Assembly: GCA_038212075.1 (NCBI GenBank) | Contig: JBBQUV010000003.1 | Coordinates: forward strand, 20,036 to 84,035 | Reading direction: 5' to 3' | Length of the DNA: 64,000 nt | Source of the DNA: Minisyncoccia bacterium | GTDB lineage: Bacteria; Patescibacteriota; Minisyncoccia; Phycocordibacterales; Phycocordibacteraceae | The notes under the pieces: generated by a model | Databases searched by the model: none | What the model saw: only the letters and a program-made list of their open reading frames with translations | What the model was told of the DNA's origin: nothing | Program-made: the position numbers and the translations under genes | In this document: positions 1-64,000 of the stretch, piece by piece | Numbering within the stretch: the stretch's first letter is position 1 | Layout: every line of letters starts with the position of its first letter

Positions 1-1
1 A

Positions 2-172
2 CGGGCAATTAAAAATGCGATTCACTCCATAGAAGCAGAACTTGGTAGGGAACTACGCTACGCTTCTTTCTCCACTCCCGATTTCCGGTACCGCGCCGGC
101 GTATATGATCGTCTTATTCGCGATGTGATGGATTACCCTCACCGTACTATTTTCGATAAATTGGGGTTGTAA
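2..172 (+). CDS. 3' end of a CDS entering from upstream of the window (hypothetical protein, C-terminal 56 aa)
   Basis: Uninterrupted frame from window edge to TAA at 170-172 (...YDRLIRDVMDYPHRTIFDKLGL*). No family recognised. Confidence 0.35.
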   Translation, partial: RAIKNAIHSIEAELGRELRYASFSTPDFRYRAGVYDRLIRDVMDYPHRTIFDKLGL

Positions 173-218
173 GTGGTGAGCGAAGACATACATCTCTCGC
201 TTCGGCATACTGCGTGTT

Positions 219-291
219 GTGGAGCGAAGGCATGTGCATACAAAACACTAAACTCTGGTCTCTGTTTTGTATGCACATGCCGAGCGTAGAG
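219..291 (+). repeat. Structured hairpin repeat, copy 1: 18-19 bp perfect stem with a 15-nt loop CTAAACTCTGGTCTC and conserved flanks GGAGCGAAG / GAGCG
   Basis: ggcatgtgcatacaaaac(a) [loop] (t)gttttgtatgcacatgcc read directly. Second family member at 26484-26553. Confidence 0.6.
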
Positions 292-397
292 GTGTCCACA
301 TGTGCCTTTTTAACCCTTTGACTCCTTGCTACACTACAAGTAAGCAGGCCAATACCTGCGGGCCTATTAACCAGTTAAACGTTACTCGCATTACACT

Positions 398-1081
398 ATG
401 TTTCTAACCCCTTGGGCACAAGTACTTCAGGCGTCATTTCAGACCCTGTTGTTTGGGCTCGTTAATTTTCTTCCGAGCCTTATCGGAGCAATCCTTATTT
501 TTATCATCGGATGGCTCATTGGTATGGGACTCGGTCGCGTTGTCGCGCAAGTGGTCACTGCACTTCGCATTGATCAGGCGCTCAAAGCCGCTGGCGTAGA
601 TAAGGTTGTTGAACGCGGTGGACTTACTCTTAATTCAGGTGCATTCCTTGGAATGCTCGTGAAGTGGTTCTTCATCGTTCTCTTCCTTCTTGTCTCACTT
701 GATATCCTTCACCTCACCGTCGTTTCTATCTTCCTTCGCGACGTGGTGCTTGGATACTTGCCACAGGTTATTGCCGCTGTACTTATTCTTCTTGTCGCGG
801 CAGTGGTCGCACAGACGATGGAGCGTGTGGTATCGAGCTCTGCTCGCGCCGCACATCTTACGTCGGCAAACTTCCTTGGTTCGGTCGCTCGTTGGGCAAT
901 TTGGATCTTTGCGATTCTTGCCGCGCTTGACCAACTTCAGGTTGCTCCGGCGTTTGTACAAACCTTGTTCACCGGCATCGTTGTCGCACTCGCACTTGCT
1001 ATTGGCCTCTCCTTCGGTCTCGGAGGACAGCAAGCCGCGTCTCGTTACATCGAAAAGGTTCGCGAACAGGTTCAGGACTAA
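398..1081 (+). CDS. Integral membrane protein, possibly with MscS-type conserved TM-helix repeats
   Basis: 227-aa ORF, multiple hydrophobic helices, internally repetitive TM segments. No SD. Confidence 0.55.
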   Translation: MFLTPWAQVLQASFQTLLFGLVNFLPSLIGAILIFIIGWLIGMGLGRVVAQVVTALRIDQALKAAGVDKVVERGGLTLNSGAFLGMLVKWFFIVLFLLVSLDILHLTVVSIFLRDVVLGYLPQVIAAVLILLVAAVVAQTMERVVSSSARAAHLTSANFLGSVARWAIWIFAILAALDQLQVAPAFVQTLFTGIVVALALAIGLSFGLGGQQAASRYIEKVREQVQD

Positions 1082-1227
1082 GGAAAATCGTTCAGAATCG
1101 TCATCTGAGTCGTTACGGGCACCCATCGATTTTCTACGCCGTATGTTCCATACGTCTGCGAAAATCGATTGCCCGCGCCTCGCATCTGAACAATTCTAAT
1201 CCGATTTTCGGTGCATTCAGCAGGTAC

Positions 1228-1254
1228 GAAAAAGCCCCAATTCGGGGCTTTTTC
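1228..1254 (+). terminator. Rho-independent terminator (agcccc-aattc-ggggct + T tract)
   Basis: GC stem-loop followed by TTTTT directly after the membrane protein stop. Confidence 0.7.
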
Positions 1255-1296
1255 GTTATCCCCAGTATCCACAGGGCAGGGTATTGACCCTACTCC

Positions 1297-1325
1297 TTGA
1301 CAGCCCTTCCTGCGGGGCGTATCTT
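1297..1325 (+). promoter_or_regulatory. Sigma70-like promoter: TTGACA -35, 17-bp spacer, TATCTT -10
   Basis: ttgaca (1297-1302) and tatctt (1320-1325) with 17-nt spacing, upstream of the 23S gene. Confidence 0.45.
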
Positions 1326-1396
1326 ACTAAGACGTGAATACCACCCGAAAAAACCACTCGAAACGAAGCGGTTAGTTCGCGCCAATTTGGTGCGAC

Positions 1397-1424
1397 GAAA
1401 AAACCGCCTCACGGCGGTTTTTTC
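1397..1424 (+). terminator. Terminator-like hairpin (accgcc-tcac-ggcggt + TTTTTT) between the promoter and the 23S gene
   Basis: Perfect 6-bp GC stem followed by a T6 tract. Confidence 0.55.
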
Positions 1425-1785
1425 GTGGAGAGAATCACAGGTTCGTTGACAATCGAATACGCATAGGTAAATCAAAGCTCCGATGTAACAGTCGGAGTGT
1501 AGAAAGTGCAAATTCATCTAGCGATGTTAGAAAGTTAATTGTGGTGTTCAGATCTCCGCACAGGAGACGTGAAGGGTGTATGGTGGATGCCTAGGCTTGT
1601 GACAGCGATGAAGGACGCTACTAATCAGCGATAGCTCCGGGGAGGCGATTTGTAGCCTTTGATCCGGAGGTCTCCGAATGGGGAAACCCGTCTGCGTATG
1701 CGGACATCTTCCGAGTAATGTCGGAAGGAGCGAACCTCGGGAAGTGAAACATCTCAGTACCGAGAGGAAAAGAAAACAAGAGCGA

Positions 1786-1840
1786 GCCGTGTTCTGTCTG
1801 CGCATTATGTTTGTGCAGATAGAACACGTCTCTCGCGATT
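1786..1840 (+). other. About 45-nt hairpin expansion segment in 23S domain I relative to E. coli
   Basis: Extra cgtgttctgtctgcgca...tgcagatagaacacg hairpin between GAAAAGAAA and GATTCCCC. Confidence 0.5.
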
Positions 1841-2103
1841 CCCCTAATAGCGGCGAGCGAAAAGGGAAAAGCCCAAACCTCTGCTTTCGGGCAGGGGGGT
1901 TGTAAGGCAGGAGCGCACAATTTATTGTGAAAGAGTTACCAATTGTCTTTATAGTGGAAGCTGCTGGGAAGCAGCGCCCCAGAGGGTAATGGCCCCGTAC
2001 ACGAAATAAATGACAACTCTTGCTCCTGTTCTTGAGTAGCTCGAGACACGAATAGCTCGAGTGAATCTGCCGGAACTAACCGGTAAGGCTAAATATGTCA
2101 CAG

Positions 2104-2143
<40 letters not shown>

Positions 2144-3595
2144 CACCCCGAGAGGGGAGTGAAATAGTACTGAAACCATACACTTACAAAGGGTGGGAGC
2201 GGGTCGAGAGCAATCTTGGCACCGTGACCGCGTGCCTATTGAAGAATGAGCCGGCGAGTGTGTATATGTTGCGTAGCTAAATCCTTTGACGGATGCAGCT
2301 GTAGGGAAACCGAGTGTGAATAGCGCGTAAGTAGCATATATACGACACGAAGCCAGATGAGCTTGCCATGAGCAGGGTGAAGTTTCTCGAAAGAGGAATG
2401 GAGGCCCGAACCCGTAGGCTGTGCAACACCTTGGGATGACTTGTGGCAAGGAGTGAAAAGCTAATCGAATCTGGTAATAGCTTGTTCTCTCCGAAACAGC
2501 TTTTGGGTTGGCGTCGCGTGTTCCCTCTGGGGGTAGAGCACTGGAAGGGTTCAACAGGGAGAAATCTCGTGAACCCTATCAACCTCCGAATACCAGAGAT
2601 CAAGAGCGCGGCAGTTAGAACGTGGGGGCGAAGCTCCACGGATCGAAAGGGGAAGAGCCCTGATCGCCAGTTAAGGCCCCTAAATCGACGCTCAGTATAT
2701 CCACAAGGAAGTGGGAATCCTTTGACAATGAGGATGTTGGCTTAGAAGCAGCCACCATTTAAAGAAAGCGTAACAGCTCACTCATCGAGGGTTCCTGCGC
2801 CGAAGATGATCGGGATTAAGCGTCGTGCCGAAACTGCGGGTGTACATCTTTTTCGAAAGATGTACGCGGTAGGAGAGCGTTCCATTCGCGCTGAAGCTAA
2901 AGGGGTGACCCATAGTGGAGCGTATGGAAGTGAGGATGCCGGTACAAGTAACCACAATGCGGGTGAGAACCCCGCACATCAAAAGACCAAGGATTCCTCG
3001 GCCATGGTAATCATCCGAGGGTTAGTCGGGCCTAAGAGGATGGCGAAAGCCGCACTCGATGGACACAAGGTTAATATTCCTTGACCGCTACACATGCGAA
3101 GAAGTGACGGACTGCTGTAATTATTGCCCATTATTGGATTTGGGTTGGTGCCGTGAGGAGGTGTACTAGGAAAATCCGGTACGCACTACTCCAAGCGGAG
3201 CCGCAATTTCCTCCTACGGGGGGAGAAAGAATAGTGAGCGCGGTTCCAAGAAAACCTTCTACGCTTCAGTGTGCTAGCGCCCGTACCGTAAACCGACACA
3301 GGTGGTCAAGTCGAGTAGACTACGATGAACGAGTTAGAGGTCCTCAAGGAACTCGGCAAAAAAGCGGCCGTAAGTTAGCGATAAGGCCTGGCTCTCGCAA
3401 GAGAGCCCGCAGTGAATGTGTCCCTGCCAACTGTTTACCAAAAACACAGCTCCCTGCGAACTCGTAAGAGGATGTATAGGGGGTGACGCCTGACCAATGC
3501 CGGAAGGTCAACCACGGGTGGTACCCTACTTCGGTAGTGTGCTGGACTGTGTAAGCCCCGGTGAATGTCGGCGATAACTATAATCGTCCTAAGGT

Positions 3596-3801
3596 CCTGC
3601 GTGTGAGCAATCGCACGCAGGACGGATTGGGACGATTATAGGAGACCGTAAACAGTGTTGAGAAACGTGCGTCATTTAAAGCTACCTCGTTATACGGTAA
3701 CGTATAACAGATCCGCGGCTCACAAGAGAGGCCATACGCCGCGCGTCCTCGCTGTAAAAAGATGAGGATGAAGAAATGGTCCTACGTTAAAGGAATAGTA
3801 G
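3596..3801 (+). mobile_element. 206-nt insertion at the 23S site equivalent to E. coli 1917 (CCUAAGGU^AGCGAAAUUCC). Possible small or degenerate group I intron
   Basis: Exon sequence is contiguous if 3596-3801 is removed. The 5' exon ends in T and the insert ends in G. Too short for a canonical group I core, and R/S elements are not clear. Confidence 0.45.
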
Positions 3802-4130
3802 AGCGCAATTCCTTGTCGGGTAAATTCCGACGTGCACGAATGGCGTAATGAGTGGGGAACTGTCTCGAGGACTCGCTCGGTGAAAATGCATTTCCGGTGA
3901 AGATGCCGGATACCTGTAGTTAGACGAAAAGACCCCAGGAGCTTTACTGCAGCTTCGTATTGGGGCTGCGTGCTTTATGCGTAGCATAGTGGGGAGAGGT
4001 TGAGATATCGGTTTCGGCTGATGTGGACTCGAAATATGAAATACCCATCTTAAAGTGTGCAGTTTCTAACCGATCGGACGAACCCGATCGGGACCGTGCG
4101 TGGCAGGCAGTTTTGGTGGGGCGCTATCCT

Positions 4131-4653
4131 TCGGCCAATGAATACTGGATTCGTTGGTCGAAGCCATGGCGCCCCGCGAAGCCTCAATAAGCTTCAAAAC
4201 AAATAAATAAGGGGGCGCGGCAGCAATGCTGCGGGCAAGTTGGGAATATGCTGGAAACACCGGTGGATGGTATGCTACTTGTATTAGCAAGTGACAATGT
4301 ATACCTGCGGTCAATCAGCAGGGAAGTTAATTAAACATGGAACAAATACCACAGGAGCCCAAAAAAGAAGGTAAAGAAGAACTTATGCACAGCCTCGATA
4401 TCTCTCTAGAGCTTATTGAGGACCATATGTCGGGAGCTCGAATGTGCGCAGCCAGTACTTCTAGCGAAGTTGCAAGCCATGAGGAAGAGTATATGGACAA
4501 GGCTTGGAAAGAAATTCGAGAGGCCAGAAAACTTCTTGAACAACTAAAAGACGGTTCCTAATGAATTAACCCCCTCAGAGACTACAAACCAACCATCCTG
4601 AAAAGGATGAATGTATAGTCCGCACTGCATGGCGACATGCAGATAACACAAGG
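4131..4653 (+). mobile_element. Group I intron in 23S rRNA, next to the P-loop (about E. coli 2262), 523 nt, containing a small ORF
   Basis: Exons align across GGGGCGCTATCCT | CCTAAAAAGTAACGGAGGAG. R-like tcagagactaca and S-like gaatgtatagtcc elements (P7) present. P/Q-like gctgcgggcaag / cctgcggtcaatcagcag. 5' exon ends in U and intron ends in G. Confidence 0.75.
4337..4561 (+). CDS. Intron-internal ORF (74 aa, acidic, no recognisable homing-endonuclease motif)
   Basis: ORF lies in a peripheral loop of the group I intron, between the Q and R elements. No LAGLIDADG/GIY-YIG/HNH motifs. Confidence 0.25.
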   Translation: MEQIPQEPKKEGKEELMHSLDISLELIEDHMSGARMCAASTSSEVASHEEEYMDKAWKEIREARKLLEQLKDGS

Positions 4654-4987
4654 CCTAAAAAGTAACGGAGGAGTCTATTAAGGTTCTCTAGTCGCGAATG
4701 GAAACCGTGACGATAGTGTAATGGCATAAGAGAGCTTAACTGCGAGGCGTACATGCCAAGCAGATGCGAAAGCAGAGCATAGTGAACCGATGGTCCGCCT
4801 TAGATGCGGCCAGAGATTAACGGATATAAGTTACCCTGGGGATAACAGGCTAGTTCCGCCCAAGCGTCCTTAGCGACGGCGGAGTTCGGCACCTCGATGT
4901 CGGCTCAACATAGCGCGGGGCTGGAGAAGGTCCCAAGCGTTTGGCTGTTCGCCAATTAAAATGTTACGTGAGCTGGGTTCAGACCGT

Positions 4988-5351
4988 TCAGTTGCTGAAA
5001 AGTATCGGCACTTGGACCGTCTGAACCCCTTCGAAGAAGTTATCAAGTCAAAAAGGTTTTTTCGTCTAAGCAAAAGAATAGAACCAACAAATATCACGGC
5101 GGTCTTGCATAGGAATATGCAAGAATCAAATCAACTGATATCGGTGAAATCCTGTAAAGGACAACACCGAGGGAAGAGGGCTTTAGCGACTCGCCAAACC
5201 AGAGAAGAAAGGTTTGGCTCGCTTGCATAAGTGTTCGCAAATCTTGCCTGAAGGCAAAATTTGCTCCCTTACCCGTAGAGACTGAACGTTGAACAGCGAG
5301 AACCGCTGAAGTTACAGTCCGATCCCCGCAGTAATGTGGGAAAACATGGTG
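4988..5351 (+). mobile_element. Group I intron in 23S rRNA at the site equivalent to E. coli about 2593 (AGAACGU^CGUGAGACAG), 364 nt
   Basis: Exons align across GGGTTCAGACCGT | CGTGAGACAGGTTGGTC. R-like gtagagactgaa and S-like agttacagtcc. 5' exon ends in U and intron ends in G. Confidence 0.7.
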
Positions 5352-5772
5352 CGTGAGACAGGTTGGTCTCCTATCTACTACAGGCGTTGATTATTGAGGA
5401 GGGTCGTCCCTAGTACGAGAGGACCGGGATGAACTGACCTCTGGTCTACCAGTTGTCCTGCCAAGGGCATTGCTGGGTAGCTATGTCGGGTTCCGATAAC
5501 CGCTGAAAGCATATAAGCGGGAAACGGGCTCCAAGATCAGTAATCGTTATGAGACACCTTGCAGATTACAAGGTTGATAGGCTTTAAGTGAAAGTGCCGT
5601 AAGGTATTGAGCTGAGAAGTACTAATATGTCCAGTTCTCTTGTGCGGAACTCTGGGTGCCACAAAGCGCTATGAGTTTGCACTTGCTACGATTTTGAATT
5701 ACTTATGCGTATTCGGTTGTTAACGATACCAAGACATTGGTCCGTTGGAATCGAATTGTTTATTGAAAGTTT

Positions 5773-5887
5773 AGTTCTGGTGGTTTGGCGGCGGGGTCAT
5801 ACCCGTTCTCATTCCGAACACGGCAGTCAAGCCCGCTAGCGTCGATGGTACTTCTAACGAGGGAGAGTAGATAGCCGCCAGAACTAA
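5773..5887 (+). rRNA. rrf: 5S rRNA
   Basis: ...CCGAACACGGCAGTCAAGCCCGCTAGCGTCGATGGTA...GAGAGTAG... with helix I pairing agttctgg / ccagaact. Confidence 0.85.
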
Positions 5888-5899
5888 GTTTTCAACACA

Positions 5900-5925
5900 A
5901 AAACCGCGCAAGCGGTTTTTGCTTT
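5900..5925 (+). terminator. Rho-independent terminator after 5S (accgc-gcaa-gcggt + TTTTT)
   Basis: GC stem-loop followed by a T tract. Confidence 0.7.
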
Positions 5926-5988
5926 TGGTAAGAAGTACTTGTGGTATGCAGAAACAAAGGCCCGGTCTCACGACTGGGCCTTTTGTCG

Positions 5989-5994
5989 TATACT
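5989..5994 (+). promoter_or_regulatory. -10 hexamer TATACT, 7 nt before the ATG at 6001 (leaderless configuration)
   Basis: tatact aaaact ATG. Confidence 0.4.
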
Positions 5995-6000
5995 AAAACT

Positions 6001-6756
6001 ATGTGGGCATCACGCAGACAATTCATTATTGTTTCCATTGTGGTGGGGGTAATTGTTGCCGTCGTTGCCGTAACACTCGTGTCTGTTTTCTATAAGGCGC
6101 CGTCGTGCACCGACACCAAACAGAATCAGGGCGAAACAGGTGTTGACTGTGGCGGCCCGTGCTCGCACTTGTGTACTGTTGCGGTAGCGCCACCATCCGT
6201 GCGTTTCGTGCGACAGCTCACACCCATACAGGGGCGCACCGACGTGATTGCCTATATTGATAACACCAATACAAGTGCGGCCATGAAGGGTGCTCGGTTT
6301 ACGGTAACGTTGTACGGGTCGGATAATATTGTGCTCGCGAAGAAAACTGAAACGATTGATTTGCCGCCGAAATCAACCGTGCCGGTGTTTATTCCCAATT
6401 TCTATACCGGCTTTCAAACAGCGGCGCGTGCGTTTCTGGTTTTCGATGAAACATCTTTTAATTGGTACCGCTACACCGATGACCGTCCAGTGCTTTCTTC
6501 TAAAAACGCCGTGCTTTCACAGGGCGACGCCCCAAGACTTTCTGCAAATATATACAATCCAACAGCGTACACGCTGTACCGCGTGCCGGTAATAGCAACC
6601 GTGTTTGATAGTCAAAATAATGCCATTGCCGCTTCGGCAACACTTTTGCTTACTATCCCCCCTATGGGAACCGCACCTGCGATATTCACATGGAATAGTC
6701 CGTTTCCAACATCTGCCGCCAAAGAAGATGTGGTCCCGCTTGTGCCGCTTCCATGA
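6001..6756 (+). CDS. Hypothetical membrane-anchored/secreted protein (N-terminal TM, Cys cluster CTDTK...CGGPCSHLC)
   Basis: ATG at 6001 preferred over the upstream GTG of the ORF track. Hydrophobic N-terminus. Confidence 0.55.
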   Translation: MWASRRQFIIVSIVVGVIVAVVAVTLVSVFYKAPSCTDTKQNQGETGVDCGGPCSHLCTVAVAPPSVRFVRQLTPIQGRTDVIAYIDNTNTSAAMKGARFTVTLYGSDNIVLAKKTETIDLPPKSTVPVFIPNFYTGFQTAARAFLVFDETSFNWYRYTDDRPVLSSKNAVLSQGDAPRLSANIYNPTAYTLYRVPVIATVFDSQNNAIAASATLLLTIPPMGTAPAIFTWNSPFPTSAAKEDVVPLVPLP

Positions 6757-7886
6757 CCGAAGCCATACAGACATTTTCGTGGCGCTCATTGTTTGCTGAA
6801 TGGCCACTGTATGTCCTCGGGCTTGCTCTCGCTTCGCTCGGACTTCTTACCATGCATACGTTTGGAGCAAATTCACTTGCTCCACGCCAAATGGTATGGA
6901 TTCTTGTCGGCACCGTCGTATTTTTCTCTCTCTCCATTCTCGATATGCGGTTTATTCGTCGCACGCAAGTTATTCTTGCGGGATATGTAGGCGTCACCGT
7001 ACTTCTTGCACTGCTTCTTGTTGTAGTGCACCCAGTGATGGGTGCAAAGAGCTGGTTTTCATTAGGGCTTTTTTCTTTTCAACCAACTGACCCTACGAAG
7101 CTGGCGCTTATCGCCCTTCTTGCAAAATACTTTTCACGGCGCTACATAGAAATAGCGAACATTCGCCACATCGTGGTGTCTGGCCTCTATGCGGCGGCAC
7201 CGATGGTGCTCGTACTTCTTCAGCCAGATCTTGGCACTGCCGCGATTCTTGGCTCCATATGGTTTGGCATGGTGCTGGTTTCCGGTATCCCAAAGCGCCA
7301 TTTGGTCGTGGTGATTTTACTTGGCATTGTTGCCGCGACCGCGCTTTGGTTTGGTGGGCTACATGATTACCAGCGCCAACGTATTCTGGCATTCGTGAAC
7401 CCTGCGGCTGATATTCACGGTTCGGGATATAACGCGTATCAAGCAACCATCGCCGTTGGTTCAGGGCAGTGGCTTGGGAAGGGAATAGGGTACGGCACAC
7501 AATCAAAACTGCGCTTTTTGCCGCAGTACGAAACCGACTTTATTTTTGCGGCGTATGCGGAAGAGTGGGGATTTATTGGTGTCATTTTTGCGCTTCTTTT
7601 ATACGCGTTACTCTTTGCACGATTGATTGAAATTGCGCGACGCTCCGCCACAAACTTTGATGCGTTCTTTACTATCGGTGTATTGATTCTCTTAGCATCT
7701 CACGTTGCTATTCATGCCGGCATTAATGTGGGACTTTTGCCCGTAACCGGTACCACCATTCCGTTTATGAGCTACGGCGGCTCGCACATTGTGATGGAGT
7801 TTGGCGCGCTTGGTATTGTTGCATCTCTTGCAAAGTACGGCAGAAGTGCCCCGCGGGAACGAATTATTCAAGAATACGTCGGCTAG
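6753..7886 (+). CDS. SEDS-family peptidoglycan glycosyltransferase (FtsW/RodA)
   Basis: 10 TM topology and the conserved C-terminal ...PVTGTTIPFMSYGGSHIV... motif of FtsW/RodA/SpoVE. Confidence 0.85.
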   Translation: MTEAIQTFSWRSLFAEWPLYVLGLALASLGLLTMHTFGANSLAPRQMVWILVGTVVFFSLSILDMRFIRRTQVILAGYVGVTVLLALLLVVVHPVMGAKSWFSLGLFSFQPTDPTKLALIALLAKYFSRRYIEIANIRHIVVSGLYAAAPMVLVLLQPDLGTAAILGSIWFGMVLVSGIPKRHLVVVILLGIVAATALWFGGLHDYQRQRILAFVNPAADIHGSGYNAYQATIAVGSGQWLGKGIGYGTQSKLRFLPQYETDFIFAAYAEEWGFIGVIFALLLYALLFARLIEIARRSATNFDAFFTIGVLILLASHVAIHAGINVGLLPVTGTTIPFMSYGGSHIVMEFGALGIVASLAKYGRSAPRERIIQEYVG

Positions 7887-9004
7887 TGTTTGTATTGTTC
7901 AAACGTTGCGTCGAGCATTTTGCCGAGCGAAAAGTTTTGCTCAACATATTTTTTTAGCGCGTTGCCTTTTTCAGCAAGGGTTTCAGCTGCACGCAAACAA
8001 GCATTCATTTTTTCTGCGAGCGCGTCCGCGTTTTCTGAAGGGAAAAGCATATCAGCTGGCGCATCACCCAGCGCTTCTTGTGCGCCGCCAAAATCGCTTG
8101 CAATCACTGGTACTCCAGCCGCCACTGCCTCGAGTACTACATAGCCAAGGGCTTCAGTTCGTGAGGGAAGCACAAACAAGTCAAACGCCTTCACGTATTT
8201 CCACGCGTCCGGCATAAATCCAAGGAAGTGAATTGAGGGTTCATTTACTGCTTGCTCAGTAAGAGTCTTTTTTTCTTGCCCATCGCCAAGCACCACCCAT
8301 GCGGCGTTTTTTGGTTGCACTTTTTTCCACGCCCTAATACCAATATCAATACCTTTGTTTGGGTGAAGCTCTGCGATAGTGCCAACCAAAAGTTCCGCAT
8401 CTTCAAGTGTTGGGTCAGTAGTGGCGAGCACGGCACGCGCCGACTCTTTTGAAAGATAGGGAAGTGTTCCAATGCCAAGATGCACAAGCACGACTTTGCC
8501 TGCTCTAAGGTGCCATCGTTCCGTTTGTTTCTTGATAAATCGCGAAACAGCGATGGTGACATCAGAAAGCATGACCGTTTTTCTCTGCAATACTTCAAAA
8601 AACTTTTTTGCTAGAAAAGATCTTGGTTCAGTAAACGCCCAACCGTGTGCCGTAAAAACAATGCGCGGTACATTGGCCGCTTTTGCGGCGAGTGCGCCAA
8701 CGTAACCAGCTTTAGAACTATTCAAATGCACGACATCGGGTTTGAGTTTTGTGAAAAGAGCGGTGAGCTCGCGTTTTGCCGCCAGCTCCTTGAAAAAAGA
8801 AATATCACGACCAAGACTGGCGATGGGGTAGGTGGGCACCTGAAGCGCTTCTACGCGTTCGGCAAGAATGCCGTGCTCGCCGTAGGCGAGCACGGGGGCG
8901 TATCCATAGGCTTTACTATGGCTTATAAGGTCAAAAACGTACTTCTGCGCCCCACCCCATGTGGCTTTGGTAATAACATAGACAACGGTCTTTTGGGGTT
9001 CCAT
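7883..9004 (-). CDS. Glycosyltransferase family 4
   Basis: GT-B fold GT4 signature (E...G.PV.ASD.GG..E in the C-terminal half), 373 aa. Confidence 0.8.
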   Translation of the reverse strand: MEPQKTVVYVITKATWGGAQKYVFDLISHSKAYGYAPVLAYGEHGILAERVEALQVPTYPIASLGRDISFFKELAAKRELTALFTKLKPDVVHLNSSKAGYVGALAAKAANVPRIVFTAHGWAFTEPRSFLAKKFFEVLQRKTVMLSDVTIAVSRFIKKQTERWHLRAGKVVLVHLGIGTLPYLSKESARAVLATTDPTLEDAELLVGTIAELHPNKGIDIGIRAWKKVQPKNAAWVVLGDGQEKKTLTEQAVNEPSIHFLGFMPDAWKYVKAFDLFVLPSRTEALGYVVLEAVAAGVPVIASDFGGAQEALGDAPADMLFPSENADALAEKMNACLRAAETLAEKGNALKKYVEQNFSLGKMLDATFEQYKH

Positions 9005-9061
9005 AATGGCTTACAACCTAGCGAGAGGTGAAGAAGTTATATACTGTATAAGCCTAGCACA

Positions 9062-10426
9062 ATGACTATCGGTAGCCGCAGAGCCTCGGCGTTTTTGTTT
9101 ATGGGAGACATTGCCGTCTTCGCTTTTTCGCTGTGGCTCACCCTTTTCCTTAGGTATAGGCACCTACCATCACGGGATCTGCTCCTGTCTCACGCTGGCC
9201 CGTTCGCATTTCTGTTCATTGTATGGCTCCTCGTATTTTTTATGGGTGGGTTATATGAAAAACGGGCAATCTTTTTCAAACGTGACCTTTCCGGACGGAT
9301 TATTCGTACGCAAATTGTAAATATTATTCTTGCAGCGCTATTTTTCTTTTTCGTGCCCGCGCTTGGTATCACGCCAAAAACAAATCTTTTTATCTATCTC
9401 GTTGTGTCGCTTGTCCTAATTTTGTTTTGGCGCCTTGTAGTGTTTCCAAAATTTGCCGAGCGACGCACTCGTATTGAAGCCATCATTATTGGCGTGGGGA
9501 AGGAAGAGGAAGAACTCAAAAACGAACTCAACAGCAATATGCGTTATGCAATACGGTGTCGCGCGTCCGTTGACCCACGTGCGACAACGCCGCAATCGTT
9601 CAGCGCTTTTTTGGATGAACACAAAGGACAGGAGGTGAATCTACTTATTGTTGACACACGCGATTCTTCGGTCGCGGCGCTCATTCCAGAAATGTACCGA
9701 CGCTCGTTTGAAGAGAGCTCCTATCACATTGTTGATTTACTCGCCCTCTACGAAGAAGTGTTTGATCGTATTCCGCTCACACGCGTCAACTACGAATGGT
9801 TCTTTCGATACGCAACACGCCGTGCATCGGGGTTTTATCTTTTTGTAAAACGTATCATCGACATTGTTGGCGGGATCCTGATGGCCGTCATTACAGTCAT
9901 TGCGACTCCTTTTGTATGGCTCGCACTTCGTATTGAAGGCAAGGGCCCACTTTTTATTGCCCAAGAACGTCTTGGGGAACGGGTGACCACCATGCACGCA
10001 TACAAGTTTCGTACGATGGAACAAAATGACACCGGAACGTGGAGCGGGGAAGGCACCAATCGCATTACGCGTGTTGGCGCATTTTTGCGCCGCACCTCGC
10101 TCGATGAATTTCCGCAGTGTATCAACGTGCTTCGGGGGGAGCTTTCGCTTATAGGGCCACGCAACGACATTGTGGGTCTCGGAAAACGACTTGAAGAGGC
10201 ACTTCCGTACTACCGCGTTCGCTATATTGTGAAGCCGGGTATCACGGGCTGGGCGCAGGTAAATCAGCAATATGAACAAGGACATATTAGTCCGCAATCT
10301 ATCGAGGAAACAAAGATGCGTCTCGCGTATGATTTTTATTATTTGAAGCACCGTTCGTTTATGCTTGATGTAATGATTGCGCTTAAAACCATCAAGCGCA
10401 TGTTTTTCCGTCTTGGCGCCGTATAG
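9062..10426 (+). CDS. Polyprenyl-phosphate sugar phosphotransferase (WbaP/WcaJ-type initiating transferase)
   Basis: N-terminal TM helices plus the C-terminal Bac_transf domain (...LSLIGPRN...KPGITGWAQV...). Confidence 0.85.
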   Translation: MTIGSRRASAFLFMGDIAVFAFSLWLTLFLRYRHLPSRDLLLSHAGPFAFLFIVWLLVFFMGGLYEKRAIFFKRDLSGRIIRTQIVNIILAALFFFFVPALGITPKTNLFIYLVVSLVLILFWRLVVFPKFAERRTRIEAIIIGVGKEEEELKNELNSNMRYAIRCRASVDPRATTPQSFSAFLDEHKGQEVNLLIVDTRDSSVAALIPEMYRRSFEESSYHIVDLLALYEEVFDRIPLTRVNYEWFFRYATRRASGFYLFVKRIIDIVGGILMAVITVIATPFVWLALRIEGKGPLFIAQERLGERVTTMHAYKFRTMEQNDTGTWSGEGTNRITRVGAFLRRTSLDEFPQCINVLRGELSLIGPRNDIVGLGKRLEEALPYYRVRYIVKPGITGWAQVNQQYEQGHISPQSIEETKMRLAYDFYYLKHRSFMLDVMIALKTIKRMFFRLGAV

Positions 10427-10428
10427 CT

Positions 10429-11481
10429 ATGAATACACACACTTTACTTATTACAGGAGCGGCGGGATACGTTGGCGCAATGCTTGTGGATCAATATTCT
10501 AAGCGTAGCGACGTAGAAAAAATTATCGGGCTTGATAAAGATTCTGCGCCAGCGCTTATTAAAGACAATCCAAAGCTGGTGTATATACAGGCGAACACTT
10601 CTGACGTCGGGTGGGAAGAAAAGGTGAAGGCATACAATCCGGATATTGTTATCCATACGGCGTGGCAAATACGGTGTTTTTACGGCAACGCGCCGCTTGC
10701 GTGGAAGTGGAATGTGGACGGCACAAAACGAGTGTTTGCGTTTGCGTTCAATACCACGAGTGTGAAGCGGCTCATACATTTTTCAACCGCTTCTATTTAC
10801 GGCGCGTACAAAACAAACACGCTTGACCACTACTTCAAAGAATCGGAACCGATGCGCGAGAGCGAATATTTGTACGGCGTAGAAAAACGACAATCGGAAG
10901 ATGATGTGAACGCGCTTCGCACGACGAGGAAAGACGTGCAGGTATTTATGGTGCGTCCGGCGGCCATCACTGGCCCACGTGGGCGCGCCATGCATTACCG
11001 TTTTGGTTTACAGTCGGCGCTTTCAGGTACGCTGAAAGGCTCATTCGTTTACAGCATTGTGCGAGCGCTTGTTTCGTTTGTACCGTCCACGCCGGGATGG
11101 TGCCGTCAGTTTGTGCATGAAGACGACGTGGCGGATATCATCGGGAAACTCGCGTTTGATTCTATAGATTCTTCATATGAAGTATTCAATCTCACCCCAC
11201 CCGGACTTCCGGTACTTCCAAAAGATATGGCAAAAGCGGTGGGGAAACGCACGGTGAATATTCCGGTGCCGTTTATTCGTCTCGCATACTTTTTGTTTTG
11301 GCACCTTACCCGTGGAAAAATTCCAACTGCGCCCGGTAGTTGGCGATTCTACTCGTACCCTGTGGTAATGGACGGAACAAAAGTAACTACCATGCTTGGG
11401 CACGTATACAAAATGGAATCAAAAGATGCGTTTGTAAAAAACGAAGGAAGATATGCCGTTCCACCGACAAAGCGAAAATGA
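10429..11481 (+). CDS. NAD-dependent nucleotide-sugar epimerase/dehydratase (SDR family)
   Basis: N-terminal ITGAAGYVG Rossmann motif, 350 aa. Confidence 0.75.
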   Translation: MNTHTLLITGAAGYVGAMLVDQYSKRSDVEKIIGLDKDSAPALIKDNPKLVYIQANTSDVGWEEKVKAYNPDIVIHTAWQIRCFYGNAPLAWKWNVDGTKRVFAFAFNTTSVKRLIHFSTASIYGAYKTNTLDHYFKESEPMRESEYLYGVEKRQSEDDVNALRTTRKDVQVFMVRPAAITGPRGRAMHYRFGLQSALSGTLKGSFVYSIVRALVSFVPSTPGWCRQFVHEDDVADIIGKLAFDSIDSSYEVFNLTPPGLPVLPKDMAKAVGKRTVNIPVPFIRLAYFLFWHLTRGKIPTAPGSWRFYSYPVVMDGTKVTTMLGHVYKMESKDAFVKNEGRYAVPPTKRK

Positions 11482-11535
11482 ACACCGCTCCGGGCCGCTT
11501 GGCCAAGTCTTAGTATTCATTTTCGCCTTGTCGGC

Positions 11536-11541
11536 TACACT
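11536..11541 (+). promoter_or_regulatory. -10 hexamer TACACT, 7 nt before the folD ATG (leaderless configuration)
   Basis: tacact acacgt ATG. Confidence 0.35.
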
Positions 11542-11547
11542 ACACGT

Positions 11548-12351
11548 ATGATTATCGACGGAAAGAAAATTGCAGGAGAAATACTCGCCGCGACGCGGGT
11601 ACGCGTCGCGGCACTTGGCCGTGCTCCGGTTGTTCGCGCCATCACCGTTTCTCCAAACGCGGCAACAGAGTCGTATTTACGTATTAAATCTGCACGCGCA
11701 GAAGATGCAGGCATGCATCTTGAGGTTATTTCACTCCCACATTCAGCAACCACCGAAGACGTCATTCTTGCGCTTGGTGGTGATGCCACCATCGTTCAGC
11801 TCCCACTTCCTCCGTCTATCGACACCACTACCGTTCTCAACTCCATTCCGATTACACAAGACGCTGACGTGCTTTCCCGTGTTGCGCGTGCGCTGTTTGA
11901 ACAGGGTGATAGTGCAATTTTTCCGCCAGTGGTGGCCGCAGTGAAAGAAATTCTTATGCGTGCAAACGTATCTGCAAAAGACAAAAAAGCCGTCGTGATA
12001 GGAAAGGGATGGCTTGTCGGGGAACCGGTTGCCACGTGGCTTACGCAACAAGGAGCAAAGGTAACTACGTTCACGAAAGAATCTGTTGATTTGGCAGGCA
12101 CGTTGCTAGACGCAGATATCATTGTGTCTGGTGCGGGTGTCGGACACCTCATTCAGCCATCAATGATTAAGCAGGGCGTGGTGCTTATTGACGCTGGCAC
12201 GTCTGAATCGGGGGGTGCGCTCGTGGGCGACGCCGACCCTGACTGCGCAAATACCGCTTCCGTGTTTACTCCCGTTCCGGGTGGGGTAGGACCTATCGCG
12301 GTTGCCTGTCTTTTTGCGAACGTAGCAGAGCTTTTGACGAAGGGAAAGTAA
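11548..12351 (+). CDS. folD: Bifunctional methylenetetrahydrofolate dehydrogenase/cyclohydrolase
   Basis: MIIDGKKIA start, FolD-family conservation throughout, 267 aa. Confidence 0.85.
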   Translation: MIIDGKKIAGEILAATRVRVAALGRAPVVRAITVSPNAATESYLRIKSARAEDAGMHLEVISLPHSATTEDVILALGGDATIVQLPLPPSIDTTTVLNSIPITQDADVLSRVARALFEQGDSAIFPPVVAAVKEILMRANVSAKDKKAVVIGKGWLVGEPVATWLTQQGAKVTTFTKESVDLAGTLLDADIIVSGAGVGHLIQPSMIKQGVVLIDAGTSESGGALVGDADPDCANTASVFTPVPGGVGPIAVACLFANVAELLTKGK

Positions 12352-12371
12352 CGGGTATACTTTGACCCATC

Positions 12372-13700
12372 ATGTTGTGGTACCGCATCTCAGCCTTTGG
12401 CGCCCTTGTCCTTGGGGCGCTTCTCCTTTGGTTCGCTGTTGCGACCAATAACCCTGCGTCTCACTACGCAGTGAAACTTGGACTTGATCTTGCAGGCGGC
12501 ACGGAACTTATCTACAAAGCCGACACTGCCGGTATTGCCACCGATAAACAGGGTGCCCTTGAATCGCTTCGTGACGTCATTGATCGCCGTGTGAATCTTT
12601 TTGGTGTTGCTGAACCGCTTGTGCAACTTGAGCACTCAAGTGTTGTTGCGGGACAGCAAGAAGATCGTTTGCTTGTTGAACTTCCCGGAGTTACCGATGT
12701 GAAAGCCGCCGTGGATGCCATTGGAAAAACTCCGGTGCTTGAATTTAAACTCCAGTCGGATAAGGCGGCAGGAACCATTGATGCAAACGGCACCGCAAAT
12801 ATTGAACAGACCTACGTATCCACCGGCCTCACCGGTCAATATTTGAAGAGTGCAGAGCTTCAGTTTGGTCAGGGCTCGCAAAGCGCACTCGCGTCACCAA
12901 CGGTGGTACTTCACTTTACCGACGACGGTGCAAAATTGTTTGAAAAACTCACTGGCGACAATGTGGGGAAGGTGCTCGCTATTTTCCTTGATGGTCAGCC
13001 AATTTCTACACCAGTTATTCAGGAAGCAATTCCAAGTGGCAACGCCACTATTACTGGCCGATTCACTCCGGAAGAAGCGCGTAACTTGGTGCAGAATCTT
13101 AACTTTGGTGCGCTCCCTGTTCCTATTACGCTTGAATCAAGTAACACGGTTGGTGCCACTCTTGGCGGAACAGCGTTCCATGCAGGTCTTATCGCCGCCG
13201 GTGTTGGATTTCTGCTTGTCGCAATGTTTATGATTCTTTGGTATCGCCTTGCGGGACTTATTGCTTCAGTAGCGCTCGTCATTTATCTCCTTATTAACAT
13301 CGCGGCAATTAAGTTTATTCCGATTACCCTCACGGCGTCTGGTATCGCTGGCTTCATTCTTTCCATCGGTATGGCAGTTGATGCAAACGTGCTTATCTTT
13401 GAACGCATTAAAGAAGAACTTCGTGCTGGAAAGAAAACCCGCGAAGCGGTACACATCGGCTTTAGCCGTGCATGGCCTGCTATCCGTGACGGACACCTTA
13501 CGATGCTTATTTCTGCAGTTATCTTGTTCTGGCTCGGCACATCTTTGGTGCAGGGGTTTGCGCTTGTGTTTGCGCTCGGCGTGATTGCCTCGTTGTTCTC
13601 TGCTGTATCCGTTTCTCGCGTCCTTCTGCTTGCCATTCTTCCTGAAGACGGGCAGGGGCTGTGGAGGAAACTTATGAGCTCCGGATTCCATTTCAAATAA
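12372..13700 (+). CDS. secD: Protein translocase subunit SecD
   Basis: Periplasmic domain plus C-terminal 6-TM SecD/SecF domain. Immediately followed by secF. Confidence 0.9.
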   Translation: MLWYRISAFGALVLGALLLWFAVATNNPASHYAVKLGLDLAGGTELIYKADTAGIATDKQGALESLRDVIDRRVNLFGVAEPLVQLEHSSVVAGQQEDRLLVELPGVTDVKAAVDAIGKTPVLEFKLQSDKAAGTIDANGTANIEQTYVSTGLTGQYLKSAELQFGQGSQSALASPTVVLHFTDDGAKLFEKLTGDNVGKVLAIFLDGQPISTPVIQEAIPSGNATITGRFTPEEARNLVQNLNFGALPVPITLESSNTVGATLGGTAFHAGLIAAGVGFLLVAMFMILWYRLAGLIASVALVIYLLINIAAIKFIPITLTASGIAGFILSIGMAVDANVLIFERIKEELRAGKKTREAVHIGFSRAWPAIRDGHLTMLISAVILFWLGTSLVQGFALVFALGVIASLFSAVSVSRVLLLAILPEDGQGLWRKLMSSGFHFK

Positions 13701-13701
13701 T

Positions 13702-14640
13702 ATGTACATTGTCTCTCATCGCAGTATCTTTTTCTGGATTACGGGCGGCATTCTTGCTGTCGCTGTTGCCGCTATACTCTTTTTCGGTCTCCCTCTTTCC
13801 ATTGATTTCACCGGCGGTTCTTTGGTGGAAGTAAATTACACGAGCGCCCGTCCTGATCTTGCGACACTTAAACAGTCGATGTCGGTACTTCCGCTTGGCG
13901 AAACATCACTTCGTGAGAGTGGCGCAAACGGTGTTGTGCTTCGCGCCCGCACCCTTTCTCCGGACGAGCACGCGGCTATATTGAAAATTCTTTCTCAAAA
14001 CAATACTGCTCAGTTTACCGAAAACCGCTTCACTTCTATCGGTCCTTCACTTGGTTCTGAACTCGGCAAAAAAGCACTTTGGGCAATTGTGGCAGTGATT
14101 CTCGCCATCGTGCTTTATATCGCATGGGCATTTCGTAAGGTGTCAAAACCAGTGTCTTCGTGGATTTACGGCGGTACGGTCATTGTCATTTTGGTGCACG
14201 ACCTGCTTATTCCAACCGGATTCTACGCCATTATGTGCAAACTTATGGGCGTACAAGTTGACGCACTTTTTGTGGTTGCGCTTCTCGCAATTCTTGGGTA
14301 TTCCGTGAACGACACGATTGTTATTTTTGATCGCGTTCGTGAACACTTGGCGAGAAACGAAAAGACCAACGTGCGTGAACCGTTTGATGAAGTTGTCGGT
14401 AAGGCAATTGTGGAAACGCTTGGTCGTTCCATCAACACGTCGCTCACGGTGGTGCTCGCGCTTATCGCGCTCGCATTTCTTGGTAGCGCGGTTACATTCA
14501 ACTTCGCGCTCGTGCTTCTTGTCGGTGTAGTCGCAGGAACCTATTCGTCTATTCTTCTTGCGGCACCGCTCCTTATTCCACTTGCAAAACGATTTGCCAA
14601 AGATGCTGTTGTTACGGGGCACAAAAAATCTAATCGATGA
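13702..14640 (+). CDS. secF: Protein translocase subunit SecF
   Basis: ...IDFTGGS... motif and SecF TM architecture. Confidence 0.9.
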   Translation: MYIVSHRSIFFWITGGILAVAVAAILFFGLPLSIDFTGGSLVEVNYTSARPDLATLKQSMSVLPLGETSLRESGANGVVLRARTLSPDEHAAILKILSQNNTAQFTENRFTSIGPSLGSELGKKALWAIVAVILAIVLYIAWAFRKVSKPVSSWIYGGTVIVILVHDLLIPTGFYAIMCKLMGVQVDALFVVALLAILGYSVNDTIVIFDRVREHLARNEKTNVREPFDEVVGKAIVETLGRSINTSLTVVLALIALAFLGSAVTFNFALVLLVGVVAGTYSSILLAAPLLIPLAKRFAKDAVVTGHKKSNR

Positions 14641-15185
14641 TCATCGGCGTCACCGGCACGAATGGTGCGGGGAAGGGCACGGTAGTGGAGTATTTGGTTC
14701 AGCAAGGGTTCCATCACTACTCAGTTCGTGCAACGATTATTGAAGAGATTGAACGGCGTAGGCTATCTATAAACCGCTCATCAATGCGTGATGTAGCGAA
14801 TGATTTACGTCAAAAAAACACCCCGCAATATTTCGACGAAATTTTTCTTGCCGACGCCAAGAAAAATAAATACGACAACATTGTTATAGAATCTGTGCGG
14901 AACATATCATCGGCACGGTGGTTAAAAGAACATGGGGCAATTCTCTTTGCGGTAGACGCCGATAGAAAACTGCGCTACGAACGCGTCGTACTGCGAGCAT
15001 CGCATACTGACAATATAGATTTTGATACGTGGGTTATGGAAGAAGAGCGTGAATGGCACAACGAAGCGGCGCACGATATGAACGTACCAGGGGTAATGAA
15101 AATGGCAGATTACACACTTCACAACGACGGAACGCTTGAAGACCTGCATACGCAGATAAACAAAGTACTTGCTACTATAGGCTGA
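14637..15185 (+). CDS. P-loop nucleotide/nucleoside kinase (dephospho-CoA-kinase-like AAA-family small kinase)
   Basis: Walker A GVTGTNGAGKGT at the N-terminus, 182 aa. Exact substrate not assignable. Confidence 0.5.
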   Translation: MIIGVTGTNGAGKGTVVEYLVQQGFHHYSVRATIIEEIERRRLSINRSSMRDVANDLRQKNTPQYFDEIFLADAKKNKYDNIVIESVRNISSARWLKEHGAILFAVDADRKLRYERVVLRASHTDNIDFDTWVMEEEREWHNEAAHDMNVPGVMKMADYTLHNDGTLEDLHTQINKVLATIG

Positions 15186-15186
15186 T

Positions 15187-15651
15187 ATGCCGCACATTCA
15201 CGAAAAGATAGATTTCACCGCGAGCCTCTATATTGTGAACGACGGTGCGGTGTTTTTGCATCTCCATAAAAAAACAGGAAAGTGGCTTCCGGTAGGTGGA
15301 CACATAGAGCTTGATGAAGACCCAAATCAAGCCGCACTGCGCGAAGCAAGAGAAGAGTCAGGACTTGATGTGGAACTTATCGGCGAAAGGTTGAATCTAA
15401 AAGAAGATGATGGACATCGAGAATTACTTGCGCCACGTTTTCTAAATCGGCATCGTTTTCTTCCGAACGGGGAGCATGAACACATCGACAGTATTTATTT
15501 TGGTCGTTCAAAAGATAGAAACGTAAACCCTGAAGAACCGATTGAGTATCGTTGGTTTACGAAAGAGGATTTAGATAATCCTGAAAACAAACTCCTTCCA
15601 ACCATTCAATTTTATGCAAAATCTGCACTCGAAGCGGCACAAAAAGAATGA
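15187..15651 (+). CDS. NUDIX hydrolase
   Basis: Nudix box GGHIELDEDPNQAALREAREESGL. Confidence 0.85.
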   Translation: MPHIHEKIDFTASLYIVNDGAVFLHLHKKTGKWLPVGGHIELDEDPNQAALREAREESGLDVELIGERLNLKEDDGHRELLAPRFLNRHRFLPNGEHEHIDSIYFGRSKDRNVNPEEPIEYRWFTKEDLDNPENKLLPTIQFYAKSALEAAQKE

Positions 15652-16421
15652 AATACGCTCCGACAGTCATGCCTATTCTTCGAGCGCAACGTGGTTTTTT
15701 AATGGAACATTGGGGAAATGCGGAAATTATTGGTGAAAAAGACGGAAATGTAATACAAATAGTGACCGCCATTGATATAGAGATGGAACGCCGTGTTGCT
15801 GAAGAATTGAAAAAATCTTACCCGGACGTGACGTTTGTTGGTGAAGAGGGTGGTGGAGAGCGCCACGGCATGTTCTGGCTTATGGATCCCATTGATGGAA
15901 CGCAACACTATGTGCGCGGACTACCGTTTTGCACCTCTATGCTTGCTCTCATTGATAAGGGAGAAGTGGTTTTTTCTGCCATCTACGATTTTATTAATGA
16001 CCGTATGTATTACGCAGAGCGGGGAGAAGGAGCATTTTGTAATGACAAAAAATTGTCTGTAAGCAACCGGGCTCTCCGCGATGCTTACATTAGTTGGGAA
16101 ACTCACCTCGATAGACCGGAAAATCGTGCCGTACTTGATCGAATTTGGGAAATGACGAATGTAGTAAAGACACTGTGTGCTGGTTGGGAGTTCATTATGG
16201 TTGCTGAAGGGAAAATGGACGCCCGACTTGGGTTTGATCCGCATGGAAAGGATTATGATTTCGCACCAGGCTCGCTTATTGTCCGAGAGGCAGGCGGGGT
16301 CGTTACAAATGTTGGCTCAACAAGCTACGATTATCGCGACGTGAATCATATTGTAGCGAACCCTGCGATTTACAAAGAACTAACCGAAGGAGAAAACGCA
16401 CTATTTCCGATCAGGAAATAA
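15648..16421 (+). CDS. Inositol monophosphatase family protein
   Basis: WLMDPIDGT metal-binding motif, 257 aa. Confidence 0.8.
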   Translation: MKYAPTVMPILRAQRGFLMEHWGNAEIIGEKDGNVIQIVTAIDIEMERRVAEELKKSYPDVTFVGEEGGGERHGMFWLMDPIDGTQHYVRGLPFCTSMLALIDKGEVVFSAIYDFINDRMYYAERGEGAFCNDKKLSVSNRALRDAYISWETHLDRPENRAVLDRIWEMTNVVKTLCAGWEFIMVAEGKMDARLGFDPHGKDYDFAPGSLIVREAGGVVTNVGSTSYDYRDVNHIVANPAIYKELTEGENALFPIRK

Positions 16422-17106
16422 TTGTTCCTGTAAATGGCTTGCCATCTAAATAATTTGAGAATTCCTTGAGTTTTGCGCCATTAATCACCGCGACTTCAAG
16501 ACCAAGAATTTCCGCTTCTTTTGCGGCGATAGGGTCAAAGGGAGAAGAGAGCCCCGGATTCCATTCGGAAGGAATAAGTTTTCTAAAATCTGCCCACGAT
16601 GTTTTTTCTATTTTTGTAGCATCAGGGTTCGTACGCGGGTCGGCGGTGTAAACGTAATCAATGTTTGAAAGATTGATGAGTTTTTTTGCACCAACTGCTT
16701 TTGCCGCTTCCACCGCCGCCCAATCACTTGAATTGCCGGGACGCACACCACCAGCCAAAAGAATGGAAGCGTTTGAATCAGTACGAAGGGAAGTGTTGTG
16801 GATAACTTCCGGAATATCTGCGTCCGCAAAGGTGGCGCGCAAAAGTTCTGCGTTCAGTCGTGTTGCGGCGATACCAATCCAATCCAAATCGTCCGTTGTT
16901 GTTTTCGCGTTTATTTCTACCGCCGCATCGCGCCAATTGCGCGCCAATTTACCCCCGCCCGTGATGATATAAAAAGAAAAACCTTCTGCTACCTTTTCTA
17001 AAATGAGTGCACGAAAATGCTTCAAAAAAGTGGTGTCAATTTGATCGGGAACGATCAAAGACCCTCCAACAGACACAATTATTCGCTCACGGTTTGATTC
17101 GCTCAT
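16411..17106 (-). CDS. pyrH: Amino-acid-kinase-family protein, most like UMP kinase
   Basis: VGGS...ITGGG, ...ILLAGG..P..SSD.AA...A....A..L...NIDYVYTADP... matches the PyrH layout. Confidence 0.65.
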   Translation of the reverse strand: MSESNRERIIVSVGGSLIVPDQIDTTFLKHFRALILEKVAEGFSFYIITGGGKLARNWRDAAVEINAKTTTDDLDWIGIAATRLNAELLRATFADADIPEVIHNTSLRTDSNASILLAGGVRPGNSSDWAAVEAAKAVGAKKLINLSNIDYVYTADPRTNPDATKIEKTSWADFRKLIPSEWNPGLSSPFDPIAAKEAEILGLEVAVINGAKLKEFSNYLDGKPFTGTIIS

Positions 17107-17180
17107 GAGGCAAAGGCTTGACGGCTCCCTCTATCATACGCCACTCCGGCGCGCCCGCAATAATGACTTATTAAAAAGGT

Positions 17181-18002
17181 GTGATGTACAAAAACGTGGC
17201 CAGTGCTATTGTCACGGATATGAAAACCCATACCGCTCGCGGACTCGCCACATCCCTTATCATACTCATCGTCGCTGTTGTTGTGGCCGCCATCGTTGGT
17301 GGAGCATATCTTACACAGCAAACCTCAACGGTGTCAGTGCAGGAAGCGGCGACAACGACCCCAGTTGTTGTTACGACAAAAACCACGACTACTACCAAGC
17401 CGGCTGCTCCAGTCGCGGTATCGGGCATGAGCAAATATACCGATACTGATTTAGGTGTTTTGTTTTATGCGCCAGCTAATCTTATGTTGCAAGCAGATAC
17501 GCGACAGGCTGGATGTCTTAATCTCATCAATCCAAGTGACAAGGGTGCTGGATATCCCTCGAATCCTGGCACGTGGATAACAATCTGCAAAAAAACAGCA
17601 TCCACATATACAGAAACAGGGTATTGGGGTAACAAAATTTATTATGCATATGATACAGGACTGAATCGTTGGATGTACGCTGAAATAGGTCCCGGAGCTG
17701 ATGATCTAGGTGGCGAGAGCGTCGCGACAACGACAGCAAACATAACCGCAACCACGCTTACCGGAGAACCAATATTTGTTGGCACTGGCGCACATTCATT
17801 TAGTGACCGTATTGTTCCACTTGATTCCAAAACATTTCTAACAGTGAATGAGGGCATTTGGGGCGAGGATTTCGCGCCAGATTCGTTCTTAGATAGATTT
17901 GTGCAAACCTTCGCTCGAGTGAATGGAGTGGTGGATACAGCAAAACTCCAGCAAGCGCTCAAAAACGAACAGACTGCCTACTCTGCCCTCGGGGTCAATT
18001 AA
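17181..18002 (+). CDS. Hypothetical secreted/membrane-anchored protein with Thr-rich mucin-like linker
   Basis: N-terminal TM, TTTPVVVTTKTTTTTKPAAP low-complexity linker. Confidence 0.5.
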   Translation: MMYKNVASAIVTDMKTHTARGLATSLIILIVAVVVAAIVGGAYLTQQTSTVSVQEAATTTPVVVTTKTTTTTKPAAPVAVSGMSKYTDTDLGVLFYAPANLMLQADTRQAGCLNLINPSDKGAGYPSNPGTWITICKKTASTYTETGYWGNKIYYAYDTGLNRWMYAEIGPGADDLGGESVATTTANITATTLTGEPIFVGTGAHSFSDRIVPLDSKTFLTVNEGIWGEDFAPDSFLDRFVQTFARVNGVVDTAKLQQALKNEQTAYSALGVN

Positions 18003-18008
18003 GACCTG

Positions 18009-18035
18009 CTTGACGCCCCTTTTAGGCTCCTATAC
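18009..18035 (+). promoter_or_regulatory. Candidate 16S promoter: TTGACG -35, 15-nt spacer, TATACT -10
   Basis: ttgacg ccccttttaggctcc tatact. The spacer is shorter than optimal. Confidence 0.35.
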
Positions 18036-18183
18036 TATGGGGGAACTGCGTCCTATTGATAGGAAAGCAGGGGAGAGAGTCAAGATGAAATGAGCTCGGG
18101 AGAGCTCATTGGAGATTCTTGCGCCGTTATTTGAAAACTAAATAGTGCAATCACAAACGTGTACAAATAGTAGATGTGTTTTG

Positions 18184-18200
18184 TTTTGTTCCGCCTATTC
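18184..18200 (+). promoter_or_regulatory. 5' strand of the 17-bp pre-16S processing stem
   Basis: ttttgttccgcctattc is the perfect complement of 19807-19823. Confidence 0.6.
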
Positions 18201-18206
18201 TTAATT

Positions 18207-19651
<1,445 letters not shown>

Positions 19652-19806
19652 TATCCGAATGGAATCGGTTCTCCCGAAAGGAGGACCAAGTCGAACGTGT
19701 CGCAAGACACGAGGGAGATAGCACTACGTCCCCAAACGTGTGCTCGGTAGCCCCATACGTCAGGGGCGCTGGAGTCGGAGCGCTCAATTGACGCTCTGAA
19801 TACGGC
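19652..19806 (+). other. 155-nt 3' trailer/extension of the 16S transcript enclosed by the processing stem
   Basis: Lies between GGATCA and the 3' stem strand. Contains AGGAGG but no CCTCC. Confidence 0.5.
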
Positions 19807-19823
19807 GAATAGGCGGAACAAAA
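19807..19823 (+). promoter_or_regulatory. 3' strand of the 17-bp pre-16S processing stem
   Basis: gaataggcggaacaaaa complements 18184-18200. Confidence 0.6.
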
Positions 19824-19855
19824 GAGAATTCATCTACACGCGTTTTGATACAAAG

Positions 19856-19885
19856 AAAAACACCCGAGAAATTGGGTGTTTTTCG
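19856..19885 (+). terminator. Rho-independent terminator after the 16S unit (acaccc-gagaaatt-gggtgt + TTTTT)
   Basis: Stem-loop plus T tract. Confidence 0.7.
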
Positions 19886-19888
19886 TAC

Positions 19889-19917
19889 TTGACTATTTTA
19901 TACTTACGTAGTATTAT
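19889..19917 (+). promoter_or_regulatory. Sigma70-like promoter: TTGACT -35, 17-nt spacer, TATTAT -10
   Basis: ttgact attttatacttacgtag tattat. Confidence 0.5.
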
Positions 19918-20005
19918 TAATTTTGCAGATTGGGTAATGTATCCAAGAAGTGAAAGGAGTTGTTCTGCACTCTGAGCTTGATTAAACCCAAGCAAGGAGA
20001 CTCTC

Positions 20006-20350
20006 GTGATCTTGAATTGTGCAATCTGTGAGAAAAACTTCAACGCACTTTACGAAACATCCCCGCTGAAGTCAGCGCTTTGGGATACGGATGAACCGGT
20101 CTGCTATGCGTGCGCGCTTGATTCGCTCACGCGTGGCCTTGCTCCGGAAGAGGGCGACTTCAACACCGCCCACATCGTTTCCGGAGAAATGTCGGAAAAG
20201 GAATGGAAGTGGCTCCAAGAAGACCTGAAGGCGGCTGAAGAAGGTCGCTCCATCAGGGAATATGAAGAGCCAGAGTATCTCGACTTCTGCAAGCAATGCG
20301 GCGAAGAGAAATCTAGCTGCTATTGCAACGAAGAAGAAACGGACGAGTAA
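20006..20350 (+). CDS. Small acidic Cys-rich protein (two CxxC pairs, putative zinc ribbon), GTG start with AAGGAG SD
   Basis: MILNCAICEK...PVCYACALDS...DFCKQCGEEKSSCYC. One of the very few genes here with a clear SD. Confidence 0.5.
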   Translation: MILNCAICEKNFNALYETSPLKSALWDTDEPVCYACALDSLTRGLAPEEGDFNTAHIVSGEMSEKEWKWLQEDLKAAEEGRSIREYEEPEYLDFCKQCGEEKSSCYCNEEETDE

Positions 20351-20361
20351 CATCGTCCATG

Positions 20362-20395
20362 CCCCGTCAATTGCGCAAGCGATTGACGGGGTTTT
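20362..20395 (+). terminator. Rho-independent terminator (ccccgtcaat...attgacgggg + TTTT)
   Basis: 10-bp perfect stem followed by a T tract. Confidence 0.75.
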
Positions 20396-20617
20396 ACTAT
20401 GTCGCCGCGACTTGCTCAAGAGCAAGTCGCTTCACGGCGCGTCGCCAGATGCGCAATTTGTTTTTATGACGTCGATATTTTTCCTCAGGAGTGGAAACCC
20501 TCAATACTGCGGAGGATTTTGGTTCACGTGGCCGAGAGCCGCGGTAGACCATTTGTATCTGTAGTATAGCAAGAGAAAGTGGAAATGAAGACGGGTTTCT
20601 GTTAGTATCGTCCTATT

Positions 20618-20639
20618 GCGTGCGTAGCTCAGTTGGCCT
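20618..20639 (+). pseudogene. 5' fragment of a tRNA-like gene (acceptor 5' strand GCGTGCG, TA, D-stem GCTC, D-loop start)
   Basis: Pairs perfectly (7/7) with the CGCACGC acceptor 3' strand at 20805-20811. Confidence 0.45.
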
Positions 20640-20651
20640 GAAGCTACTGCC

Positions 20652-20670
20652 GTGTGTTGTGTGTTGTGTG
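20652..20670 (+). repeat. Short (GTGTT/GTG)n simple repeat spacer
   Basis: gtgtgttgtgtgttgtgtg. Confidence 0.6.
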
Positions 20671-20742
20671 CACGCTTAGCTCAGCTGGTAGAGCACTCGA
20701 CTGATACTCGAGCGGTCCTAGGTTCGACTCCTAGAGCGTGCA
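20670..20742 (+). tRNA. tRNA-Ile (anticodon GAT), 73 nt, no encoded CCA
   Basis: Hand-folded cloverleaf: acceptor gcacgct/agcgtgc, D arm gctc-agctggta-gagc, anticodon arm ctcga-ctGATac-tcgag, T arm ctagg-ttcgact-cctag. Confidence 0.85.
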
Positions 20743-20765
20743 CACAACATGGAACAGTAGCTTCG

Positions 20766-20812
20766 CTCCACTGATACTCGAGCGGTCGTAGGTTCGACTC
20801 CTACCGCACGCA
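20766..20812 (+). pseudogene. 3' half of a second tRNA-like gene (anticodon arm with GAT, variable loop, T arm, acceptor 3' strand + discriminator A)
   Basis: ctcca-ctgatac-tcgag-cggtc-gtagg-ttcgact-cctac-cgcacgc-a. 20770-20804 is near-identical to 20700-20734 of the intact tRNA-Ile. Confidence 0.45.
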
Positions 20813-20885
20813 CTAGAGAGAGGCCGCCTAAAGGCGGTTTTCTCATTTATACCCATACGTATCCTATCCAGACTGTTTTGCGAGC

Positions 20886-20891
20886 TATACT
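20886..20891 (+). promoter_or_regulatory. -10 hexamer TATACT, 8 nt before the ATG at 20899
   Basis: tatact tcaaact ATG. Confidence 0.35.
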
Positions 20892-20898
20892 TCAAACT

Positions 20899-21438
20899 AT
20901 GAGAGACGCTCTTATTATTTTCTTGCTCTGCATTGTCGCTATCATTATTGGCGGGTGGATGTTTTTCTACGCGCCAGACAACATCGCGGTTTTCCCGCAA
21001 CATAATAAAAGTCCGGTTATTGTAGAAGGGATAACAGAAGATCCGTTACCAAGTTCAGGGGTGGCGTTTACTGAAATAACCTCAGGGTCACTTGCTACAC
21101 AGGTAAGCGCCGCAAAGAATTATGTTATTAGTTCTGCAGATGATTTTGCACCACTTTGGAAACAAATTACTTCTACGCATATTCCTACCGTTGATTTCAA
21201 ACAGTATTCGGTTATTGCGGTATTTGCAGGGGAAAGGCCAACCAGTGGTTATGGCATTGCGATAGACAAAATAACGGACACTCCTGACAAACGCATTGTT
21301 CATATCGTCCTCACTGTTCCCGGGAAAAACTGTGTGACAAACCAAACAGCAACGAGTCCGTATGCTGTGGTGCAGGTGCCCGCAAGCACCCTTATGCCGG
21401 TAAAAGAAATGGTCACACAAACGCACGACTGCGAGTAA
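20899..21438 (+). CDS. Hypothetical membrane-anchored protein
   Basis: ATG at 20899 (MRDALIIFLLCIVAIIIGGW...). The ORF track's upstream TTG start is less likely. Confidence 0.5.
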   Translation: MRDALIIFLLCIVAIIIGGWMFFYAPDNIAVFPQHNKSPVIVEGITEDPLPSSGVAFTEITSGSLATQVSAAKNYVISSADDFAPLWKQITSTHIPTVDFKQYSVIAVFAGERPTSGYGIAIDKITDTPDKRIVHIVLTVPGKNCVTNQTATSPYAVVQVPASTLMPVKEMVTQTHDCE

Positions 21439-21465
21439 TGTTCAGGAAGGCGGTTCTGCGATACG

Positions 21466-22800
21466 ATGCGTCTTATGGACGCATCGTCGCATTTTAGGGG
21501 CAAGCGCATCACCCTTATGGGGTTGGGGCTTCTTGGCCGTGGGATAGGGGATGCTCGCTACCTTGCCGAATGTGGGGCAGAGCTTACCGTTACCGACCTT
21601 AAAACCAAAGAAGAGCTTGCTGACTCACTCAAGGAACTTGAAGCATTTCCAAACATTCACTACACGCTTGGCGGGCACAACGTAGAAGATTTTCAAAACA
21701 AAGATTTAATTGTGAAGGCGGCGAGTGTTCCGCTCAAATCTCCTTTTATTGCTGAAGCAAAAAAGAACGGTATTCCGGTACGCATGAGCGCCGATCTTTT
21801 TGCAGAATATGCTGGAGTTTCTGTGGTTGGTGTTACGGGAACGCGCGGGAAAACAACCACGGCCTTTATGATTGTGGAAATCATGAAGGCCGCAGGGATG
21901 AAGGTGCTTCTTGGCGGAAATGTTCGTGGTATCTCAACGCTCGCGCTTTTGAATGACGTGCACGGCGACGAAGTCGCCGTGCTGGAGCTTGATTCATGGC
22001 AACTGCAGGGTTTTGGTGAAGCGCATCTTTCACCAAGCATCGCAGTGTTCACAACATTTTTTTCTGACCATCTTAATTACTATAAAGACGACCTTGCGGC
22101 CTACCTTACTGATAAAGCAAACATTTTCTTTTACCAGCAAGAAGGGGATACGCTCGTGCTTGGGAGTCAGTGTGCACCCATCATCATAGAGAAATTTGGT
22201 GAAGCAATAGAGTCAGATATTGTCATTGCTGACGACACCAAACTTCCTGCAGACTGGAAACTGTCTATCCCTGGAATTCATAACCGATACAACGCAGGGC
22301 TCGCACTCGCTACCGCTCGCACGCTCGATATTTCGGACGAGGTAAGTAAAAAGGCCCTTGAGTCATTTGCTGGCGTAGCAGGACGACTTGAGTTTGTCCG
22401 AGAAATAAACGGTGTGAAATTTTATAACGACACTACCGCAACAACCCCAGAGGCTACCCTTGCGGCACTGCGGGCCGTTGGGACCGCTAACCATCCAAAT
22501 ATCGTGCTTATTATGGGCGGCGCGGATAAAGGACTTGGTATGGATGGTTTGTTGCACGAGCTTTCTACCTACGTGAAGCATATGTTTTTCATTAGTGGCA
22601 CAGGTACCGACCGTATCCGGGCGAAACTTCCGGCAGTTGAAATCTATTCTAGTTTAGAGAAAGCCGTTGCAATAGCGCAGGCAACAGCGTCTTCTGGAGA
22701 TGTTGTGCTTTTTTCGCCTGCGTTTTCGTCATTCGGAATGTTTAAGAATGAGTATGATAGGGGAGATCAATTTACTAAAATCGTTACGAATCTTGTATGA
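21466..22800 (+). CDS. murD: UDP-N-acetylmuramoylalanine--D-glutamate ligase
   Basis: Mur ligase central domain GVTGTRGKTTT, MurD-like N-terminal Rossmann domain, 444 aa. Confidence 0.85.
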   Translation: MRLMDASSHFRGKRITLMGLGLLGRGIGDARYLAECGAELTVTDLKTKEELADSLKELEAFPNIHYTLGGHNVEDFQNKDLIVKAASVPLKSPFIAEAKKNGIPVRMSADLFAEYAGVSVVGVTGTRGKTTTAFMIVEIMKAAGMKVLLGGNVRGISTLALLNDVHGDEVAVLELDSWQLQGFGEAHLSPSIAVFTTFFSDHLNYYKDDLAAYLTDKANIFFYQQEGDTLVLGSQCAPIIIEKFGEAIESDIVIADDTKLPADWKLSIPGIHNRYNAGLALATARTLDISDEVSKKALESFAGVAGRLEFVREINGVKFYNDTTATTPEATLAALRAVGTANHPNIVLIMGGADKGLGMDGLLHELSTYVKHMFFISGTGTDRIRAKLPAVEIYSSLEKAVAIAQATASSGDVVLFSPAFSSFGMFKNEYDRGDQFTKIVTNLV

Positions 22801-23624
22801 AAAGCCCCTACTGTTATTTGAATGGAAAAATCGCACCACTGAACGAGCTTTCGCTCCCACTGAACGATTTGGGCGTGCTTCGTGGCTACGGGATTTTTGA
22901 TTTCATGCGCACGTATTATGGCAAACCGTTTTTGATGAAAGAACACTTGGAACGGTTTGGGCGCTCTGCAAAAAAAATCGGCATTCCACTTCCATACTCG
23001 CTCGCACAGATTGAAGCGATTACGCGTACGCTTCTTAAGAAAAACAATTTCTCAGACTCCATTGTTAAATTTGTACTGACCGGCGGCCCCTCCGTTGATG
23101 GCATCACGTTATCCGGAAAACCCACTTTCTATATTTTGACTGGTGAAGCACACAACCCGCCAGAAACGGCATATACTCACGGCGTGCACCTGCAAACCTA
23201 TGAATACCAGCGTCTTCTGCCGGAAATTAAAAGCCTAAACTACATTGTTTCAGTACAGCATCAAAAGGAATTGAAGCGAAAAGGCGTACTTGAGCTTTTG
23301 TATGTGCATGACGGCAAGGTGCTTGAGTGCAGTTCAAGCAACGTGTTTATCGTAAAGAAACAAACACTCATTACCCCAAAAAACAACATTCTTGTTGGTA
23401 CGACACGCAACATGCTAAAGAAAATTGTTGGTAAAAAATATAGAATAGAAGAACGCAACGTGCGTATTTCGGAACTGAAAACCGCAGATGAAGTGTTTGT
23501 CACGGCGGCAAACAAGGGGGTAATGCCCGTTACAAAAATTGATGGAAAGAATGTGGGGAAGGGCGCAGTCGGCCCCGTGGTGAAAGATTTGATGTATCTC
23601 TATGGTGAGTTCATAAAGCCATGA
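22797..23624 (+). CDS. Class IV aminotransferase (D-amino-acid or branched-chain aminotransferase family)
   Basis: Fold-type IV PLP enzyme layout, 275 aa, sandwiched between murD and murC. Confidence 0.7.
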   Translation: MKSPYCYLNGKIAPLNELSLPLNDLGVLRGYGIFDFMRTYYGKPFLMKEHLERFGRSAKKIGIPLPYSLAQIEAITRTLLKKNNFSDSIVKFVLTGGPSVDGITLSGKPTFYILTGEAHNPPETAYTHGVHLQTYEYQRLLPEIKSLNYIVSVQHQKELKRKGVLELLYVHDGKVLECSSSNVFIVKKQTLITPKNNILVGTTRNMLKKIVGKKYRIEERNVRISELKTADEVFVTAANKGVMPVTKIDGKNVGKGAVGPVVKDLMYLYGEFIKP

Positions 23625-24892
23625 AAAAAGCGTATTTTATTGGTATCGGGGGAATTGGCATGAGCGCGCTCGCACAGTATATGCAGGATCAGGGTGTGAC
23701 CGTTTCTGGTTCCGATAGGGAGGCGAGTCCGGTGACGGAACTTTTGGAGTCAAAGGGCATTCATGTTGATCTTGTGCAAAAGGCAGAGAATGTGCCGGCC
23801 GATGCCGACATGGTGGTATACAGCGAAGCGGTTTGGGAAGATAACCCGGAACGTGTGCGCGCAAAAGAGCTCGGACTTCCGCAATATTCCTATTTTGAGA
23901 TGCTTGGAAAAGTATCTGCAGGGAAGAAGACCGTTGCGGTGTCTGGCACTAACGGAAAAACAACCACCACAGGAATGGCGGCAAAGATTTTGCATGATGC
24001 GGGCGTGTCGCCAACGGCGATAGTTGGGAGTTTGGTAAAAGATTTCAATTCAAATTATCTCCACGGCGATTCGGATGTATTTGTGGTTGAGGCATGTGAA
24101 TACAAACGTGATTTCCTTACGCTCTCCCCGCACATTCTTGTCGTTACCAATATTGAGTGGGATCACACTGATTACTACAAAGATTTAGCTGACGTGCAAA
24201 GTGCATTTCGCACACTGATGGAAAAAGTACCGGCAGAGGGCACCATTGTGACGGACGCGAGCCACCCAGATATTGCGCCGCTTCTTGTAGGACTTTCTGC
24301 GAACATTGTGGACTACACGAAAGAACCGTCGTACGAACTTCGTTTGCCGGGGGAGTTTAATAAAAACAACGCGCGTGCGGCCGCGGCGGCCGCACGCGTT
24401 ATCGCGCCTGAAATTACGGAAGATTCTATTGCCACGTCACTCTCGCATTTTCACGGCACGTGGCGTCGTTTTGAGTACAAAGGAAAAACAAAAAATGGCG
24501 CAGATGTGTATGACGACTACGCGCACCATCCAACCGCAATCAAGGCAACTCTTGCGGAACTCCGAAAGAAAACAACGGGGCAAATCTTTATTGCGTTCCA
24601 CCCGCACTTGTACAGTCGTACGCGCGATTTGCTCTCTGAATTTGCGACGGCATTCAAGGGTGCTGACGGTGTTTTTATTGCACCTATCTATGCGGCGCGC
24701 GAAATTGATGACGGGTCTATTTCAAGTGCCATACTTGCAGAGCAAATAACAAAACATGGTACTCCTGCCGAAGCACAATCGTTTGAAGACATTGAAAGAA
24801 TTTTCGGGAATTATCCAAAAGCAGGCGACATCATCATGACCATGGGCGCCGGTGACATTTACAAGGTTGCTGATAAGCTGGTCGCACACTGA
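23621..24892 (+). CDS. murC: UDP-N-acetylmuramate--L-alanine ligase
   Basis: YFIGIGGIGMSALA N-terminal motif and GTNGKTTTT Mur ligase motif. Confidence 0.9.
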   Translation: MKKAYFIGIGGIGMSALAQYMQDQGVTVSGSDREASPVTELLESKGIHVDLVQKAENVPADADMVVYSEAVWEDNPERVRAKELGLPQYSYFEMLGKVSAGKKTVAVSGTNGKTTTTGMAAKILHDAGVSPTAIVGSLVKDFNSNYLHGDSDVFVVEACEYKRDFLTLSPHILVVTNIEWDHTDYYKDLADVQSAFRTLMEKVPAEGTIVTDASHPDIAPLLVGLSANIVDYTKEPSYELRLPGEFNKNNARAAAAAARVIAPEITEDSIATSLSHFHGTWRRFEYKGKTKNGADVYDDYAHHPTAIKATLAELRKKTTGQIFIAFHPHLYSRTRDLLSEFATAFKGADGVFIAPIYAAREIDDGSISSAILAEQITKHGTPAEAQSFEDIERIFGNYPKAGDIIMTMGAGDIYKVADKLVAH

Positions 24893-24893
24893 T

Positions 24894-25316
24894 ATGGAAC
24901 CGATAATGAAAGACAAACGTCAGGTTGCGGCGTACATCCCCTACAAGCGCATGGGGGAGCATATTGCCTTCTTTCTCCAAAAACGCGATATGAAAGCCGC
25001 GCGTCTGCCTGGTGTATTTGGTATGTTTGGTGGCGGATTGGACAAGGGGGAAAGTCGCGAACAAGGACTTATGCGCGAAGTGCAGGAGGAGCTTACCTAT
25101 GTACCGGTACGACCACTCTATTTTAGTCGATACGAAACAGCTGACCATGCGTTTGATTTGTTTATTGAAGAAGTTTCGGCGGATTTTGAAGAGAAGATAA
25201 AAGTTGAAGAAGGTGAGTATGGGAAGTTTTTTACTGCGGCAGAGATTGCAAATGAAAACGTTTCCGCAACAACCCGACTCGTTATTCCACAACTCGAACA
25301 ATTTCTCTTGAAATAA
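24894..25316 (+). CDS. NUDIX hydrolase
   Basis: Nudix box GGGLDKGESREQGLMREVQEEL. ATG at 24894 right after the murC stop. Confidence 0.75.
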   Translation: MEPIMKDKRQVAAYIPYKRMGEHIAFFLQKRDMKAARLPGVFGMFGGGLDKGESREQGLMREVQEELTYVPVRPLYFSRYETADHAFDLFIEEVSADFEEKIKVEEGEYGKFFTAAEIANENVSATTRLVIPQLEQFLLK

Positions 25317-25317
25317 T

Positions 25318-25779
25318 ATGGAAACACCAAAAGCTTTTCTATCGCCAGCCGCAGAAGGTGGTGAAAAATCACCAAGCATGACCGAGGCACAGACGATGGC
25401 GTATCTTGCAAAAGAAGGCGTTCAACCACTTGAACATTGGAAACCACACACGTCTTTTCTCTACGTAATGGAGGAGGCAACTCGAGGGGATGACGGGTAT
25501 TTCAAGGATTTACCGCTTGAACAGCGTCCGAGTATCGCGCGGCTTGACGACCCGACGGAAATTGATTTTTCTGATCCTCGCGATAGAGGCGATGGAACGG
25601 TGGTGTATTACGTTGGAAATGAAGGTGGACAAGTTGATTACTACGCAATTAATCCAACAACCAACGAAGTGACTCGCGTTAAGAAAACCAACCCTGTCAA
25701 AAATAGAGAAAACGCGTATTTTGTACGTAAGGAAGCATTGTTTGCGACCGCGGACCATCTTTTTCCTAAGGGAATCTAA
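25318..25779 (+). CDS. Hypothetical protein
   Basis: 153-aa ORF in the operon context, no recognisable domain. Confidence 0.45.
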   Translation: METPKAFLSPAAEGGEKSPSMTEAQTMAYLAKEGVQPLEHWKPHTSFLYVMEEATRGDDGYFKDLPLEQRPSIARLDDPTEIDFSDPRDRGDGTVVYYVGNEGGQVDYYAINPTTNEVTRVKKTNPVKNRENAYFVRKEALFATADHLFPKGI

Positions 25780-25784
25780 AAACT

Positions 25785-26468
25785 ATGAATGGCACCCTTT
25801 CAATCGTTGCGACACCCATAGGGAATCTCGGAGATATCACGCTTCGGGCATTGGACACACTGAAGCGTGCGGATGTTATCGCGTGCGAGGACACGCGTGT
25901 GACGGCAAAGCTATTGCAGAGATACGATATTCAAAAACCGTTGGTTATTTACCACGCTCGTTCAGGACGACTGAATACCACGCGTGTGCTCTCAATGCTT
26001 GGGGAAGGAAAGCATGTTGCACTCGTGACTGACGCCGGTACGCCAGGAATTTCTGATCCCGGTGCAGAACTTGTTGCGGAAGTCCGTGCACGGCTCGGCG
26101 ACGATGTTCGTATTGAAACTATTCCGGGCGCGGCCGCAGTAACCGCCGCGCTTTCTATTGCGGGAGTGCCCTGTGCGGACTTTACCTTTCTCGGATTTTT
26201 ACCACACAAAAAAGGACGCGAGACTCTTTTCAAAGAAATCGCAGAAGGCAAGCGTACCTATGTTTTTTATGAATCTCCGCACCGCGCAACGAAAGCGCTT
26301 GATTCGCTCGCGAAGATTTTGCCCGAAAAGCGCATGGTTGCCGTTTGCCGTGAACTCACCAAAATTCACGAGTCGGTGGTGCGGGGAAGCGCCAAAGAGG
26401 TGGTCGCTTACTTTGCTAAAAACAAAGATCAGGTTCGCGGGGAGTTTGTGATTATTGTCGGAACGTAA
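25785..26468 (+). CDS. rsmI: 16S rRNA (cytidine1402-2'-O)-methyltransferase
   Basis: Tetrapyrrole-methylase fold, LSIVATPIGNLGDITLRALDTLKRADVIACEDTR. Confidence 0.85.
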   Translation: MNGTLSIVATPIGNLGDITLRALDTLKRADVIACEDTRVTAKLLQRYDIQKPLVIYHARSGRLNTTRVLSMLGEGKHVALVTDAGTPGISDPGAELVAEVRARLGDDVRIETIPGAAAVTAALSIAGVPCADFTFLGFLPHKKGRETLFKEIAEGKRTYVFYESPHRATKALDSLAKILPEKRMVAVCRELTKIHESVVRGSAKEVVAYFAKNKDQVRGEFVIIVGT

Positions 26469-26483
26469 TTGCTCTTTTTTGTC

Positions 26484-26553
26484 ATGGAGTGAGGCACGTA
26501 CCCGCCGGAGACTAAACTAGGTCTCTCTCCGGCGGGTACGTGCCGAGCGGAAA
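26484..26553 (+). repeat. Structured hairpin repeat, copy 2: 19-bp stem (ggcacgtacccgccggaga / tctccggcgggtacgtgcc) with loop CTAAACTAGGTCTC and conserved flanks GGAGTGAG / GAGCG
   Basis: Read directly. Loop and flanks match copy 1 at 219-291 while the stem interior differs with full compensation. Confidence 0.6.
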
Positions 26554-26588
26554 GTTATCCACTTTTCGTTGTTTTGCAGATGCTCTTG

Positions 26589-26594
26589 TATACT
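26589..26594 (+). promoter_or_regulatory. -10 hexamer TATACT, 7 nt before the ATG at 26601 (leaderless configuration)
   Basis: tatact gcgggt ATG. Confidence 0.4.
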
Positions 26595-26600
26595 GCGGGT

Positions 26601-26825
26601 ATGTCAAAAGAAGGAACACTCATTACGCTCGGTGTCCTTGTCGCTATCTCTCCTTTCCTTGGACTCCCGCTTTCCTGGCTTTCGTTCTTTCTTCCCGTTA
26701 TGGGCACCATCACGCTTTTCATCGGATACCTGATTCGCCGTGATCATGTCGCATCTCACACGCGCTTGCAGACAGTGCAAGACACTCCTTCATTTGATAC
26801 TTCTGCACCGTCGCCAATTGCATAG
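26601..26825 (+). CDS. Small membrane protein (2 TM)
   Basis: MSKEGTLITLGVLVAISPFLGLPLSWLSFFLPVMGTITLFIGYLI... Confidence 0.5.
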   Translation: MSKEGTLITLGVLVAISPFLGLPLSWLSFFLPVMGTITLFIGYLIRRDHVASHTRLQTVQDTPSFDTSAPSPIA

Positions 26826-26876
26826 GGAATCGCTAGGTGTATAGTGCGCCTGTGGCTAGATTTCATGGAGGAAATC

Positions 26877-27119
26877 ATGAAGACCATACGTATTGAAGAC
26901 CTAAAGAACCGTCCGCTTCAAGAACTGGAGGAGATGTACTCCTCGGCGGTGCAAACGTTCACCGAGACGACAATCAATGGAATCGAAAATGACCCCGTGG
27001 TGCATGACACAGACGAGGATCCGGTGCGGTTCGCAAAGGATCTTTTTCTCGTTGTTCTTGGCAAACGCGGCGGTGTCCGTTTTTCAAGAGACGGCGGCAT
27101 CGACCACCACCGTGTTTGA
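26877..27119 (+). CDS. Hypothetical small protein
   Basis: ATG at 26877 preceded by GGAGG (rare SD). 80 aa, acidic N-terminal half. Confidence 0.4.
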   Translation: MKTIRIEDLKNRPLQELEEMYSSAVQTFTETTINGIENDPVVHDTDEDPVRFAKDLFLVVLGKRGGVRFSRDGGIDHHRV

Positions 27120-27198
27120 AGTGCTTCATCACCGGAGTCTGATTGGGCGCCTCGCGAATGCGGGCGCCCTTTCACCATTCAGTGCGGCAGTATTGCGT

Positions 27199-27204
27199 TA
27201 TAAT
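27199..27204 (+). promoter_or_regulatory. -10 hexamer TATAAT, 7 nt before the ATG at 27211 (leaderless configuration)
   Basis: tataat tgagcg ATG. Confidence 0.45.
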
Positions 27205-27210
27205 TGAGCG

Positions 27211-29040
27211 ATGGATAACCCCGAGCGGGTAACGTACTTTGCGGCGACCGATGCGCGTGGTAAGCGTATACCGTTTGGTATTAAGCAGAAGGATCGCTCG
27301 CGTCATATGTATGTGATTGGGAAGACTGGTATGGGTAAATCAACCCTGCTTGAAAACATGGCGATTCAAGATATCAGAAATGGAGAAGGTATTGCATTTA
27401 TTGATCCGCACGGTGGCACCGCCGACAAGCTGTTGGAATACATTCCAGAACATCGCGTAAAAGACGTGGTGCACTTTGCGCCATTTGATATGGATAACCC
27501 TATCGCGTTTAACGTGATGGAGGATGTGGGCTACGACAAGCGTCACCTTGTGGTGTCGGGACTTATGGCGACGTTTAAGAAGATTTGGATTGATGCGTGG
27601 TCGGCGCGTATGGAATACATTTTGACGAACACACTTCTCGCCCTTCTTGAATACCCGGGCGCAACGCTCCTTGGCGTGAACCGAATGTATACGGACAAAA
27701 ACTATCGCAAGGTGGTTGTAGAAAATATTAAAGACCCTGTGGTGAAAGACTTTTGGACAAAAGAATTTGCCACGTACACCGATCGTTATACCCAAGAAGC
27801 GACGCCCGCCATTCAAAACAAAATCGGGCAATTCACTGGTAACCCACTCATTCGCAACATAATTGGGCAACCGAAGTCGTCCTTTGATATTCGTAAAATG
27901 ATGGACGAGAAGAAGATTCTCATCATAAACCTTTCAAAGGGAAGAGTGGGCGACACCAACACCCAACTCTTGGGCTCAATGCTCACCACGCGCATTTTTC
28001 TTGCCGCCATGAGTCGTGCTGATTTGTCTGCGGCGCAGATAAATCAACACCCAAACTTCTACTTTTACGTAGACGAATTTCAAAACTTTGCGAACGAAAC
28101 GTTTGCAGAAATTTTGTCTGAAGCGCGAAAATATAAACTGAATCTCATCATTGCACACCAATACATTGAGCAAATGGAAGAAGAAGTGCGTGATGCTGTG
28201 TTCGGAAACGTAGGCACCACCGTGTGTTTTCGTGTGGGACCGTTTGATGCTGAAGTGCTTGAAACAGTCTTTATGCCCGAATTTACGAAAGAAGATTTAG
28301 CAAACCTTGGGCTACGACAGATTTACCTTTCTCTGATGATTGACGGCGTTGGTTCGCGGCCGTTTTCTGCGGTTACGATTCCGCCGATTGAACCACCACC
28401 GCAGATATTTAAAGATCAAGTTGTTACTTTTTCACGCTCACAGTTCGGTACAGAGCGCCAAGGCATTGAAGACGCTATTGCCGCAGAGCTTGCGCCACCA
28501 GCAGGCGCACCACCGGCGGAAGAACCAAAACCAAAGAAACCAAGCTACGGTACTCGTCCTCGTGCGGAAGTATCTGAACCTCCGCGGCCACGTCCGCGAC
28601 CAAGCCTTCCTATTGCACCGGCTGAAATGTCGCTTCCCGCACATGCATCGCCTTCGCAACAGCCACGTCCACCGCGTGTGCAGGAAGTGCGTCCTGCGCC
28701 CGTCGCCCAAGGAAAGAGTGCAGAAGATTTGCGCGCCATTTTGAGAAAGATGACCGAGAAGACAAGTAAGGAGCGCGAATCAAAAAGTGCTGAACGGCAA
28801 GGTGCACTTAAAGAAACCGTTGCCACGGTTGTACAAAAACCGGCTCCAGTGCAGTCTGTGCCGCAAAAACAATCCACTCCACTCCCAGTGCCACCCCCTC
28901 CTGTACAACCACCACAACCCCAGAACCAACCACCAGCTCCATCTGCACCCGCGCCAACTCAGCCCATGCCAGTAAAAGCACGTCCTGCATTTGAAGTGGC
29001 CGAAGAAGATCTTAAAAAGATTTTCAAAGAGGGACTTTGA
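27211..29040 (+). CDS. TraG/VirD4/TraD-like type IV coupling-protein-family P-loop ATPase with proline-rich low-complexity C-terminal tail
   Basis: Walker A YVIGKTGMGKST, IDPHGG, Walker B region FYFYVDEFQNF, ...IIAHQY. C-terminal 200 aa rich in P/Q/A (PRPRPRP, PPPPVQPPQPQNQPPAPSAPAPTQP). Confidence 0.55.
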   Translation: MDNPERVTYFAATDARGKRIPFGIKQKDRSRHMYVIGKTGMGKSTLLENMAIQDIRNGEGIAFIDPHGGTADKLLEYIPEHRVKDVVHFAPFDMDNPIAFNVMEDVGYDKRHLVVSGLMATFKKIWIDAWSARMEYILTNTLLALLEYPGATLLGVNRMYTDKNYRKVVVENIKDPVVKDFWTKEFATYTDRYTQEATPAIQNKIGQFTGNPLIRNIIGQPKSSFDIRKMMDEKKILIINLSKGRVGDTNTQLLGSMLTTRIFLAAMSRADLSAAQINQHPNFYFYVDEFQNFANETFAEILSEARKYKLNLIIAHQYIEQMEEEVRDAVFGNVGTTVCFRVGPFDAEVLETVFMPEFTKEDLANLGLRQIYLSLMIDGVGSRPFSAVTIPPIEPPPQIFKDQVVTFSRSQFGTERQGIEDAIAAELAPPAGAPPAEEPKPKKPSYGTRPRAEVSEPPRPRPRPSLPIAPAEMSLPAHASPSQQPRPPRVQEVRPAPVAQGKSAEDLRAILRKMTEKTSKERESKSAERQGALKETVATVVQKPAPVQSVPQKQSTPLPVPPPPVQPPQPQNQPPAPSAPAPTQPMPVKARPAFEVAEEDLKKIFKEGL

Positions 29041-29206
29041 AACTTTTTTGCTGAAAGGTGAGTAGTAATACGTGTACTGATACACCGTAACCATACGTGG
29101 CATATGCAAAGAAAGCACTATGCCCGCACGCCGAAGCCATAGTGCCGGGGCGTGCGGGCGCTATGCTTTTCAGGCGCCGAGTATACTGGTACTGTCCACC
29201 TATTCC

Positions 29207-30658
29207 ATGGCTCAAAAACTCATTCTTGTTACCGGAGGTGCCGGGTTTATCGGCTCGCATCTGTGTAAACGACTCCACGAAAATGGCTATACGGTCATTT
29301 CTTTAGACAATCACTTTGCGGGTAGCAAAGAGAACGAAACACTGCCCATTGAATACAGGGAAGGACACACGAAAGACATTGCAGTACTGGTGCCTGAAAA
29401 ACCAGATATTATTTTTCATCTGGGAGAATATTCTCGCGTTGAACAAAGTTTGCTTGAGCCGGAAGTGGTACATGATTTGAATGTTGTCGGTACGGCCGCG
29501 GTTTTGGATTTCTGGAAAAAGAATGGCGGAAAATTGGTGTACGCAGGTTCTTCTACAAAATTCGGCGATGGCGGGCTGGCGCGTAGCGCCACGCCGTACG
29601 CGGCGTCAAAAGCGGATAATACGGAGAAAGTAAAAAAGATGGGCGATGAGACTGGTCTTCCCTATGCGATTACCTATTTTTACAACGTATTTGGAGAAGG
29701 GGAGCGTGCGGGCGCGTACGGCACCGTGATTGAAATATTTAAGCAAATGTATGTGCGCGGTACGCCGATAACAGTGACTGCACCAGGTACCCAAACGCGT
29801 AACTTTACGCACGTGGATGACATTGTGAACGGATTGATGCTTGTCGCAGAAAAGGGGCAGGGTGATGAGTACGGACTAGGGAATGAAAAGTTTTTCTCAA
29901 TGCTTGATGTTGCGCGTCTATTTGGAACAGACATTCTTATGCTTCCGGAACGTGCGGGCAACCGCATGGGCTCAGGGCTTGATACCACAAAAGCACGAGT
30001 GCTCGGCTGGGAAGCCGAGCACCGTCTTGAAGATTACTTACAAGAATTTTTGAACGAACATAAGCGCGGCGCAGTGCTCGACGCACGGGTGCTTGTATTC
30101 TCTACCACATTTCATCCTATTTCAGGTCCTGCGGAAGAAGCCCTTGTGGCACTCATGCGGGCAATGCCGAACGTGCAGTTTGATATTGTGACCACCCACT
30201 TCACACGCGATGCAAAAACTATTGCATCGCCGGCAAAAAATGCCACAGTGTACCGCGTTGGAAACGGCACGTCGTTTGATAAATACCTGCTCCCCTTTCT
30301 TGGATTTTTTATGGCACGCACACTTGCAAAGAAACACACGTATCTGTTTGCGTGGTCTATCTTTGCAAGTTATGCCGCGCTTGCGGCAATCCTATTAAAA
30401 CGCACAACGGGTATGCCGCTTCTTATTACATTGGCCGATCAAGATATTTCACAGGTGAAGTCGTGGAAGCGTTGGTTTCTTCACACAGCGCTGTCAGATG
30501 CTGACCAAGTGTACGGTATGGAGTCAAAAGACGAACGGAAAGCGGCACGGCTGGTAGGCAAACAAACACTCCGTCACTCCATGGGTGACGGTGACGCCTT
30601 CGCCAACCAAATACGCTTTGCCTACGCCTCTATTTTGAGGCACACTCCTGGTATATGA
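29207..30658 (+). CDS. Fusion protein: N-terminal NAD-dependent sugar epimerase/dehydratase (SDR) plus C-terminal GT4-type glycosyltransferase N-domain-like region
   Basis: ATG at 29207. LILVTGGAGFIGSHL Rossmann motif, then a separate roughly 180-aa domain resembling GT-B N-terminal halves. Confidence 0.6.
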   Translation: MAQKLILVTGGAGFIGSHLCKRLHENGYTVISLDNHFAGSKENETLPIEYREGHTKDIAVLVPEKPDIIFHLGEYSRVEQSLLEPEVVHDLNVVGTAAVLDFWKKNGGKLVYAGSSTKFGDGGLARSATPYAASKADNTEKVKKMGDETGLPYAITYFYNVFGEGERAGAYGTVIEIFKQMYVRGTPITVTAPGTQTRNFTHVDDIVNGLMLVAEKGQGDEYGLGNEKFFSMLDVARLFGTDILMLPERAGNRMGSGLDTTKARVLGWEAEHRLEDYLQEFLNEHKRGAVLDARVLVFSTTFHPISGPAEEALVALMRAMPNVQFDIVTTHFTRDAKTIASPAKNATVYRVGNGTSFDKYLLPFLGFFMARTLAKKHTYLFAWSIFASYAALAAILLKRTTGMPLLITLADQDISQVKSWKRWFLHTALSDADQVYGMESKDERKAARLVGKQTLRHSMGDGDAFANQIRFAYASILRHTPGI

Positions 30659-31875
30659 AAAAGGTGCTCATCTTTTCCCTCAATTACTACCCTCGTTTTA
30701 TTGGCGGGGCAGAAGTGGCTATTAAGGAAATAACCGACCGCATCAATCCGTCCGACATAGAATTTCATGTTGTTACCTTACGGGTAGATTCAAACCTTCC
30801 GATAGAGGAAAAAATAGGGAACACCATAGTGCACCGCATTGGTCCTTCTCGTCCGAACCCCTCTATCGCGGATTTAAAAAAGTTTCCGCTCCATATTCTT
30901 AAACATTGGTATCAGTTCGGCGCCGCGTTTGCGGCACTGCGCTTGCACCGGAAATATCACTTCGATGGCATCTGGGCGATGATGGCGCACTCTACGGGTA
31001 TTCCCGCTGGCATGTTTAAGACATTCAAGCCAAAAGTGAAATATCTTTTAACGCTTCAGGAAGGCGATCCACCGGAACATATTGAACGACTTGCGCGCCC
31101 TGTGTGGCCGCTATTTATGCTCGGGTTCACTACTGCAGATATGCTCCAACCGATTTCGACATTCCTTTTGAATTGGGGACGAAGAATGGGATTCAAAGGA
31201 TACGCCGAAGTCATTCCTAACGCGGTGAATGTTCAGCATTTCACCGCCCTGCATTCTGCTGATGAACTGTCAGCAATGCGTGAAAAAATTGGTAAAACAG
31301 AAGGGCAAGTGTTTGTCGTTACCACGTCGCGCTTGGTACATAAAAATGCGATTGACGACATGATAAGGGCACTGGCACTTCTTCCAGACCATGTTCATTT
31401 TTTGATTTATGGCATTGGCCCCGATGAAGAAAAACTTAAGGCACTCGCAAAAGAAAAAGGTGTCGCAATACGCACACATTTTGCCGGACAAATAGGGCAT
31501 GCCGAAATGCCGATTGCACTTAAGGCGTGCGACATGTTTATTCGTGCATCGCGTTCGGAAGGAATGGGCAACTCATTTGTGGAAGCGATGGCGGCGGAAA
31601 TACCCGTGATTGCAACACAGGAAGGTGGACTCAGTGATTTTCTGTTTGATGCAAAGCGAAATCCGGACAAACCAACTACGGGGTGGGCAGTGGATAAGGA
31701 TTCTCCGGAGCAGATTGCCGAAGCGGTAAAAGATATCCTCGCGAATCCTGAAAAAGTGAAAACAGTAACCGCCACCGCCAAAGCGATGGTTATAGAGAAG
31801 TATGACTGGGACATCATTGCTCGCTCCATGAATGCGCTGTTCGACCGCATGTTTGGAGGCGGTACACTAGGTTGA
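30655..31875 (+). CDS. Glycosyltransferase family 4
   Basis: GT4 N-terminal (YYPRFIGGAE) and C-terminal (E.FG....EAMA.G.PVIAT..GG) signatures. Confidence 0.8.
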   Translation: MKKVLIFSLNYYPRFIGGAEVAIKEITDRINPSDIEFHVVTLRVDSNLPIEEKIGNTIVHRIGPSRPNPSIADLKKFPLHILKHWYQFGAAFAALRLHRKYHFDGIWAMMAHSTGIPAGMFKTFKPKVKYLLTLQEGDPPEHIERLARPVWPLFMLGFTTADMLQPISTFLLNWGRRMGFKGYAEVIPNAVNVQHFTALHSADELSAMREKIGKTEGQVFVVTTSRLVHKNAIDDMIRALALLPDHVHFLIYGIGPDEEKLKALAKEKGVAIRTHFAGQIGHAEMPIALKACDMFIRASRSEGMGNSFVEAMAAEIPVIATQEGGLSDFLFDAKRNPDKPTTGWAVDKDSPEQIAEAVKDILANPEKVKTVTATAKAMVIEKYDWDIIARSMNALFDRMFGGGTLG

Positions 31876-32963
31876 TGAAGCTCGTACTTGCCACGCCTCT
31901 CTATCCGCCTGAAGCGGGAGGTCCGGCCACGTTCGCCAAAACACTGGAAGAAGAACTCCCGAAGCATGGCTGGGCGGTAGAAACTATTAAATTTGCCGAT
32001 GTACGGTACCTACCAAAGTTCTTACGGCACATTGCGTATATGCGGCGCGTAAAACGTGCGGCAAGAATGGCCGACGTCGTGCTTGCCCTTGATCCTGTCT
32101 CCGTCGGTCTACCAGCATGTATCGCGGCAAAAATGGTAGGCAAACCTTTTTATGTACGTATCGCAGGTGACTATGCGTGGGAACAGGGTGTGCAACGATT
32201 TGGCGTGAAAGAAACACTCGATGAATTTGTTGAGCGTACGAAGTATTCGCTCAGTGTTCGTCTCTTGCGCGCAGTGCAGACGTTTGTTGCAAGAAACGCA
32301 GTACGGGTGATTGTGCCAAGCCTATATCTACGGCACATCATTTCACGATGGGGTATCGCTCAAGAAAAAATAATTGTTGCCTACAACGCCGCGCCGGAAA
32401 TAGATAAGGCCATGTTTGCTCGTCCCGAAGTAGACGGTGCCTATATTGTGTCCATTGCGCGCCTTGTGCCGTGGAAGGGCATGGGTGCGGTCATCACTGC
32501 GGTTACCGGAAGCGTAGAATCACGCACTCTAGTGATTATCGGCGACGGACCCGAACGGGGCCGTTTAGAGGCGGAGGCGAGAAACTCAAAGCATCCTCAG
32601 AAGGTTATATTCACCGGAAACTTACCCCACGAAGAAACCATGAGATATCTTGCTCACGCTGATTCTTTTGTGCTTGATACGCGTTATGAAGGACTTTCGC
32701 ACCTTATTTTGGAGGCGCTTGCACTTGGTACGCCGGTGGCGACCACAAATGCCGGTGGCAATCCAGAACTCGTGAAAGATGGCGATACCGGACTTATTTT
32801 TCCGTACGAAAATGTAGATGCAATTCGAGAATGTATTGGCAGACTACGGCCGGAAGCGGAATTGTGGAAAGTGTGCACCGCAAACGGACGCGCACTTATT
32901 GGAGGATTTACGAAAGATAAAATGATTCGCGAAGTAATCGACGCGCTCTCTATACCGAAATGA
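31875..32963 (+). CDS. Glycosyltransferase family 4
   Basis: PPEAGGPA N-terminal motif, C-terminal EG....LEALA.G.PV. ATG overlaps the previous stop (TGATG). Confidence 0.8.
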   Translation: MKLVLATPLYPPEAGGPATFAKTLEEELPKHGWAVETIKFADVRYLPKFLRHIAYMRRVKRAARMADVVLALDPVSVGLPACIAAKMVGKPFYVRIAGDYAWEQGVQRFGVKETLDEFVERTKYSLSVRLLRAVQTFVARNAVRVIVPSLYLRHIISRWGIAQEKIIVAYNAAPEIDKAMFARPEVDGAYIVSIARLVPWKGMGAVITAVTGSVESRTLVIIGDGPERGRLEAEARNSKHPQKVIFTGNLPHEETMRYLAHADSFVLDTRYEGLSHLILEALALGTPVATTNAGGNPELVKDGDTGLIFPYENVDAIRECIGRLRPEAELWKVCTANGRALIGGFTKDKMIREVIDALSIPK

Positions 32964-34081
32964 ACATTCTTTTTGTTTCAAATGATCCAAATATATTTGT
33001 CGCCGATAGCGCGGTGAGAAAACGTTTGCGCGCATACGCGGCATACTTCACTGCGGTGCATGTGGTATCACCGGCAGGACAAGGTGTGGTTTCTGAGACG
33101 GATGGAAAACTTGTCCTGCATCCGGTAACGGTTGGAAAATTATTTCGCGTTCCAGTGCTTGCAAAAACAGCACGCACGATTGTGCATGAATATTCCATCG
33201 CCGTTGTTTCTGCACAAGATCCGTTTGAACAAGGTATTGCGGCATTGTATGCCACCCTTCGTACACCAGCTCGTTTGCATATTCAAATTCATACCGATTT
33301 CCTATCATCTTTTTTCAAACGCGCTTCCTTTAAAAATAACGTGCGCGTATATACTGCCGCGCTCGTGTTGTGGTTTGCCGATGGAGTCCGTGTGGTGTCT
33401 GAACGTATACAACAATCTATACGCAGTCACTACGGTACAAGCGTTCCGGAGATGCGCGTCATTCCTATCGCTGTTTCTTCTACACTTCCCGAAGTGGTAT
33501 TACTTCCACCGAATTCTTTTTTGTTTTCATTTATGACGGTTTCGCGGCTGGAATCTGAGAAACATATTGAAGATATTCTTTCTGCATTTGTTCTTGTTCT
33601 GCGCGAATATCCAAACGCCGGTCTTTTCATTGTGGGCGAGGGACAAGAACATGCGCCGCTTATGCGCCGCGTAAAAGAATTGGCTATTGAAAAAAATGTA
33701 GTTTTTCTTGGGCATCGTGCAGACGCGCGAGGGCTGATGTGTAGTGCACAGGCCTATGTGAATGCGAGCGCATACGAAGGGTACGGACTCTCTCTTATTG
33801 AGGCGGCTCTTGCAGGTGTTCCTATCGTTACTACCGACGTTGGGATTGTTGGCGAAGTACTGTTACCCGGACGAGACGTCCTTCTTTTCCCCGTTAGTGA
33901 CAGTGAAGCGGCGGCGCGGGAAATGATTCGACTTATTGAACAAAAAAGCCTGTGCGCCATGCTTTCCCAAAATGCCCAAAAGGCGGCACAGACACATATA
34001 GAGGGTTTTCCTGATCAACCCAAGCTCGTAGCCGCAGACATTGCGGGTGTGGCCGGAACAGGTACCATAACCGCACCATGA
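32960..34081 (+). CDS. Glycosyltransferase family 4
   Basis: C-terminal SAYEGYGLSLIEAALAGVPIVTTDVG GT4 motif. Confidence 0.8.
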   Translation: MNILFVSNDPNIFVADSAVRKRLRAYAAYFTAVHVVSPAGQGVVSETDGKLVLHPVTVGKLFRVPVLAKTARTIVHEYSIAVVSAQDPFEQGIAALYATLRTPARLHIQIHTDFLSSFFKRASFKNNVRVYTAALVLWFADGVRVVSERIQQSIRSHYGTSVPEMRVIPIAVSSTLPEVVLLPPNSFLFSFMTVSRLESEKHIEDILSAFVLVLREYPNAGLFIVGEGQEHAPLMRRVKELAIEKNVVFLGHRADARGLMCSAQAYVNASAYEGYGLSLIEAALAGVPIVTTDVGIVGEVLLPGRDVLLFPVSDSEAAAREMIRLIEQKSLCAMLSQNAQKAAQTHIEGFPDQPKLVAADIAGVAGTGTITAP

Positions 34082-35052
34082 AGCGCATCGTGACTATCGG
34101 GGGCGGCACAGGCACCTTTACTGTGCTTTCAGGGCTTCGTCGGTACGACGATGTGCATTTGTCGGCCATAGTAACCATGGCTGATAGCGGCGGTTCTACG
34201 GGGCGTTTGCGTGACGAATATGGGGTGCTTCCGCCCGGTGATTTACGTCAATCACTCGTGGCGCTTTCCAATGCGTCGCTTGATTTGCGAAAGCTCTTCA
34301 ATTTTCGCTACGACCGTGGTGGACTCAAGGGACATACGTTTGGCAATATCTTTCTTTCGACGTTTGAACAAATGACCGGCAGTCTGGATGACGCCATCGT
34401 ACTCGCGTCGGAAATTCTCAATATTCACGGCGAGGTGATCCCCGTCACACTTGGCAACGCACAACTTATTGCAGAATTAAAAAATGGAAAGAAACTTGTG
34501 GGTGAAGCCGCAATATCTGACTACCAGCTTCTTTCAAAATTTGGCGTAAAGAATGTATCACTCGCACCCAAAGTAAAAGCGAATCCAAAAGCACTGCGGG
34601 CTATCAAGGAAGCGGACTTAATTGTTGTTGGTCCCGGAAATTTTTACTCATCGGTTGTACCCAATTTTTTGGTGAGCGGCATTGTGGATGCTGTGCGAAA
34701 ATCAAAAGCAAAGAAAGTATTGGTGGCAAACATTATGAACAAGCATGGACAAACTGATGACTTCACGGTGGGCGCATACCTTACGACGCTTGAAGGTATT
34801 GCAAAAGCAAAACTATTTGATGCCGTGCTGTACAACACCAAGCGCCCACTTGCCACACTGTTGAAGCGCTATGCAGATGAAGGGGAGCCAGTACGCGCGG
34901 AAGGGAAAACGATTGGCGGCCGCCCCCTTGTGGGAGCGGATGTGCTTGCGCGCGGTCTCTACAAGGCGCCGGCTGGGGATGCTCTTCCGCGTACGCTCAT
35001 TCGTCACGACCCAAAGAAACTTGCGGCGGCACTCTACGCATTTTTTGTATGA
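34078..35052 (+). CDS. YvcK/CofD-family (UPF0052, gluconeogenesis-factor-like) protein
   Basis: IVTIGGGTG N-terminal motif and family-wide conservation, 324 aa. Confidence 0.75.
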   Translation: MKRIVTIGGGTGTFTVLSGLRRYDDVHLSAIVTMADSGGSTGRLRDEYGVLPPGDLRQSLVALSNASLDLRKLFNFRYDRGGLKGHTFGNIFLSTFEQMTGSLDDAIVLASEILNIHGEVIPVTLGNAQLIAELKNGKKLVGEAAISDYQLLSKFGVKNVSLAPKVKANPKALRAIKEADLIVVGPGNFYSSVVPNFLVSGIVDAVRKSKAKKVLVANIMNKHGQTDDFTVGAYLTTLEGIAKAKLFDAVLYNTKRPLATLLKRYADEGEPVRAEGKTIGGRPLVGADVLARGLYKAPAGDALPRTLIRHDPKKLAAALYAFFV

Positions 35053-35927
35053 CTAAACCGCTGATTGGATTTATAGGGCAAGGATGGATTGGCAAAAATT
35101 ATGCCGATGATTTTGAACGCCGCGGATACGACACTGTGCGGTACGGACTTGAACCGGAATACGTGGGTAATAAAGAAAAAATCGCTGAATGCGCTATTGT
35201 TTTCATCGCGGTACCCACACCAACAACACCAAAAGGATTTAACGCAGACATTGTTCGTTCCGCGCTTTCTGCTGTAGGCAAAGGAAAGATCGCGGTCATT
35301 AAATCAACACTTCTTCCTGGCACCACGGACATGCTCCACACAGAATTTCCTGAAATCATCATAGTAAATTCACCAGAGTTTTTGCGTGAAGCAAGCGCTG
35401 GGCATGATGCGGCACATCCTGCGAGAAACATTATTGGTATTCCAAATGAATCAACCGAATACAAAACAGCAGCCGAAGCCGTGCTTGCGGTACTTCCGCC
35501 TGCGCCATTCTCAACGGTACTGCCCGCCCGTGAAGCAGAGCTTGTAAAATATGCAGGCAATGTGTTCCTTGCGATGAAAGTAGTGTTTGCCAACATGCTC
35601 TATGATCTTGCCGAGGCGTCGGGCGCAGACTACGAGCGCATCCGCGAAACTATTGCCGCAGACAGTCGCATTGGCGCGTCGCATCTTGCGGTGTTGTTTG
35701 CAAGCGGGCATACGGATAAAAAAGGACGTGGCGCTGGTGGGCATTGCTTCATAAAAGACCTTGAAGCGTTTCGTCGTTTGTACAAAGATGCAATGCCAGG
35801 CGATGAAGGAAGTGCGTTTCTGGATGCTTTAGTACGTAAGAATACTGCACTTCTCACGCAGTCAGAAAAAGATATTGATTTACTCACTCAGGTATACGGC
35901 GACAACCGCAATGATGTACTTTCTTGA
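35049..35927 (+). CDS. Nucleotide-sugar dehydrogenase-like protein (UDP-glucose/GDP-mannose dehydrogenase family, short form)
   Basis: N-terminal Rossmann GFIGQGWIGKNY and catalytic-Cys region GGHCFIKD. Shorter than typical Ugd (292 aa). Confidence 0.6.
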   Translation: MTKPLIGFIGQGWIGKNYADDFERRGYDTVRYGLEPEYVGNKEKIAECAIVFIAVPTPTTPKGFNADIVRSALSAVGKGKIAVIKSTLLPGTTDMLHTEFPEIIIVNSPEFLREASAGHDAAHPARNIIGIPNESTEYKTAAEAVLAVLPPAPFSTVLPAREAELVKYAGNVFLAMKVVFANMLYDLAEASGADYERIRETIAADSRIGASHLAVLFASGHTDKKGRGAGGHCFIKDLEAFRRLYKDAMPGDEGSAFLDALVRKNTALLTQSEKDIDLLTQVYGDNRNDVLS

Positions 35928-36432
35928 TTTCGATAGAACATTGTTTGACACCGATGCGTTCATAGCTCATCTCTTGAAACGTGAAGGTGCTGAACGGTAT
36001 CAACACCTTGATTCAGAAGAAAAACTTGCTAGCAAGTTGAACGAACTTTCAGAACAGGGTGAAATTTCTTTTACTCCTGAAGAACTAAAACCATTCGTGT
36101 TTTCCGATGTTCCTGAATTCATGCGAATGGTTGGTAATGAAGGCATGATCTTAACATTTGGGAATCCTGCATTACAGAAACTGAAGATACTTGCCGCGCT
36201 CGAAGGTATACCAAGAATATCGGTAATCTATACTGGAGATGTCCGCAAAGGCGAATATATGAAAGAGCGCATCACTGCTTATGGGAATACACTTCTTGTT
36301 GATGATCGCCCACTCGAGCTTGAAATTATGGCGCGCGACTGTCCGCATGTTCGTCTTTTTGAAATGCGACGTGATGGCGAAAAAGGAGATGGACGTTGGC
36401 CGGTCATTCACTCGCTTGCCGAACTACCATGA
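35911..36432 (+). CDS. HAD-superfamily hydrolase
   Basis: Motif I FLDFDRTLFDT at the N-terminus when started at ATG 35911. Confidence 0.65.
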   Translation: MMYFLDFDRTLFDTDAFIAHLLKREGAERYQHLDSEEKLASKLNELSEQGEISFTPEELKPFVFSDVPEFMRMVGNEGMILTFGNPALQKLKILAALEGIPRISVIYTGDVRKGEYMKERITAYGNTLLVDDRPLELEIMARDCPHVRLFEMRRDGEKGDGRWPVIHSLAELP

Positions 36433-37460
36433 GGTTACTCATCGTTACACAAACGCTTGATAAGAATGATCCGGTTCTTGGGTTTTTTCATCATTGGGTA
36501 GAAGAACTCGCACCGCATTTTGAAAGCATCATTGTTGTGTGTCTTACAGAAGGTGAGTATTCGCTACCGCACAACGTGCGAGTGTACACACTCGGTAAAG
36601 AAAAAGGGCGTCCGTTTTTTGGCGCACTTACGTACGTCGTTCGTTTCAAATTGCTTGCATGGAAACTACGCCATGAATACGATCGCGTTTTTGTGCATAT
36701 GAATCAGGAATACGTTTTGATTGCCGGACCGCTTTGGAAACTGCTCGGTAAGCCCGTCTATCTTTGGCGTAATCACTATGCCGGCTCTTTCCTTACCGAC
36801 ATCGCCGCACTTTTTTGTAAAAACGTTTTTTGTACTTCGGCGTATTCGTACACAGCAAAGTACAGGAACACACTCGTGATGCCTGTCGGTGTGGATCTTG
36901 CGAGCCTCGCTCCAAACGAAGCAGAGCGCACGCCGCACTCTATTTTGTTTCTTGCCCGTATGGCGCCCAGCAAGCGTCCCGACATGCTTCTTGAAACACT
37001 GAGTGTGCTAAAAGAAAAAGGCATAGCATTTTCCGCTTCGTTCGTTGGTTCACCACTACCGCACCATAATGAATGGTACGAGTCGCTTAAAAAACGTGCG
37101 CAGGAACTTTCTCTTGAAACCGTCACGTTTAGTCCGGGGATTCCAAGCACACAGACTCCTGCAGTGTTTGCCGCGCACGAATTTTTCGTAAACACATCGA
37201 GAAGCGGCATGTTGGATAAAACTATGTTTGAAGCGGCCGCATCCGGCAGTATTGTGTTGTCGGTAAGTGCAGACATGAAACTATATGCGGGCGACGAACT
37301 TCATTTTGATACGGTAAAAGAACTTGCGCAGAAACTGGAAATACTTCTTTCTGCGCCGGCTTCTGAAATTCAAAAACACCGCGCCACACTCAAAGCTGTC
37401 GCCGAGAAAAATTCACTCTCGCACCTCATCTTCAAACTTTCTGAAATTTTGACCAAGTAG
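36429..37460 (+). CDS. Glycosyltransferase family 4
   Basis: ATG 36429 overlapping the previous stop (ATGA). GT-B two-domain layout. Confidence 0.7.
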   Translation: MRLLIVTQTLDKNDPVLGFFHHWVEELAPHFESIIVVCLTEGEYSLPHNVRVYTLGKEKGRPFFGALTYVVRFKLLAWKLRHEYDRVFVHMNQEYVLIAGPLWKLLGKPVYLWRNHYAGSFLTDIAALFCKNVFCTSAYSYTAKYRNTLVMPVGVDLASLAPNEAERTPHSILFLARMAPSKRPDMLLETLSVLKEKGIAFSASFVGSPLPHHNEWYESLKKRAQELSLETVTFSPGIPSTQTPAVFAAHEFFVNTSRSGMLDKTMFEAAASGSIVLSVSADMKLYAGDELHFDTVKELAQKLEILLSAPASEIQKHRATLKAVAEKNSLSHLIFKLSEILTK

Positions 37461-37639
37461 TATTTTAGTTCTAAAATATTTGTAACCTTACAAAAGCCTA
37501 GAGGGGACAAAAGGAGAGTACTTTGGCAGATTATGTGACTGAAGCGCTCAAAGCGCTTACGCCTTAGGAAGAAGAAAATACCCATATCGCAATCATTGCG
37601 TATAACCCTGCGTCAATACACCGGTTTTGAACGATTCGT

Positions 37640-39145
37640 GTGGAGCGGTATGCTAGGGGCATGGAGGGGACTTCACGATTTTCAAATAGCCCGTGGCTTA
37701 CGCGGGTAGTGCCTATTGCCATCCTCATTTTCACGGTAGTCGCGGCGTTTTATCAGTTGTCCGAAAGCCCGTCGGTGTGGTACGACGAAGGTTTTTTTGA
37801 ACAGGCGGCAATGAATCTCGCATCGCACGGTGAGCAGGTGATACAGCTTGTGCCCGGTCACTATCTTTCGTCGTGGTCTGTTTCGGCAGGGTATCCGCTT
37901 ATCGCGCCAATCGCGCTCATGTTCAAGCTGTTTGGGGTGAGTGTGTGGAATGCACGTGCAGTGCCCGCCACATACATTGTGTTATTTGTACTGACCGCAT
38001 ATGTATTTGTTCGCCGTGAATTCGGTGTGCTATCGGCAACAATTGTCGCGCTTTTGCTTGCAACCTTCCCTCTTTTATATGGAAACGGGAAAAGTGTCCT
38101 TGGAGAAGTGCCGGCGCTTTTTTACTTTGCCCTAATGCTTCTTGCACTGCAGTGGCTTGAACAGAGTAGATACAAAAACAATCTTGCGGCATTTCTGACC
38201 GGCATGTTTGCAGGTCTTTCGTTTGCGGCAAAGTTTACGTTTATGCTCGTGCCTGCGGCGCTCGGTGTCGTAGCCCTTATTCGTGGGCGCACGCTCGTGC
38301 GCGAATTACCCATTAAGAACTGGGTACTTGGCGCAAGCGGTTTTTTACTTTCCTTTGGCGTGTGGGTACTGTTGCAATTTCAGCCGGGTGATTCGGTGTC
38401 CACGGTACTCGCGTTTTTTGCAAACCCCTATGACTACGGCACCACCGCGCTTAGCGAAATGATGCTCCAAAATCTTCTCCGTTTTGTCACAGAAATAACG
38501 CCACTCTACATGCTGGTGTTGTTCGCGATATGGACGATTTCGATTGCTCTGCGAAAACGAAAGGACGTATATGTATCGACTGCCGAACTTGTGTCATTTT
38601 CTTTTACGGTGCTCGTGCTTTTGGCATATTTGCGGACGCCTGGATGGTACCGCTATTTCTTCCCGGCGATGGTGGTCTCGCTTCTGTATTTTCCTCAGTC
38701 GCTCAGTGTGGTCTGGAGCGCGTTTCAAACAAACATATCGTTTCTTTCACGCTTGCGATGGTTACCGTATGTAGGGCTTACGCTTTTGATTCTTATACAA
38801 GGATACCAACTTGGTTGGCATTCCTACGTTGCAATGTATTACGGAGATACGCGTACCGCGGCACTCACTGAGTATTTTTCACATGTGCCTCCGACCGAAA
38901 GTATATTTTTGTATAACGTTCCGGAAATTGCTGTCTTTTTGCCTACTACTGATTTTGCACAATATTTGAACCCGCATGTGAATCAAGGGTTTGGTGCAGA
39001 TGAGCTACCGCTTATCGCACACGGTATTCCCACTATGATCATTGTCAACGCGGAAAGTTACGAAATAGAAAAGAATGTGTTCTCTGCCTACAGCGTGAAA
39101 GATCATGTGGTGCATTATGTTGTGCTTGTACGAAAACCAAAATGA
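37640..39145 (+). CDS. GT-C-fold membrane glycosyltransferase (ArnT/PMT/GT39/GT83-like)
   Basis: About 12 TM helices, N-terminal loop WYDEGFF (DE motif), 501 aa. Confidence 0.65.
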   Translation: MERYARGMEGTSRFSNSPWLTRVVPIAILIFTVVAAFYQLSESPSVWYDEGFFEQAAMNLASHGEQVIQLVPGHYLSSWSVSAGYPLIAPIALMFKLFGVSVWNARAVPATYIVLFVLTAYVFVRREFGVLSATIVALLLATFPLLYGNGKSVLGEVPALFYFALMLLALQWLEQSRYKNNLAAFLTGMFAGLSFAAKFTFMLVPAALGVVALIRGRTLVRELPIKNWVLGASGFLLSFGVWVLLQFQPGDSVSTVLAFFANPYDYGTTALSEMMLQNLLRFVTEITPLYMLVLFAIWTISIALRKRKDVYVSTAELVSFSFTVLVLLAYLRTPGWYRYFFPAMVVSLLYFPQSLSVVWSAFQTNISFLSRLRWLPYVGLTLLILIQGYQLGWHSYVAMYYGDTRTAALTEYFSHVPPTESIFLYNVPEIAVFLPTTDFAQYLNPHVNQGFGADELPLIAHGIPTMIIVNAESYEIEKNVFSAYSVKDHVVHYVVLVRKPK

Positions 39146-39858
39146 AAAAAATTTCTGTTGTAACGCCTTGCTACAACGAAGCGGAAAACATTGAACCGTT
39201 TCATACAGCAATTACGCACGCGTTTTCTTCGCTACCGTATGAGCTTGAAATAGTGTACGTAAACGATGGAAGTAGTGACACGAGCGAAGAGCGTATACGT
39301 GCGCTGTCTCTTCGCGACCCACGCGTGAAATATATCTTCTTTGCAAAAAATGCGGGGCAACAAGCGGCAACCTCGGCTGGGCTCGTACATGCATCGGGCG
39401 ATGCGGTGATGATGATGGACGTAGATCTTCAGCACCCACCACACCTTATTCCTGATTTTATAGAACGTTGGGAAGAGGGAAACGAAGTAGTGTTTGGGAT
39501 ACGTCGTGCCCGTTCTGACGACAGTCCCTTACGAGGTATCACGTCTAAAATCGCGGCCACCATCATCGCTCTTGGCGAAGGGTGGCGTTTGCCGCGCGAC
39601 ACCTCTGATTTCAGTATTATGGATAGAAGTGTAGTTCAAGCATTTAAAAAACTACCGCCACGCGCGGTGATGACTCGGTTTCAAGTAGCGCGCGCGGCGC
39701 GCGCGTACGCATTCATTCCTTTTGATGTACCACCACGCACCATTGGTGAAAGTAAGTACACCTATAAAAAACTACTCACCTTGTTGTGGAAGAGTACGTT
39801 TGGTAAATCGCTTGGGACACTCCCGCGGTACGAAATAAAAGAAACAAATATCGTATGA
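39142..39858 (+). CDS. GT2 polyprenol-phosphate glycosyltransferase (DPM1/ArnC-like)
   Basis: ISVVTPCYNEAENI ... VNDGSSD ... DVD GT-A motifs. Confidence 0.8.
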   Translation: MKKISVVTPCYNEAENIEPFHTAITHAFSSLPYELEIVYVNDGSSDTSEERIRALSLRDPRVKYIFFAKNAGQQAATSAGLVHASGDAVMMMDVDLQHPPHLIPDFIERWEEGNEVVFGIRRARSDDSPLRGITSKIAATIIALGEGWRLPRDTSDFSIMDRSVVQAFKKLPPRAVMTRFQVARAARAYAFIPFDVPPRTIGESKYTYKKLLTLLWKSTFGKSLGTLPRYEIKETNIV

Positions 39859-41150
39859 GCATGCGGAACCTTATCGTAAGCGCAGATGATATTGGTCTTT
39901 CAAAAACAAACACCGATTCTATTTTGGAAACTGTAGACAAGGGTGCGGTGACGAGTGTGAGCATTCTCGCAAATGGTCTTGCGTTTTCGTATGCCGTAGA
40001 AAAAGTGCGTGAGCGTACAGGACTACGTGTCGCGATACACCTTAATCTTACTGAAGGGAAGGCACTCACTCCTCATGAAGAGATACCACTTCTTACTACT
40101 ATCGCTGGTGACTTCAAGCTCTCAAGCGCGGGCTTGTGGTCCCAGTATCTTTTTGCACCAAAAAAAGCACGCGACGCCTTTCGTGTACAAGTCAAAAAAG
40201 AATTACGTGCACAGATTAGCGTGGTGCGCACAGCCCTTGGGTATGCGCATGAACAACGCATTCCGGTTGACGGACATCAGCACGTGCATATGGTGCCCTT
40301 TGTGTTTGACGTGCTGATATCGCTTGTGGACGAGTGTGCATTGCAATGCGTGCGCATACCGAACGAGCCGCTGTACATTGCCCGTGTTCCGTTTACAAGA
40401 GTCGGACTTATGCATGTGGTTGGTTTGTTTGGCATACACGCGCTTGCAAAAAGCGCGCGTCGCAAAGCGACGCGCGCTGGAATGCATACCAATGATGCGT
40501 TTGTCGGCCTTCTCTATTCTGGATATGTGAGTAAGGAAGTTGCTGAAGCTGGACTTGCCGCGTGCGTGGTACATCACCCTAAAGAAACGGAAATTCTATT
40601 TCATCCAGGCGTCGCAGGAGAAAGTGAACTCAACGTATGGAAGGGAAATACGGCGTGGCATACCGACACTGCGCGTGGTGTTGAACACTCCTATGTAATG
40701 AGCGAAGATGCAGTAACACTTTTCAATGCATTTAAAAACGGCACACTTTCTGCCGGACCGGATTTATTTAAAATACTCCGCTACCTTATTTCTGGTGGCA
40801 CTGCGGCATTTTTTCATCTCGGGACCCTTTTTCTTATTATTGAATACACGCACCTTTGGTATGTGTATGCGAACATGTTTGCATTCGGCGTCGGGCTTTC
40901 TATAAGCTTTTTCCTGCAAAAATTCTGGACGTTTACCGGCCATGCGCCCGGTCGAGTACACCATCAAGTTTTCCAGTACACTGCTATGCAACTGACGAGT
41001 CTCGGCATAACAACAGGCGGTCTCTATCTGCTCGTGGAATACCTTCATATGTGGTATTTGCTTGCAGAATTTCTGCTTGTGCTTGGGGTGGCAGTGGGGA
41101 ACTTTTTTATCTCCAATACACTCATATTCAAGAAACATGGAATATCGTGA
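39855..41150 (+). CDS. Fusion: YdjC/ChbG/HpnK-like carbohydrate deacetylase (N-terminal) plus GtrA-like 4-TM membrane domain (C-terminal)
   Basis: LIVSADDIGLS YdjC motif. C-terminal LRYLISGGTAAFFHLGTLFLII...FLQKFWTF GtrA layout. Confidence 0.65.
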   Translation: MSMRNLIVSADDIGLSKTNTDSILETVDKGAVTSVSILANGLAFSYAVEKVRERTGLRVAIHLNLTEGKALTPHEEIPLLTTIAGDFKLSSAGLWSQYLFAPKKARDAFRVQVKKELRAQISVVRTALGYAHEQRIPVDGHQHVHMVPFVFDVLISLVDECALQCVRIPNEPLYIARVPFTRVGLMHVVGLFGIHALAKSARRKATRAGMHTNDAFVGLLYSGYVSKEVAEAGLAACVVHHPKETEILFHPGVAGESELNVWKGNTAWHTDTARGVEHSYVMSEDAVTLFNAFKNGTLSAGPDLFKILRYLISGGTAAFFHLGTLFLIIEYTHLWYVYANMFAFGVGLSISFFLQKFWTFTGHAPGRVHHQVFQYTAMQLTSLGITTGGLYLLVEYLHMWYLLAEFLLVLGVAVGNFFISNTLIFKKHGIS

Positions 41151-42528
41151 TTCCGTAGCGGATGGGAGCATAATTGCCTGTGATGTCGGCATCGTCGGAA
41201 CCGGTCCTGCCGGACTCTCGGTTGCTCGTGCACTTATGAAGCGTGGTGCACGGGTATGCCTGTTTGAGAGCAGTCCCTTGAAACCACCTCCTTTGCCGGA
41301 CGACCAGTATGCGTTCGAACAGGAAGGTTTACCGATCTCTACAGCATCACGCGTTCGTGCGTTCGGCGGCACAGGTACGGTGTGGTCAGGTCGCTGGAAA
41401 GAGCTCGATGCCATCGATTTTGAGGCACGGAGCTGGATTTCCTATTCGGGCTGGCCTTTTCCGAAGCAGGAACTGAACCCTTATTACGCGGAAGGAAAAT
41501 CGTTATGCGAAATAGCTTCCTCGACAGACCCGCATGGAGCGCACGTTGTGGGCGCTCCGTTCGAAGAGGAGCTGTATGCCACGCTTCCGAAAACAAAGCG
41601 AAATTTCAGCGCGCTCGGGAGAAGTTTCTTGTCCGCCGCGGCGTGCACTACGGTGTATCACGGAGCGCACGTGCTTTCGCTTAAAAAAACAGGGAAGCGG
41701 GTTACGTCCGCGGAAGTTGCATTTTCAACCGGAGCGCGTGCGCAGGTAGAAGCGAAACTGTTCGTGATTGCGACAGGCGGCATCGAGACTCCGCGACTCC
41801 TTCTCATTTCGGATATTGGAAATGAGCACGATCAGGTGGGTCGTTATTATATGGACCACCCGAAAGGTCAGTGCGGAGTGTTTGAGCCATACGAACCGCT
41901 AGACATGACTCGGTACCGGAGTGTGCTTTCGGACGGCGGACTTCAAGAAGTAGGCTTACGTTTTGGTGATGCCTACCAAACGGAACACCGGTTACTTAAT
42001 AGTCATTTTCTTTTCGAACCGCTCTACGCTACGTCGCCGTTCTCGAGGGTCATGCGCAAGATACGGAGTGAGCGTGCACGAGCGATTGCGATACGCACGC
42101 ACCTTGAGCAGGAGCCGGATCCTAGCAATCGAGTAATGCTCGCGGAAACTACTGACGCATTCGGATTTCCTCGCGCGAAAATACAATGGACGATTGGTGA
42201 CCCGACTCGGTACACAGCGGTCAAGCTCCATGAAGCACTGCGTCGAGTGGTGCGGGACACGGGTGTCGGGGAACTCATGACTCCGCTTCTCGATGCTCCG
42301 ACCGATATATTTCCGATAACGTCAGGCGCGTCTCACCATATGGGCACGGCACGCATGGGCACGGACCCACGATCTTCGGTCGTAGATGCAGATGGAAAAG
42401 TGCATGGTATGGAAAATATCTTCGTGGCAGGCAGTGCTGTATTTTCTACGGGTGGACATGCGAATCCGACGGCCACTATCGTGGCTCTTTCGCTACGGCT
42501 CGGTGAGCACCTCGGCAGGCTCGTATGA
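41137..42528 (+). CDS. GMC-family FAD-dependent oxidoreductase
   Basis: N-terminal CDVGIVGTGPAGLSVA FAD motif. C-terminal ...GASHHMGTARMG... GMC_oxred_C motif. Confidence 0.75.
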   Translation: MEYRDSVADGSIIACDVGIVGTGPAGLSVARALMKRGARVCLFESSPLKPPPLPDDQYAFEQEGLPISTASRVRAFGGTGTVWSGRWKELDAIDFEARSWISYSGWPFPKQELNPYYAEGKSLCEIASSTDPHGAHVVGAPFEEELYATLPKTKRNFSALGRSFLSAAACTTVYHGAHVLSLKKTGKRVTSAEVAFSTGARAQVEAKLFVIATGGIETPRLLLISDIGNEHDQVGRYYMDHPKGQCGVFEPYEPLDMTRYRSVLSDGGLQEVGLRFGDAYQTEHRLLNSHFLFEPLYATSPFSRVMRKIRSERARAIAIRTHLEQEPDPSNRVMLAETTDAFGFPRAKIQWTIGDPTRYTAVKLHEALRRVVRDTGVGELMTPLLDAPTDIFPITSGASHHMGTARMGTDPRSSVVDADGKVHGMENIFVAGSAVFSTGGHANPTATIVALSLRLGEHLGRLV

Positions 42529-43484
42529 AAAACGTTCTTCTTATTGGTAAAGGGAAACGTATGCAAAGCGTCATACTTCCTGCGCTCTGGAGCCTTCGTG
42601 ACCGCTTTACGGTGAGCAATGTTTTTTCTCGTTCAGGCGGCACCCCATCTTTTTTTGATCCCCATTTTGTAGGTCCTTCCATTAAAACGCTCAAGGAAGT
42701 GGATATGGATTCAGTCGATCTCATCGTGATGGCTATACCGATGAAAGAGGTTCCTGGCGTGCTAAGCCAACTCGCAACACTCTCGGTTGGCAGGTGCACC
42801 CTACTACTCGATACTCCAGTACTTGCGTTTAAGGACCGGAGCGCGAAACGATTTTTCAAGGCGTTTCGCGAAGTGCGTGTTTCGGAAGATTCGATCGCAC
42901 TTCCGCCGTATCTTCTTGCTCGGCGTATACAGAGCGAACGCAACTTGGGGAAACTTTGTCATGCGTTCTTCTTCCACTGCGCCTATCGATACCATGGGCT
43001 CGCAAGTGCCGAAATGCTCGCCGATGCATCGCTTTACTCGGTGCGAAAGGAACAGCTGTATGGCGGAGTGAGTCGTACTCATGTACGGCTTGGGGGCGGT
43101 GCCGAAGCAACTTTTTTTGAACCGCGCGATTATGCGGTCGGGAAATTTCTTCTTACCTATGAACGAGGTGCCTTGGCCGATTACGATGTTCCAAAGGCTT
43201 CGCGCATCGAGTACGATCTTGAGGGAGGCTTTTACAAGGGACTCATATTCGAAGGGAAGCCCTGTCCTCTCGATCCGTTCGATCTAAAATATCAGGAACT
43301 GCTTTCAAAACCGCTCTTCGAACCGTCTCCGATGCACGGCATGAAGATTCGAGCGATGATGGACTTGCTTGATTCGGCCGTCGAGAAAGATACGCGTTTT
43401 TGCGTGAGTGCAAAGACAGGCATGCGGCATGCTACAGCGATCGCGTTCTCTGAAAAGTTAGGTTGGTACCGTAAGCTATACTAG
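42525..43484 (+). CDS. Hypothetical protein, possibly Gfo/Idh/MocA-like oxidoreductase
   Basis: N-terminal MKNVLLIGKGKRMQSVILPAL Rossmann-like start. Weak. Confidence 0.4.
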   Translation: MKNVLLIGKGKRMQSVILPALWSLRDRFTVSNVFSRSGGTPSFFDPHFVGPSIKTLKEVDMDSVDLIVMAIPMKEVPGVLSQLATLSVGRCTLLLDTPVLAFKDRSAKRFFKAFREVRVSEDSIALPPYLLARRIQSERNLGKLCHAFFFHCAYRYHGLASAEMLADASLYSVRKEQLYGGVSRTHVRLGGGAEATFFEPRDYAVGKFLLTYERGALADYDVPKASRIEYDLEGGFYKGLIFEGKPCPLDPFDLKYQELLSKPLFEPSPMHGMKIRAMMDLLDSAVEKDTRFCVSAKTGMRHATAIAFSEKLGWYRKLY

Positions 43485-43564
43485 AAGCATGGTGCGCTCC
43501 CGCCCTCTTTCATGGCTTAATCGTGCCAACTTTTTCATGTTTTGGAGGGTTATAAGCTAACGAT

Positions 43565-44353
43565 ATGGATACCATACCCGCCACCGTCGCGGTCCTTACG
43601 CATAACTCTGAAAAGGTTCTGTCAAAGGCTCTCGCTGGTGTTACCGACTTTAGCGAGATCCTCATCTGTGACGGGGAGTCTGTTGATGCAACTCGCGAGA
43701 TTGCGACGTCTTTCCTAGCGCATATCATCGCTCAAGACAAAATGCATCTTTACCCCGACGGTCGTATAAAAGATTTTTCTGGTATTCGGAATCAGACATT
43801 GCAGGCTGCGCACGAAAAGTGGTTTCTTTTTCTTGACGACGACGAGGAACTTTCACCGGAAGGCAAGCAGGCTATCGCGCGTGCCATTTCCACAGAAGTG
43901 CCAACTGCTTTCTGGGTTCCGCGGCTGTACCGATACGAAGGAAAAATCATTACGTGTTCGATTGCCTATCCAAATAAGCAGATGCGGTTCTTTCACAAAG
44001 ATACCGTCCTAAGGTTCGAGAAGCCGGTGCATGAGCGAGTAGTACTCGCGCCGGCCGCGCGTGTTGATGCTCTCGAACATGGAATCATCGTCCCGATACA
44101 AGGAAGCGTGCACGATGCAATGCTGAAGTCCGATCGCTACATCAATGCTGAGCTGTCTCGCTACGCGATTACGTTGAAACTTCTCGTGAAGTATTTCGCA
44201 CATGCACTCAAGATCTCGCTACTCTATCTCTATCGTTTTGTACGCAATCTATTTCGGCACGGCACACGCCTACCGCTTTCGTTTGAATTTCTTCCGCTTT
44301 GGTATCAGTGGCGGCTCGTTAGTCGCGCGACGAAGCAATACTTCCACACATGA
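43565..44353 (+). CDS. GT2 glycosyltransferase
   Basis: VAVLTHNSEKVL...ICDGES...FLDDDE GT-A motifs. Confidence 0.7.
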   Translation: MDTIPATVAVLTHNSEKVLSKALAGVTDFSEILICDGESVDATREIATSFLAHIIAQDKMHLYPDGRIKDFSGIRNQTLQAAHEKWFLFLDDDEELSPEGKQAIARAISTEVPTAFWVPRLYRYEGKIITCSIAYPNKQMRFFHKDTVLRFEKPVHERVVLAPAARVDALEHGIIVPIQGSVHDAMLKSDRYINAELSRYAITLKLLVKYFAHALKISLLYLYRFVRNLFRHGTRLPLSFEFLPLWYQWRLVSRATKQYFHT

Positions 44354-45405
44354 AAATCGCCTTCCTCATACAAAGTATGCAAAGAGGCGGCATTCAACGG
44401 GTCGTTCTTGATCAGACGCTCGAACTTGAACGTCGCGGCCACGAGGTGCATCTCATCACCTTGAATCCGGAACCGACAGGAGACTCGCTTATGCCGAGCC
44501 TCTCTCTTTCCACTATTCAACGACACTACGTGCCGTATCCGCGCATGCGCAGTATCACGGGAATGCGCCGCCTCATTTGCGTGCTCAAAGATGTTGATCC
44601 GGATATATGTATTACGCACCATTGGTTTGCCAATACGGTCGGTAGGATCGCGGCACGTTCATCAGGGATCCGTACCGTACTTTCTTTCGAACATAGCGTA
44701 TATGACACGCACAAGCCGCGTCGCCAGTTTGTCTTTGATTGGTTCCTACAGGATTGGTGTCGATTCGTCATTGCTGTATCGGAATCGGTGCGCACCTCTC
44801 TCGTGCACAATGGCATACGCTCTCATCGCATTCGTATTTTGCCGAATGGTATCGATCTCTCTCGTTTTACTCGCCGCGAGCTTCCGAAGGACACCGTCCG
44901 ATTGCTGTGCATTGGGCGGCTAATAGGGGACAAAGGCATCGATGTGCTCATCGATGCCTTGCAGACGCTGTCCTCGATTACACTTCGAATTGTTGGGACG
45001 GGACCGGAGCAGGCAGTACTCGAACGCAAAACCCGAGATAGGGGCCTCAGCAAAAGGATTACTTTTCTTGGATCAAGAGATGACATTCCAGAACTTCTCG
45101 CGGAGGCGGAGGTGCTCGTGCTTCCGAGCCGACGCGAAGGATTCGGGCTCGTGGCCGTAGAAGCTTTCGCTTCCGGCGTCCCCGTCGTGGCGTCCGACTT
45201 GCCTGCGCTCCGGGAAATCGTGCGGGATGGAGTGAACGGACTTCTTGTCCCACCTTCAGACTCGCGTTTGCTCCGAGATGCACTCGAACGCATTACCAAA
45301 GATAGCGAGCTTCGTATGCGCCTCGCGGCGCATACCGGCGACGATATTGCGCGCTTTTCAATTCAAGTTCACACTGATACTCTGCTCACGCTATGCAAAA
45401 ATTAA
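44350..45405 (+). CDS. Glycosyltransferase family 4
   Basis: C-terminal PSRREGFGLVAVEAFASGVPVVASDLP motif. Confidence 0.8.
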   Translation: MKIAFLIQSMQRGGIQRVVLDQTLELERRGHEVHLITLNPEPTGDSLMPSLSLSTIQRHYVPYPRMRSITGMRRLICVLKDVDPDICITHHWFANTVGRIAARSSGIRTVLSFEHSVYDTHKPRRQFVFDWFLQDWCRFVIAVSESVRTSLVHNGIRSHRIRILPNGIDLSRFTRRELPKDTVRLLCIGRLIGDKGIDVLIDALQTLSSITLRIVGTGPEQAVLERKTRDRGLSKRITFLGSRDDIPELLAEAEVLVLPSRREGFGLVAVEAFASGVPVVASDLPALREIVRDGVNGLLVPPSDSRLLRDALERITKDSELRMRLAAHTGDDIARFSIQVHTDTLLTLCKN

Positions 45406-46031
45406 CCCGAAAAAAGCTCCGGGTTTTTCTCGAACGGTTCAAAACCGAAACGCCGATACTCGACATCGGCGCCGGTAGCACTGAGTATCGAGATATCTTC
45501 CCGAATCGCACTACGCTCGACATCGATCCAGCGCGCAAACCGGATATCATTGGCGACGCAGAACAGCTTCCGTTCAAAGACGCCTCGTGGGAAATTGTCC
45601 TATGCTCCGAGGTATTCGAGCACCTTGCTCGTCCGCAGGTTGTCGTTTCTGAACTCTGGCGGGTGCTCAAGCCGGGAGGTCTCCTTATCATGACGACCGA
45701 TTTTATCTTTCCTGTACATGCGCCTCCCGAAGACTATTGGCGCTACACACCATACACCGTTCAAATGCTCTTTAAGGAATGGGACATTGTCGAGATTTCC
45801 GCAGAGTCGGATGTCTTCACTACCATCGCCATTCTTCTGCAACGTATTATTTTTCAGACGAAATTGCGCGGGGGCAAGATAACGAAAGGAATACTCTCTC
45901 TCCTTGTCCACTTTTTCGCAAATCTGGATGGGCTCGTCCTTGTGCGGTACGGCGATATCCAGAGAAGCCAGACGGTAGATATATTGCTGTCGTCAGGAAT
46001 ATATCTGGTAGCTCGCAAACCGCGTTCATGA
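45393..46031 (+). CDS. Class I SAM-dependent methyltransferase (type 11)
   Basis: ILDIGAGS motif I, ...LKPGGLLIMT motif. Confidence 0.75.
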   Translation: MQKLTRKKLRVFLERFKTETPILDIGAGSTEYRDIFPNRTTLDIDPARKPDIIGDAEQLPFKDASWEIVLCSEVFEHLARPQVVVSELWRVLKPGGLLIMTTDFIFPVHAPPEDYWRYTPYTVQMLFKEWDIVEISAESDVFTTIAILLQRIIFQTKLRGGKITKGILSLLVHFFANLDGLVLVRYGDIQRSQTVDILLSSGIYLVARKPRS

Positions 46032-47122
46032 AGATTGCGTACGTCACTAACGTACGGATGCCGACCGAGAAAGCGCACGGCATCCAGATAGCGAAAGCAT
46101 GCGAAGCCTTCGCTCGAGCAGGGCATTCAGTCGAACTCATTGTGCCGAATCGCCGCAATCCCATACGAGAGTCTGCCTTCGCGTACTACCGTGTCGAAGA
46201 GAACTTCAAGATACGGAACATATTCGCGCTCGACTTCGTTGGATGGGGAAGGCTCGGATTTCTCATCGAGACATTCTCGTTCGCTCTCTCTGCCGTCTTC
46301 ATAGTTGATAGGAGTGAACTCGTATACGGGCGTGACGAAACCGTGCTCGCAGTGCTCGCATTCTTCGGTGCGCGCAATATCGTTTGGGAATCACACGACG
46401 GCGTGTGGAATAATCGCGTGGCGTATGTGACGAAGCGTGCACGTGCCGTTGTCGTCGTGACTCCCGGAGCGAAAGATTTCTATGTAACAAAAGGAATTTC
46501 CTCGACAAAGCTGCTCGCGGTTTCAAACGGCGTCGATGTCGCGGCGTTCTCGCATTCGGAATCGAAAGAAGTAGCGCGCAAGCGACTCGGACTTTCTCAG
46601 GATACGAAGATCGCGCTCTATATAGGTAGGCTTGATGGTTGGAAGGGAGCAGACACACTTCTTGAAGCAGCGAAGCTTCTTACGAGTGATATTCGCGTGG
46701 CCGTTGTTGGTGGAGAGCCGGCGCAGGTTACGCGGCTTAAGGACGAATACCCTCAAGTGTTTTTTCTTGGGTATCGTCCTTATCGGGAGATAGCGGACAA
46801 TCAAGCGGTCGCAGATGTGCTCATCGTCCCGAACACCGCGAAGAATGAGACTTCAATGCGCTTCACGTCACCCTTGAAACTCCTCGCGCACCTCGCGTCC
46901 CATCGCCCCATCGTTGCTTCCGACGTGCCAACACTCCGAGACATCGCTGGGGACGCGGCATTCTATGTTGCACCCGACGACCCTCATGCCCTTGCTCGTG
47001 GCATCGAGCAGGTGCTTTCGGATGGAGTATTGTCAGCTCACCTTGTCGCGGAAGCGGAAAAGATCGTTTCCCGATATGATTGGAGTGTACGCGCCGCACA
47101 CATCCTCTCTTTCATTGCATGA
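46028..47122 (+). CDS. Glycosyltransferase family 4
   Basis: ATG at 46028 (MKIAYVTNVRMPTEKAHGIQIAKACEAF). The ORF track's upstream extension overlaps the previous gene. Confidence 0.75.
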   Translation: MKIAYVTNVRMPTEKAHGIQIAKACEAFARAGHSVELIVPNRRNPIRESAFAYYRVEENFKIRNIFALDFVGWGRLGFLIETFSFALSAVFIVDRSELVYGRDETVLAVLAFFGARNIVWESHDGVWNNRVAYVTKRARAVVVVTPGAKDFYVTKGISSTKLLAVSNGVDVAAFSHSESKEVARKRLGLSQDTKIALYIGRLDGWKGADTLLEAAKLLTSDIRVAVVGGEPAQVTRLKDEYPQVFFLGYRPYREIADNQAVADVLIVPNTAKNETSMRFTSPLKLLAHLASHRPIVASDVPTLRDIAGDAAFYVAPDDPHALARGIEQVLSDGVLSAHLVAEAEKIVSRYDWSVRAAHILSFIA

Positions 47123-48216
47123 ATCCTTCTGTCGAACCGCTCCGCCTTCTTGCCATCTATCGCGGGAAGCTCGATGAGAACCGTGGTACGCCAATACGCG
47201 TGCGCAGCTTCCTTGAGCGTCTTTCGAAAGACGCGCGCTTCTCGCTCACGGTCGCATCGTGGGACGCATCGCTTCCGTTTGCCGCTGAACACGTGCGACT
47301 CACTAACAAAAAGCGTGCTGATGCGCGCAGTATCCTTGCTATCGTGAAAGAGAAGCATATTGACCTTGTCATGGGGCATACCATGGCAACGTGGTACTAC
47401 CTGCTTCTTGTAAAGCTTTTCACTCGCGCGAAGATAGCGCTCGAGATGCATGGCTTCATCGAGGTTGAAGCCCACTTCTATGGTTCGATTGGCGTTGTCC
47501 GTTATACGCTCGATCGTCTGATATACGGAATTTTTTATCGCATGTGTGACCTCATCACGACCTGCAGTGAAAACGCGGCAGAGATTCTTTTGCATTACAA
47601 CCGCAACGTATTTCCGATCTACGGGGGTGTTGATACCGATATGTTCCATCCAGACATAGCCCCACTTCCATCGGTGCACCACGATGCGGGTGTAACGCTC
47701 ATTGGGTACGCTGGGAATATGCGCAAATGGCAGGGCGTACCTTTCATGATGGAAGCATTCAAAAAACTTCACGCAAAGGATCCGTCGTTCCGTCTCGCGA
47801 TACTTTCAAGCGAAGCGAAGAATCTTCCGTCCGAGGAAGGTGCTGACATTTACGGGCAGGTGCCGCACGAAGAAGTGCCGGCATTTCTTGCGGCCTGTGA
47901 CGTACTGGTAATTCCGCGCCTTTCGGACGCGGTGAGCGATATATCGTTTCCGTCGAAACTTCCTGAATATCTCGCAATGGGGAAGGTGGTGGTGGCAAGT
48001 TCTACTTCTGATGCCCATCGCGCAATTGCAGATGGGGTCGATGGACGCATCTTTTCTCCCGGAGACGAAGCGGCATTCCTTGAAATACTGAGCCGCCTCA
48101 AGGACCCCGAGGTGCGCCGTCGGATCGGGGAAGCGGCTCGCAAGACCGCTGTGGTGCGCTTTCAGTGGAATACCCAGACTGCTATACTGGCCGAACGGTT
48201 ACTAGCCCTAGCATAG
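47119..48216 (+). CDS. Glycosyltransferase family 4
   Basis: ATG at 47119 (MNPSVEPLRLLAIY...), GT-B layout. Confidence 0.7.
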   Translation: MNPSVEPLRLLAIYRGKLDENRGTPIRVRSFLERLSKDARFSLTVASWDASLPFAAEHVRLTNKKRADARSILAIVKEKHIDLVMGHTMATWYYLLLVKLFTRAKIALEMHGFIEVEAHFYGSIGVVRYTLDRLIYGIFYRMCDLITTCSENAAEILLHYNRNVFPIYGGVDTDMFHPDIAPLPSVHHDAGVTLIGYAGNMRKWQGVPFMMEAFKKLHAKDPSFRLAILSSEAKNLPSEEGADIYGQVPHEEVPAFLAACDVLVIPRLSDAVSDISFPSKLPEYLAMGKVVVASSTSDAHRAIADGVDGRIFSPGDEAAFLEILSRLKDPEVRRRIGEAARKTAVVRFQWNTQTAILAERLLALA

Positions 48217-48220
48217 TCTC

Positions 48221-48811
48221 ATGTCGAAAGAAGATTGGGCGGAGAATACGTTGCCAAAAATATTCGCTCGCGCGAACCTCTGGCCGTGGAAGGAGGGAGA
48301 GATTGTCTCGGTACTCGACGTCGGTTGTGGGCTTTCTCTCAAGGCAAAATATATCCCGGCGCAAATACGCGTCGGTGTGGATATATTCGAAGAATATTTT
48401 AGTCACATTGAATCCGATGTACCGTACGTGGTTGTGAAGTACGACGCACGCAAGATTCGTGACATCTTCATGCCGAAATCGTTTGATATCGTGATGAGTT
48501 GCGATCTTATCGAACACCTTGAGAAAGACGAAGGATGGAAGCTTATCGAAGACTGCGAAGCCATTGCCAAGAAGGCCGTCCTCTTCGAAAATCCGCGTGG
48601 CCACATCCCACAAGATATTGATATCCTCGGGTATGGTGGCGATCACTGGCAGACTCACCGCTCGGCATGGGAACCGGATGAATTCGAGAAACTCGGTTAC
48701 AAGACGGTCGTTCGCGACTACACCATGAGCGACAAGAAGCGCCATTCGACCATCACGGACATTGATCCTCACGTTCAGATGATTGACGCCATTAAGATTT
48801 TGGAAGCGTAA
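48221..48811 (+). CDS. SAM-dependent methyltransferase-like protein
   Basis: VLDVGCGLS motif I, DLIEHL motif. Confidence 0.6.
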   Translation: MSKEDWAENTLPKIFARANLWPWKEGEIVSVLDVGCGLSLKAKYIPAQIRVGVDIFEEYFSHIESDVPYVVVKYDARKIRDIFMPKSFDIVMSCDLIEHLEKDEGWKLIEDCEAIAKKAVLFENPRGHIPQDIDILGYGGDHWQTHRSAWEPDEFEKLGYKTVVRDYTMSDKKRHSTITDIDPHVQMIDAIKILEA

Positions 48812-48849
48812 CCCTAGCCCCATTCTTATGGTTTTAACCCTTATACCCT

Positions 48850-49854
48850 ATGAATAAAATACTGATTACCGGCGGCACGGGCTCTTTTGGCGGAATGGCA
48901 GTCAAGCATTTGCTTGCTGACCCCAAAACTGAACGCGTTGTCGTTTTTTCACGTGATGAGCTGAAACAGCACGTCATGCGCAGTGAATACAAGCAGGACG
49001 TTGAGAGTAAACGCTTGGATTTTATTGTGGGTGATATTCGTGATAAGGAAGCGGTTGATAACGCTCTCTGCAATATCGATGTTGTTTTTCATGCCGCGGC
49101 ACTTAAACAAGTACCAACGGGCGAGTTTTTTCCAATGGAGATGCTTCGCACCAACGTGATGGGAACCCATAACGTGATAGAGGCCGCACGTAAAAACGGC
49201 GTACAGAAACTAGTGTTTCTCTCTACGGACAAAGCGGTCTATCCAATCAACGTGCTCGGCTTTACCAAAGCGCTCGCCGAAAAATTGGTGATGTCTCACT
49301 CGCGCACTTCGGCTGAGCCTATCTTTTGTACCGTGCGCTACGGTAATGTGATGGCGTCGCGCGGTTCGGTTATTCCGCTTTTTGTAGACCAAATACTGCA
49401 CGGAAAACCGCTTACGATTACGCATTCTGGCATGACGCGCTTTATGCTAACACTTGAAGATGCCATGGGACTCGTACTGCTCGCTATAGAAAAAGGCGAA
49501 CAAGGCGACCTTTTCGTTCGCAAAGCGCCCGCAACGACCATCGGGAACGTCGCAAACGCACTTGTTGATATTTTTGAAGTGAAGAACGAAATAAAGGAAA
49601 TTGGTATTCGTGCCGGTGAAAAACTCCACGAGACACTCGTTGCCGCAGGAGACCTATCGCGAGCAGTAGACTTGGGTGACTTCTACCGTATTCCGGGAGC
49701 TACTGGCGACTACGATACGTTCTACTCCGAAGGCGTTGCGAAACAGATACCGACAGACTTCACTTCTGAAAATGCGCGACAACTGACACTCGCCGAAACG
49801 AAAGAAATGCTCCTTGCGCTCCCGTACATCCAAGAAGCGCTTCGTGATAAATGA
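48850..49854 (+). CDS. UDP-GlcNAc 4,6-dehydratase / 5-epimerase (FnlA/Cap5E/PseB-type, CapD short form)
   Basis: MNKILITGGTGSFG start, Polysacc_synt_2 architecture, 334 aa. Followed by FnlB- and FnlC-like genes. Confidence 0.8.
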   Translation: MNKILITGGTGSFGGMAVKHLLADPKTERVVVFSRDELKQHVMRSEYKQDVESKRLDFIVGDIRDKEAVDNALCNIDVVFHAAALKQVPTGEFFPMEMLRTNVMGTHNVIEAARKNGVQKLVFLSTDKAVYPINVLGFTKALAEKLVMSHSRTSAEPIFCTVRYGNVMASRGSVIPLFVDQILHGKPLTITHSGMTRFMLTLEDAMGLVLLAIEKGEQGDLFVRKAPATTIGNVANALVDIFEVKNEIKEIGIRAGEKLHETLVAAGDLSRAVDLGDFYRIPGATGDYDTFYSEGVAKQIPTDFTSENARQLTLAETKEMLLALPYIQEALRDK

Positions 49855-50957
49855 AACTAGCTCTTACCGGGAGTTCAGGTTTTATCGGATGGCACCTCAG
49901 AGTCAGGCTTCTTAGGGAGTCGGACATCACTATTGTTCCCATCGGGCGAGAGGAGTTTGCTGATGCGGCTAAACTGCAACGCATACTTTTCACGGCTGAC
50001 GCCGTCGTGCATCTTGCGGGCGGGCGTTTCAGTCAGAATGACGAGGAAGATTATACTGCCAACATGGGGCTCACGAATGCGCTTTTTGCGGCACTTCGTA
50101 CTAACGCAAAGTCGCTCCCACTCCTTTTTATGTCATCCAGAAGCGCGACGGAGAAACAAAATGGGTATGGCCGCGCGAAACGAGATGGTTCCGCGTTTGC
50201 GAAAGCATGGGGAGAAGAGACGGGTGCGCCGGTATGCGTGCTTATACCACCGAACGTAATCGGTGAATTTGCACAACCCGATCATCACACCGCGATTGCC
50301 ACATTTTGTCGGGACATCGCCGCCGGCAAAGAGTCCATCGTGAATGCAGAAGGTTCGGTAGACCTCGTTCATGCGCAAGATGTGGCGGATGAGATTATCG
50401 CCTTTCTCAGGAAGCCAGAGAGTGGCGAACGATTGATGACGGGAACGAAATTCAATGTGAAAGAGATTTACGACCTGCTGTCTGGTTTCTGGGATTCCTA
50501 CAAGCGCGACGTATTTCCAGTACTCCCAACTCTCATAGAGAAACGACTTTTTTCTATGCTCTACAGCTACGGGTTTGAAAGCCTTATCCCGCGCCCGCTT
50601 TCTCCGAAACAAGACGAGCGCGGCACGCTTGTCGAGGTCGCGCGCGCACTCTCAAGTGGGCAATCATTCATTTCAACGACGGTACCCGGTGCTATTCGGG
50701 GGGAGCATTATCACGTCCGCAAGATAGAGCGTTTCTGCGTGACGAAAGGCGAGGCAACAATCCGATTACGGAAACTCTTTGATGATAAGGTTCTGGAATA
50801 CAAGGTTTCGGGCGATACGCCCGTCTATATTGATATGCCGACGTTCTATACGCACCACATTGAGAACACGGGGGCAGGGGAGCTGACCACGTTCTTTTGG
50901 ACCAATGAATTGTACGATTCAGCTGACCCCGATACCTATCCGGAGAAAGTGCGATAA
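49851..50957 (+). CDS. Cap5F/FnlB-like reductase (SDR N-domain plus C-terminal cupin-like domain)
   Basis: LTGSSGFIG Rossmann start, 368 aa matching Cap5F size and two-domain organisation. Confidence 0.65.
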   Translation: MKLALTGSSGFIGWHLRVRLLRESDITIVPIGREEFADAAKLQRILFTADAVVHLAGGRFSQNDEEDYTANMGLTNALFAALRTNAKSLPLLFMSSRSATEKQNGYGRAKRDGSAFAKAWGEETGAPVCVLIPPNVIGEFAQPDHHTAIATFCRDIAAGKESIVNAEGSVDLVHAQDVADEIIAFLRKPESGERLMTGTKFNVKEIYDLLSGFWDSYKRDVFPVLPTLIEKRLFSMLYSYGFESLIPRPLSPKQDERGTLVEVARALSSGQSFISTTVPGAIRGEHYHVRKIERFCVTKGEATIRLRKLFDDKVLEYKVSGDTPVYIDMPTFYTHHIENTGAGELTTFFWTNELYDSADPDTYPEKVR

Positions 50958-50966
50958 TCTACCTAT

Positions 50967-52100
50967 ATGAAAAAACTCAAAGTCATGACCGTTGTGGGCA
51001 CGCGCCCCGAAATTATCAAGCTTGCAGAAGTCATGCGGGAGCTTGATCACCATACCGAGCATGTCATCGTTCACACTGGCCAGAATTACGACTACGAGCT
51101 TAATGAAGTTTTTTTTAAGGATCTCGATCTTCGTAAGCCCGACCACTTCCTTGAAGCGGCAGGAGACACTCCTTCAAAAACGGTTGCGAAAGTAATTGAA
51201 AAAATGGACGATCTTCTTGCAAGTGAAAAACCAGACGCACTGCTTATTCTCGGAGACACTAATAGTTGTATTTCTGCGTATCCTGCAAAGCGTCGCAAGA
51301 TTCCCATCTTCCATATGGAGGCGGGGAATCGGTGTTTTGATATGCGCGTTCCTGAAGAGGTGAATCGTCGTGTCGTTGATCATTTAAGCGACATCAATAT
51401 GCCGTTCAGCGAGGCCGCGCGATACAATTTGCTTCGCGAGGGGCTTCCCGCCGATCGCGTTATTAAGACCGGCTCACCAATGCGGGAGATTTACGATAAA
51501 TACCGCGCAAAGATCGCAGAATCAAAGATTCTTGAAGAGCTTTCACTTACGTCAGGCGAGTATTTCTTGCTTTCACTCCATCGCGAAGAGAATGTTGATA
51601 ATCCGGAACATTTTGAATCCCTGATGACTATCTTGCGTGAGGTAGTGAAGGAATATAAGAAACCTATTATCTTTGGTGCACACCCGCGCACGAAGAAACG
51701 TCTTGAAGCGGCGAACGCCGAACTGCCTCCTGAAGTCCGCATTGTAAAGCCATTTGGCCTTTTCGATTACGCCCATTTGGAGATGAACGCACTTTGCGTC
51801 ATGAGCGATAGTGGCACCATTCAAGAAGATTCTGCAATTCTCAATTTTCCGGCCATACAACTTCGTGAGACGCATGAACGCCTTGAAGCCACCGAGGAAG
51901 GCACGGTCATTATGGCAGGTCTTAATCCAGAGCGGGTGCTCCAAGCACTCGCGGTGGCGATTGAGCAAAAACGTGGCGACGAACGCGAACTGCGGATTCC
52001 TGCCGATTACGATGTTCCGAATGTTTCGAAAAAAATCGTACGCACTATTATTGGATACGTTGATTACGTAAAGCGCGTTGTGTGGTCAGAATCTGCGTAA
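50967..52100 (+). CDS. UDP-N-acetylglucosamine 2-epimerase (non-hydrolysing; WecB/FnlC/Cap5G)
   Basis: MKKLKVMTVVGTRPEIIKLAEV... family-wide conservation, 377 aa. Confidence 0.85.
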   Translation: MKKLKVMTVVGTRPEIIKLAEVMRELDHHTEHVIVHTGQNYDYELNEVFFKDLDLRKPDHFLEAAGDTPSKTVAKVIEKMDDLLASEKPDALLILGDTNSCISAYPAKRRKIPIFHMEAGNRCFDMRVPEEVNRRVVDHLSDINMPFSEAARYNLLREGLPADRVIKTGSPMREIYDKYRAKIAESKILEELSLTSGEYFLLSLHREENVDNPEHFESLMTILREVVKEYKKPIIFGAHPRTKKRLEAANAELPPEVRIVKPFGLFDYAHLEMNALCVMSDSGTIQEDSAILNFPAIQLRETHERLEATEEGTVIMAGLNPERVLQALAVAIEQKRGDERELRIPADYDVPNVSKKIVRTIIGYVDYVKRVVWSESA

Positions 52101-52103
52101 GCG

Positions 52104-53243
52104 TTAAGCCGAGGCGATGACGTTCGCGACGAGTTTCGCGTTTATGGTAGCGTCGTGATGTTTTGTAAATGTGCTGAACGCATTTTTAACGAGTTCTTCC
52201 GCATACGGGATGTCGGTGACTATGCGCTCGATCTCTTTCGCGAGCGTCGCAGGATCAGTCGTGGTTACGACCGCGGCAAAGCCGTCTTTTCGTGCATAGC
52301 GCACTAAATAACAATTCGGCGGCGCTTGTACGAGAATGGGACGCCCAGCAAGTAGGTATTCGGGAAGTTTCCCCGGCAGTGCTGTTTCGGTGACGATGGG
52401 ACTTTCTTTTGGCCATGAGAGAGGAACGAAGAGAATGTCCGCAGAAGCCTGCGTTTCCGGCATCTTTTCTGGCGTCCCCGTACGAAATCGTATCCGGTCA
52501 CTCTCGAATCTTTTTTTGAGCCGTTCAGGCGGAAGAGGAGTATAGACGGTAAACGTGATCGGAATAGTGGCAAGCTTCACCGCTTCGCACATTGAAACAA
52601 TGCTCTCTTCCTGTGCCCAATAAATGTTGCCAGTGAAGATGATGGAATAGGGAGCAGATGGGCGGTATGGCGTGCGAATCGCGTCGAAGCGTTCGCGCGA
52701 ATCGCTGTTCTGAATGAGGACAAATTTCGAAAGATTTCCGTAGCGACGACGGTATTCTGCGTCGATGGCGTCGTTACAAATAATGACCTTCGACGCTTGT
52801 TTTATAACGAGCCACTCAAGCACGCTTGCCCAGAGTGAATAAAAGAAGGAGAAATTGTTTCCGCGATAGATATCAAGAAAGTGCAGTACCAGCGGAACGC
52901 GGCTTATCCGCGAAAGCAAAAACCCAACGAGAAATGACGTGCCGCCATCGGTGGGTGCGTAGATGACTTCAATCTTTTCTTTTTTCATTACCCTAAGCCC
53001 GTCGCGGATCGTTTTCCAAAGCCATCGAATGCCGCCCTGTTCTTGTGGAAAAAAATAATATGTTCCCGAGAGTTTACGGTCATGGAAACGTGCATCGACT
53101 GCGTGCGGATTTGTATAGACCGCGTAGCACGCAGGATCGACGTCATCAAACAGCATGCGGAGCTGGTGCGGGGTGCCACCGACGCGGGGTGGTACGCGCG
53201 AAGAAACGAGAAGCGTTTTTCTCTCAAGCGTACGCTTACCCAT
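52104..53243 (-). CDS. Glycosyltransferase (GT4-like)
   Basis: Start at the internal ATG (MGKRTLERKTLLVSSRVPPRVGG...), which overlaps the upstream wzx stop by 8 nt. The ORF track's longer N-terminus is not used. Confidence 0.6.
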   Translation of the reverse strand: MGKRTLERKTLLVSSRVPPRVGGTPHQLRMLFDDVDPACYAVYTNPHAVDARFHDRKLSGTYYFFPQEQGGIRWLWKTIRDGLRVMKKEKIEVIYAPTDGGTSFLVGFLLSRISRVPLVLHFLDIYRGNNFSFFYSLWASVLEWLVIKQASKVIICNDAIDAEYRRRYGNLSKFVLIQNSDSRERFDAIRTPYRPSAPYSIIFTGNIYWAQEESIVSMCEAVKLATIPITFTVYTPLPPERLKKRFESDRIRFRTGTPEKMPETQASADILFVPLSWPKESPIVTETALPGKLPEYLLAGRPILVQAPPNCYLVRYARKDGFAAVVTTTDPATLAKEIERIVTDIPYAEELVKNAFSTFTKHHDATINAKLVANVIASA

Positions 53244-54519
53244 ACGTTTGTTCAGAACGGGAGCGCAAAAGTCGCCACTGCACGAAGCTGAGGATGAACG
53301 CAGAAACAGAATCGACGGCTTTCGCGATGACGACCCCATACACGCCGTAGAGCGGGATGAAGATGACAAGCGCGGCGATGTGGAGAATATCAGGAATTGC
53401 AGCGAGGTAGAGCCATGATGGCGGGATGACATGAATCTTGGCCTGAAGCGCGACCGCAAGATAGCTTGCAGGTAGCGCGATCACGAGCAGGACGGCAAGC
53501 GTTTCAGAAAGTGTCACGGCGTCAAGATATTTCGGAAAAAATATCTGGAAAGCATACGGGACGACAAAGAGGTACGCGATTGCAATAGCGACGCCGAGGC
53601 CGGCCAGAAGGAGCATGCGCTTGATAAGGAGTCCGTCGATGCTCCTCATGCTACGATTCGCGAGTTTTGGGAGCGCGAGCGCGGGAAGGTTTTTTGAATA
53701 GAGCGTCCGTATCTGGTCGACGGGAGCGAGTGCGAATGCGTAGAGCGCGACGGACACGGCGCCAAGGAGATGGAAAAGTATGACTGCATCGATATAGCCA
53801 GCGAGCTGGCCAAGGACGTTTATCACAGAAAGGTGCGTGCCGTAACGAAGTGCGTCTGGATCGTCGACCGTATTTGGCGGAAATTTCACGAGCGTGCGCA
53901 GGTGGAAGAAAAGCCGAAGTGCGATCGGAGGGAGGAAATATGCGGTAATGAGGATAAGGAGATTATCCGTGTATGACACCGTCACAAGAAGCGTCGCAAC
54001 TGACGCGACCTGCACGAAGGAGAAATAGATAATGGACTCGCGAAATTTCTTCTTACTTTGCAGGTAGACATTGTAGAGACCGAGCGCATCTACAAACGGT
54101 GTAGAGACAGCGACCACGAGAAAAGCTTCTCCAAGGAGTACATTTCCCATATACACGTAATAGAGCGCTACACCCAAAGCTCCCGCGCCGCCGATAAGTC
54201 CCCAACGAATGCGTGCGCCAAGACCAGACAAAAAAGTGCCTTCTGCGCCGCGCGCAACTGCCTGCGCGATATAGGTGTTCATACCGGACATGCCAAAGAC
54301 TGCGAGAATGCCGGCAACCGACTGTACGTATTTATAGATACCGTAGGTCTCTTTTGGAATAAGGTTAGCGAACGCTATCGCAAGTACAAAGACCGACGCT
54401 GATGCAACGAATTGGCCGAGAGCAAGCCATGACCCACCCTGTACAAGGTAGCCTATGTCAGTTTGAAAAAGACGCCCCAGATAGGACGTTTGACGGGGTT
54501 GGTTCGTTGTTGGCTCCAC
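53236..54519 (-). CDS. wzx: Polysaccharide flippase (Wzx / MOP superfamily)
   Basis: 12-14 TM helices, polysacc_synt family pattern, 427 aa. Confidence 0.75.
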   Translation of the reverse strand: MEPTTNQPRQTSYLGRLFQTDIGYLVQGGSWLALGQFVASASVFVLAIAFANLIPKETYGIYKYVQSVAGILAVFGMSGMNTYIAQAVARGAEGTFLSGLGARIRWGLIGGAGALGVALYYVYMGNVLLGEAFLVVAVSTPFVDALGLYNVYLQSKKKFRESIIYFSFVQVASVATLLVTVSYTDNLLILITAYFLPPIALRLFFHLRTLVKFPPNTVDDPDALRYGTHLSVINVLGQLAGYIDAVILFHLLGAVSVALYAFALAPVDQIRTLYSKNLPALALPKLANRSMRSIDGLLIKRMLLLAGLGVAIAIAYLFVVPYAFQIFFPKYLDAVTLSETLAVLLVIALPASYLAVALQAKIHVIPPSWLYLAAIPDILHIAALVIFIPLYGVYGVVIAKAVDSVSAFILSFVQWRLLRSRSEQTYG

Positions 54520-54577
54520 GATGTACCTACTATAACCCGTGCCCAGGCACTCTCGTTTCTGTTTCAGGGGCGAGTGG

Positions 54578-54583
54578 TATACT
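54578..54583 (+). promoter_or_regulatory. -10 hexamer TATACT, 8 nt before the ATG at 54591
   Basis: tatact ccttttc ATG. Confidence 0.35.
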
Positions 54584-54590
54584 CCTTTTC

Positions 54591-56726
54591 ATGGATGTGA
54601 GGCCAACAATGAAATGGATCATCTACGCGTGTCTCTTTGTCATACCATTTATAGTGCTGTACGTTAGTTACAGTCTCTTTTTTCCGTTTATCTCAGGGAA
54701 AGGGTTTGCGTTTCGCATTCTTGTTGAAATAGCATTTTCTGCATGGGTGGTGCTTGCACTTGCTGAACCAAAATATCGACCAAAGTTTTCGTGGACGCTC
54801 GCACTCTATGGGGCGCTTGTGGTGTGGATGTTTCTCGCCGATTCATTTGCTGTGTCGCCAATGAAAGCGTTCTGGTCAAACTTCGAACGTATGGATGGGT
54901 GGGTCACCCTCATTCATATGTTCGCATTCTTCCTTGTTGCTGGTTCGGTACTTACCGCTGACACTCTGTGGCGTAAATGGTGGATGACCTTTCTTTCAGC
55001 ATCTGCAATCGTTTCTCTCTACGGCCTCTTTCAATATCTTGGCGCTTTTCAGATTCATCAAGGAGGCGTTCGCCTTGATGCCACGCTTGGCAACGCCGCG
55101 TATCTTGGCGGGTATCTTTTGTTTGCTATTGCCGTCGCGCTCTGGCTTGCGGTTGAGTCAAAAGGTTGGGTGCGCTACACACTCTATACACTCGCTGGAT
55201 TTCACTCATTGATTCTCTTTTTTACCGCAACGCGTGGCGCGATTTTGGGAGCGATTGGCGCTGTCATGCTCGGTATCTTTTTGTGGTTGTTTGAAGCAGG
55301 GAAGAAGGGGCGTGTGGGCGGCAGTATTGCCATCGCGGTCATCCTCCTACTCGTCGGCAGTATTTTTGTATTTCGTCACACCTCCTTTATAGAACACGAT
55401 CCGACACTTTCTCGTCTTGCATCTGTTTCGCTTTCCGACGGACAAACACGTTTTGCGATTTGGAATATGGCATGGCACGGATTTGAAGCGCACCCGATGC
55501 TTGGCTGGGGTCAGGAAGGATTTAACTACATATTCAATACCTACTACGAACCTTCAATGTATGCGCAAGAGCCGTGGTTTGACCGCGCACACAATGCTTT
55601 TCTTGACTGGCTCACTGCTGGTGGCGCTCCCGCGCTTCTCTTATTTGTCGGGCTTCTTATAAGTGCGGTTGTCGCGTTCTATCGTAAAACAGTGTCGCAA
55701 GGTGAACGTATTATGCTCACCTGCGTTGTTGCCGCCTATTCCTTTCAAGCGCTCTTTATTTTCGATAACCTCTTTAGTTACATTCCTATCGCGGCCGTTC
55801 TCGCACTCGCACACAGTGCATCGGCACGTCCGTTCAAGAAACTTGAACATCTCCCTGCAGTGTCTCGCGATATTGTCGGCACGGTAGTAACTCCGGTTGC
55901 TATTGTTGGTGCCGTCGTTGTTTTGTGGTTTGTAAACGTACCCAACTTGTCTGCGGGACACGATCTTCTTCTCGCCCTCTCTCCTCAACAGAGTTATGCA
56001 GATAACCTTGCCTACTTCAAGACAGCAATCGCAGACGGTTCGTTTGCGGAGCAGGAAATTAGCGAACAAATCGTAAACTACGTCGCCGCAGTTGGAGCAC
56101 AGACACAAATTACTCCGGAACAGAAAGCGCCCCTGTATGCGTATGCGATTGAACAAATTAAGGCTGAAGAAGCTCAGCGTCCCTTGGACGCCCGCGTCTA
56201 TTTGCAAGGGTCCTTGGTGTATCGCATTGCAGGGGACATGCAGAGTGCGCTTAAACAAACTGAGGCGGCTCTTGCGTTGTCACCAGTAAAACAACAAATC
56301 TTGCTTGAACAGGGCACCATTTACTGGCAATTGGGGAATATCCCGAAAGCGCATGAAATCTATCAAAAAGCGTACGCACTTGATCACGGATTTGATGACG
56401 CCAATATCTATGCGGCGGCCGGCGAAATTCTTTTCGGAAATAGCGCCGGTGCAAAAAAAATTCTTCTTGACCACTATGCAACTACCACCGTAGACAATAC
56501 TATCTTGGTCTATGCCTACTACCAGGTGAAACAATATCCGGACATGATTTTGATACTTGAACAAAGCAATCGGAATACTGGCAGTATTGATGCTGGGTTC
56601 CACCTCGCTTCGGCGTATATGCTGGTTGGGCGCACTGGCGATGCTCGCGCGATTATCGCCAAAACAGTAGCCGCACATCCTGAAGCGGCAGGTGCTGGGC
56701 AACAACTTCTTTCTCAAATTAAATAA
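54591..56726 (+). CDS. O-antigen-ligase-domain (Wzy_C) membrane protein with C-terminal TPR repeats
   Basis: Multi-TM N-terminal region with ...TATRGAILGA... and ...RFAIWNMAWHGFEAHPMLGWGQEGF... Wzy_C loop motifs. C-terminal 250 aa TPR-like. Confidence 0.7.
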   Translation: MDVRPTMKWIIYACLFVIPFIVLYVSYSLFFPFISGKGFAFRILVEIAFSAWVVLALAEPKYRPKFSWTLALYGALVVWMFLADSFAVSPMKAFWSNFERMDGWVTLIHMFAFFLVAGSVLTADTLWRKWWMTFLSASAIVSLYGLFQYLGAFQIHQGGVRLDATLGNAAYLGGYLLFAIAVALWLAVESKGWVRYTLYTLAGFHSLILFFTATRGAILGAIGAVMLGIFLWLFEAGKKGRVGGSIAIAVILLLVGSIFVFRHTSFIEHDPTLSRLASVSLSDGQTRFAIWNMAWHGFEAHPMLGWGQEGFNYIFNTYYEPSMYAQEPWFDRAHNAFLDWLTAGGAPALLLFVGLLISAVVAFYRKTVSQGERIMLTCVVAAYSFQALFIFDNLFSYIPIAAVLALAHSASARPFKKLEHLPAVSRDIVGTVVTPVAIVGAVVVLWFVNVPNLSAGHDLLLALSPQQSYADNLAYFKTAIADGSFAEQEISEQIVNYVAAVGAQTQITPEQKAPLYAYAIEQIKAEEAQRPLDARVYLQGSLVYRIAGDMQSALKQTEAALALSPVKQQILLEQGTIYWQLGNIPKAHEIYQKAYALDHGFDDANIYAAAGEILFGNSAGAKKILLDHYATTTVDNTILVYAYYQVKQYPDMILILEQSNRNTGSIDAGFHLASAYMLVGRTGDARAIIAKTVAAHPEAAGAGQQLLSQIK

Positions 56727-57734
56727 ATGATTATTCGCGAATCTGTCCCTCTTTCAGAACTCACCACCTTTAAAATAGGAGGAGTCGCGCGGTACGTGAT
56801 TTCCTGCATGAATGATGATGATGTTCGAGAAGCGCTTCATTTTGCAAAAGACCACATGCTACCGTGGTATGTGTTTGGTGGCGGAAGTAATATTCTTGCG
56901 AGCGATACTGGGTATGAAGGCGTTGTGATTATGCTTACTGCTTCTTCGTGTTTGTTTACGGAGGAAGGAAGTGGGGTGCTGTGTGTCGCTGATGCGGGCA
57001 TGTCGTGGGACACGTTTGTGCAAACGGTTACAGAAAAAGAGTTGTGGGGTGTTGAAAATCTTGCCGGCATTCCGGGAACGGTGGGTGCCGCACCAGTGCA
57101 AAATATTGGTGCGTACGGAATCGAGCTTCAAGAAACGCTTGCGTGGGTTGACGCTATTACACCGGCAACGGGCGCATTGGTGCGCATACAAAATGCAGAG
57201 TGTGGATTTGGCTATCGCGACAGTCGCTTTAAGCACGAAACATTAATCATTGTGCGTGTCGCGCTCACTCTTTCAAAAACACCAGCACCAAAGCTCTCCT
57301 ACAAAGATCTTGCGGCACAGGTCGCCGTAGGCGTGCCCCTTTCTACTCCGGTAGAAATCGCAGAAACAGTACGGAGTATTCGCTCCAAAAAATTTCCTGA
57401 CCTTGCCGTGCTCGGCACTGCGGGCTCGTTCTTTAAAAACCCGCTTATTTCCAAAGAAGCGTTCGCTGTACTCAAAGAACAGTATCCGGATATGCCCGCA
57501 TTTCCAAGCGGCGATAAAATAAAAGTGCCCTTGGCGTGGATTCTTGACCACGTTCTTTCCTTGAAAGGGTTCGGACACGGATCGGTACGGCTTTTTGAAG
57601 CTCAACCGCTTGTCATTGTTGCCGAAGCTGGTGCGTGCGCACGCGACGTTGAAGTAGTTGCGCAAGAAGTTGCAACACAAGTATTCACCGCAACTGGCAT
57701 TACGCTTGAGTGGGAAGTGCGCAAGTTTGGATAA
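56727..57734 (+). CDS. murB: UDP-N-acetylenolpyruvoylglucosamine reductase
   Basis: FAD-binding ...TTFKIGG...VFGGGSN... motifs, 335 aa. Confidence 0.85.
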   Translation: MIIRESVPLSELTTFKIGGVARYVISCMNDDDVREALHFAKDHMLPWYVFGGGSNILASDTGYEGVVIMLTASSCLFTEEGSGVLCVADAGMSWDTFVQTVTEKELWGVENLAGIPGTVGAAPVQNIGAYGIELQETLAWVDAITPATGALVRIQNAECGFGYRDSRFKHETLIIVRVALTLSKTPAPKLSYKDLAAQVAVGVPLSTPVEIAETVRSIRSKKFPDLAVLGTAGSFFKNPLISKEAFAVLKEQYPDMPAFPSGDKIKVPLAWILDHVLSLKGFGHGSVRLFEAQPLVIVAEAGACARDVEVVAQEVATQVFTATGITLEWEVRKFG

Positions 57735-57789
57735 TTTTTTATAAAAAAGTTTTTTAAAAATAATTTTTCGCGATACTACATTTGATGAG

Positions 57790-57798
57790 TTATCCACA
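57790..57798 (+). promoter_or_regulatory. Perfect DnaA-box consensus TTATCCACA next to an AT-rich palindromic tract
   Basis: Exact 9-mer. Single occurrence here. Confidence 0.25.
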
Positions 57799-57943
57799 TC
57801 TCGCGTTTTTTTCTCACAAAAAATCTTTACACGCGCAATAATGAATAAGTGCAAGAACAATCGTGCGAAATTTTCTCAAAAAAAGTTCGCGCGAACATGG
57901 TCGACTCTATCAGTCATAGCAAACGTAATTACGTACCATCTCT

Positions 57944-58012
57944 ATGGCAAAGAAAAAGAAAGCTACGAAGAAAGTAGCAAAGAAGAAGGCTTCGAAGAAG
58001 AAGCGCAAATAG
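57944..58012 (+). CDS. 22-codon Lys/Ala-rich micro-ORF (MAKKKKATKKVAKKKASKKKRK)
   Basis: ATG...TAG read directly. Followed 6 nt later by a strong intrinsic terminator. Below the ORF-track size cutoff. Confidence 0.3.
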   Translation: MAKKKKATKKVAKKKASKKKRK

Positions 58013-58017
58013 TTTTC

Positions 58018-58046
58018 TGGAAAACGCCCCTCACGGGGCGTTTTCC
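58018..58046 (+). terminator. Rho-independent terminator (aaaacgcccc-tcac-ggggcgtttt)
   Basis: Perfect GC stem flanked by A and T tracts, so it may function in both directions. Confidence 0.75.
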
Positions 58047-58119
58047 TTTTTGGCACTCAACGGTAGTCAGTCTAGAGAGCCTGTAGCGAGCCGCCGTGTA
58101 CTGGGGTATAGTAGCGGGA

Positions 58120-60645
58120 ATGGCGGGTTTCTTGAGTAAACTCTTTTCGCAAAACCAATCCGCGGCCTTTCTTCGGGCCGCGGCTCCAGTTGTTGCTGTT
58201 GCTACGCGCCTTGCGCCGGAGCTTGAAGTATTGTCGCAGGAGGCTCTGAAAGAGCGCCTGGCGGCAGTGAAAGCACGCACCAACGGGAACCCCGAAACGG
58301 ACGAAGATATTGCAGAGGTATTTGCGCTTGTTCGTGAAGCGGCACGACGCACGTTAAATGAACGTCACTACGATGTTCAGCTTATTGGCGGGTTGGCGCT
58401 TGCAAAAGGTCGCATTGCAGAAATGCGCACTGGAGAAGGAAAGACGTTGGTGGCAACACTTCCAGCGACACTGCGCGCGCTTGCTGGGAAAGGAATGCAC
58501 ATGGTTACCGTAAACGATTACCTCGCACGCCGCGACGGCGCGTGGATGGGTCAGGTGTACGCATATCTTGGACTCACGGTTGGCGTCGTTACCTCCACAG
58601 GCGCATATGTGTACGATGCACTTCACACAACAAAAGAAGAAGATACTGTGCGTGATGAAACCGGCTCCTTCCGCGTTTTTTATGATTTCTTGCGTCCTGT
58701 TTCAAAAACAGAAGCATATGCCGCTGACATTACGTATGCCACAAACAACGAGCTGGGCTTTGATTACTTGCGCGACAATACCGCGTACGACTTGACTCAA
58801 ATAACTCAGCGCGGCCATCACTACGCTATTGTGGACGAAGTCGACTCTATTCTTATTGATGAAGCACGCACGCCGCTTATTATTTCTGGACCTGCGGCAG
58901 ATGCAGAAGGGCTGTACGAGCGTTTTTCTAAAATCGTAGAAACCTTGCACGAAGGTGAAGATTATAGCGTTGACGAAAAACAGCGTGCTGTGCAAGTAAC
59001 TGAAGAGGGAATTAGAAAAACTGAAGTCGCACTCGGTCTTGAAAACTTGTATACCGAAGGCGGCATGAAGTATGCCCACCATCTGGAAACTGCCGTGCGT
59101 GCGCAGGCACTCTTTCATAGCAATAAAGAGTACGTCGTAAAGGACGGTGAGATTATCATTGTGGACGAGTTCACTGGCCGTATGCAACCGGGGCGCAGAT
59201 GGTCGGAAGGGCTTCACCAAGCGATTGAGGCAAAAGAAGGTGTGCCGGTGAAAAAAGAAACACGCACGTACGCGAGTGTGACCTTCCAAAACTATTTCCG
59301 CATGTATGAGAAGATCGCCGGCATGACCGGCACCGCGCTTTCTTCCGAGGAAGAATTCTATACGGTGTATGGCTTGGACGTGGTGGTGGTTCCCACTAAC
59401 CGCCCAGTGCAACGCAAGGATCACGACGATCTTATTTTTCAAACGGCAAAAGGAAAATACAAAGCGGTTGCTCGCGAATGCGCTCATTTATATAAGAACG
59501 GTCAGCCAGTCCTAGTCGGTACAGTTTCTATTGAAGACAACGACGTAGTGAGTCAGTATCTTACCGAAGCAGGCGTGCCCCACGAAGTGCTGAATGCAAA
59601 GAACCACGAACGCGAAGGTGAAATCATTGCACAGGCCGGAAGAAAAGCGCGCGTCACCGTTGCTACCAACCTCGCTGGTCGCGGTGTCGACATTAAGCTT
59701 GGCGGTATTCCAAGTACGCCTGAAGAACAAGAAGAAGTAAAAAAGCTTGGTGGGCTTGCGGTGATTGGTACCGAACGCCATGAAGCACGTCGTATTGATA
59801 ATCAGTTGCGCGGCCGTTCCGGTCGCCAAGGCGATCCGGGCGAAACACGATTCTTTGTATCCCTTGAAGACCGTTTGATGCGTGTTTTTGCTTCTGACAC
59901 TATAAAAAAAGTGATGGGCACGTTTGGTATCCCAGAAGATGAACCACTTGAAAGTTCAATGATTACTAAATCGTTGGAAACAGCACAGAAGCGTATTGAA
60001 GGATTTAACTTTGATTCTCGCAAACAAGTGCTCGCGTATGACGACGTGCTCAACACCCAGCGTCTTACTATTTATGGGCGTCGTGTCGCGGCACTGCTTG
60101 GTACTCCTGCAGAAGTGGAAGCGCTTATTTTTACTGCACTCGGTGGTGACGAGCACGCTATTGAACACTACGATGCAAAAAAAGCTGAAATTGGTGTCGA
60201 CGTATTTATCGCGCTCATGCGTCGCCTCATTCTGCAGGTTACCGATTCATTTTGGCTCGAACAGCTTGAAGGCATGGATTACTTGCGCCGTGCCGTGTCA
60301 CTGCGCGCTTACGGTCAGCGTGACCCTTTGATTGAATACCGACGCGAGGGACTCGCGCGGTTCCGTGACATGGAAGCAAACACTGCACGCGCCATTAGTG
60401 AAGCTATTCCGCGCATTGTTCCGGCAGACGACGCACGCATTCGTGCTGAAGAAGAAAAAACACGCCGCGCACTTGCGACTGCGTCTACCGAAGGCGGCGT
60501 CATTCCTGAACAAGCACCTATCGTGAAAGCGGCGGGCTACGAGCGTAACGACATGGTAACCATCAAGAAGGGCGAAGAAACACAAACGCTCAAATATAAA
60601 AAAGCCGAACCGCTTCTTGCAGAAGGTTGGGCTGTTGTTGAATAA
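58120..60645 (+). CDS. secA: Preprotein translocase ATPase SecA
   Basis: DEAD-like motor ...MRTGEGKTLVATLPA..., full-length conservation. ATG 58120 chosen (MAGFLSKLF...). Confidence 0.9.
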   Translation: MAGFLSKLFSQNQSAAFLRAAAPVVAVATRLAPELEVLSQEALKERLAAVKARTNGNPETDEDIAEVFALVREAARRTLNERHYDVQLIGGLALAKGRIAEMRTGEGKTLVATLPATLRALAGKGMHMVTVNDYLARRDGAWMGQVYAYLGLTVGVVTSTGAYVYDALHTTKEEDTVRDETGSFRVFYDFLRPVSKTEAYAADITYATNNELGFDYLRDNTAYDLTQITQRGHHYAIVDEVDSILIDEARTPLIISGPAADAEGLYERFSKIVETLHEGEDYSVDEKQRAVQVTEEGIRKTEVALGLENLYTEGGMKYAHHLETAVRAQALFHSNKEYVVKDGEIIIVDEFTGRMQPGRRWSEGLHQAIEAKEGVPVKKETRTYASVTFQNYFRMYEKIAGMTGTALSSEEEFYTVYGLDVVVVPTNRPVQRKDHDDLIFQTAKGKYKAVARECAHLYKNGQPVLVGTVSIEDNDVVSQYLTEAGVPHEVLNAKNHEREGEIIAQAGRKARVTVATNLAGRGVDIKLGGIPSTPEEQEEVKKLGGLAVIGTERHEARRIDNQLRGRSGRQGDPGETRFFVSLEDRLMRVFASDTIKKVMGTFGIPEDEPLESSMITKSLETAQKRIEGFNFDSRKQVLAYDDVLNTQRLTIYGRRVAALLGTPAEVEALIFTALGGDEHAIEHYDAKKAEIGVDVFIALMRRLILQVTDSFWLEQLEGMDYLRRAVSLRAYGQRDPLIEYRREGLARFRDMEANTARAISEAIPRIVPADDARIRAEEEKTRRALATASTEGGVIPEQAPIVKAAGYERNDMVTIKKGEETQTLKYKKAEPLLAEGWAVVE

Positions 60646-60694
60646 TAGTCTCAAGAATTTCTAAAAACAGTAAGTGTGATAGGGTGAGGGAACT

Positions 60695-61669
60695 ATGGCA
60701 TTTGTAGACCAAATAACCGTGAAGGCGCAGGCAGGAAAAGGCGGCAATGGCGTGATCCGTTGGCTTCGCAATAAAGAAACCGCCAAGGGCGGGCCTGCTG
60801 GCGGCGACGGGGGCAAGGGTGGTGACGTCGTTCTTCTTGGCGTGCAAGATCTTGCGGCACTCGCACCATATCGCTACGACAAAGACTTTTCTGCAGAACC
60901 CGGTGAAGCGGGCGGCAACTTTAATCGTCACGGTGCAGACGGAAAAGATGTAGTGTTGAAAGTTCCTGTGGGTACCGTTGCTCGTGTTGTTGCCACAAAC
61001 GAAACCTTTGATATCACGCACGAAGGCGAACAGGTTGTTGTGTTTAAGGGCGGTAATGGCGGAAAGGGAAATGCACGCTTCAAAGGCTCCACAAGTCAAA
61101 ACCCTTTTGAACAAACTGACGGGAAAAAAGCCGATGGTGGGGATATCCAACTCACCCTTAAACTTATCGCCGATGCCGGCTTCGTTGGCTACCCAAATGC
61201 TGGGAAGTCCTCACTTTTGAATGCGCTTACCAATGCCAAATCCAAGATCGGTGCGTATCCGTTTACCACACTTGACCCTCACCTTGGTGACTTCTACGGG
61301 CAGATTCTTGCCGACATCCCTGGTCTTATTGAAGGCGCGTCCACAGGAAAGGGTCTAGGTTCAAAGTTTTTGAAGCACATTGAACGCACCAAAATTCTTG
61401 TACATCTTGTCTCGGCTGAACAAGAAGACCTTGTCTCGGCATACCGCGGGGTACGTTCGGAGCTGGAATCCTTTGGTCACGAGCTTGGAGGGAAGGAAGA
61501 AGTAGTTGTCCTCTCTAAAATTGACTTGCTTGAACCGCCTGCCCTCAAAAAGGCAATTGCCACCCTCTCCAAGGCAACAGGGAAGGAGGTACTGACGGTC
61601 TCGGTTGCCGACCCAGATATCCTTAAAGCGTTCTCGGATACGCTTTCAAAACTCCTTGCCAAAGGTTGA
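60695..61669 (+). CDS. obg: GTPase Obg/CgtA
   Basis: Gly-rich Obg fold (GGNGG, GGDGGKGGDV) and G domain GYPNAGKSSLL. Confidence 0.9.
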   Translation: MAFVDQITVKAQAGKGGNGVIRWLRNKETAKGGPAGGDGGKGGDVVLLGVQDLAALAPYRYDKDFSAEPGEAGGNFNRHGADGKDVVLKVPVGTVARVVATNETFDITHEGEQVVVFKGGNGGKGNARFKGSTSQNPFEQTDGKKADGGDIQLTLKLIADAGFVGYPNAGKSSLLNALTNAKSKIGAYPFTTLDPHLGDFYGQILADIPGLIEGASTGKGLGSKFLKHIERTKILVHLVSAEQEDLVSAYRGVRSELESFGHELGGKEEVVVLSKIDLLEPPALKKAIATLSKATGKEVLTVSVADPDILKAFSDTLSKLLAKG

Positions 61670-61704
61670 TAGTTTTTGTGAGTTGGTGAATAGTATAGGT
61701 ACGG

Positions 61705-63120
61705 ATGAAGAAATACACACCCACCATAGGTCTTGAGGTTCATGCAGAATTGAGAACCAAGACAAAGATGTTCTGCGACTCACCGAATGACCCGGATGAA
61801 ACTCGACCGAACCAAAACGTTTGCCCTGTTTGTTTGGCGCACCCTGGCACATTGCCGGTGATTAACCGCGAAGCCGTGCACCACGTACTTCGTGTAGGCA
61901 CCGCGCTCGGAAGCACCCTTGCCGATTTTACGGAGTTTGACCGCAAGAGTTATTTTTACCCAGATATTCCAAAAGGCTACCAAATCACCCAGTACGAATA
62001 TCCGCTCGTTACGGGCGGCTCACTGAATGGCGTTTCGATTACGCGTGTGCATTTGGAAGAAGACACCGCGCGATCCATCCACAGCGGCGGAGTATCGCTT
62101 GTCGATTTTAATCGTGCCGGTGTGCCGCTTATGGAACTGGTCACAGAGCCCGTAATGCACGATGCAGAAACGGCAGGGAATTTCGCACGCGAACTGCAGC
62201 TACTTCTGCGCACACTCGGGGCATCCGAAGCAAATCTTGAAAAAGGAGAAATGCGTATTGAAGCAAACATCTCTATCTCGGAGAACGATACCTTCGGTAC
62301 AAAGGTAGAGGTTAAGAACCTAAACTCGTTCCGCTCGGTCGAGCGAGCCCTTGCATACGAGATTGAACGGCAGGCCGAGCTTCTTGAAAAAGGGGAGAAG
62401 GTACTCCAAGAAACTCGCGGATGGGACGAGTCTAAACAGAGCACGTTTCGCCAGCGCACCAAAGAGGGGAGCGCCGACTACCGCTATTTTCCGGAACCCG
62501 ACCTACCAAAACTGGTCATCTCGGACGTGCCTGAATTTTCAGCTGCGGTGCTTCGCGCGTCCATGCCAGAGCTTCCATGGGAACGACGTGAACGATATTC
62601 CGCTCTTGGTCTTTCAAAAGATGCAATTACGTCAATTGGAAGTGACACAGATCGCGCGGTATTTTTTGACGCAGTACTTTCTACGCTCGATGGAAATAAA
62701 AAAATAAGTGCTCTCGCCGCAAATTACTTTGCATCAGATGTTGCTGGATGGCTTGCAAAAGATTCTACGCGCACACTTTCCATTTCACCAAACGCATTTG
62801 TATCACTCATGCACATGGTGAATGAAAATAAAGTATCATCGCGTGGAGCAAAAGAAGTACTCACCATCATGTTGGAGAACGGAGGCGATCCAGAAACAAT
62901 TGCAAAGGAAAGTGGTTTTGAACAAGTCAGCGACACCGAAGCATTACGTACTGCAGTACAGGCGGTCATCGTTCGCTCACCGGAAGTGGCAGACGAGTAC
63001 CGCAAAGGAAAGGAGGCGGCACTCCAGTACCTTGTTGGTCAAAGCATGAAAGAAACAAAGGGCGCAGGTAATCCGACAGTCATACAAGAACTTCTGGTAG
63101 AGGAGCTTGGGAAGGCATAA
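61705..63120 (+). CDS. gatB: Asp-tRNA(Asn)/Glu-tRNA(Gln) amidotransferase subunit B
   Basis: IGLEVHAEL...CPVCLAHPGTLP GatB N-terminal signatures, 471 aa. Confidence 0.9.
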   Translation: MKKYTPTIGLEVHAELRTKTKMFCDSPNDPDETRPNQNVCPVCLAHPGTLPVINREAVHHVLRVGTALGSTLADFTEFDRKSYFYPDIPKGYQITQYEYPLVTGGSLNGVSITRVHLEEDTARSIHSGGVSLVDFNRAGVPLMELVTEPVMHDAETAGNFARELQLLLRTLGASEANLEKGEMRIEANISISENDTFGTKVEVKNLNSFRSVERALAYEIERQAELLEKGEKVLQETRGWDESKQSTFRQRTKEGSADYRYFPEPDLPKLVISDVPEFSAAVLRASMPELPWERRERYSALGLSKDAITSIGSDTDRAVFFDAVLSTLDGNKKISALAANYFASDVAGWLAKDSTRTLSISPNAFVSLMHMVNENKVSSRGAKEVLTIMLENGGDPETIAKESGFEQVSDTEALRTAVQAVIVRSPEVADEYRKGKEAALQYLVGQSMKETKGAGNPTVIQELLVEELGKA

Positions 63121-63206
63121 ATAGGGTTGTTTTTAGCCAAGATGGCAAAGTGCGCCATCTTGGCACAGCGTGTTTATAATCACTTTGATACAAGACAAGA
63201 AGAGCA

Positions 63207-63212
63207 TATACT
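63207..63212 (+). promoter_or_regulatory. -10 hexamer TATACT, 7 nt before the ATG at 63219 (leaderless configuration)
   Basis: tatact accgat ATG. Confidence 0.4.
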
Positions 63213-63218
63213 ACCGAT

Positions 63219-64000
63219 ATGAATGAACTAACTCTAGACGGCAAGATATACGTCTCGTCAAAGCGTGCTGCAGAAATTACCGGATACGCAAAAGATTATG
63301 TAGGCCAACTATGTCGCGAAGGGCACGTAGAAGCGCGGCTCGTAGGCCGTAACTGGTACGTACTTGAAACTTCCATCCGGGAACATCGTTTTGGTAAGAA
63401 GGAAGAAGTGGTAGAGGCGTCTATTGAAACAAGAAAGCCGACAGCAAACGTATCTGCATGGGAGAAAACTCACTATGAATCAGAAGTGCCGGCATATATA
63501 CCGCCTATTCGGCACGAAGATGTCTGGCAAAACACCGTGGCAAGCCCCTTCCACGTGCGCGGCAAGCAAGCGGTAATAGAAGACATCCAGTCCGCACTCC
63601 AAGACTGGTCTACAGCACAAGAGCCGGTGGCAGGGGATTTTGAGGCAACAAGCCCCGATCAAGAGGTTTCTAGAAGTGATTCAACCGAGGTGCCGGTGCA
63701 TATACAGCCCATAGCGGAAGAAGAACTCTCGGTTCAAGAAGAACGGCTTACCAATGACGATACTCCACCGGCTCAAGTGGCTGTTACAGACGAGTCTTGG
63801 CAAGAAGTGATAGATAACCTAGAAACAGAGGATACTGCACAGGAGAGGCCTCACAAGAGCTACGGAAGGCTGTTTAAAGCAAGAAAAGCAATTCTACGAA
63901 CGATATTCATAGCGGTTGCACTTAGCGCAATGACCCTTGCCGTCTTTGGAAGTGGAATTGTAAACAAGATAACGGGGAATAAGTATTATCGTTTTAACGA
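63219..64000 (+). CDS. Partial CDS (runs off the window): excisionase/MerR-type HTH (HTH_17-like) N-domain, acidic linker, C-terminal TM segment
   Basis: ...YVSSKRAAEITGYAKDYVGQLCREGHVEARLVGRNWYV... matches the K.AAE..G.....V..L.R.G.....VGR.W.V excisionase-type HTH pattern. No stop before the window end. Confidence 0.5.
   Translation, partial: MNELTLDGKIYVSSKRAAEITGYAKDYVGQLCREGHVEARLVGRNWYVLETSIREHRFGKKEEVVEASIETRKPTANVSAWEKTHYESEVPAYIPPIRHEDVWQNTVASPFHVRGKQAVIEDIQSALQDWSTAQEPVAGDFEATSPDQEVSRSDSTEVPVHIQPIAEEELSVQEERLTNDDTPPAQVAVTDESWQEVIDNLETEDTAQERPHKSYGRLFKARKAILRTIFIAVALSAMTLAVFGSGIVNKITGNKYYRFN

What the first reader, a model, noticed from the sequence alone, without database searches (positions are those of the whole stretch)
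20618..20812. Intact tRNA-Ile(GAT) nested between the two halves of a second tRNA-like gene
20670-20742 folds into a canonical tRNA-Ile(GAT). Flanking it, 20618-20639 looks like the 5' part of another tRNA (acceptor GCGTGCG, TA, D-stem GCTC, D-loop AGTTGG...). 20766-20812 is a complete tRNA 3' half (anticodon arm again with GAT, variable loop, T arm, acceptor CGCACGC + A). The 3' half's acceptor strand pairs 7/7 with the upstream fragment. Immediately inside these fragments a perfect 10-bp helix (gaagctactg 20640-49 / cagtagcttc 20756-65) brackets the intact tRNA and a (GTGTT)n spacer. Part of 20770-20804 is a near-exact direct repeat of 20700-20734. The possibilities are (i) a tRNA gene interrupted in its D arm by insertion of a tRNA-bearing segment, (ii) an att-like duplicated tRNA 3' end left by integration and excision of an element, or (iii) an unusual intervening sequence excised at the 10-bp helix.
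Basis: seen in the sequence. Interest (0 to 1): 0.7.

Follow-up and report, generated by a model that had tools for sequence, protein, structure and literature searches.

The report
Spare tRNA nested inside broken tRNA
A working isoleucine tRNA gene, held between two self-pairing arms, sits inside the split remains of an older isoleucine tRNA gene, and the same layout recurs for many tRNAs across the Patescibacteria without, as far as I could find, having been described.

Summary
At 20618-20812 a complete tRNA-Ile(GAU) (20670-20742, Rfam 71 bits) lies between the two parts of a second tRNA-Ile. Those outer parts pair 7/7 in the acceptor stem. A long interrupted helix (20640-20669 with 20742-20764) carries the inner tRNA.

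The window comes from a Patescibacteria genome (Paceibacteria-like). The conserved promoter-like motif abuts the outer 5' fragment, so the outer gene is the resident one and the inner cassette is the insert. The outer copy is broken: positions 20-26 are missing and the anticodon stem has a C.C mismatch. The tRNA model gives only 17.9 bits to a partial match over its 3' half.

The layout is neither an artefact nor unique. Homologous nested tRNA-Ile loci occur in six other genomes. One metagenome scan found about two dozen further nested tRNAs (Thr, Val, Met, Lys, Pro, Ile), always of the same identity and sometimes nested two levels deep. Their arm-end motifs recur, and also occur elsewhere without a tRNA.

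In the 41 candidates the inner copy is always intact, and the outer is intact in only about a quarter. Best reading: a palindrome-armed cassette carrying a spare tRNA was inserted at the DNA level and the outer copy is decaying. How like finds like is unknown. I found no published description.

The parts
20578..20612 (+). Conserved promoter-like region of the resident tRNA-Ile gene (AGTGGAAA ... TTTCTGTTAGTATC). The -10-like hexamer TAGTAT is at 20603-20608.
   Evidence: The same motif (..GTGGAA..TTTTTGnTAsTATC..) lies upstream of tRNA-Ile in relatives. The TAsKAT hexamer is present in 45 of 60 single-copy loci, a median of 11 nt before tRNA +1. Here it ends 9 nt before the outer +1 and 61 nt before the inner +1. 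The generic sigma-70 scan did not flag it.
20618..20636 (+). Outer (resident) tRNA-Ile, 5' fragment: acceptor 5' strand GCGTGCG, TA, D-stem 5' strand GCTC, D loop AGTTGG (tRNA positions 1-19).
   Evidence: (repeat D2). It pairs 7/7 with 20805-20811.
20637..20669 (+). 5' arm of the cassette: CCT, distal helix strand GAAGCTACTG (20640-20649), internal loop, and proximal helix strand TGTTGTGT (20662-20669). It contains a (GTGTGTT)2 repeat.
   Evidence: Inverted repeats I5 and I6. The minimum-energy fold pairs it. Arm duplex is -29.5 kcal/mol against a median of -10.3 for tRNA-Ile loci. Arms homologous and co-varying in five other nested genomes; proximal-arm sequences also seen in further loci.
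20670..20742 (+). Inner, intact tRNA-Ile(GAU), 73 nt including discriminator A. CCA is not encoded.
   Evidence: ARAGORN. Rfam RF00005 at 71.4 bits, E = 1e-13 to 1e-15. All stems are perfect. It is 72/73 identical to the allele most common in the clade.
20743..20765 (+). 3' arm of the cassette: the proximal helix strand ACACAACA is 20742-20749 and shares A73 with the tRNA, then an internal loop, the distal helix strand CAGTAGCTTC (20755-20764), then G.
   Evidence: The proximal part (C..AAAACAGAA-like) is homologous to the 3' flank of tRNA-Ile in L041, L017, L043, L037, L038 and L010.
20766..20812 (+). Outer (resident) tRNA-Ile, 3' part: anticodon arm CTCCA-CTGATAC-TCGAG (C.C mismatch), variable loop CGGTC, T arm GTAGG-TTCGACT-CCTAC, acceptor 3' strand CGCACGC, discriminator A (positions 27-73).
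   Evidence: Direct repeat D1. Pattern match. Rfam tRNA gives only a partial match at 17.9 bits, below the gathering score of 29. Strict cloverleaf check: acceptor 7/7, T stem 5/5, anticodon stem 4/5, no true D-stem 3' strand (positions 20-26 absent; 3/4 at best only if arm bases are borrowed).
20820..20841 (+). Terminator-like hairpin (GAGGCCGCC TAAA GGCGGTTTT) that closes the transcription unit.

Best explanation
The locus is a resident tRNA-Ile(GAU) gene that was broken at the DNA level. A short cassette was inserted into it. The cassette consists of two mutually complementary arms with a complete, working tRNA-Ile(GAU) between them.

The insertion replaced positions 20-26 of the resident gene. 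The resident gene's halves now lie outside the cassette and are a decaying pseudogene. The inner gene supplies the cell's tRNA-Ile(GAU).

Inferred sequence of events at the RNA level:
1. The whole unit is transcribed from the resident promoter (-10-like hexamer at 20603-20608) to the terminator at 20820-20841.
2. The arms fold into a helix of about 24 nt per arm, with an internal loop, that extends the inner acceptor stem. This resembles the leader-trailer processing stem that also flanks the 5S rRNA in this window.
3. The inner tRNA is cut out by the normal 5' and 3' processing enzymes and receives CCA.
4. The outer pieces are discarded.

The locus belongs to a recurrent class in Patescibacteria in which an intact tRNA with inverted-repeat arms sits inside a tRNA gene of the same identity.

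The most economical account of that class is this. Small palindromic elements insert preferentially into tRNA genes. Such an insertion survives in a genome with single-copy tRNA genes only if it brings a spare of the gene it breaks. Once in place it cannot be lost except by precise excision.

What is shown: the architecture, its recurrence, the resident position of the outer copy, the decay of outer copies, and the shared arm motifs.

What is inferred: DNA-level insertion, the processing route, and above all how like finds like.
For: Anatomy of the window locus:
- Inner and outer differ by four fully compensated base pairs: 3-70 A-T versus G-C, 4-69 C-G versus T-A, 7-66 T-A versus G-C, 49-65 C-G versus G-C. 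They are therefore two distinct tRNA alleles, not a fresh duplicate.
- Only the inner gene passes the tRNA model: 71.4 bits against a 17.9-bit partial match over the outer 3' half.

The outer copy is the resident gene:
- The hexamer spacing to the outer +1 is the normal one.
- Intact genes with the outer's GCGTGCG acceptor exist in L206 (68% MurD identity), L012 and L056.
- The inner gene matches the allele most common in the clade.

It is not an artefact and not unique:
- The same 16S / tRNA-Ile / PrcB / MurD neighbourhood in independent assemblies shows nested tRNA-Ile with the same junctions (after G19, before position 27) and homologous arms in L041, L043, L037, L038 and L007.
- L073 is nested in the anticodon loop.
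- RNAalifold keeps the arms, with 14 of 44 predicted pairs (arm helices and inner cloverleaf together) showing two-sided changes.
- Leader-trailer duplexes of -21 kcal/mol or stronger occur in 12 of 73 tRNA-Ile loci, all but one (L065) carrying extra tRNA-Ile fragments.

It is a general pattern:
- One metagenome scan gave 41 candidates, about 25 with 7/7 outer acceptor pairing. They cover Thr(GGT), Thr(CGT), Val, Met, Lys, Pro and Ile, always the same identity inside and outside.
- Two-level nesting occurs in L129 and L147.
- L085 is from a Kuenenbacteria-like member of the Patescibacteria.

Outer copies decay:
- The inner copy is intact in 41 of 41. The outer is intact in about 9-11 of 41. 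The others lack the anticodon, carry extra hairpins or have deletions.

The arms behave like mobile palindromes:
- End motifs CCTGCCCGCC...GGCAGGCGGG and CCCGTTAGA...TCTAACGGG recur at different sites and in different tRNAs.
- They also occur without a tRNA, between genes or between a ribosome-binding site and a start codon.

No integrase or transposase lies nearby.
Against: - No enzyme, target-site duplication or copy elsewhere in the 64-kb window ties this cassette to a known transposition mechanism.
- The arm ends of the tRNA-Ile family (CTGA.../...TCAG) differ from the CCTGCC and CCCGTTAGA motifs.
- In the MurD-selected genome set (not chosen for nesting), tRNAs with inverted-repeat arms are almost always next to fragments of the same tRNA. 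Free cassettes are rare (L065, perhaps L060). This fits a targeted or in-situ mechanism better than random insertion followed by survival.
- The same arms sit at the same site in Thr(GGT) and Thr(CGT) genes, each with matching cargo. That is awkward for a simple 'cargo carried from elsewhere' model.
- About a quarter of outer copies are still perfect and precisely interrupted. This could mean recent insertion, or it could mean function.
- No expression data exist for any of these loci.
Confidence: 0.7

Rival explanations
1. Local rearrangement without any mobile cassette. An earlier tandem or partial duplication of tRNA-Ile was reshaped by replication template switching at quasi-palindromes or by inversion. 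That event created the inverted-repeat arms and left the outer halves behind.
For: - The distal 3' arm CAGTAGCTTCG resembles tRNA positions 7-15 (GTAGCTCAG). The distal 5' arm is its reverse complement, so outer 1-19 + C + CTGAAGCTAC is a snap-back palindrome (read directly from the sequence).
- The proximal 3' arm resembles the native trailer of single-copy relatives such as L010.
- L017 has only the inner gene, the trailer and a 3' half.
- tRNA-Ile lies on the opposite strand, with inverted debris nearby, in L001 and L206.
- Arms and same-type fragments almost always occur together.
Against: - Inner and outer are different alleles with four compensated pairs, so they are not products of one recent local event.
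- Homologous arms occur in MurD lineages that do not cluster together, and the window's nearest relatives are not nested.
- In other tRNA families the arm ends are conserved sequence motifs shared between different genes, and they also occur without a tRNA. Local copying does not predict that.
Confidence: 0.12
2. RNA-level intervening sequence. The cassette is a tRNA-bearing intron. The inner tRNA is released by RNase P and RNase Z. The outer halves, held together by the arm helix, are then ligated or work as a two-piece tRNA, so one transcript yields two tRNA-Ile species.
For: - The arms bring the outer halves together, and the outer acceptor and T stems are perfect.
- In several other nested loci the outer copy is precisely interrupted and restorable: L085, L164, L174, L189, L196.
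- The CCTGCCCGCC/GGCAGGCGGG helix keeps a T.G wobble pair at a fixed position in every locus read (my own pairing of the arm sequences listed).
- In a phage contig a tRNA-Asn sits exactly between nucleotides 36 and 37 of a perfect tRNA-Lys, with no extra bases.
- Patescibacteria are rich in introns (PMC13011429).
Against: - In the window the outer copy cannot be restored. Positions 20-26 are missing, the anticodon stem has a C.C mismatch, and the tRNA model gives only a 17.9-bit partial match over its 3' half.
- About three quarters of outer copies in the set are damaged, many with the anticodon replaced by a hairpin.
- Insertion sites include stems and the anticodon loop.
- The helix is intron-to-intron pairing, not a bulge-helix-bulge motif (my own reading of the junctions).
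- No group I core was found by Rfam.
- The same arm motifs sit between protein-coding genes.
Confidence: 0.07
3. Scar of site-specific integration. An integrase-bearing element once integrated into tRNA-Ile and duplicated its 3' part. It was later almost entirely deleted, leaving att-like repeats.
For: - There is a direct repeat of the tRNA 3' part that starts at the anticodon stem, a classic integrase crossover region.
- L064 shows a simple duplication of the 3' 23 nt about 140 nt downstream.
Against: - It does not explain the upstream 5' fragment whose acceptor strand matches the downstream 3' part, nor the inverted-repeat arms.
- The repeats start only 70 nt apart.
- No integrase, phage or transposase gene lies within about 7 kb, and the gene neighbourhood is conserved housekeeping.
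Confidence: 0.06
4. Assembly artefact: a chimeric join of two strain alleles of tRNA-Ile.
For: The source is probably a metagenome-assembled genome, and two alleles of one tRNA are involved.
Against: - The arms are unique sequence found in neither allele.
- The same architecture recurs in independent assemblies made by different assemblers and from different studies: L007, L037, L038, L041, L043, L073.
- L090 and L150 carry an identical nested locus in two different samples.
Confidence: 0.02

Closest known systems
Integrative elements that target tRNA genes and restore them (tyrosine-integrase islands and prophages; from my own knowledge of that literature)
   Same: A tRNA gene is the insertion target. 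The inserted DNA carries tRNA sequence that keeps the function alive. A displaced copy of tRNA sequence is left as a direct repeat.
   Different: Here the insert is about 126 bp and has no genes. It carries a whole tRNA rather than a 3' end. It has inverted-repeat arms. It leaves both a 5' and a 3' remnant, so the layout is nested rather than tandem. No integrase is nearby.
Small palindromic mobile repeats that tolerate insertion inside genes (REP/REPIN, Rickettsia palindromic elements, mitochondrial GC clusters; surfaced, otherwise from my own knowledge)
   Same: They are short, hairpin-forming elements. Their end motifs recur at many sites, including inside genes and between a ribosome-binding site and a start codon. 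No clear target-site duplication is seen.
   Different: None of those families is known to carry a complete tRNA in the hairpin tip. None is known to sit specifically inside the gene for that same tRNA. No RAYT or TnpA-like gene was seen here.
Archaeal and algal disrupted tRNA genes (bulge-helix-bulge introns at non-canonical sites, split and permuted tRNAs; PMC3218864)
   Same: tRNA halves are separated in the gene and brought together by flanking complementary sequence. Insertion points include the D arm.
   Different: Those are repaired at the RNA level by a splicing endonuclease and a ligase, and the exons are under selection. Here the organism is a bacterium, there is no bulge-helix-bulge motif, the outer copy lacks seven nucleotides, and most outer copies in the class are decaying.
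Group I introns in Patescibacteria tRNA genes (Nakagawa et al. 2026, PMC13011429)
   Same: Same phylum. tRNA genes are interrupted and are missed or misread by standard annotation tools.
   Different: Those are self-splicing ribozymes in the anticodon loop (for example at 35/36). The insert here has no group I core, is a tRNA with arms, and sits in the D arm. The paper does not mention nested tRNAs.

Membership tests
Canonical bacterial elongator tRNA (inner gene) | Cloverleaf that scores above the Rfam RF00005 gathering threshold, with four intact stems and a 7-nt anticodon loop. | tested here: met
   71.4 bits against a threshold of 29. Acceptor 7/7, D stem 4/4, anticodon stem 5/5, T stem 5/5, loop CTGATAC. 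ARAGORN calls it tRNA-Ile(gat).
Canonical bacterial elongator tRNA (outer gene, with the insert removed) | The same criteria after any single excision. | tested here: not met
   Rfam tRNA: only a partial match (20750-20804, model 8-63) over the outer 3' half, 17.9 bits. Best join has no true D-stem 3' strand (3/4 only by borrowing arm bases) and an anticodon stem of 4/5. ARAGORN's lenient call on a joined sequence does not survive the strict check.
Group I intron in a tRNA gene | Group I catalytic core detectable by covariance model. | tested here: not met
   No Intron_gpI match at the gathering threshold or at E <= 1. The insert is 126-129 nt, and 73 nt of it is a tRNA.
Group I intron in a tRNA gene | Insertion in the anticodon loop. 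| tested here: not met
   The junctions are after G19 and before position 27, in the D arm.
Bulge-helix-bulge intron, or split or permuted tRNA | Exon-intron pairing that forms two 3-nt bulges around a 4-bp helix at the splice sites. | tested here: not met
   The helix at the junction pairs intron with intron (20640-49 with 20755-64). No bulge-helix-bulge motif can be drawn, and the exons lack positions 20-26. This rests on my own reading of the sequence.
Bulge-helix-bulge intron, or split or permuted tRNA | A splicing endonuclease (EndA) and a ligase encoded by the organism. | not tested
   Only 64 kb of the genome is available.
Integrase att-site duplication at a tRNA gene | Direct repeat of the tRNA 3' part. 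| tested here: met
   48 nt at 88% identity, 20696-20743 and 20766-20813.
Integrase att-site duplication at a tRNA gene | An integrated element, or at least an integrase gene, between or beside the repeats. | tested here: not met
   The repeats start 70 nt apart. Pfam finds only housekeeping genes and a TraG-like ATPase within about 7 kb.
MITE / REP-like palindromic mobile element | Terminal inverted repeats. | tested here: met
   24-nt arms at 79% complementarity, including 10 perfect base pairs. Arms are conserved with two-sided changes in five relatives.
MITE / REP-like palindromic mobile element | Target-site duplication of fixed length. | tested here: not met
   The window has a 7-nt deletion instead. 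In other nested loci the junctions are mostly precise or have small deletions; one locus (L095) has a short flanking direct repeat.
MITE / REP-like palindromic mobile element | Multiple copies in the same genome. | tested here: inconclusive
   There is no second copy of the arm in the 64-kb window. In other genomes the CCTGCC and CCCGTTAGA arm motifs do recur at other sites.

The most novel reading that the evidence does not exclude
Nested tRNAs are a previously undescribed kind of selfish element in Patescibacteria. A palindrome-armed cassette targets, or homes by recombination into, the tRNA gene of the same identity as the tRNA it carries. It is harmless because it brings a working spare. 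It is hard to lose because only precise excision is viable. It can strike again into the new working copy, which produces Russian-doll loci. This would be a third way, besides RNA splicing (introns) and protein splicing (inteins), for an element to live inside an essential conserved gene.
Probability: 0.35. Interest if true: 0.85.

Novelty: new variant of a known kind. Interest (0 to 1): 0.72.

Why it matters
Patescibacteria have tiny genomes with single-copy tRNA genes, so any insertion into a tRNA gene should be lethal. This locus and its many relatives show a way round that: the insert carries a spare of the gene it breaks.

If the pattern is general it matters in four ways.
- It explains odd or duplicate tRNA calls in genome annotations of these bacteria.
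- It shows how tRNA alleles can be replaced across species boundaries.
- It would identify a family of small palindromic elements, not described in the literature I could search, that can sit inside RNA genes and between ribosome-binding sites and start codons.
- It raises a testable question about how an element finds the gene that matches its cargo.

The phage case of one tRNA placed exactly inside the anticodon loop of another suggests that some nested tRNAs may be resolved at the RNA level.

Tried and rejected
- Group I intron: no match in Rfam at the gathering threshold or at E <= 1.
- Bulge-helix-bulge intron: the junction helix pairs intron with intron, and the exons are incomplete.
- Integrase scar: no integrase or transposase in Pfam scans of 13 neighbouring proteins.
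- Second copy of the arms in the window: none beyond chance.
- Inverted-repeat scan of the window for a repeated palindromic family: none, but it showed a leader-trailer stem around the 5S rRNA.
- Population polymorphism (empty versus filled site in the same species): look-ups of window proteins found nothing, or only a 1.5-kb contig that does not reach the tRNA.
- Closest MurD relatives: P0002 had no DNA available. L202-L206 are not nested in the window's way; L205 has an arm-flanked tRNA followed by a D-arm fragment.
- The ARAGORN test of whether outer copies can be restored was too lenient, since it accepted the window's outer copy. I replaced it with an explicit stem count.
- Literature: six full-text searches found no description of a tRNA nested in a tRNA in bacteria. 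The only related paper is on group I introns (PMC13011429).
- The idea that the outer 5' acceptor strand pairs with the inner 5' strand as a conserved alternative fold was dropped. It holds only in the window, because GCACGC and GCGTGC are near-palindromic.
Full report

- A complete tRNA-Ile(GAT) lies at 20670-20742. ARAGORN finds it and Rfam tRNA scores it 71.4 bits.
- Upstream, 20618-20636 is GCGTGCG TA GCTC AGTTGG, which is tRNA positions 1-19.
- Downstream, 20766-20812 is a full anticodon arm, variable loop, T arm and acceptor 3' strand CGCACGC plus A, which is positions 27-73.
- The two outer acceptor strands pair 7/7.
- The 'GTGTT spacer' is part of a second helix. TGTTGTGT (20662-20669) pairs with ACACAACA (20742-20749) and extends the inner acceptor stem.
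- Chance is excluded. The 33-nt anticodon-to-T-arm pattern occurs twice against 0.00 expected. The 196-nt unit folds at -89.3 kcal/mol, z = -4.6.
- ARAGORN's second gene (20736-20813) is an artefact that uses the inner 3' acceptor strand as a 5' strand.

**Context.**

- The window carries a bacterial 23S rRNA (1560-5645), 5S rRNA and, 12 kb further on, 16S rRNA (18200-19659).
- The tRNA locus is followed by a terminator-like hairpin (20820-20841), a PrcB_C-domain gene, murD, an aminotransferase gene and murC.
- The best MurD homologues are all named Patescibacteria, Paceibacteria or Minisyncoccia. The closest non-self hit is 72% identical.
- No integrase or transposase lies within about 7 kb.

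**Inner versus outer.**

- The two copies share the anticodon loop, variable loop and T loop.
- They differ at four base pairs, each changed on both sides: 3-70, 4-69, 7-66 and 49-65. They are therefore two separate tRNA-Ile alleles, not a fresh duplicate.
- The outer copy is damaged. Positions 20-26 are absent and the anticodon stem has a C.C mismatch.
- The tRNA model gives only a partial match of 17.9 bits over the outer 3' half, below the threshold of 29.
- No single excision restores a cloverleaf under an explicit stem count. An earlier lenient ARAGORN test was misleading.

**Which copy is resident.**

- In 73 tRNA-Ile loci next to murD, a -10-like hexamer TAsKAT is present in 45 of 60 single-copy loci. 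It lies a median of 11 nt upstream of tRNA +1.
- In the window it ends at 20608, which is 9 nt before the outer +1 and 61 nt before the inner +1.
- Intact tRNA-Ile genes with the outer's GCGTGCG/CGCACGC acceptor exist in L206, one of the closer relatives (68% MurD identity), and in L012 and L056.
- The inner gene is 72/73 identical to the allele that is commonest in the clade.
- So the outer copy is the old resident gene and the inner cassette is the newcomer.

**Relatives.**

- I fetched 80 species-representative genomes through MurD and six more loci by exact-protein look-up.
- The neighbourhood tRNA-Ile(GAT) upstream of murD (with PrcB and 16S where checked) holds in about 65 of them.
- Nested tRNA-Ile with the same junctions (after G19, before position 27) and homologous arms occurs in L041, L043, L037, L038 and L007. 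L017 keeps only the 3' half.
- L073 is nested in the anticodon loop and also has a tRNA-free CCTGCC...GGCAGG hairpin in its outer D loop.
- A second layout occurs in L011, L056, L069, L072, L079, L205 and as a third copy in L041. The arm-flanked tRNA sits directly behind the promoter. It is followed by a copy that lacks its 5' acceptor strand and that, in L011, L069, L072, L056 and L041, has an insert of about 75-95 nt in the D loop; in L079 and L205 only a D-arm fragment was read.
- Strong leader-trailer duplexes (-21 kcal/mol or below; the window is -29.5) occur in 12 of 73 loci against a median of -10.3. All but one of those loci (L065) also have extra tRNA-Ile fragments.
- RNAalifold on six nested loci keeps the inner cloverleaf, a 13-bp proximal arm helix and the junction helix CTGAN/NTCAG. 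Two-sided changes occur at 14 of 44 predicted pairs.
- On a rough MurD tree the nested loci are scattered, and the window's nearest neighbours are not nested.
- In L041 the allele that is inner elsewhere is the outer one.

**A general pattern.**

- One metagenome scan looked for a tRNA 5' fragment followed within 20-50 nt by an intact D arm.
- Parsing gave 41 candidates with an outer acceptor of at least 6/7 next to a T-loop motif. About 25 had 7/7.
- They cover Thr(GGT), Thr(CGT), Val(GAC, TAC, CAC), Met, Lys(TTT, CTT), Pro and Ile. The tRNA identity is always the same inside and outside.
- Insertion points vary: 19/20, 23/24, 31/32, 35-38 and about 41.
- L085 is from a Kuenenbacteria-like member of the Patescibacteria, so at least two classes of the phylum are involved.
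- L129 and L147 are nested two levels deep. L119 has two neighbouring tRNAs that are both nested with the same arm motif.
- L090 and L150 carry the same nested locus in different samples.

**State of the outer copies.**

- Under the strict stem count the inner copy is intact in 41 of 41.
- The outer copy is intact and precisely interrupted in about 9-11 of 41, for example L085, L164, L174, L189 and L196.
- The rest have lost the anticodon, gained extra GC-rich hairpins or suffered deletions. This is the profile of pseudogenes of different ages.

**The arms.**

- Arm ends fall into recurrent motifs.
  - CCTGCCCGCC...GGCAGGCGGG, and the same ends in reverse complement.
  - CCCGTTAGA...TCTAACGGG.
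  - CCCCGCCAC...GTGGCGGGG.
- These motifs are shared between different tRNA genes and different insertion sites.
- The same motifs occur without a tRNA.
  - A 54-92-nt element bounded by CCCGTTAGAG...CTCTAACGGG lies between the murD stop and the murC start (L020), at the murD start (L072), and between the ribosome-binding site and the ATG of a dnaJ-like gene, judged from its first residues (L130).
  - (CCTGCC)n/(GGCAGG)n palindromes lie between genes.
- Junctions mostly show no target-site duplication; one locus (L095) has a short flanking direct repeat.
- The arms of the tRNA-Ile family (CTGA.../...TCAG) are a different sequence.

**Most likely mechanism.**

- Shown: the architecture, its recurrence, the resident status of the outer copy, the decay of outer copies, and arm motifs that also occur without a tRNA.
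- Inferred:
  - A palindrome-armed cassette carrying a spare tRNA was inserted into the resident gene.
  - The unit is transcribed from the resident promoter to the terminator.
  - The arms form a processing stem like the 28-nt leader-trailer repeat around the 5S rRNA of this window.
  - The inner tRNA is matured normally, and the outer pieces are waste.
- Unknown: why the cargo always matches the target. I see three candidate routes.
  - Palindromic elements prefer tRNA genes, and only same-identity insertions survive and then cannot be lost.
  - The cassette spreads by recombination, using the conserved tRNA halves as homology arms.
  - A break at a pre-existing palindrome is repaired from a homologous tRNA allele.
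- Two facts favour a targeted or in-situ route. Free cassettes are rare in the MurD-selected genome set, which was not chosen for nesting. The same arms carry matching cargo in Thr(GGT) and Thr(CGT) genes.

**Rivals.**

- A purely local template-switch origin fits the snap-back look of 20624-20649 and the trailer-like 3' arm. It does not fit the distinct alleles or the shared arm motifs.
- An RNA-level intron or two-piece tRNA is excluded for this locus by the missing D-stem strand. It stays open for the precisely interrupted cases elsewhere.
- An integrase scar does not explain the 5' fragment or the arms.
- An assembly artefact is excluded by recurrence in independent assemblies.

**Comparison with known systems and novelty.**

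- The logic resembles integrative elements that restore the tRNA gene they split. The form resembles small palindromic repeats such as REPINs and Rickettsia palindromic elements. The look resembles archaeal disrupted tRNAs.
- The defining features of each were tested and fail in at least one respect (see the membership table).
- Six full-text literature searches found no description of bacterial tRNAs nested in tRNAs. The one related paper covers group I introns in Patescibacteria tRNAs and does not mention nesting (PMC13011429). The library lacks most subscription journals, so the absence is not proof.

**Caveats.**

- The metagenome set was selected by a pattern that requires an intact-looking 5' fragment, so frequencies from it are biased.
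- Taxonomy was checked for only one metagenome locus.
- There are no expression data.
- The MurD tree is a quick neighbour-joining tree.

Noticed in passing
L208:6110-6258 (IMGVR_UViG_3300013947_000465, a phage tRNA array): A complete tRNA-Asn(GTT) with encoded CCA (76 nt, 6146-6221) sits exactly between nucleotides 36 and 37 of an otherwise perfect tRNA-Lys(TTT). There are no arms and no extra bases. Removing it restores a perfect cloverleaf. This is one tRNA acting as an intron of a different tRNA. RNase P and RNase Z cuts would leave ligatable ends in the Lys anticodon loop (my inference).
   Followed up: partly
L129:3975-4330; L147:9345-9660; L119 (reverse strand) 145-480 and 905-1090: Serial nesting. 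Two outer levels with different arms surround one intact tRNA (L129 Thr-GGT, L147 Lys-TTT). In L119 two neighbouring tRNAs, Thr-GGT and Thr-TGT, are both nested with the same CCCCGCCAC/GTGGCGGGG arms. The outer remains are riddled with GC-rich hairpins.
   Followed up: partly
L020:4030-4095; L072:3185-3250; L130:1813-1916: A small element bounded by CCCGTTAGAG...CTCTAACGGG (54-92 nt of internal sequence; two internal hairpins in L020 and L072) lies between the murD stop and the murC start, at the murD start codon, and between the ribosome-binding site and the ATG of a dnaJ-like gene (judged from its first residues). Folding of the element would bring the ribosome-binding site and the start codon back together.
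   Followed up: partly
L011:1962-2052; L069:3610-3686; L072:2072-2150; L056:1300-1370; L041:1645-1737: An insert of about 75-95 nt sits in the D loop (after GTTGGT) of a second, 5'-truncated tRNA-Ile copy. It is clearly conserved between L011, L069 and L072 (AAGCCCTTCGGGCTT ... CACTTTATTTCACCTCACTCCTcGCtG); the L056 and L041 inserts only begin alike. A similar insert splits the T stem in L043. Its nature is unknown.
   Followed up: no
window:1560-5645, 5776-5883, 18200-19659: The 23S rRNA match spans 4086 nt against a 2925-nt model, so about 1.1 kb is inserted, with no group I intron called. The 23S-5S pair lies 12 kb upstream of the 16S, so the rRNA genes are unlinked and in unusual order.
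   Followed up: no
window:5756-5783 and 5875-5902: The 5S rRNA is flanked by a 28-nt inverted repeat at 79% complementarity, which looks like a leader-trailer processing stem similar to the one around the inner tRNA.
   Followed up: no
L001:1560-1900; L206:1-60; also L014, L030, L047, L058, L066: In seven relatives the tRNA-Ile and its promoter lie on the strand opposite to 16S and murD. L001 also has a second copy of the tRNA 3' end and an inverted T-arm fragment nearby. This suggests inversions at this locus.
   Followed up: partly
window:20397-20552 (minus strand): A 51-residue basic ORF (..STPEEKYRRHKNKLRIWRRAVKRLALEQ..) is transcribed divergently from the tRNA promoter. A similar DNA stretch is present upstream of tRNA-Ile in L001, L203 and L204. 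It has no Pfam match.
   Followed up: partly
window:20736-20813: ARAGORN reports a second 'tRNA-Ile' that overlaps the end of the real one. It arises because the inner 3' acceptor strand (GCGTGC) is nearly identical to the outer 5' strand. Annotation pipelines may list such phantom genes at nested loci.
   Followed up: yes
window:27211-29040: A gene for a TraG/VirD4-like coupling ATPase (TrwB_AAD_bind, T4SS-DNA_transf) lies a few genes downstream of murC. It is in the same position in relatives L001, L205 and the P0002 contig.
   Followed up: no

Follow-up and report, generated by a model that had tools for sequence, protein, structure and literature searches.

What does a long, perfectly paired hairpin do in the spacer between rsmI and a small membrane-protein gene of this Minisyncoccia genome: does it serve the genes on either side, or is it DNA that has settled between them? 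The hairpin, referred to below as copy 2, was analysed within the window, i.e. the whole 64,000-nt stretch of DNA under study, and was compared with a second occurrence in the window (copy 1), with the orthologous loci of relatives and with a large family of hairpins from Patescibacteria.

The hairpin behind rsmI and its counterpart

Copy 2 begins 16 nt downstream of the stop codon of rsmI (25785-26468, + strand), which encodes the 16S rRNA C1402 2'-O-methyltransferase, and is followed after 35 nt by a -10-like hexamer, TATACT (26589-26594), that lies outside the element. Six nucleotides separate the hexamer from an ATG at 26601 (the whole arrangement spans 26589-26603, + strand), which opens a gene of 74 codons for a small membrane protein (26601-26825, + strand). 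The preliminary description had placed a -10 and a leaderless start at this point, and the same spacing of -10, 6 nt and ATG is conserved in four orthologous loci (L029, L032, L220 and L223), so that it is reasonable to infer that translation of the small gene probably starts without a leader. The further proposal that the element sits between a terminator position and a promoter holds for its place between the rsmI stop codon and the promoter, but not for the terminator, as no such position is conserved (there is no U-tract, and hairpin-free relatives exist). The best homologues of RsmI, and of the MscS-like protein encoded next to copy 1, come from named Minisyncoccia, Paceibacterota or Parcubacteria.

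The hairpin itself occupies positions 26493-26544, where the second member of a repeat family had been reported. An inverted-repeat search of the window showed its arms (26493-26511 and 26526-26544, + strand) to be 100% complementary, giving a perfect stem of 19 bp (19 of 19 positions paired) that carries a 14-nt loop, CTAAACTAGGTCTC (26512-26525, + strand), conserved with copy 1. The 19 nt of the 5' arm comprise a conserved GGCACGT and 12 variable nucleotides. The stem stands on a foot formed by TGGAGTGA (26485-26492, + strand) on the 5' side and GAGCGGAAAG (26545-26554, + strand) on the 3' side: GU of the former pairs with GC of the latter, and tandem G.A pairs (GA against GA) follow at the base of the stem. 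The first four nucleotides of copy 2, TGGA, could pair with TCCA of a box located downstream. Folding in silico, as had been advised, was run on both strands, and copy 2 proved very stable either way, with -45.8 kcal/mol (z = -6.3) for the + strand RNA and -48.1 kcal/mol (z = -7.5) for the - strand; 0 of 200 shuffles matched its folding energy. The alternative GAGAC/GTCTC register, ascribed earlier to slippage in a TCTCTC tract, is present in copy 2, but it is absent from copy 1 and unused in the minimum-free-energy fold, and the slippage register shows no conservation between the two copies.

Copy 1 (220-291, + strand) is of the same short-loop type. Its arms (229-247 and 263-281) are 19 nt each and 100% complementary, its loop (248-262) has 15 nt, and its feet are TGGAGCGAA on the 5' side and GAGCGTAGAG on the 3' side (+ strand). 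The kinship of the two copies, first proposed from their appearance, is borne out by the loop, the stem base and both flanks: they have in common the 5' flank TGGAGYGA(A), the 3' flank GAGCG.A.AG (ACRTGCCGAGCG.A.AG), the 7 bp nearest the foot (GGCAYGT / ACRTGCC) and the loop ACTAAACT(CT/A)GGTCTCT. The pattern GGCAYGT-N(10-40)-ACRTGCCGAGCG matches the window at copies 1 and 2 only (2 matches versus 0.00 expected). The inner 12 bp of the arms are unrelated between the copies (4 of 12 positions identical), yet perfectly compensated within each. As loop and foot are identical while the stems have fully diverged, both seem to be held under a constraint that a purely neutral view leaves unexplained; to judge from the sequences, this constraint appears among paralogues and in the wider family, there being no orthologous copy for a comparison of the loop. 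We also considered the variable arms as guides, but their other matches in the window are near-matches at chance level only, and a targeting role is unsupported.

At the copy 1 site, a stop codon (173) precedes the element, which is followed by the box GTGTCCACA (292-300), then by TTGCTACACT and an MscS-like gene (398-1081). Both copies in the window are located upstream of a membrane-protein promoter; a test for co-occurrence with promoters of small membrane proteins had been suggested.

A covariance model built from copies 1 and 2 (R1; self-scores 99.7 and 96.3 bits) detected no third full short-loop copy in the window. Searches with exact motifs found none of this type in 185,579 GTDB genomes, JGI metagenomes, IMG/VR and the loci of relatives, the source genome lying outside these collections. 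The 62 matches to the short-loop motif in the GTDB genomes were all due to chance, with a longest outer pairing of at most 10 bp; the loop with the 3' flank gave 0 matches in the JGI metagenomes; and in IMG/VR the loop with the stem base gave 0 matches, while the flank pattern gave 28 matches with 0 hairpins.

Rfam 15 was searched with the whole window at the gathering threshold and, for the two hairpin regions, at E <= 10; it contained no family matching at the hairpins, and returned only generic miRNA-precursor matches of 13-23 bits against the 49-100 bits required. Neither ARAGORN nor the Rfam tRNA model identified a tRNA or tmRNA at the hairpin sites, and no sigma-70 promoter was called within the element. 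A scan for intrinsic terminators was negative at copy 2, where the stem is followed by GAGCGGAAAG instead of a U-tract and the loop is 14 nt long; a canonical terminator-like hairpin with T-runs is found elsewhere in the window (1395-1426). By inspection, the foot is not a kink-turn, its G.A pairs abutting the 2-bp clamp with no 3-nt bulge. Since many independent assemblies show this architecture, an assembly artefact was rejected. The hairpin and the family are real and far from chance.

Occupied and empty spacers, and the adjacent DnaA-like box

Relatives have retained the gene order murC-NUDIX-rsmI-small protein-VirD4-like. The spacer between rsmI and the small gene, which measures 132 nt in the window with copy 2, has 51 nt in L029 (RsmI 82% identical), 50 nt in L032/L033 (84%) and 12 nt in L217-219 (81%), in each case with no hairpin. 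In L096 (85%) it holds a hairpin with the loop type of another hairpin of the window (I1, 11464-11534, see below), and the contig ends in that loop. A third type of long hairpin, with the loop TGCGGCGGCAGGCTTCTC, occupies the spacer in L220-223 (81%), which is 103-127 nt long in L220, L221 and L223. The empty spacer of L032, TTCTGA followed by GTTATCCCCTTG...GATACTGCGGATATG, aligns with the window sequence 3' of copy 2; the part of the window that is alignable to this site reads GTTATCC...TACTGCGG.ATG.

The copy 1 site is likewise empty in L226, where the stop codon runs directly into GAGGG-GTATCCACA, and is taken in L224 by an unrelated palindrome, imperfect and about 110 nt long; the box and the promoter at this site are conserved in all loci compared. 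Because the spacers of relatives are hairpin-free or differently occupied, copies 1 and 2 are lineage-specific insertions, and the spacers that took them up have acquired hairpins repeatedly. In the intergenic copies of the window, the entire hairpin is extra DNA. A clear target-site duplication was not found at these sites, and a possible duplication of 4-5 nt (TGGAG / TAGAG, GAAAG) is weak.

The box that abuts copy 2, TTATCCACT (26555-26563, + strand), matches the DnaA consensus at 8 of 9 positions, and GTGTCCACA abuts copy 1 in the same way. The near-DnaA box that the preliminary description had pointed out behind copy 2 is therefore present, but it lies outside the element and marks no origin, as it also occurs at empty orthologous sites. 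Should the hairpin be a DNA-level site tied to this box, acting in replication, DnaA titration or recombination, the abundance of one-mismatch boxes in the window, about twice the expectation (22 versus 11), might be taken in its favour. These boxes are scattered, however, and not clustered at the element. As an oriC the site was rejected, since it has no cluster of TTATCCACA boxes, GC skew is positive across the entire window with no sign change, and the box stands at element-free orthologous sites (GTTATCCCC in L032, GTATCCACA in L226) as well as beside the other palindrome in L224 (GTATCCACA). The large hairpin family, moreover, lacks such a box. A link to DnaA is thus disfavoured, and we think it very improbable.

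The TCCAC box is an ancestral sequence upstream of the promoter and no part of the insertion. The pattern TCCAC-N(18-34)-TAYACT has two sites in the window, namely those at copies 1 and 2, and the position of the box beside both copies fits either a target preference or the use of the sole dispensable DNA in such spacers.

A large family of hairpins in Patescibacteria

The other hairpin mentioned above, I1 (11453-11545, - strand), has arms at 11464-11485 and 11513-11534 and a 27-nt loop, CUAAGACUUGGCCAAGCGGCCCGGAGCG on the - strand. The relation of the two copies to this hairpin and to its metagenomic family was missing from the preliminary description. A 20-mer of the I1 loop, CCGGGCCGCTYGGCCAAGTC, was found among the matches listed on more than 120 metagenome contigs at the least, and in about 115 of 126 occurrences among these matches it caps a long hairpin. 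Within a locus the arms are complementary, between loci they differ, and the conserved loop reads GACUUGGCCRAGCGGCCCGGAG on the sense strand. The common plan is ...rGCGA, a stem of 12-45 bp, yUAA GACUU-GGCC-RAGC-GGCC-CGGAGCG, the complementary stem and GAGCGr...; in a second architecture only 4 bp separate the GA foot from the loop, and the variable stem lies outside the foot. In an alignment of 18 sequences, double compensatory changes were present in 22 of 29 stem pairs, and the 4-bp mini-hairpin of the loop covaries from GGCC/GGCC to GGGC/GCCC. A literature search by keyword and by sequence string found no published description of this family, which is apparently undescribed.

Do the short-loop copies belong to it? 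A second covariance model (R2), built from 18 I1-type elements only and not including copies 1 and 2, scored I1 at 80 bits (E 1e-17), and its next best matches in the window were copy 2 (24.8 bits, E 7e-4) and copy 1 (20.9 bits, E 7e-3), with E-values that are roughly calibrated. Both matches were full length and on the + strand; the reverse orientation reached about 15 bits, and the other hairpins of the window 17.6 bits at most. Conversely, R1 matched I1-type elements in the sense orientation, i.e. L135 with 36 bits (E 4e-8), L155 with 29, L186 with 26 and I1 of the window with 23. Shared by the two types are the rGYGA...GAGCG foot, that is a G-C clamp with tandem G.A (the foot of copy 2 corresponds to rGCGA ... 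GAGCG of the large family), a loop that starts with CUAA(G)ACU..GG, and a long stem that varies between copies and is kept paired. The loop of copy 2 is akin to yUAAGACUUGG, which makes up the 5' part of the loop in the large family. What the short-loop copies lack is the GGCC-RAGC-GGCC mini-hairpin with CGGAGCG, the most conserved feature of the large family. Because their loop module is incomplete, copies 1 and 2 were filed as a derivative or sister type and not as typical members. Given the reciprocal matches of R1 and R2, we treat the short-loop type as a putative derived sister type of one large superfamily, a link that can be made with moderate confidence only, since the R2 E-values are about 1e-3.

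The large family is found next to housekeeping genes (valS, pth, rplC/rplD, dnaJ/dnaK, ftsW and others), and no recurrent neighbour, such as a transposase, reverse transcriptase or nuclease, was detected near 119 of its elements. Intergenic copies occupy 15 convergent versus 4 divergent gene contexts, and those in tandem contexts point either way (20 and 10). About one third of the members lie inside ORFs according to a crude gene call, and several of these ORFs were confirmed as real proteins. The coding copies keep the host reading frame, contain no stop codon and are placed in linkers between Pfam domains. In ValRS they lie between the catalytic and the anticodon-binding domains (L127, L203, L184, L172, L192 and L202), and L123 has the loop at the same site in the opposite orientation; in IF2 the element is found between domain II and the IF-2 domain (L099), in a PrmC-like methyltransferase before the SAM-binding domain (L121, L126, L146, L180 and L103), and in a Wzy_C membrane protein within the domain region (L124 and, in the opposite orientation, L125). 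At two coding sites, then, the loop is flipped in place. Splicing of the coding copies as introns was judged unlikely, because every one of them preserves the frame and lacks stops. Coding copies read the loop in at least five of its six frames, which indicates that conservation acts on the nucleic acid and not on a peptide. Loop and foot are conserved across hosts whose ValRS proteins are only 55-80% identical.

Related ValRS proteins include decayed versions (TWASVPE, TWPLEPE) and element-free versions. The element-bearing proteins are only about 10 residues longer than the element-free ones, although the hairpin spans about 26 codons, and residues encoded at the base of the 3' arm can be aligned with native ValRS. 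Either an insertion followed by a deletion or a rebuilding of the arms from host sequence by template switching could account for this difference. Many ValRS matches in the protein database are labelled 'partial'.

Mismatches in the stems tell the two strands apart. In 55 non-redundant elements, those on the loop strand were more often G.T than A.C (33 vs 10, p 6e-4) and more often purine-purine than pyrimidine-pyrimidine (42 vs 8, p 1e-6). The asymmetry was the same for elements co-oriented (18 vs 4) and anti-oriented (15 vs 2) with the host gene. As it is independent of host-gene orientation, the hairpin is kept up on one particular strand, no matter which way the host gene is transcribed, and such strand-specific upkeep fits both a single-stranded DNA hairpin and an RNA with a transcription of its own. 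The sense strand is the + strand for copies 1 and 2 and the - strand for the hairpin at 11464-11534; at copy 2, the flanking genes are likewise read on the + strand, which is the G-rich one.

Nature of the element and its parallels

Based on these observations we favour, with some reserve, the view that the roughly 70 nt of copy 2, a lineage-specific insertion, form a non-autonomous palindromic element of the short-loop type of the superfamily and not a conserved signal for the regulation of rsmI or of the gene that follows, and that the element is most likely neutral. Such an element would consist of a constant foot (a G-Y/G-C clamp with tandem G.A), a paired stem that is free to vary and a constant apical loop. 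Hairpins of the superfamily would insert at the permissive places of compact genomes, i.e. in gaps between a stop codon and a promoter and, in frame, in the inter-domain linkers of housekeeping proteins. The hairpin of one strand (the + strand for copy 2) would be recognised and maintained, as single-stranded DNA or as RNA, and a trans-acting factor would read the foot and the loop. Complementarity of the arms may be kept by compensatory change or by template switching within the hairpin. The effect of copy 2 would at most be that of a passive, very stable 3' hairpin that separates rsmI transcripts from the downstream leaderless promoter, and copy 2 itself is an insertion polymorphism.

The conservation of loop and foot despite diverged stems argues for a functional constraint that goes beyond a purely selfish or neutral reading; the mobility of the element and any function it may have are putative. 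It is conceivable, if unlikely, that copies 1 and 2 are the minimal form of an undescribed, strand-specific class of hairpins that pervades Patescibacteria, the loop and foot being read in trans and the arms rebuilt. A conserved factor acting in trans would then recognise a loop of about 27 nt and the G.A foot, in the form of either single-stranded DNA or RNA. The arms would not be inherited but rebuilt or extended from local sequence by template switching, which would let the element settle in frame in essential genes and flip its orientation in place. If this were true, we would be dealing with a new mobile or self-maintaining palindrome or a multi-copy structured RNA, and not just with another REP- or MITE-like repeat.

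Does copy 2 serve the host instead, as a cis element on the rsmI transcript? It might be a terminator that does without a U-tract, a stabiliser of the 3' end or an insulator against read-through into the leaderless promoter downstream, and would then be comparable to REP stabilisers or to the SPRITE-type terminator-like repeats. Its location between the rsmI stop codon and the -10, the high stability of the hairpin and the same layout at copy 1 speak for such a role, as does the enrichment of intergenic family members at convergent gene ends; moreover, three different hairpin types occur in the same spacer among relatives, as if a hairpin were useful there. On the other hand, a 14-nt loop is too long for a terminator, in which the loop has 3-8 nt, the U-tract is missing and the scan was negative, several relatives have no hairpin in the spacer, and family members lie inside ORFs and in both orientations to genes. 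A barrier, furthermore, needs no conserved loop or foot, and on these grounds we find a role in cis doubtful.

Some of the same features could be expected of a functional structured RNA, either protein-binding or catalytic, in which case the family would be a set of multi-copy non-coding RNA genes with the foot and the loop as recognition surfaces. Stem covariation, the tolerance of G.U and G.A on one strand only and the extreme conservation of the loop across divergent hosts agree with this, and the tandem G.A foot and the UAA...GAG internal loop below the 4-bp mini-hairpin are RNA-like motifs. However, the elements have no associated promoter or terminator, the same sense strand is preserved in elements that lie antisense to their host gene, and their presence varies among close relatives; the location of about one third of the large family in ORFs, real proteins among them, and the loss of the most conserved loop module from the short-loop copies also weigh against RNA genes, which we hold to be quite improbable.

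As an inserted non-autonomous palindrome, copy 2 invites comparison with several known systems. The Rickettsia palindromic elements (RPEs) are about 100-150 bp long, restricted to Rickettsia and conserved over their full length, and each encodes a conserved peptide. They are known as 'protein-coding palindromes' and resemble the hairpins described here as short palindromes of a reduced genome that reside in spacers and, in frame, in unrelated housekeeping genes (PMC10969869). Both lack a transposase of their own and are inserted at positions tolerated by the protein. In contrast to RPEs, the Patescibacteria hairpins conserve only the loop and the foot while the arms vary, an inverted pattern of conservation, and the large family, with its use of at least five of six frames, has no single conserved peptide; in-frame insertions are a feature of the large family and were seen for neither of the two short-loop copies. 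The parallel is an analogy of behaviour and does not make the hairpins members of the RPEs.

REP elements are extragenic hairpins of 20-40 nt, often located past gene ends, which are non-autonomous and acted on in trans by RAYT. They have a conserved GTAG foot; within a genome the arms are constant, and it is the spacer that varies. In the biology of REP/RAYT and of IS200/IS605, it is the single-stranded DNA hairpin of one strand that matters. Copies 1 and 2 are strand-specific, extragenic and non-autonomous as well, but they have no GTAG foot and their arms are not conserved, which is the opposite pattern; no RAYT or Y1 transposase, nor another mobilising protein, was identified among the sequences analysed. 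With regard to MITEs, only 7 bp of the arms are common to copies 1 and 2, and no transposase recurs near the family. Intrinsic terminators and the terminator-like repeats listed as SPRITE (PMC10969869) share with copy 2 a GC-rich stem-loop directly past a stop codon. They differ from it in that copy 2 has a perfect 19-bp stem, a 14-nt loop and no U-tract, and members of its family lie inside ORFs as well. Quasi-palindrome correction by intramolecular template switching is a mutational mechanism and not a family of elements; it would explain both the arms that drift yet remain complementary and the ValRS copies that add about 10 residues instead of about 26.

Patescibacteria (Candidate Phyla Radiation) represent a large share of bacterial diversity, and their genomes, of about 1 Mb, are thought to be stripped of junk. 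A family of hairpins with an invariant loop, freely varying paired stems, a strand-specific structure and copies in ValRS, IF2 and other core genes would become a new marker of genome dynamics in this group. It would also give the protein-coding palindromes of Rickettsia a natural counterpart in another, unrelated lineage of reduced genomes. Should a specific protein recognise loop and foot, these could provide a handle on a DNA or RNA transaction in organisms that are still beyond experimental manipulation. In practice, the family also breaks assemblies and splits gene calls, as seen in L096, whose contig stops within such a loop.

Long-loop hairpins between and within genes

The large Patescibacteria family of long-loop hairpins, which is present on more than 120 metagenome contigs, is represented in the window by the element at 11464-11534 (sense strand minus; 22-bp arms and a 27-nt loop, CGCTCCGGGCCGCTTGGCCAAGTCTTA as read on the plus strand). 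Its left arm overlaps the 3'-terminal codons of a gene for an epimerase; the right arm adjoins the -10 element of a folD-like gene.

Members of this family were also found inside housekeeping proteins, where they lie in frame and free of stop codons within inter-domain linkers. Such embedded hairpins are carried by genes for ValRS (loci L127, L203, L184, L172, L192, L202 and L123), IF2 (L099), PrmC-like proteins (L121, L126, L146, L180 and L103) and Wzy_C proteins (L124 and L125). Their loops are read in at least five frames, yielding peptides that include KTWPSGPE, RLGRAARS, LRAARPSL and APGRSAKS. Among the ValRS relatives P0241-P0360, proteins with the element exceed those without it by only about 10 residues (distance from KLWN to LHPF 111 versus 101-103), even though the hairpin has a length of about 26 codons. 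Decayed loops, i.e. TWASVPE and TWPLEPE, occur in ValRS relatives of the same set.

In two pairs of orthologous genes, namely ValRS (L123 and L127) and Wzy-like (L125 and L124), the hairpin occupies one insertion site with its loop in opposite orientations, which suggests that the loop was inverted in place between the inverted arms. These palindromes probably also break assemblies: the Logan contig L096 stops 66 nt past rsmI, within a large-family hairpin loop (5317-5373). Many of the ValRS matches carry the label 'partial', and breaks of the same kind may be the cause.

The two spacers and their TCCAC box

The spacers that hold the short-loop hairpins, one between rsmI and the small membrane-protein gene (copy 2) and the other upstream of the MscS-like gene (copy 1), are occupied in relatives by long hairpins or palindromes of other kinds, whose loops differ. 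These are a long hairpin, GGCGAAGC...GCTTCGCC with the loop TGCGGCGGCAGGCTTCTC (L220 6511-6620, L221, L222 and L223 1091-1165), and an imperfect palindrome of about 110 nt (L224 9765-9880). Both spacers are hot spots for hairpin DNA.

A GT(T)(A/G)TCCAC box that precedes a TAYACT -10 element by 26-30 nt is kept across species before the two membrane-protein genes (window 292-300 and 26555-26563; L224 9893-9901; L226 6923-6931; L032 at about 7290). It is conserved whether or not a hairpin insertion adjoins it, and could be an element of the promoter or one for a transcription factor. In copy 2, the 3' foot, AGCGGAAAGU, can pair with the downstream ACUUUUCGUU (26545-26569) to give another small hairpin, which encloses the TCCAC box in its loop and has GUUUU after it; this structure is not conserved in copy 1.

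Other features of the window

Five additional long intergenic inverted repeats have unrelated loops (29112-29169, 30322-30370, 33589-33651, 1125-1169 and 1395-1426), the last of which (ACGAAAAAACCGCC/GGCGGTTTTTTCGT) is the sole canonical bidirectional terminator look-alike among them. An AT-rich spacer at 57720-57800 bears an exact TTATCCACA at 57790 and a one-mismatch box at 57726; GC skew stays positive over the entire window, so nothing points to an origin at this site.

The 23S rRNA gene (1560-5645) measures 4086 nt versus 2925 nt in the model, and therefore contains about 1.1 kb of insertions; it has no ORF longer than 145 aa. Hairpins within it, at 1772-1846 and 3573-3646, match both covariance models (R1, built on the two short-loop copies, and R2, on 18 long-loop elements) weakly (13-18 bits). 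The 16S gene (18200-19659) is unlinked: the 5S gene (5776-5883) lies 12.3 kb upstream of it. ARAGORN called two overlapping tRNA-Ile(GAT) genes within 20670-20813, at 20670-20743 and 20736-20813, and Rfam backs only the first.
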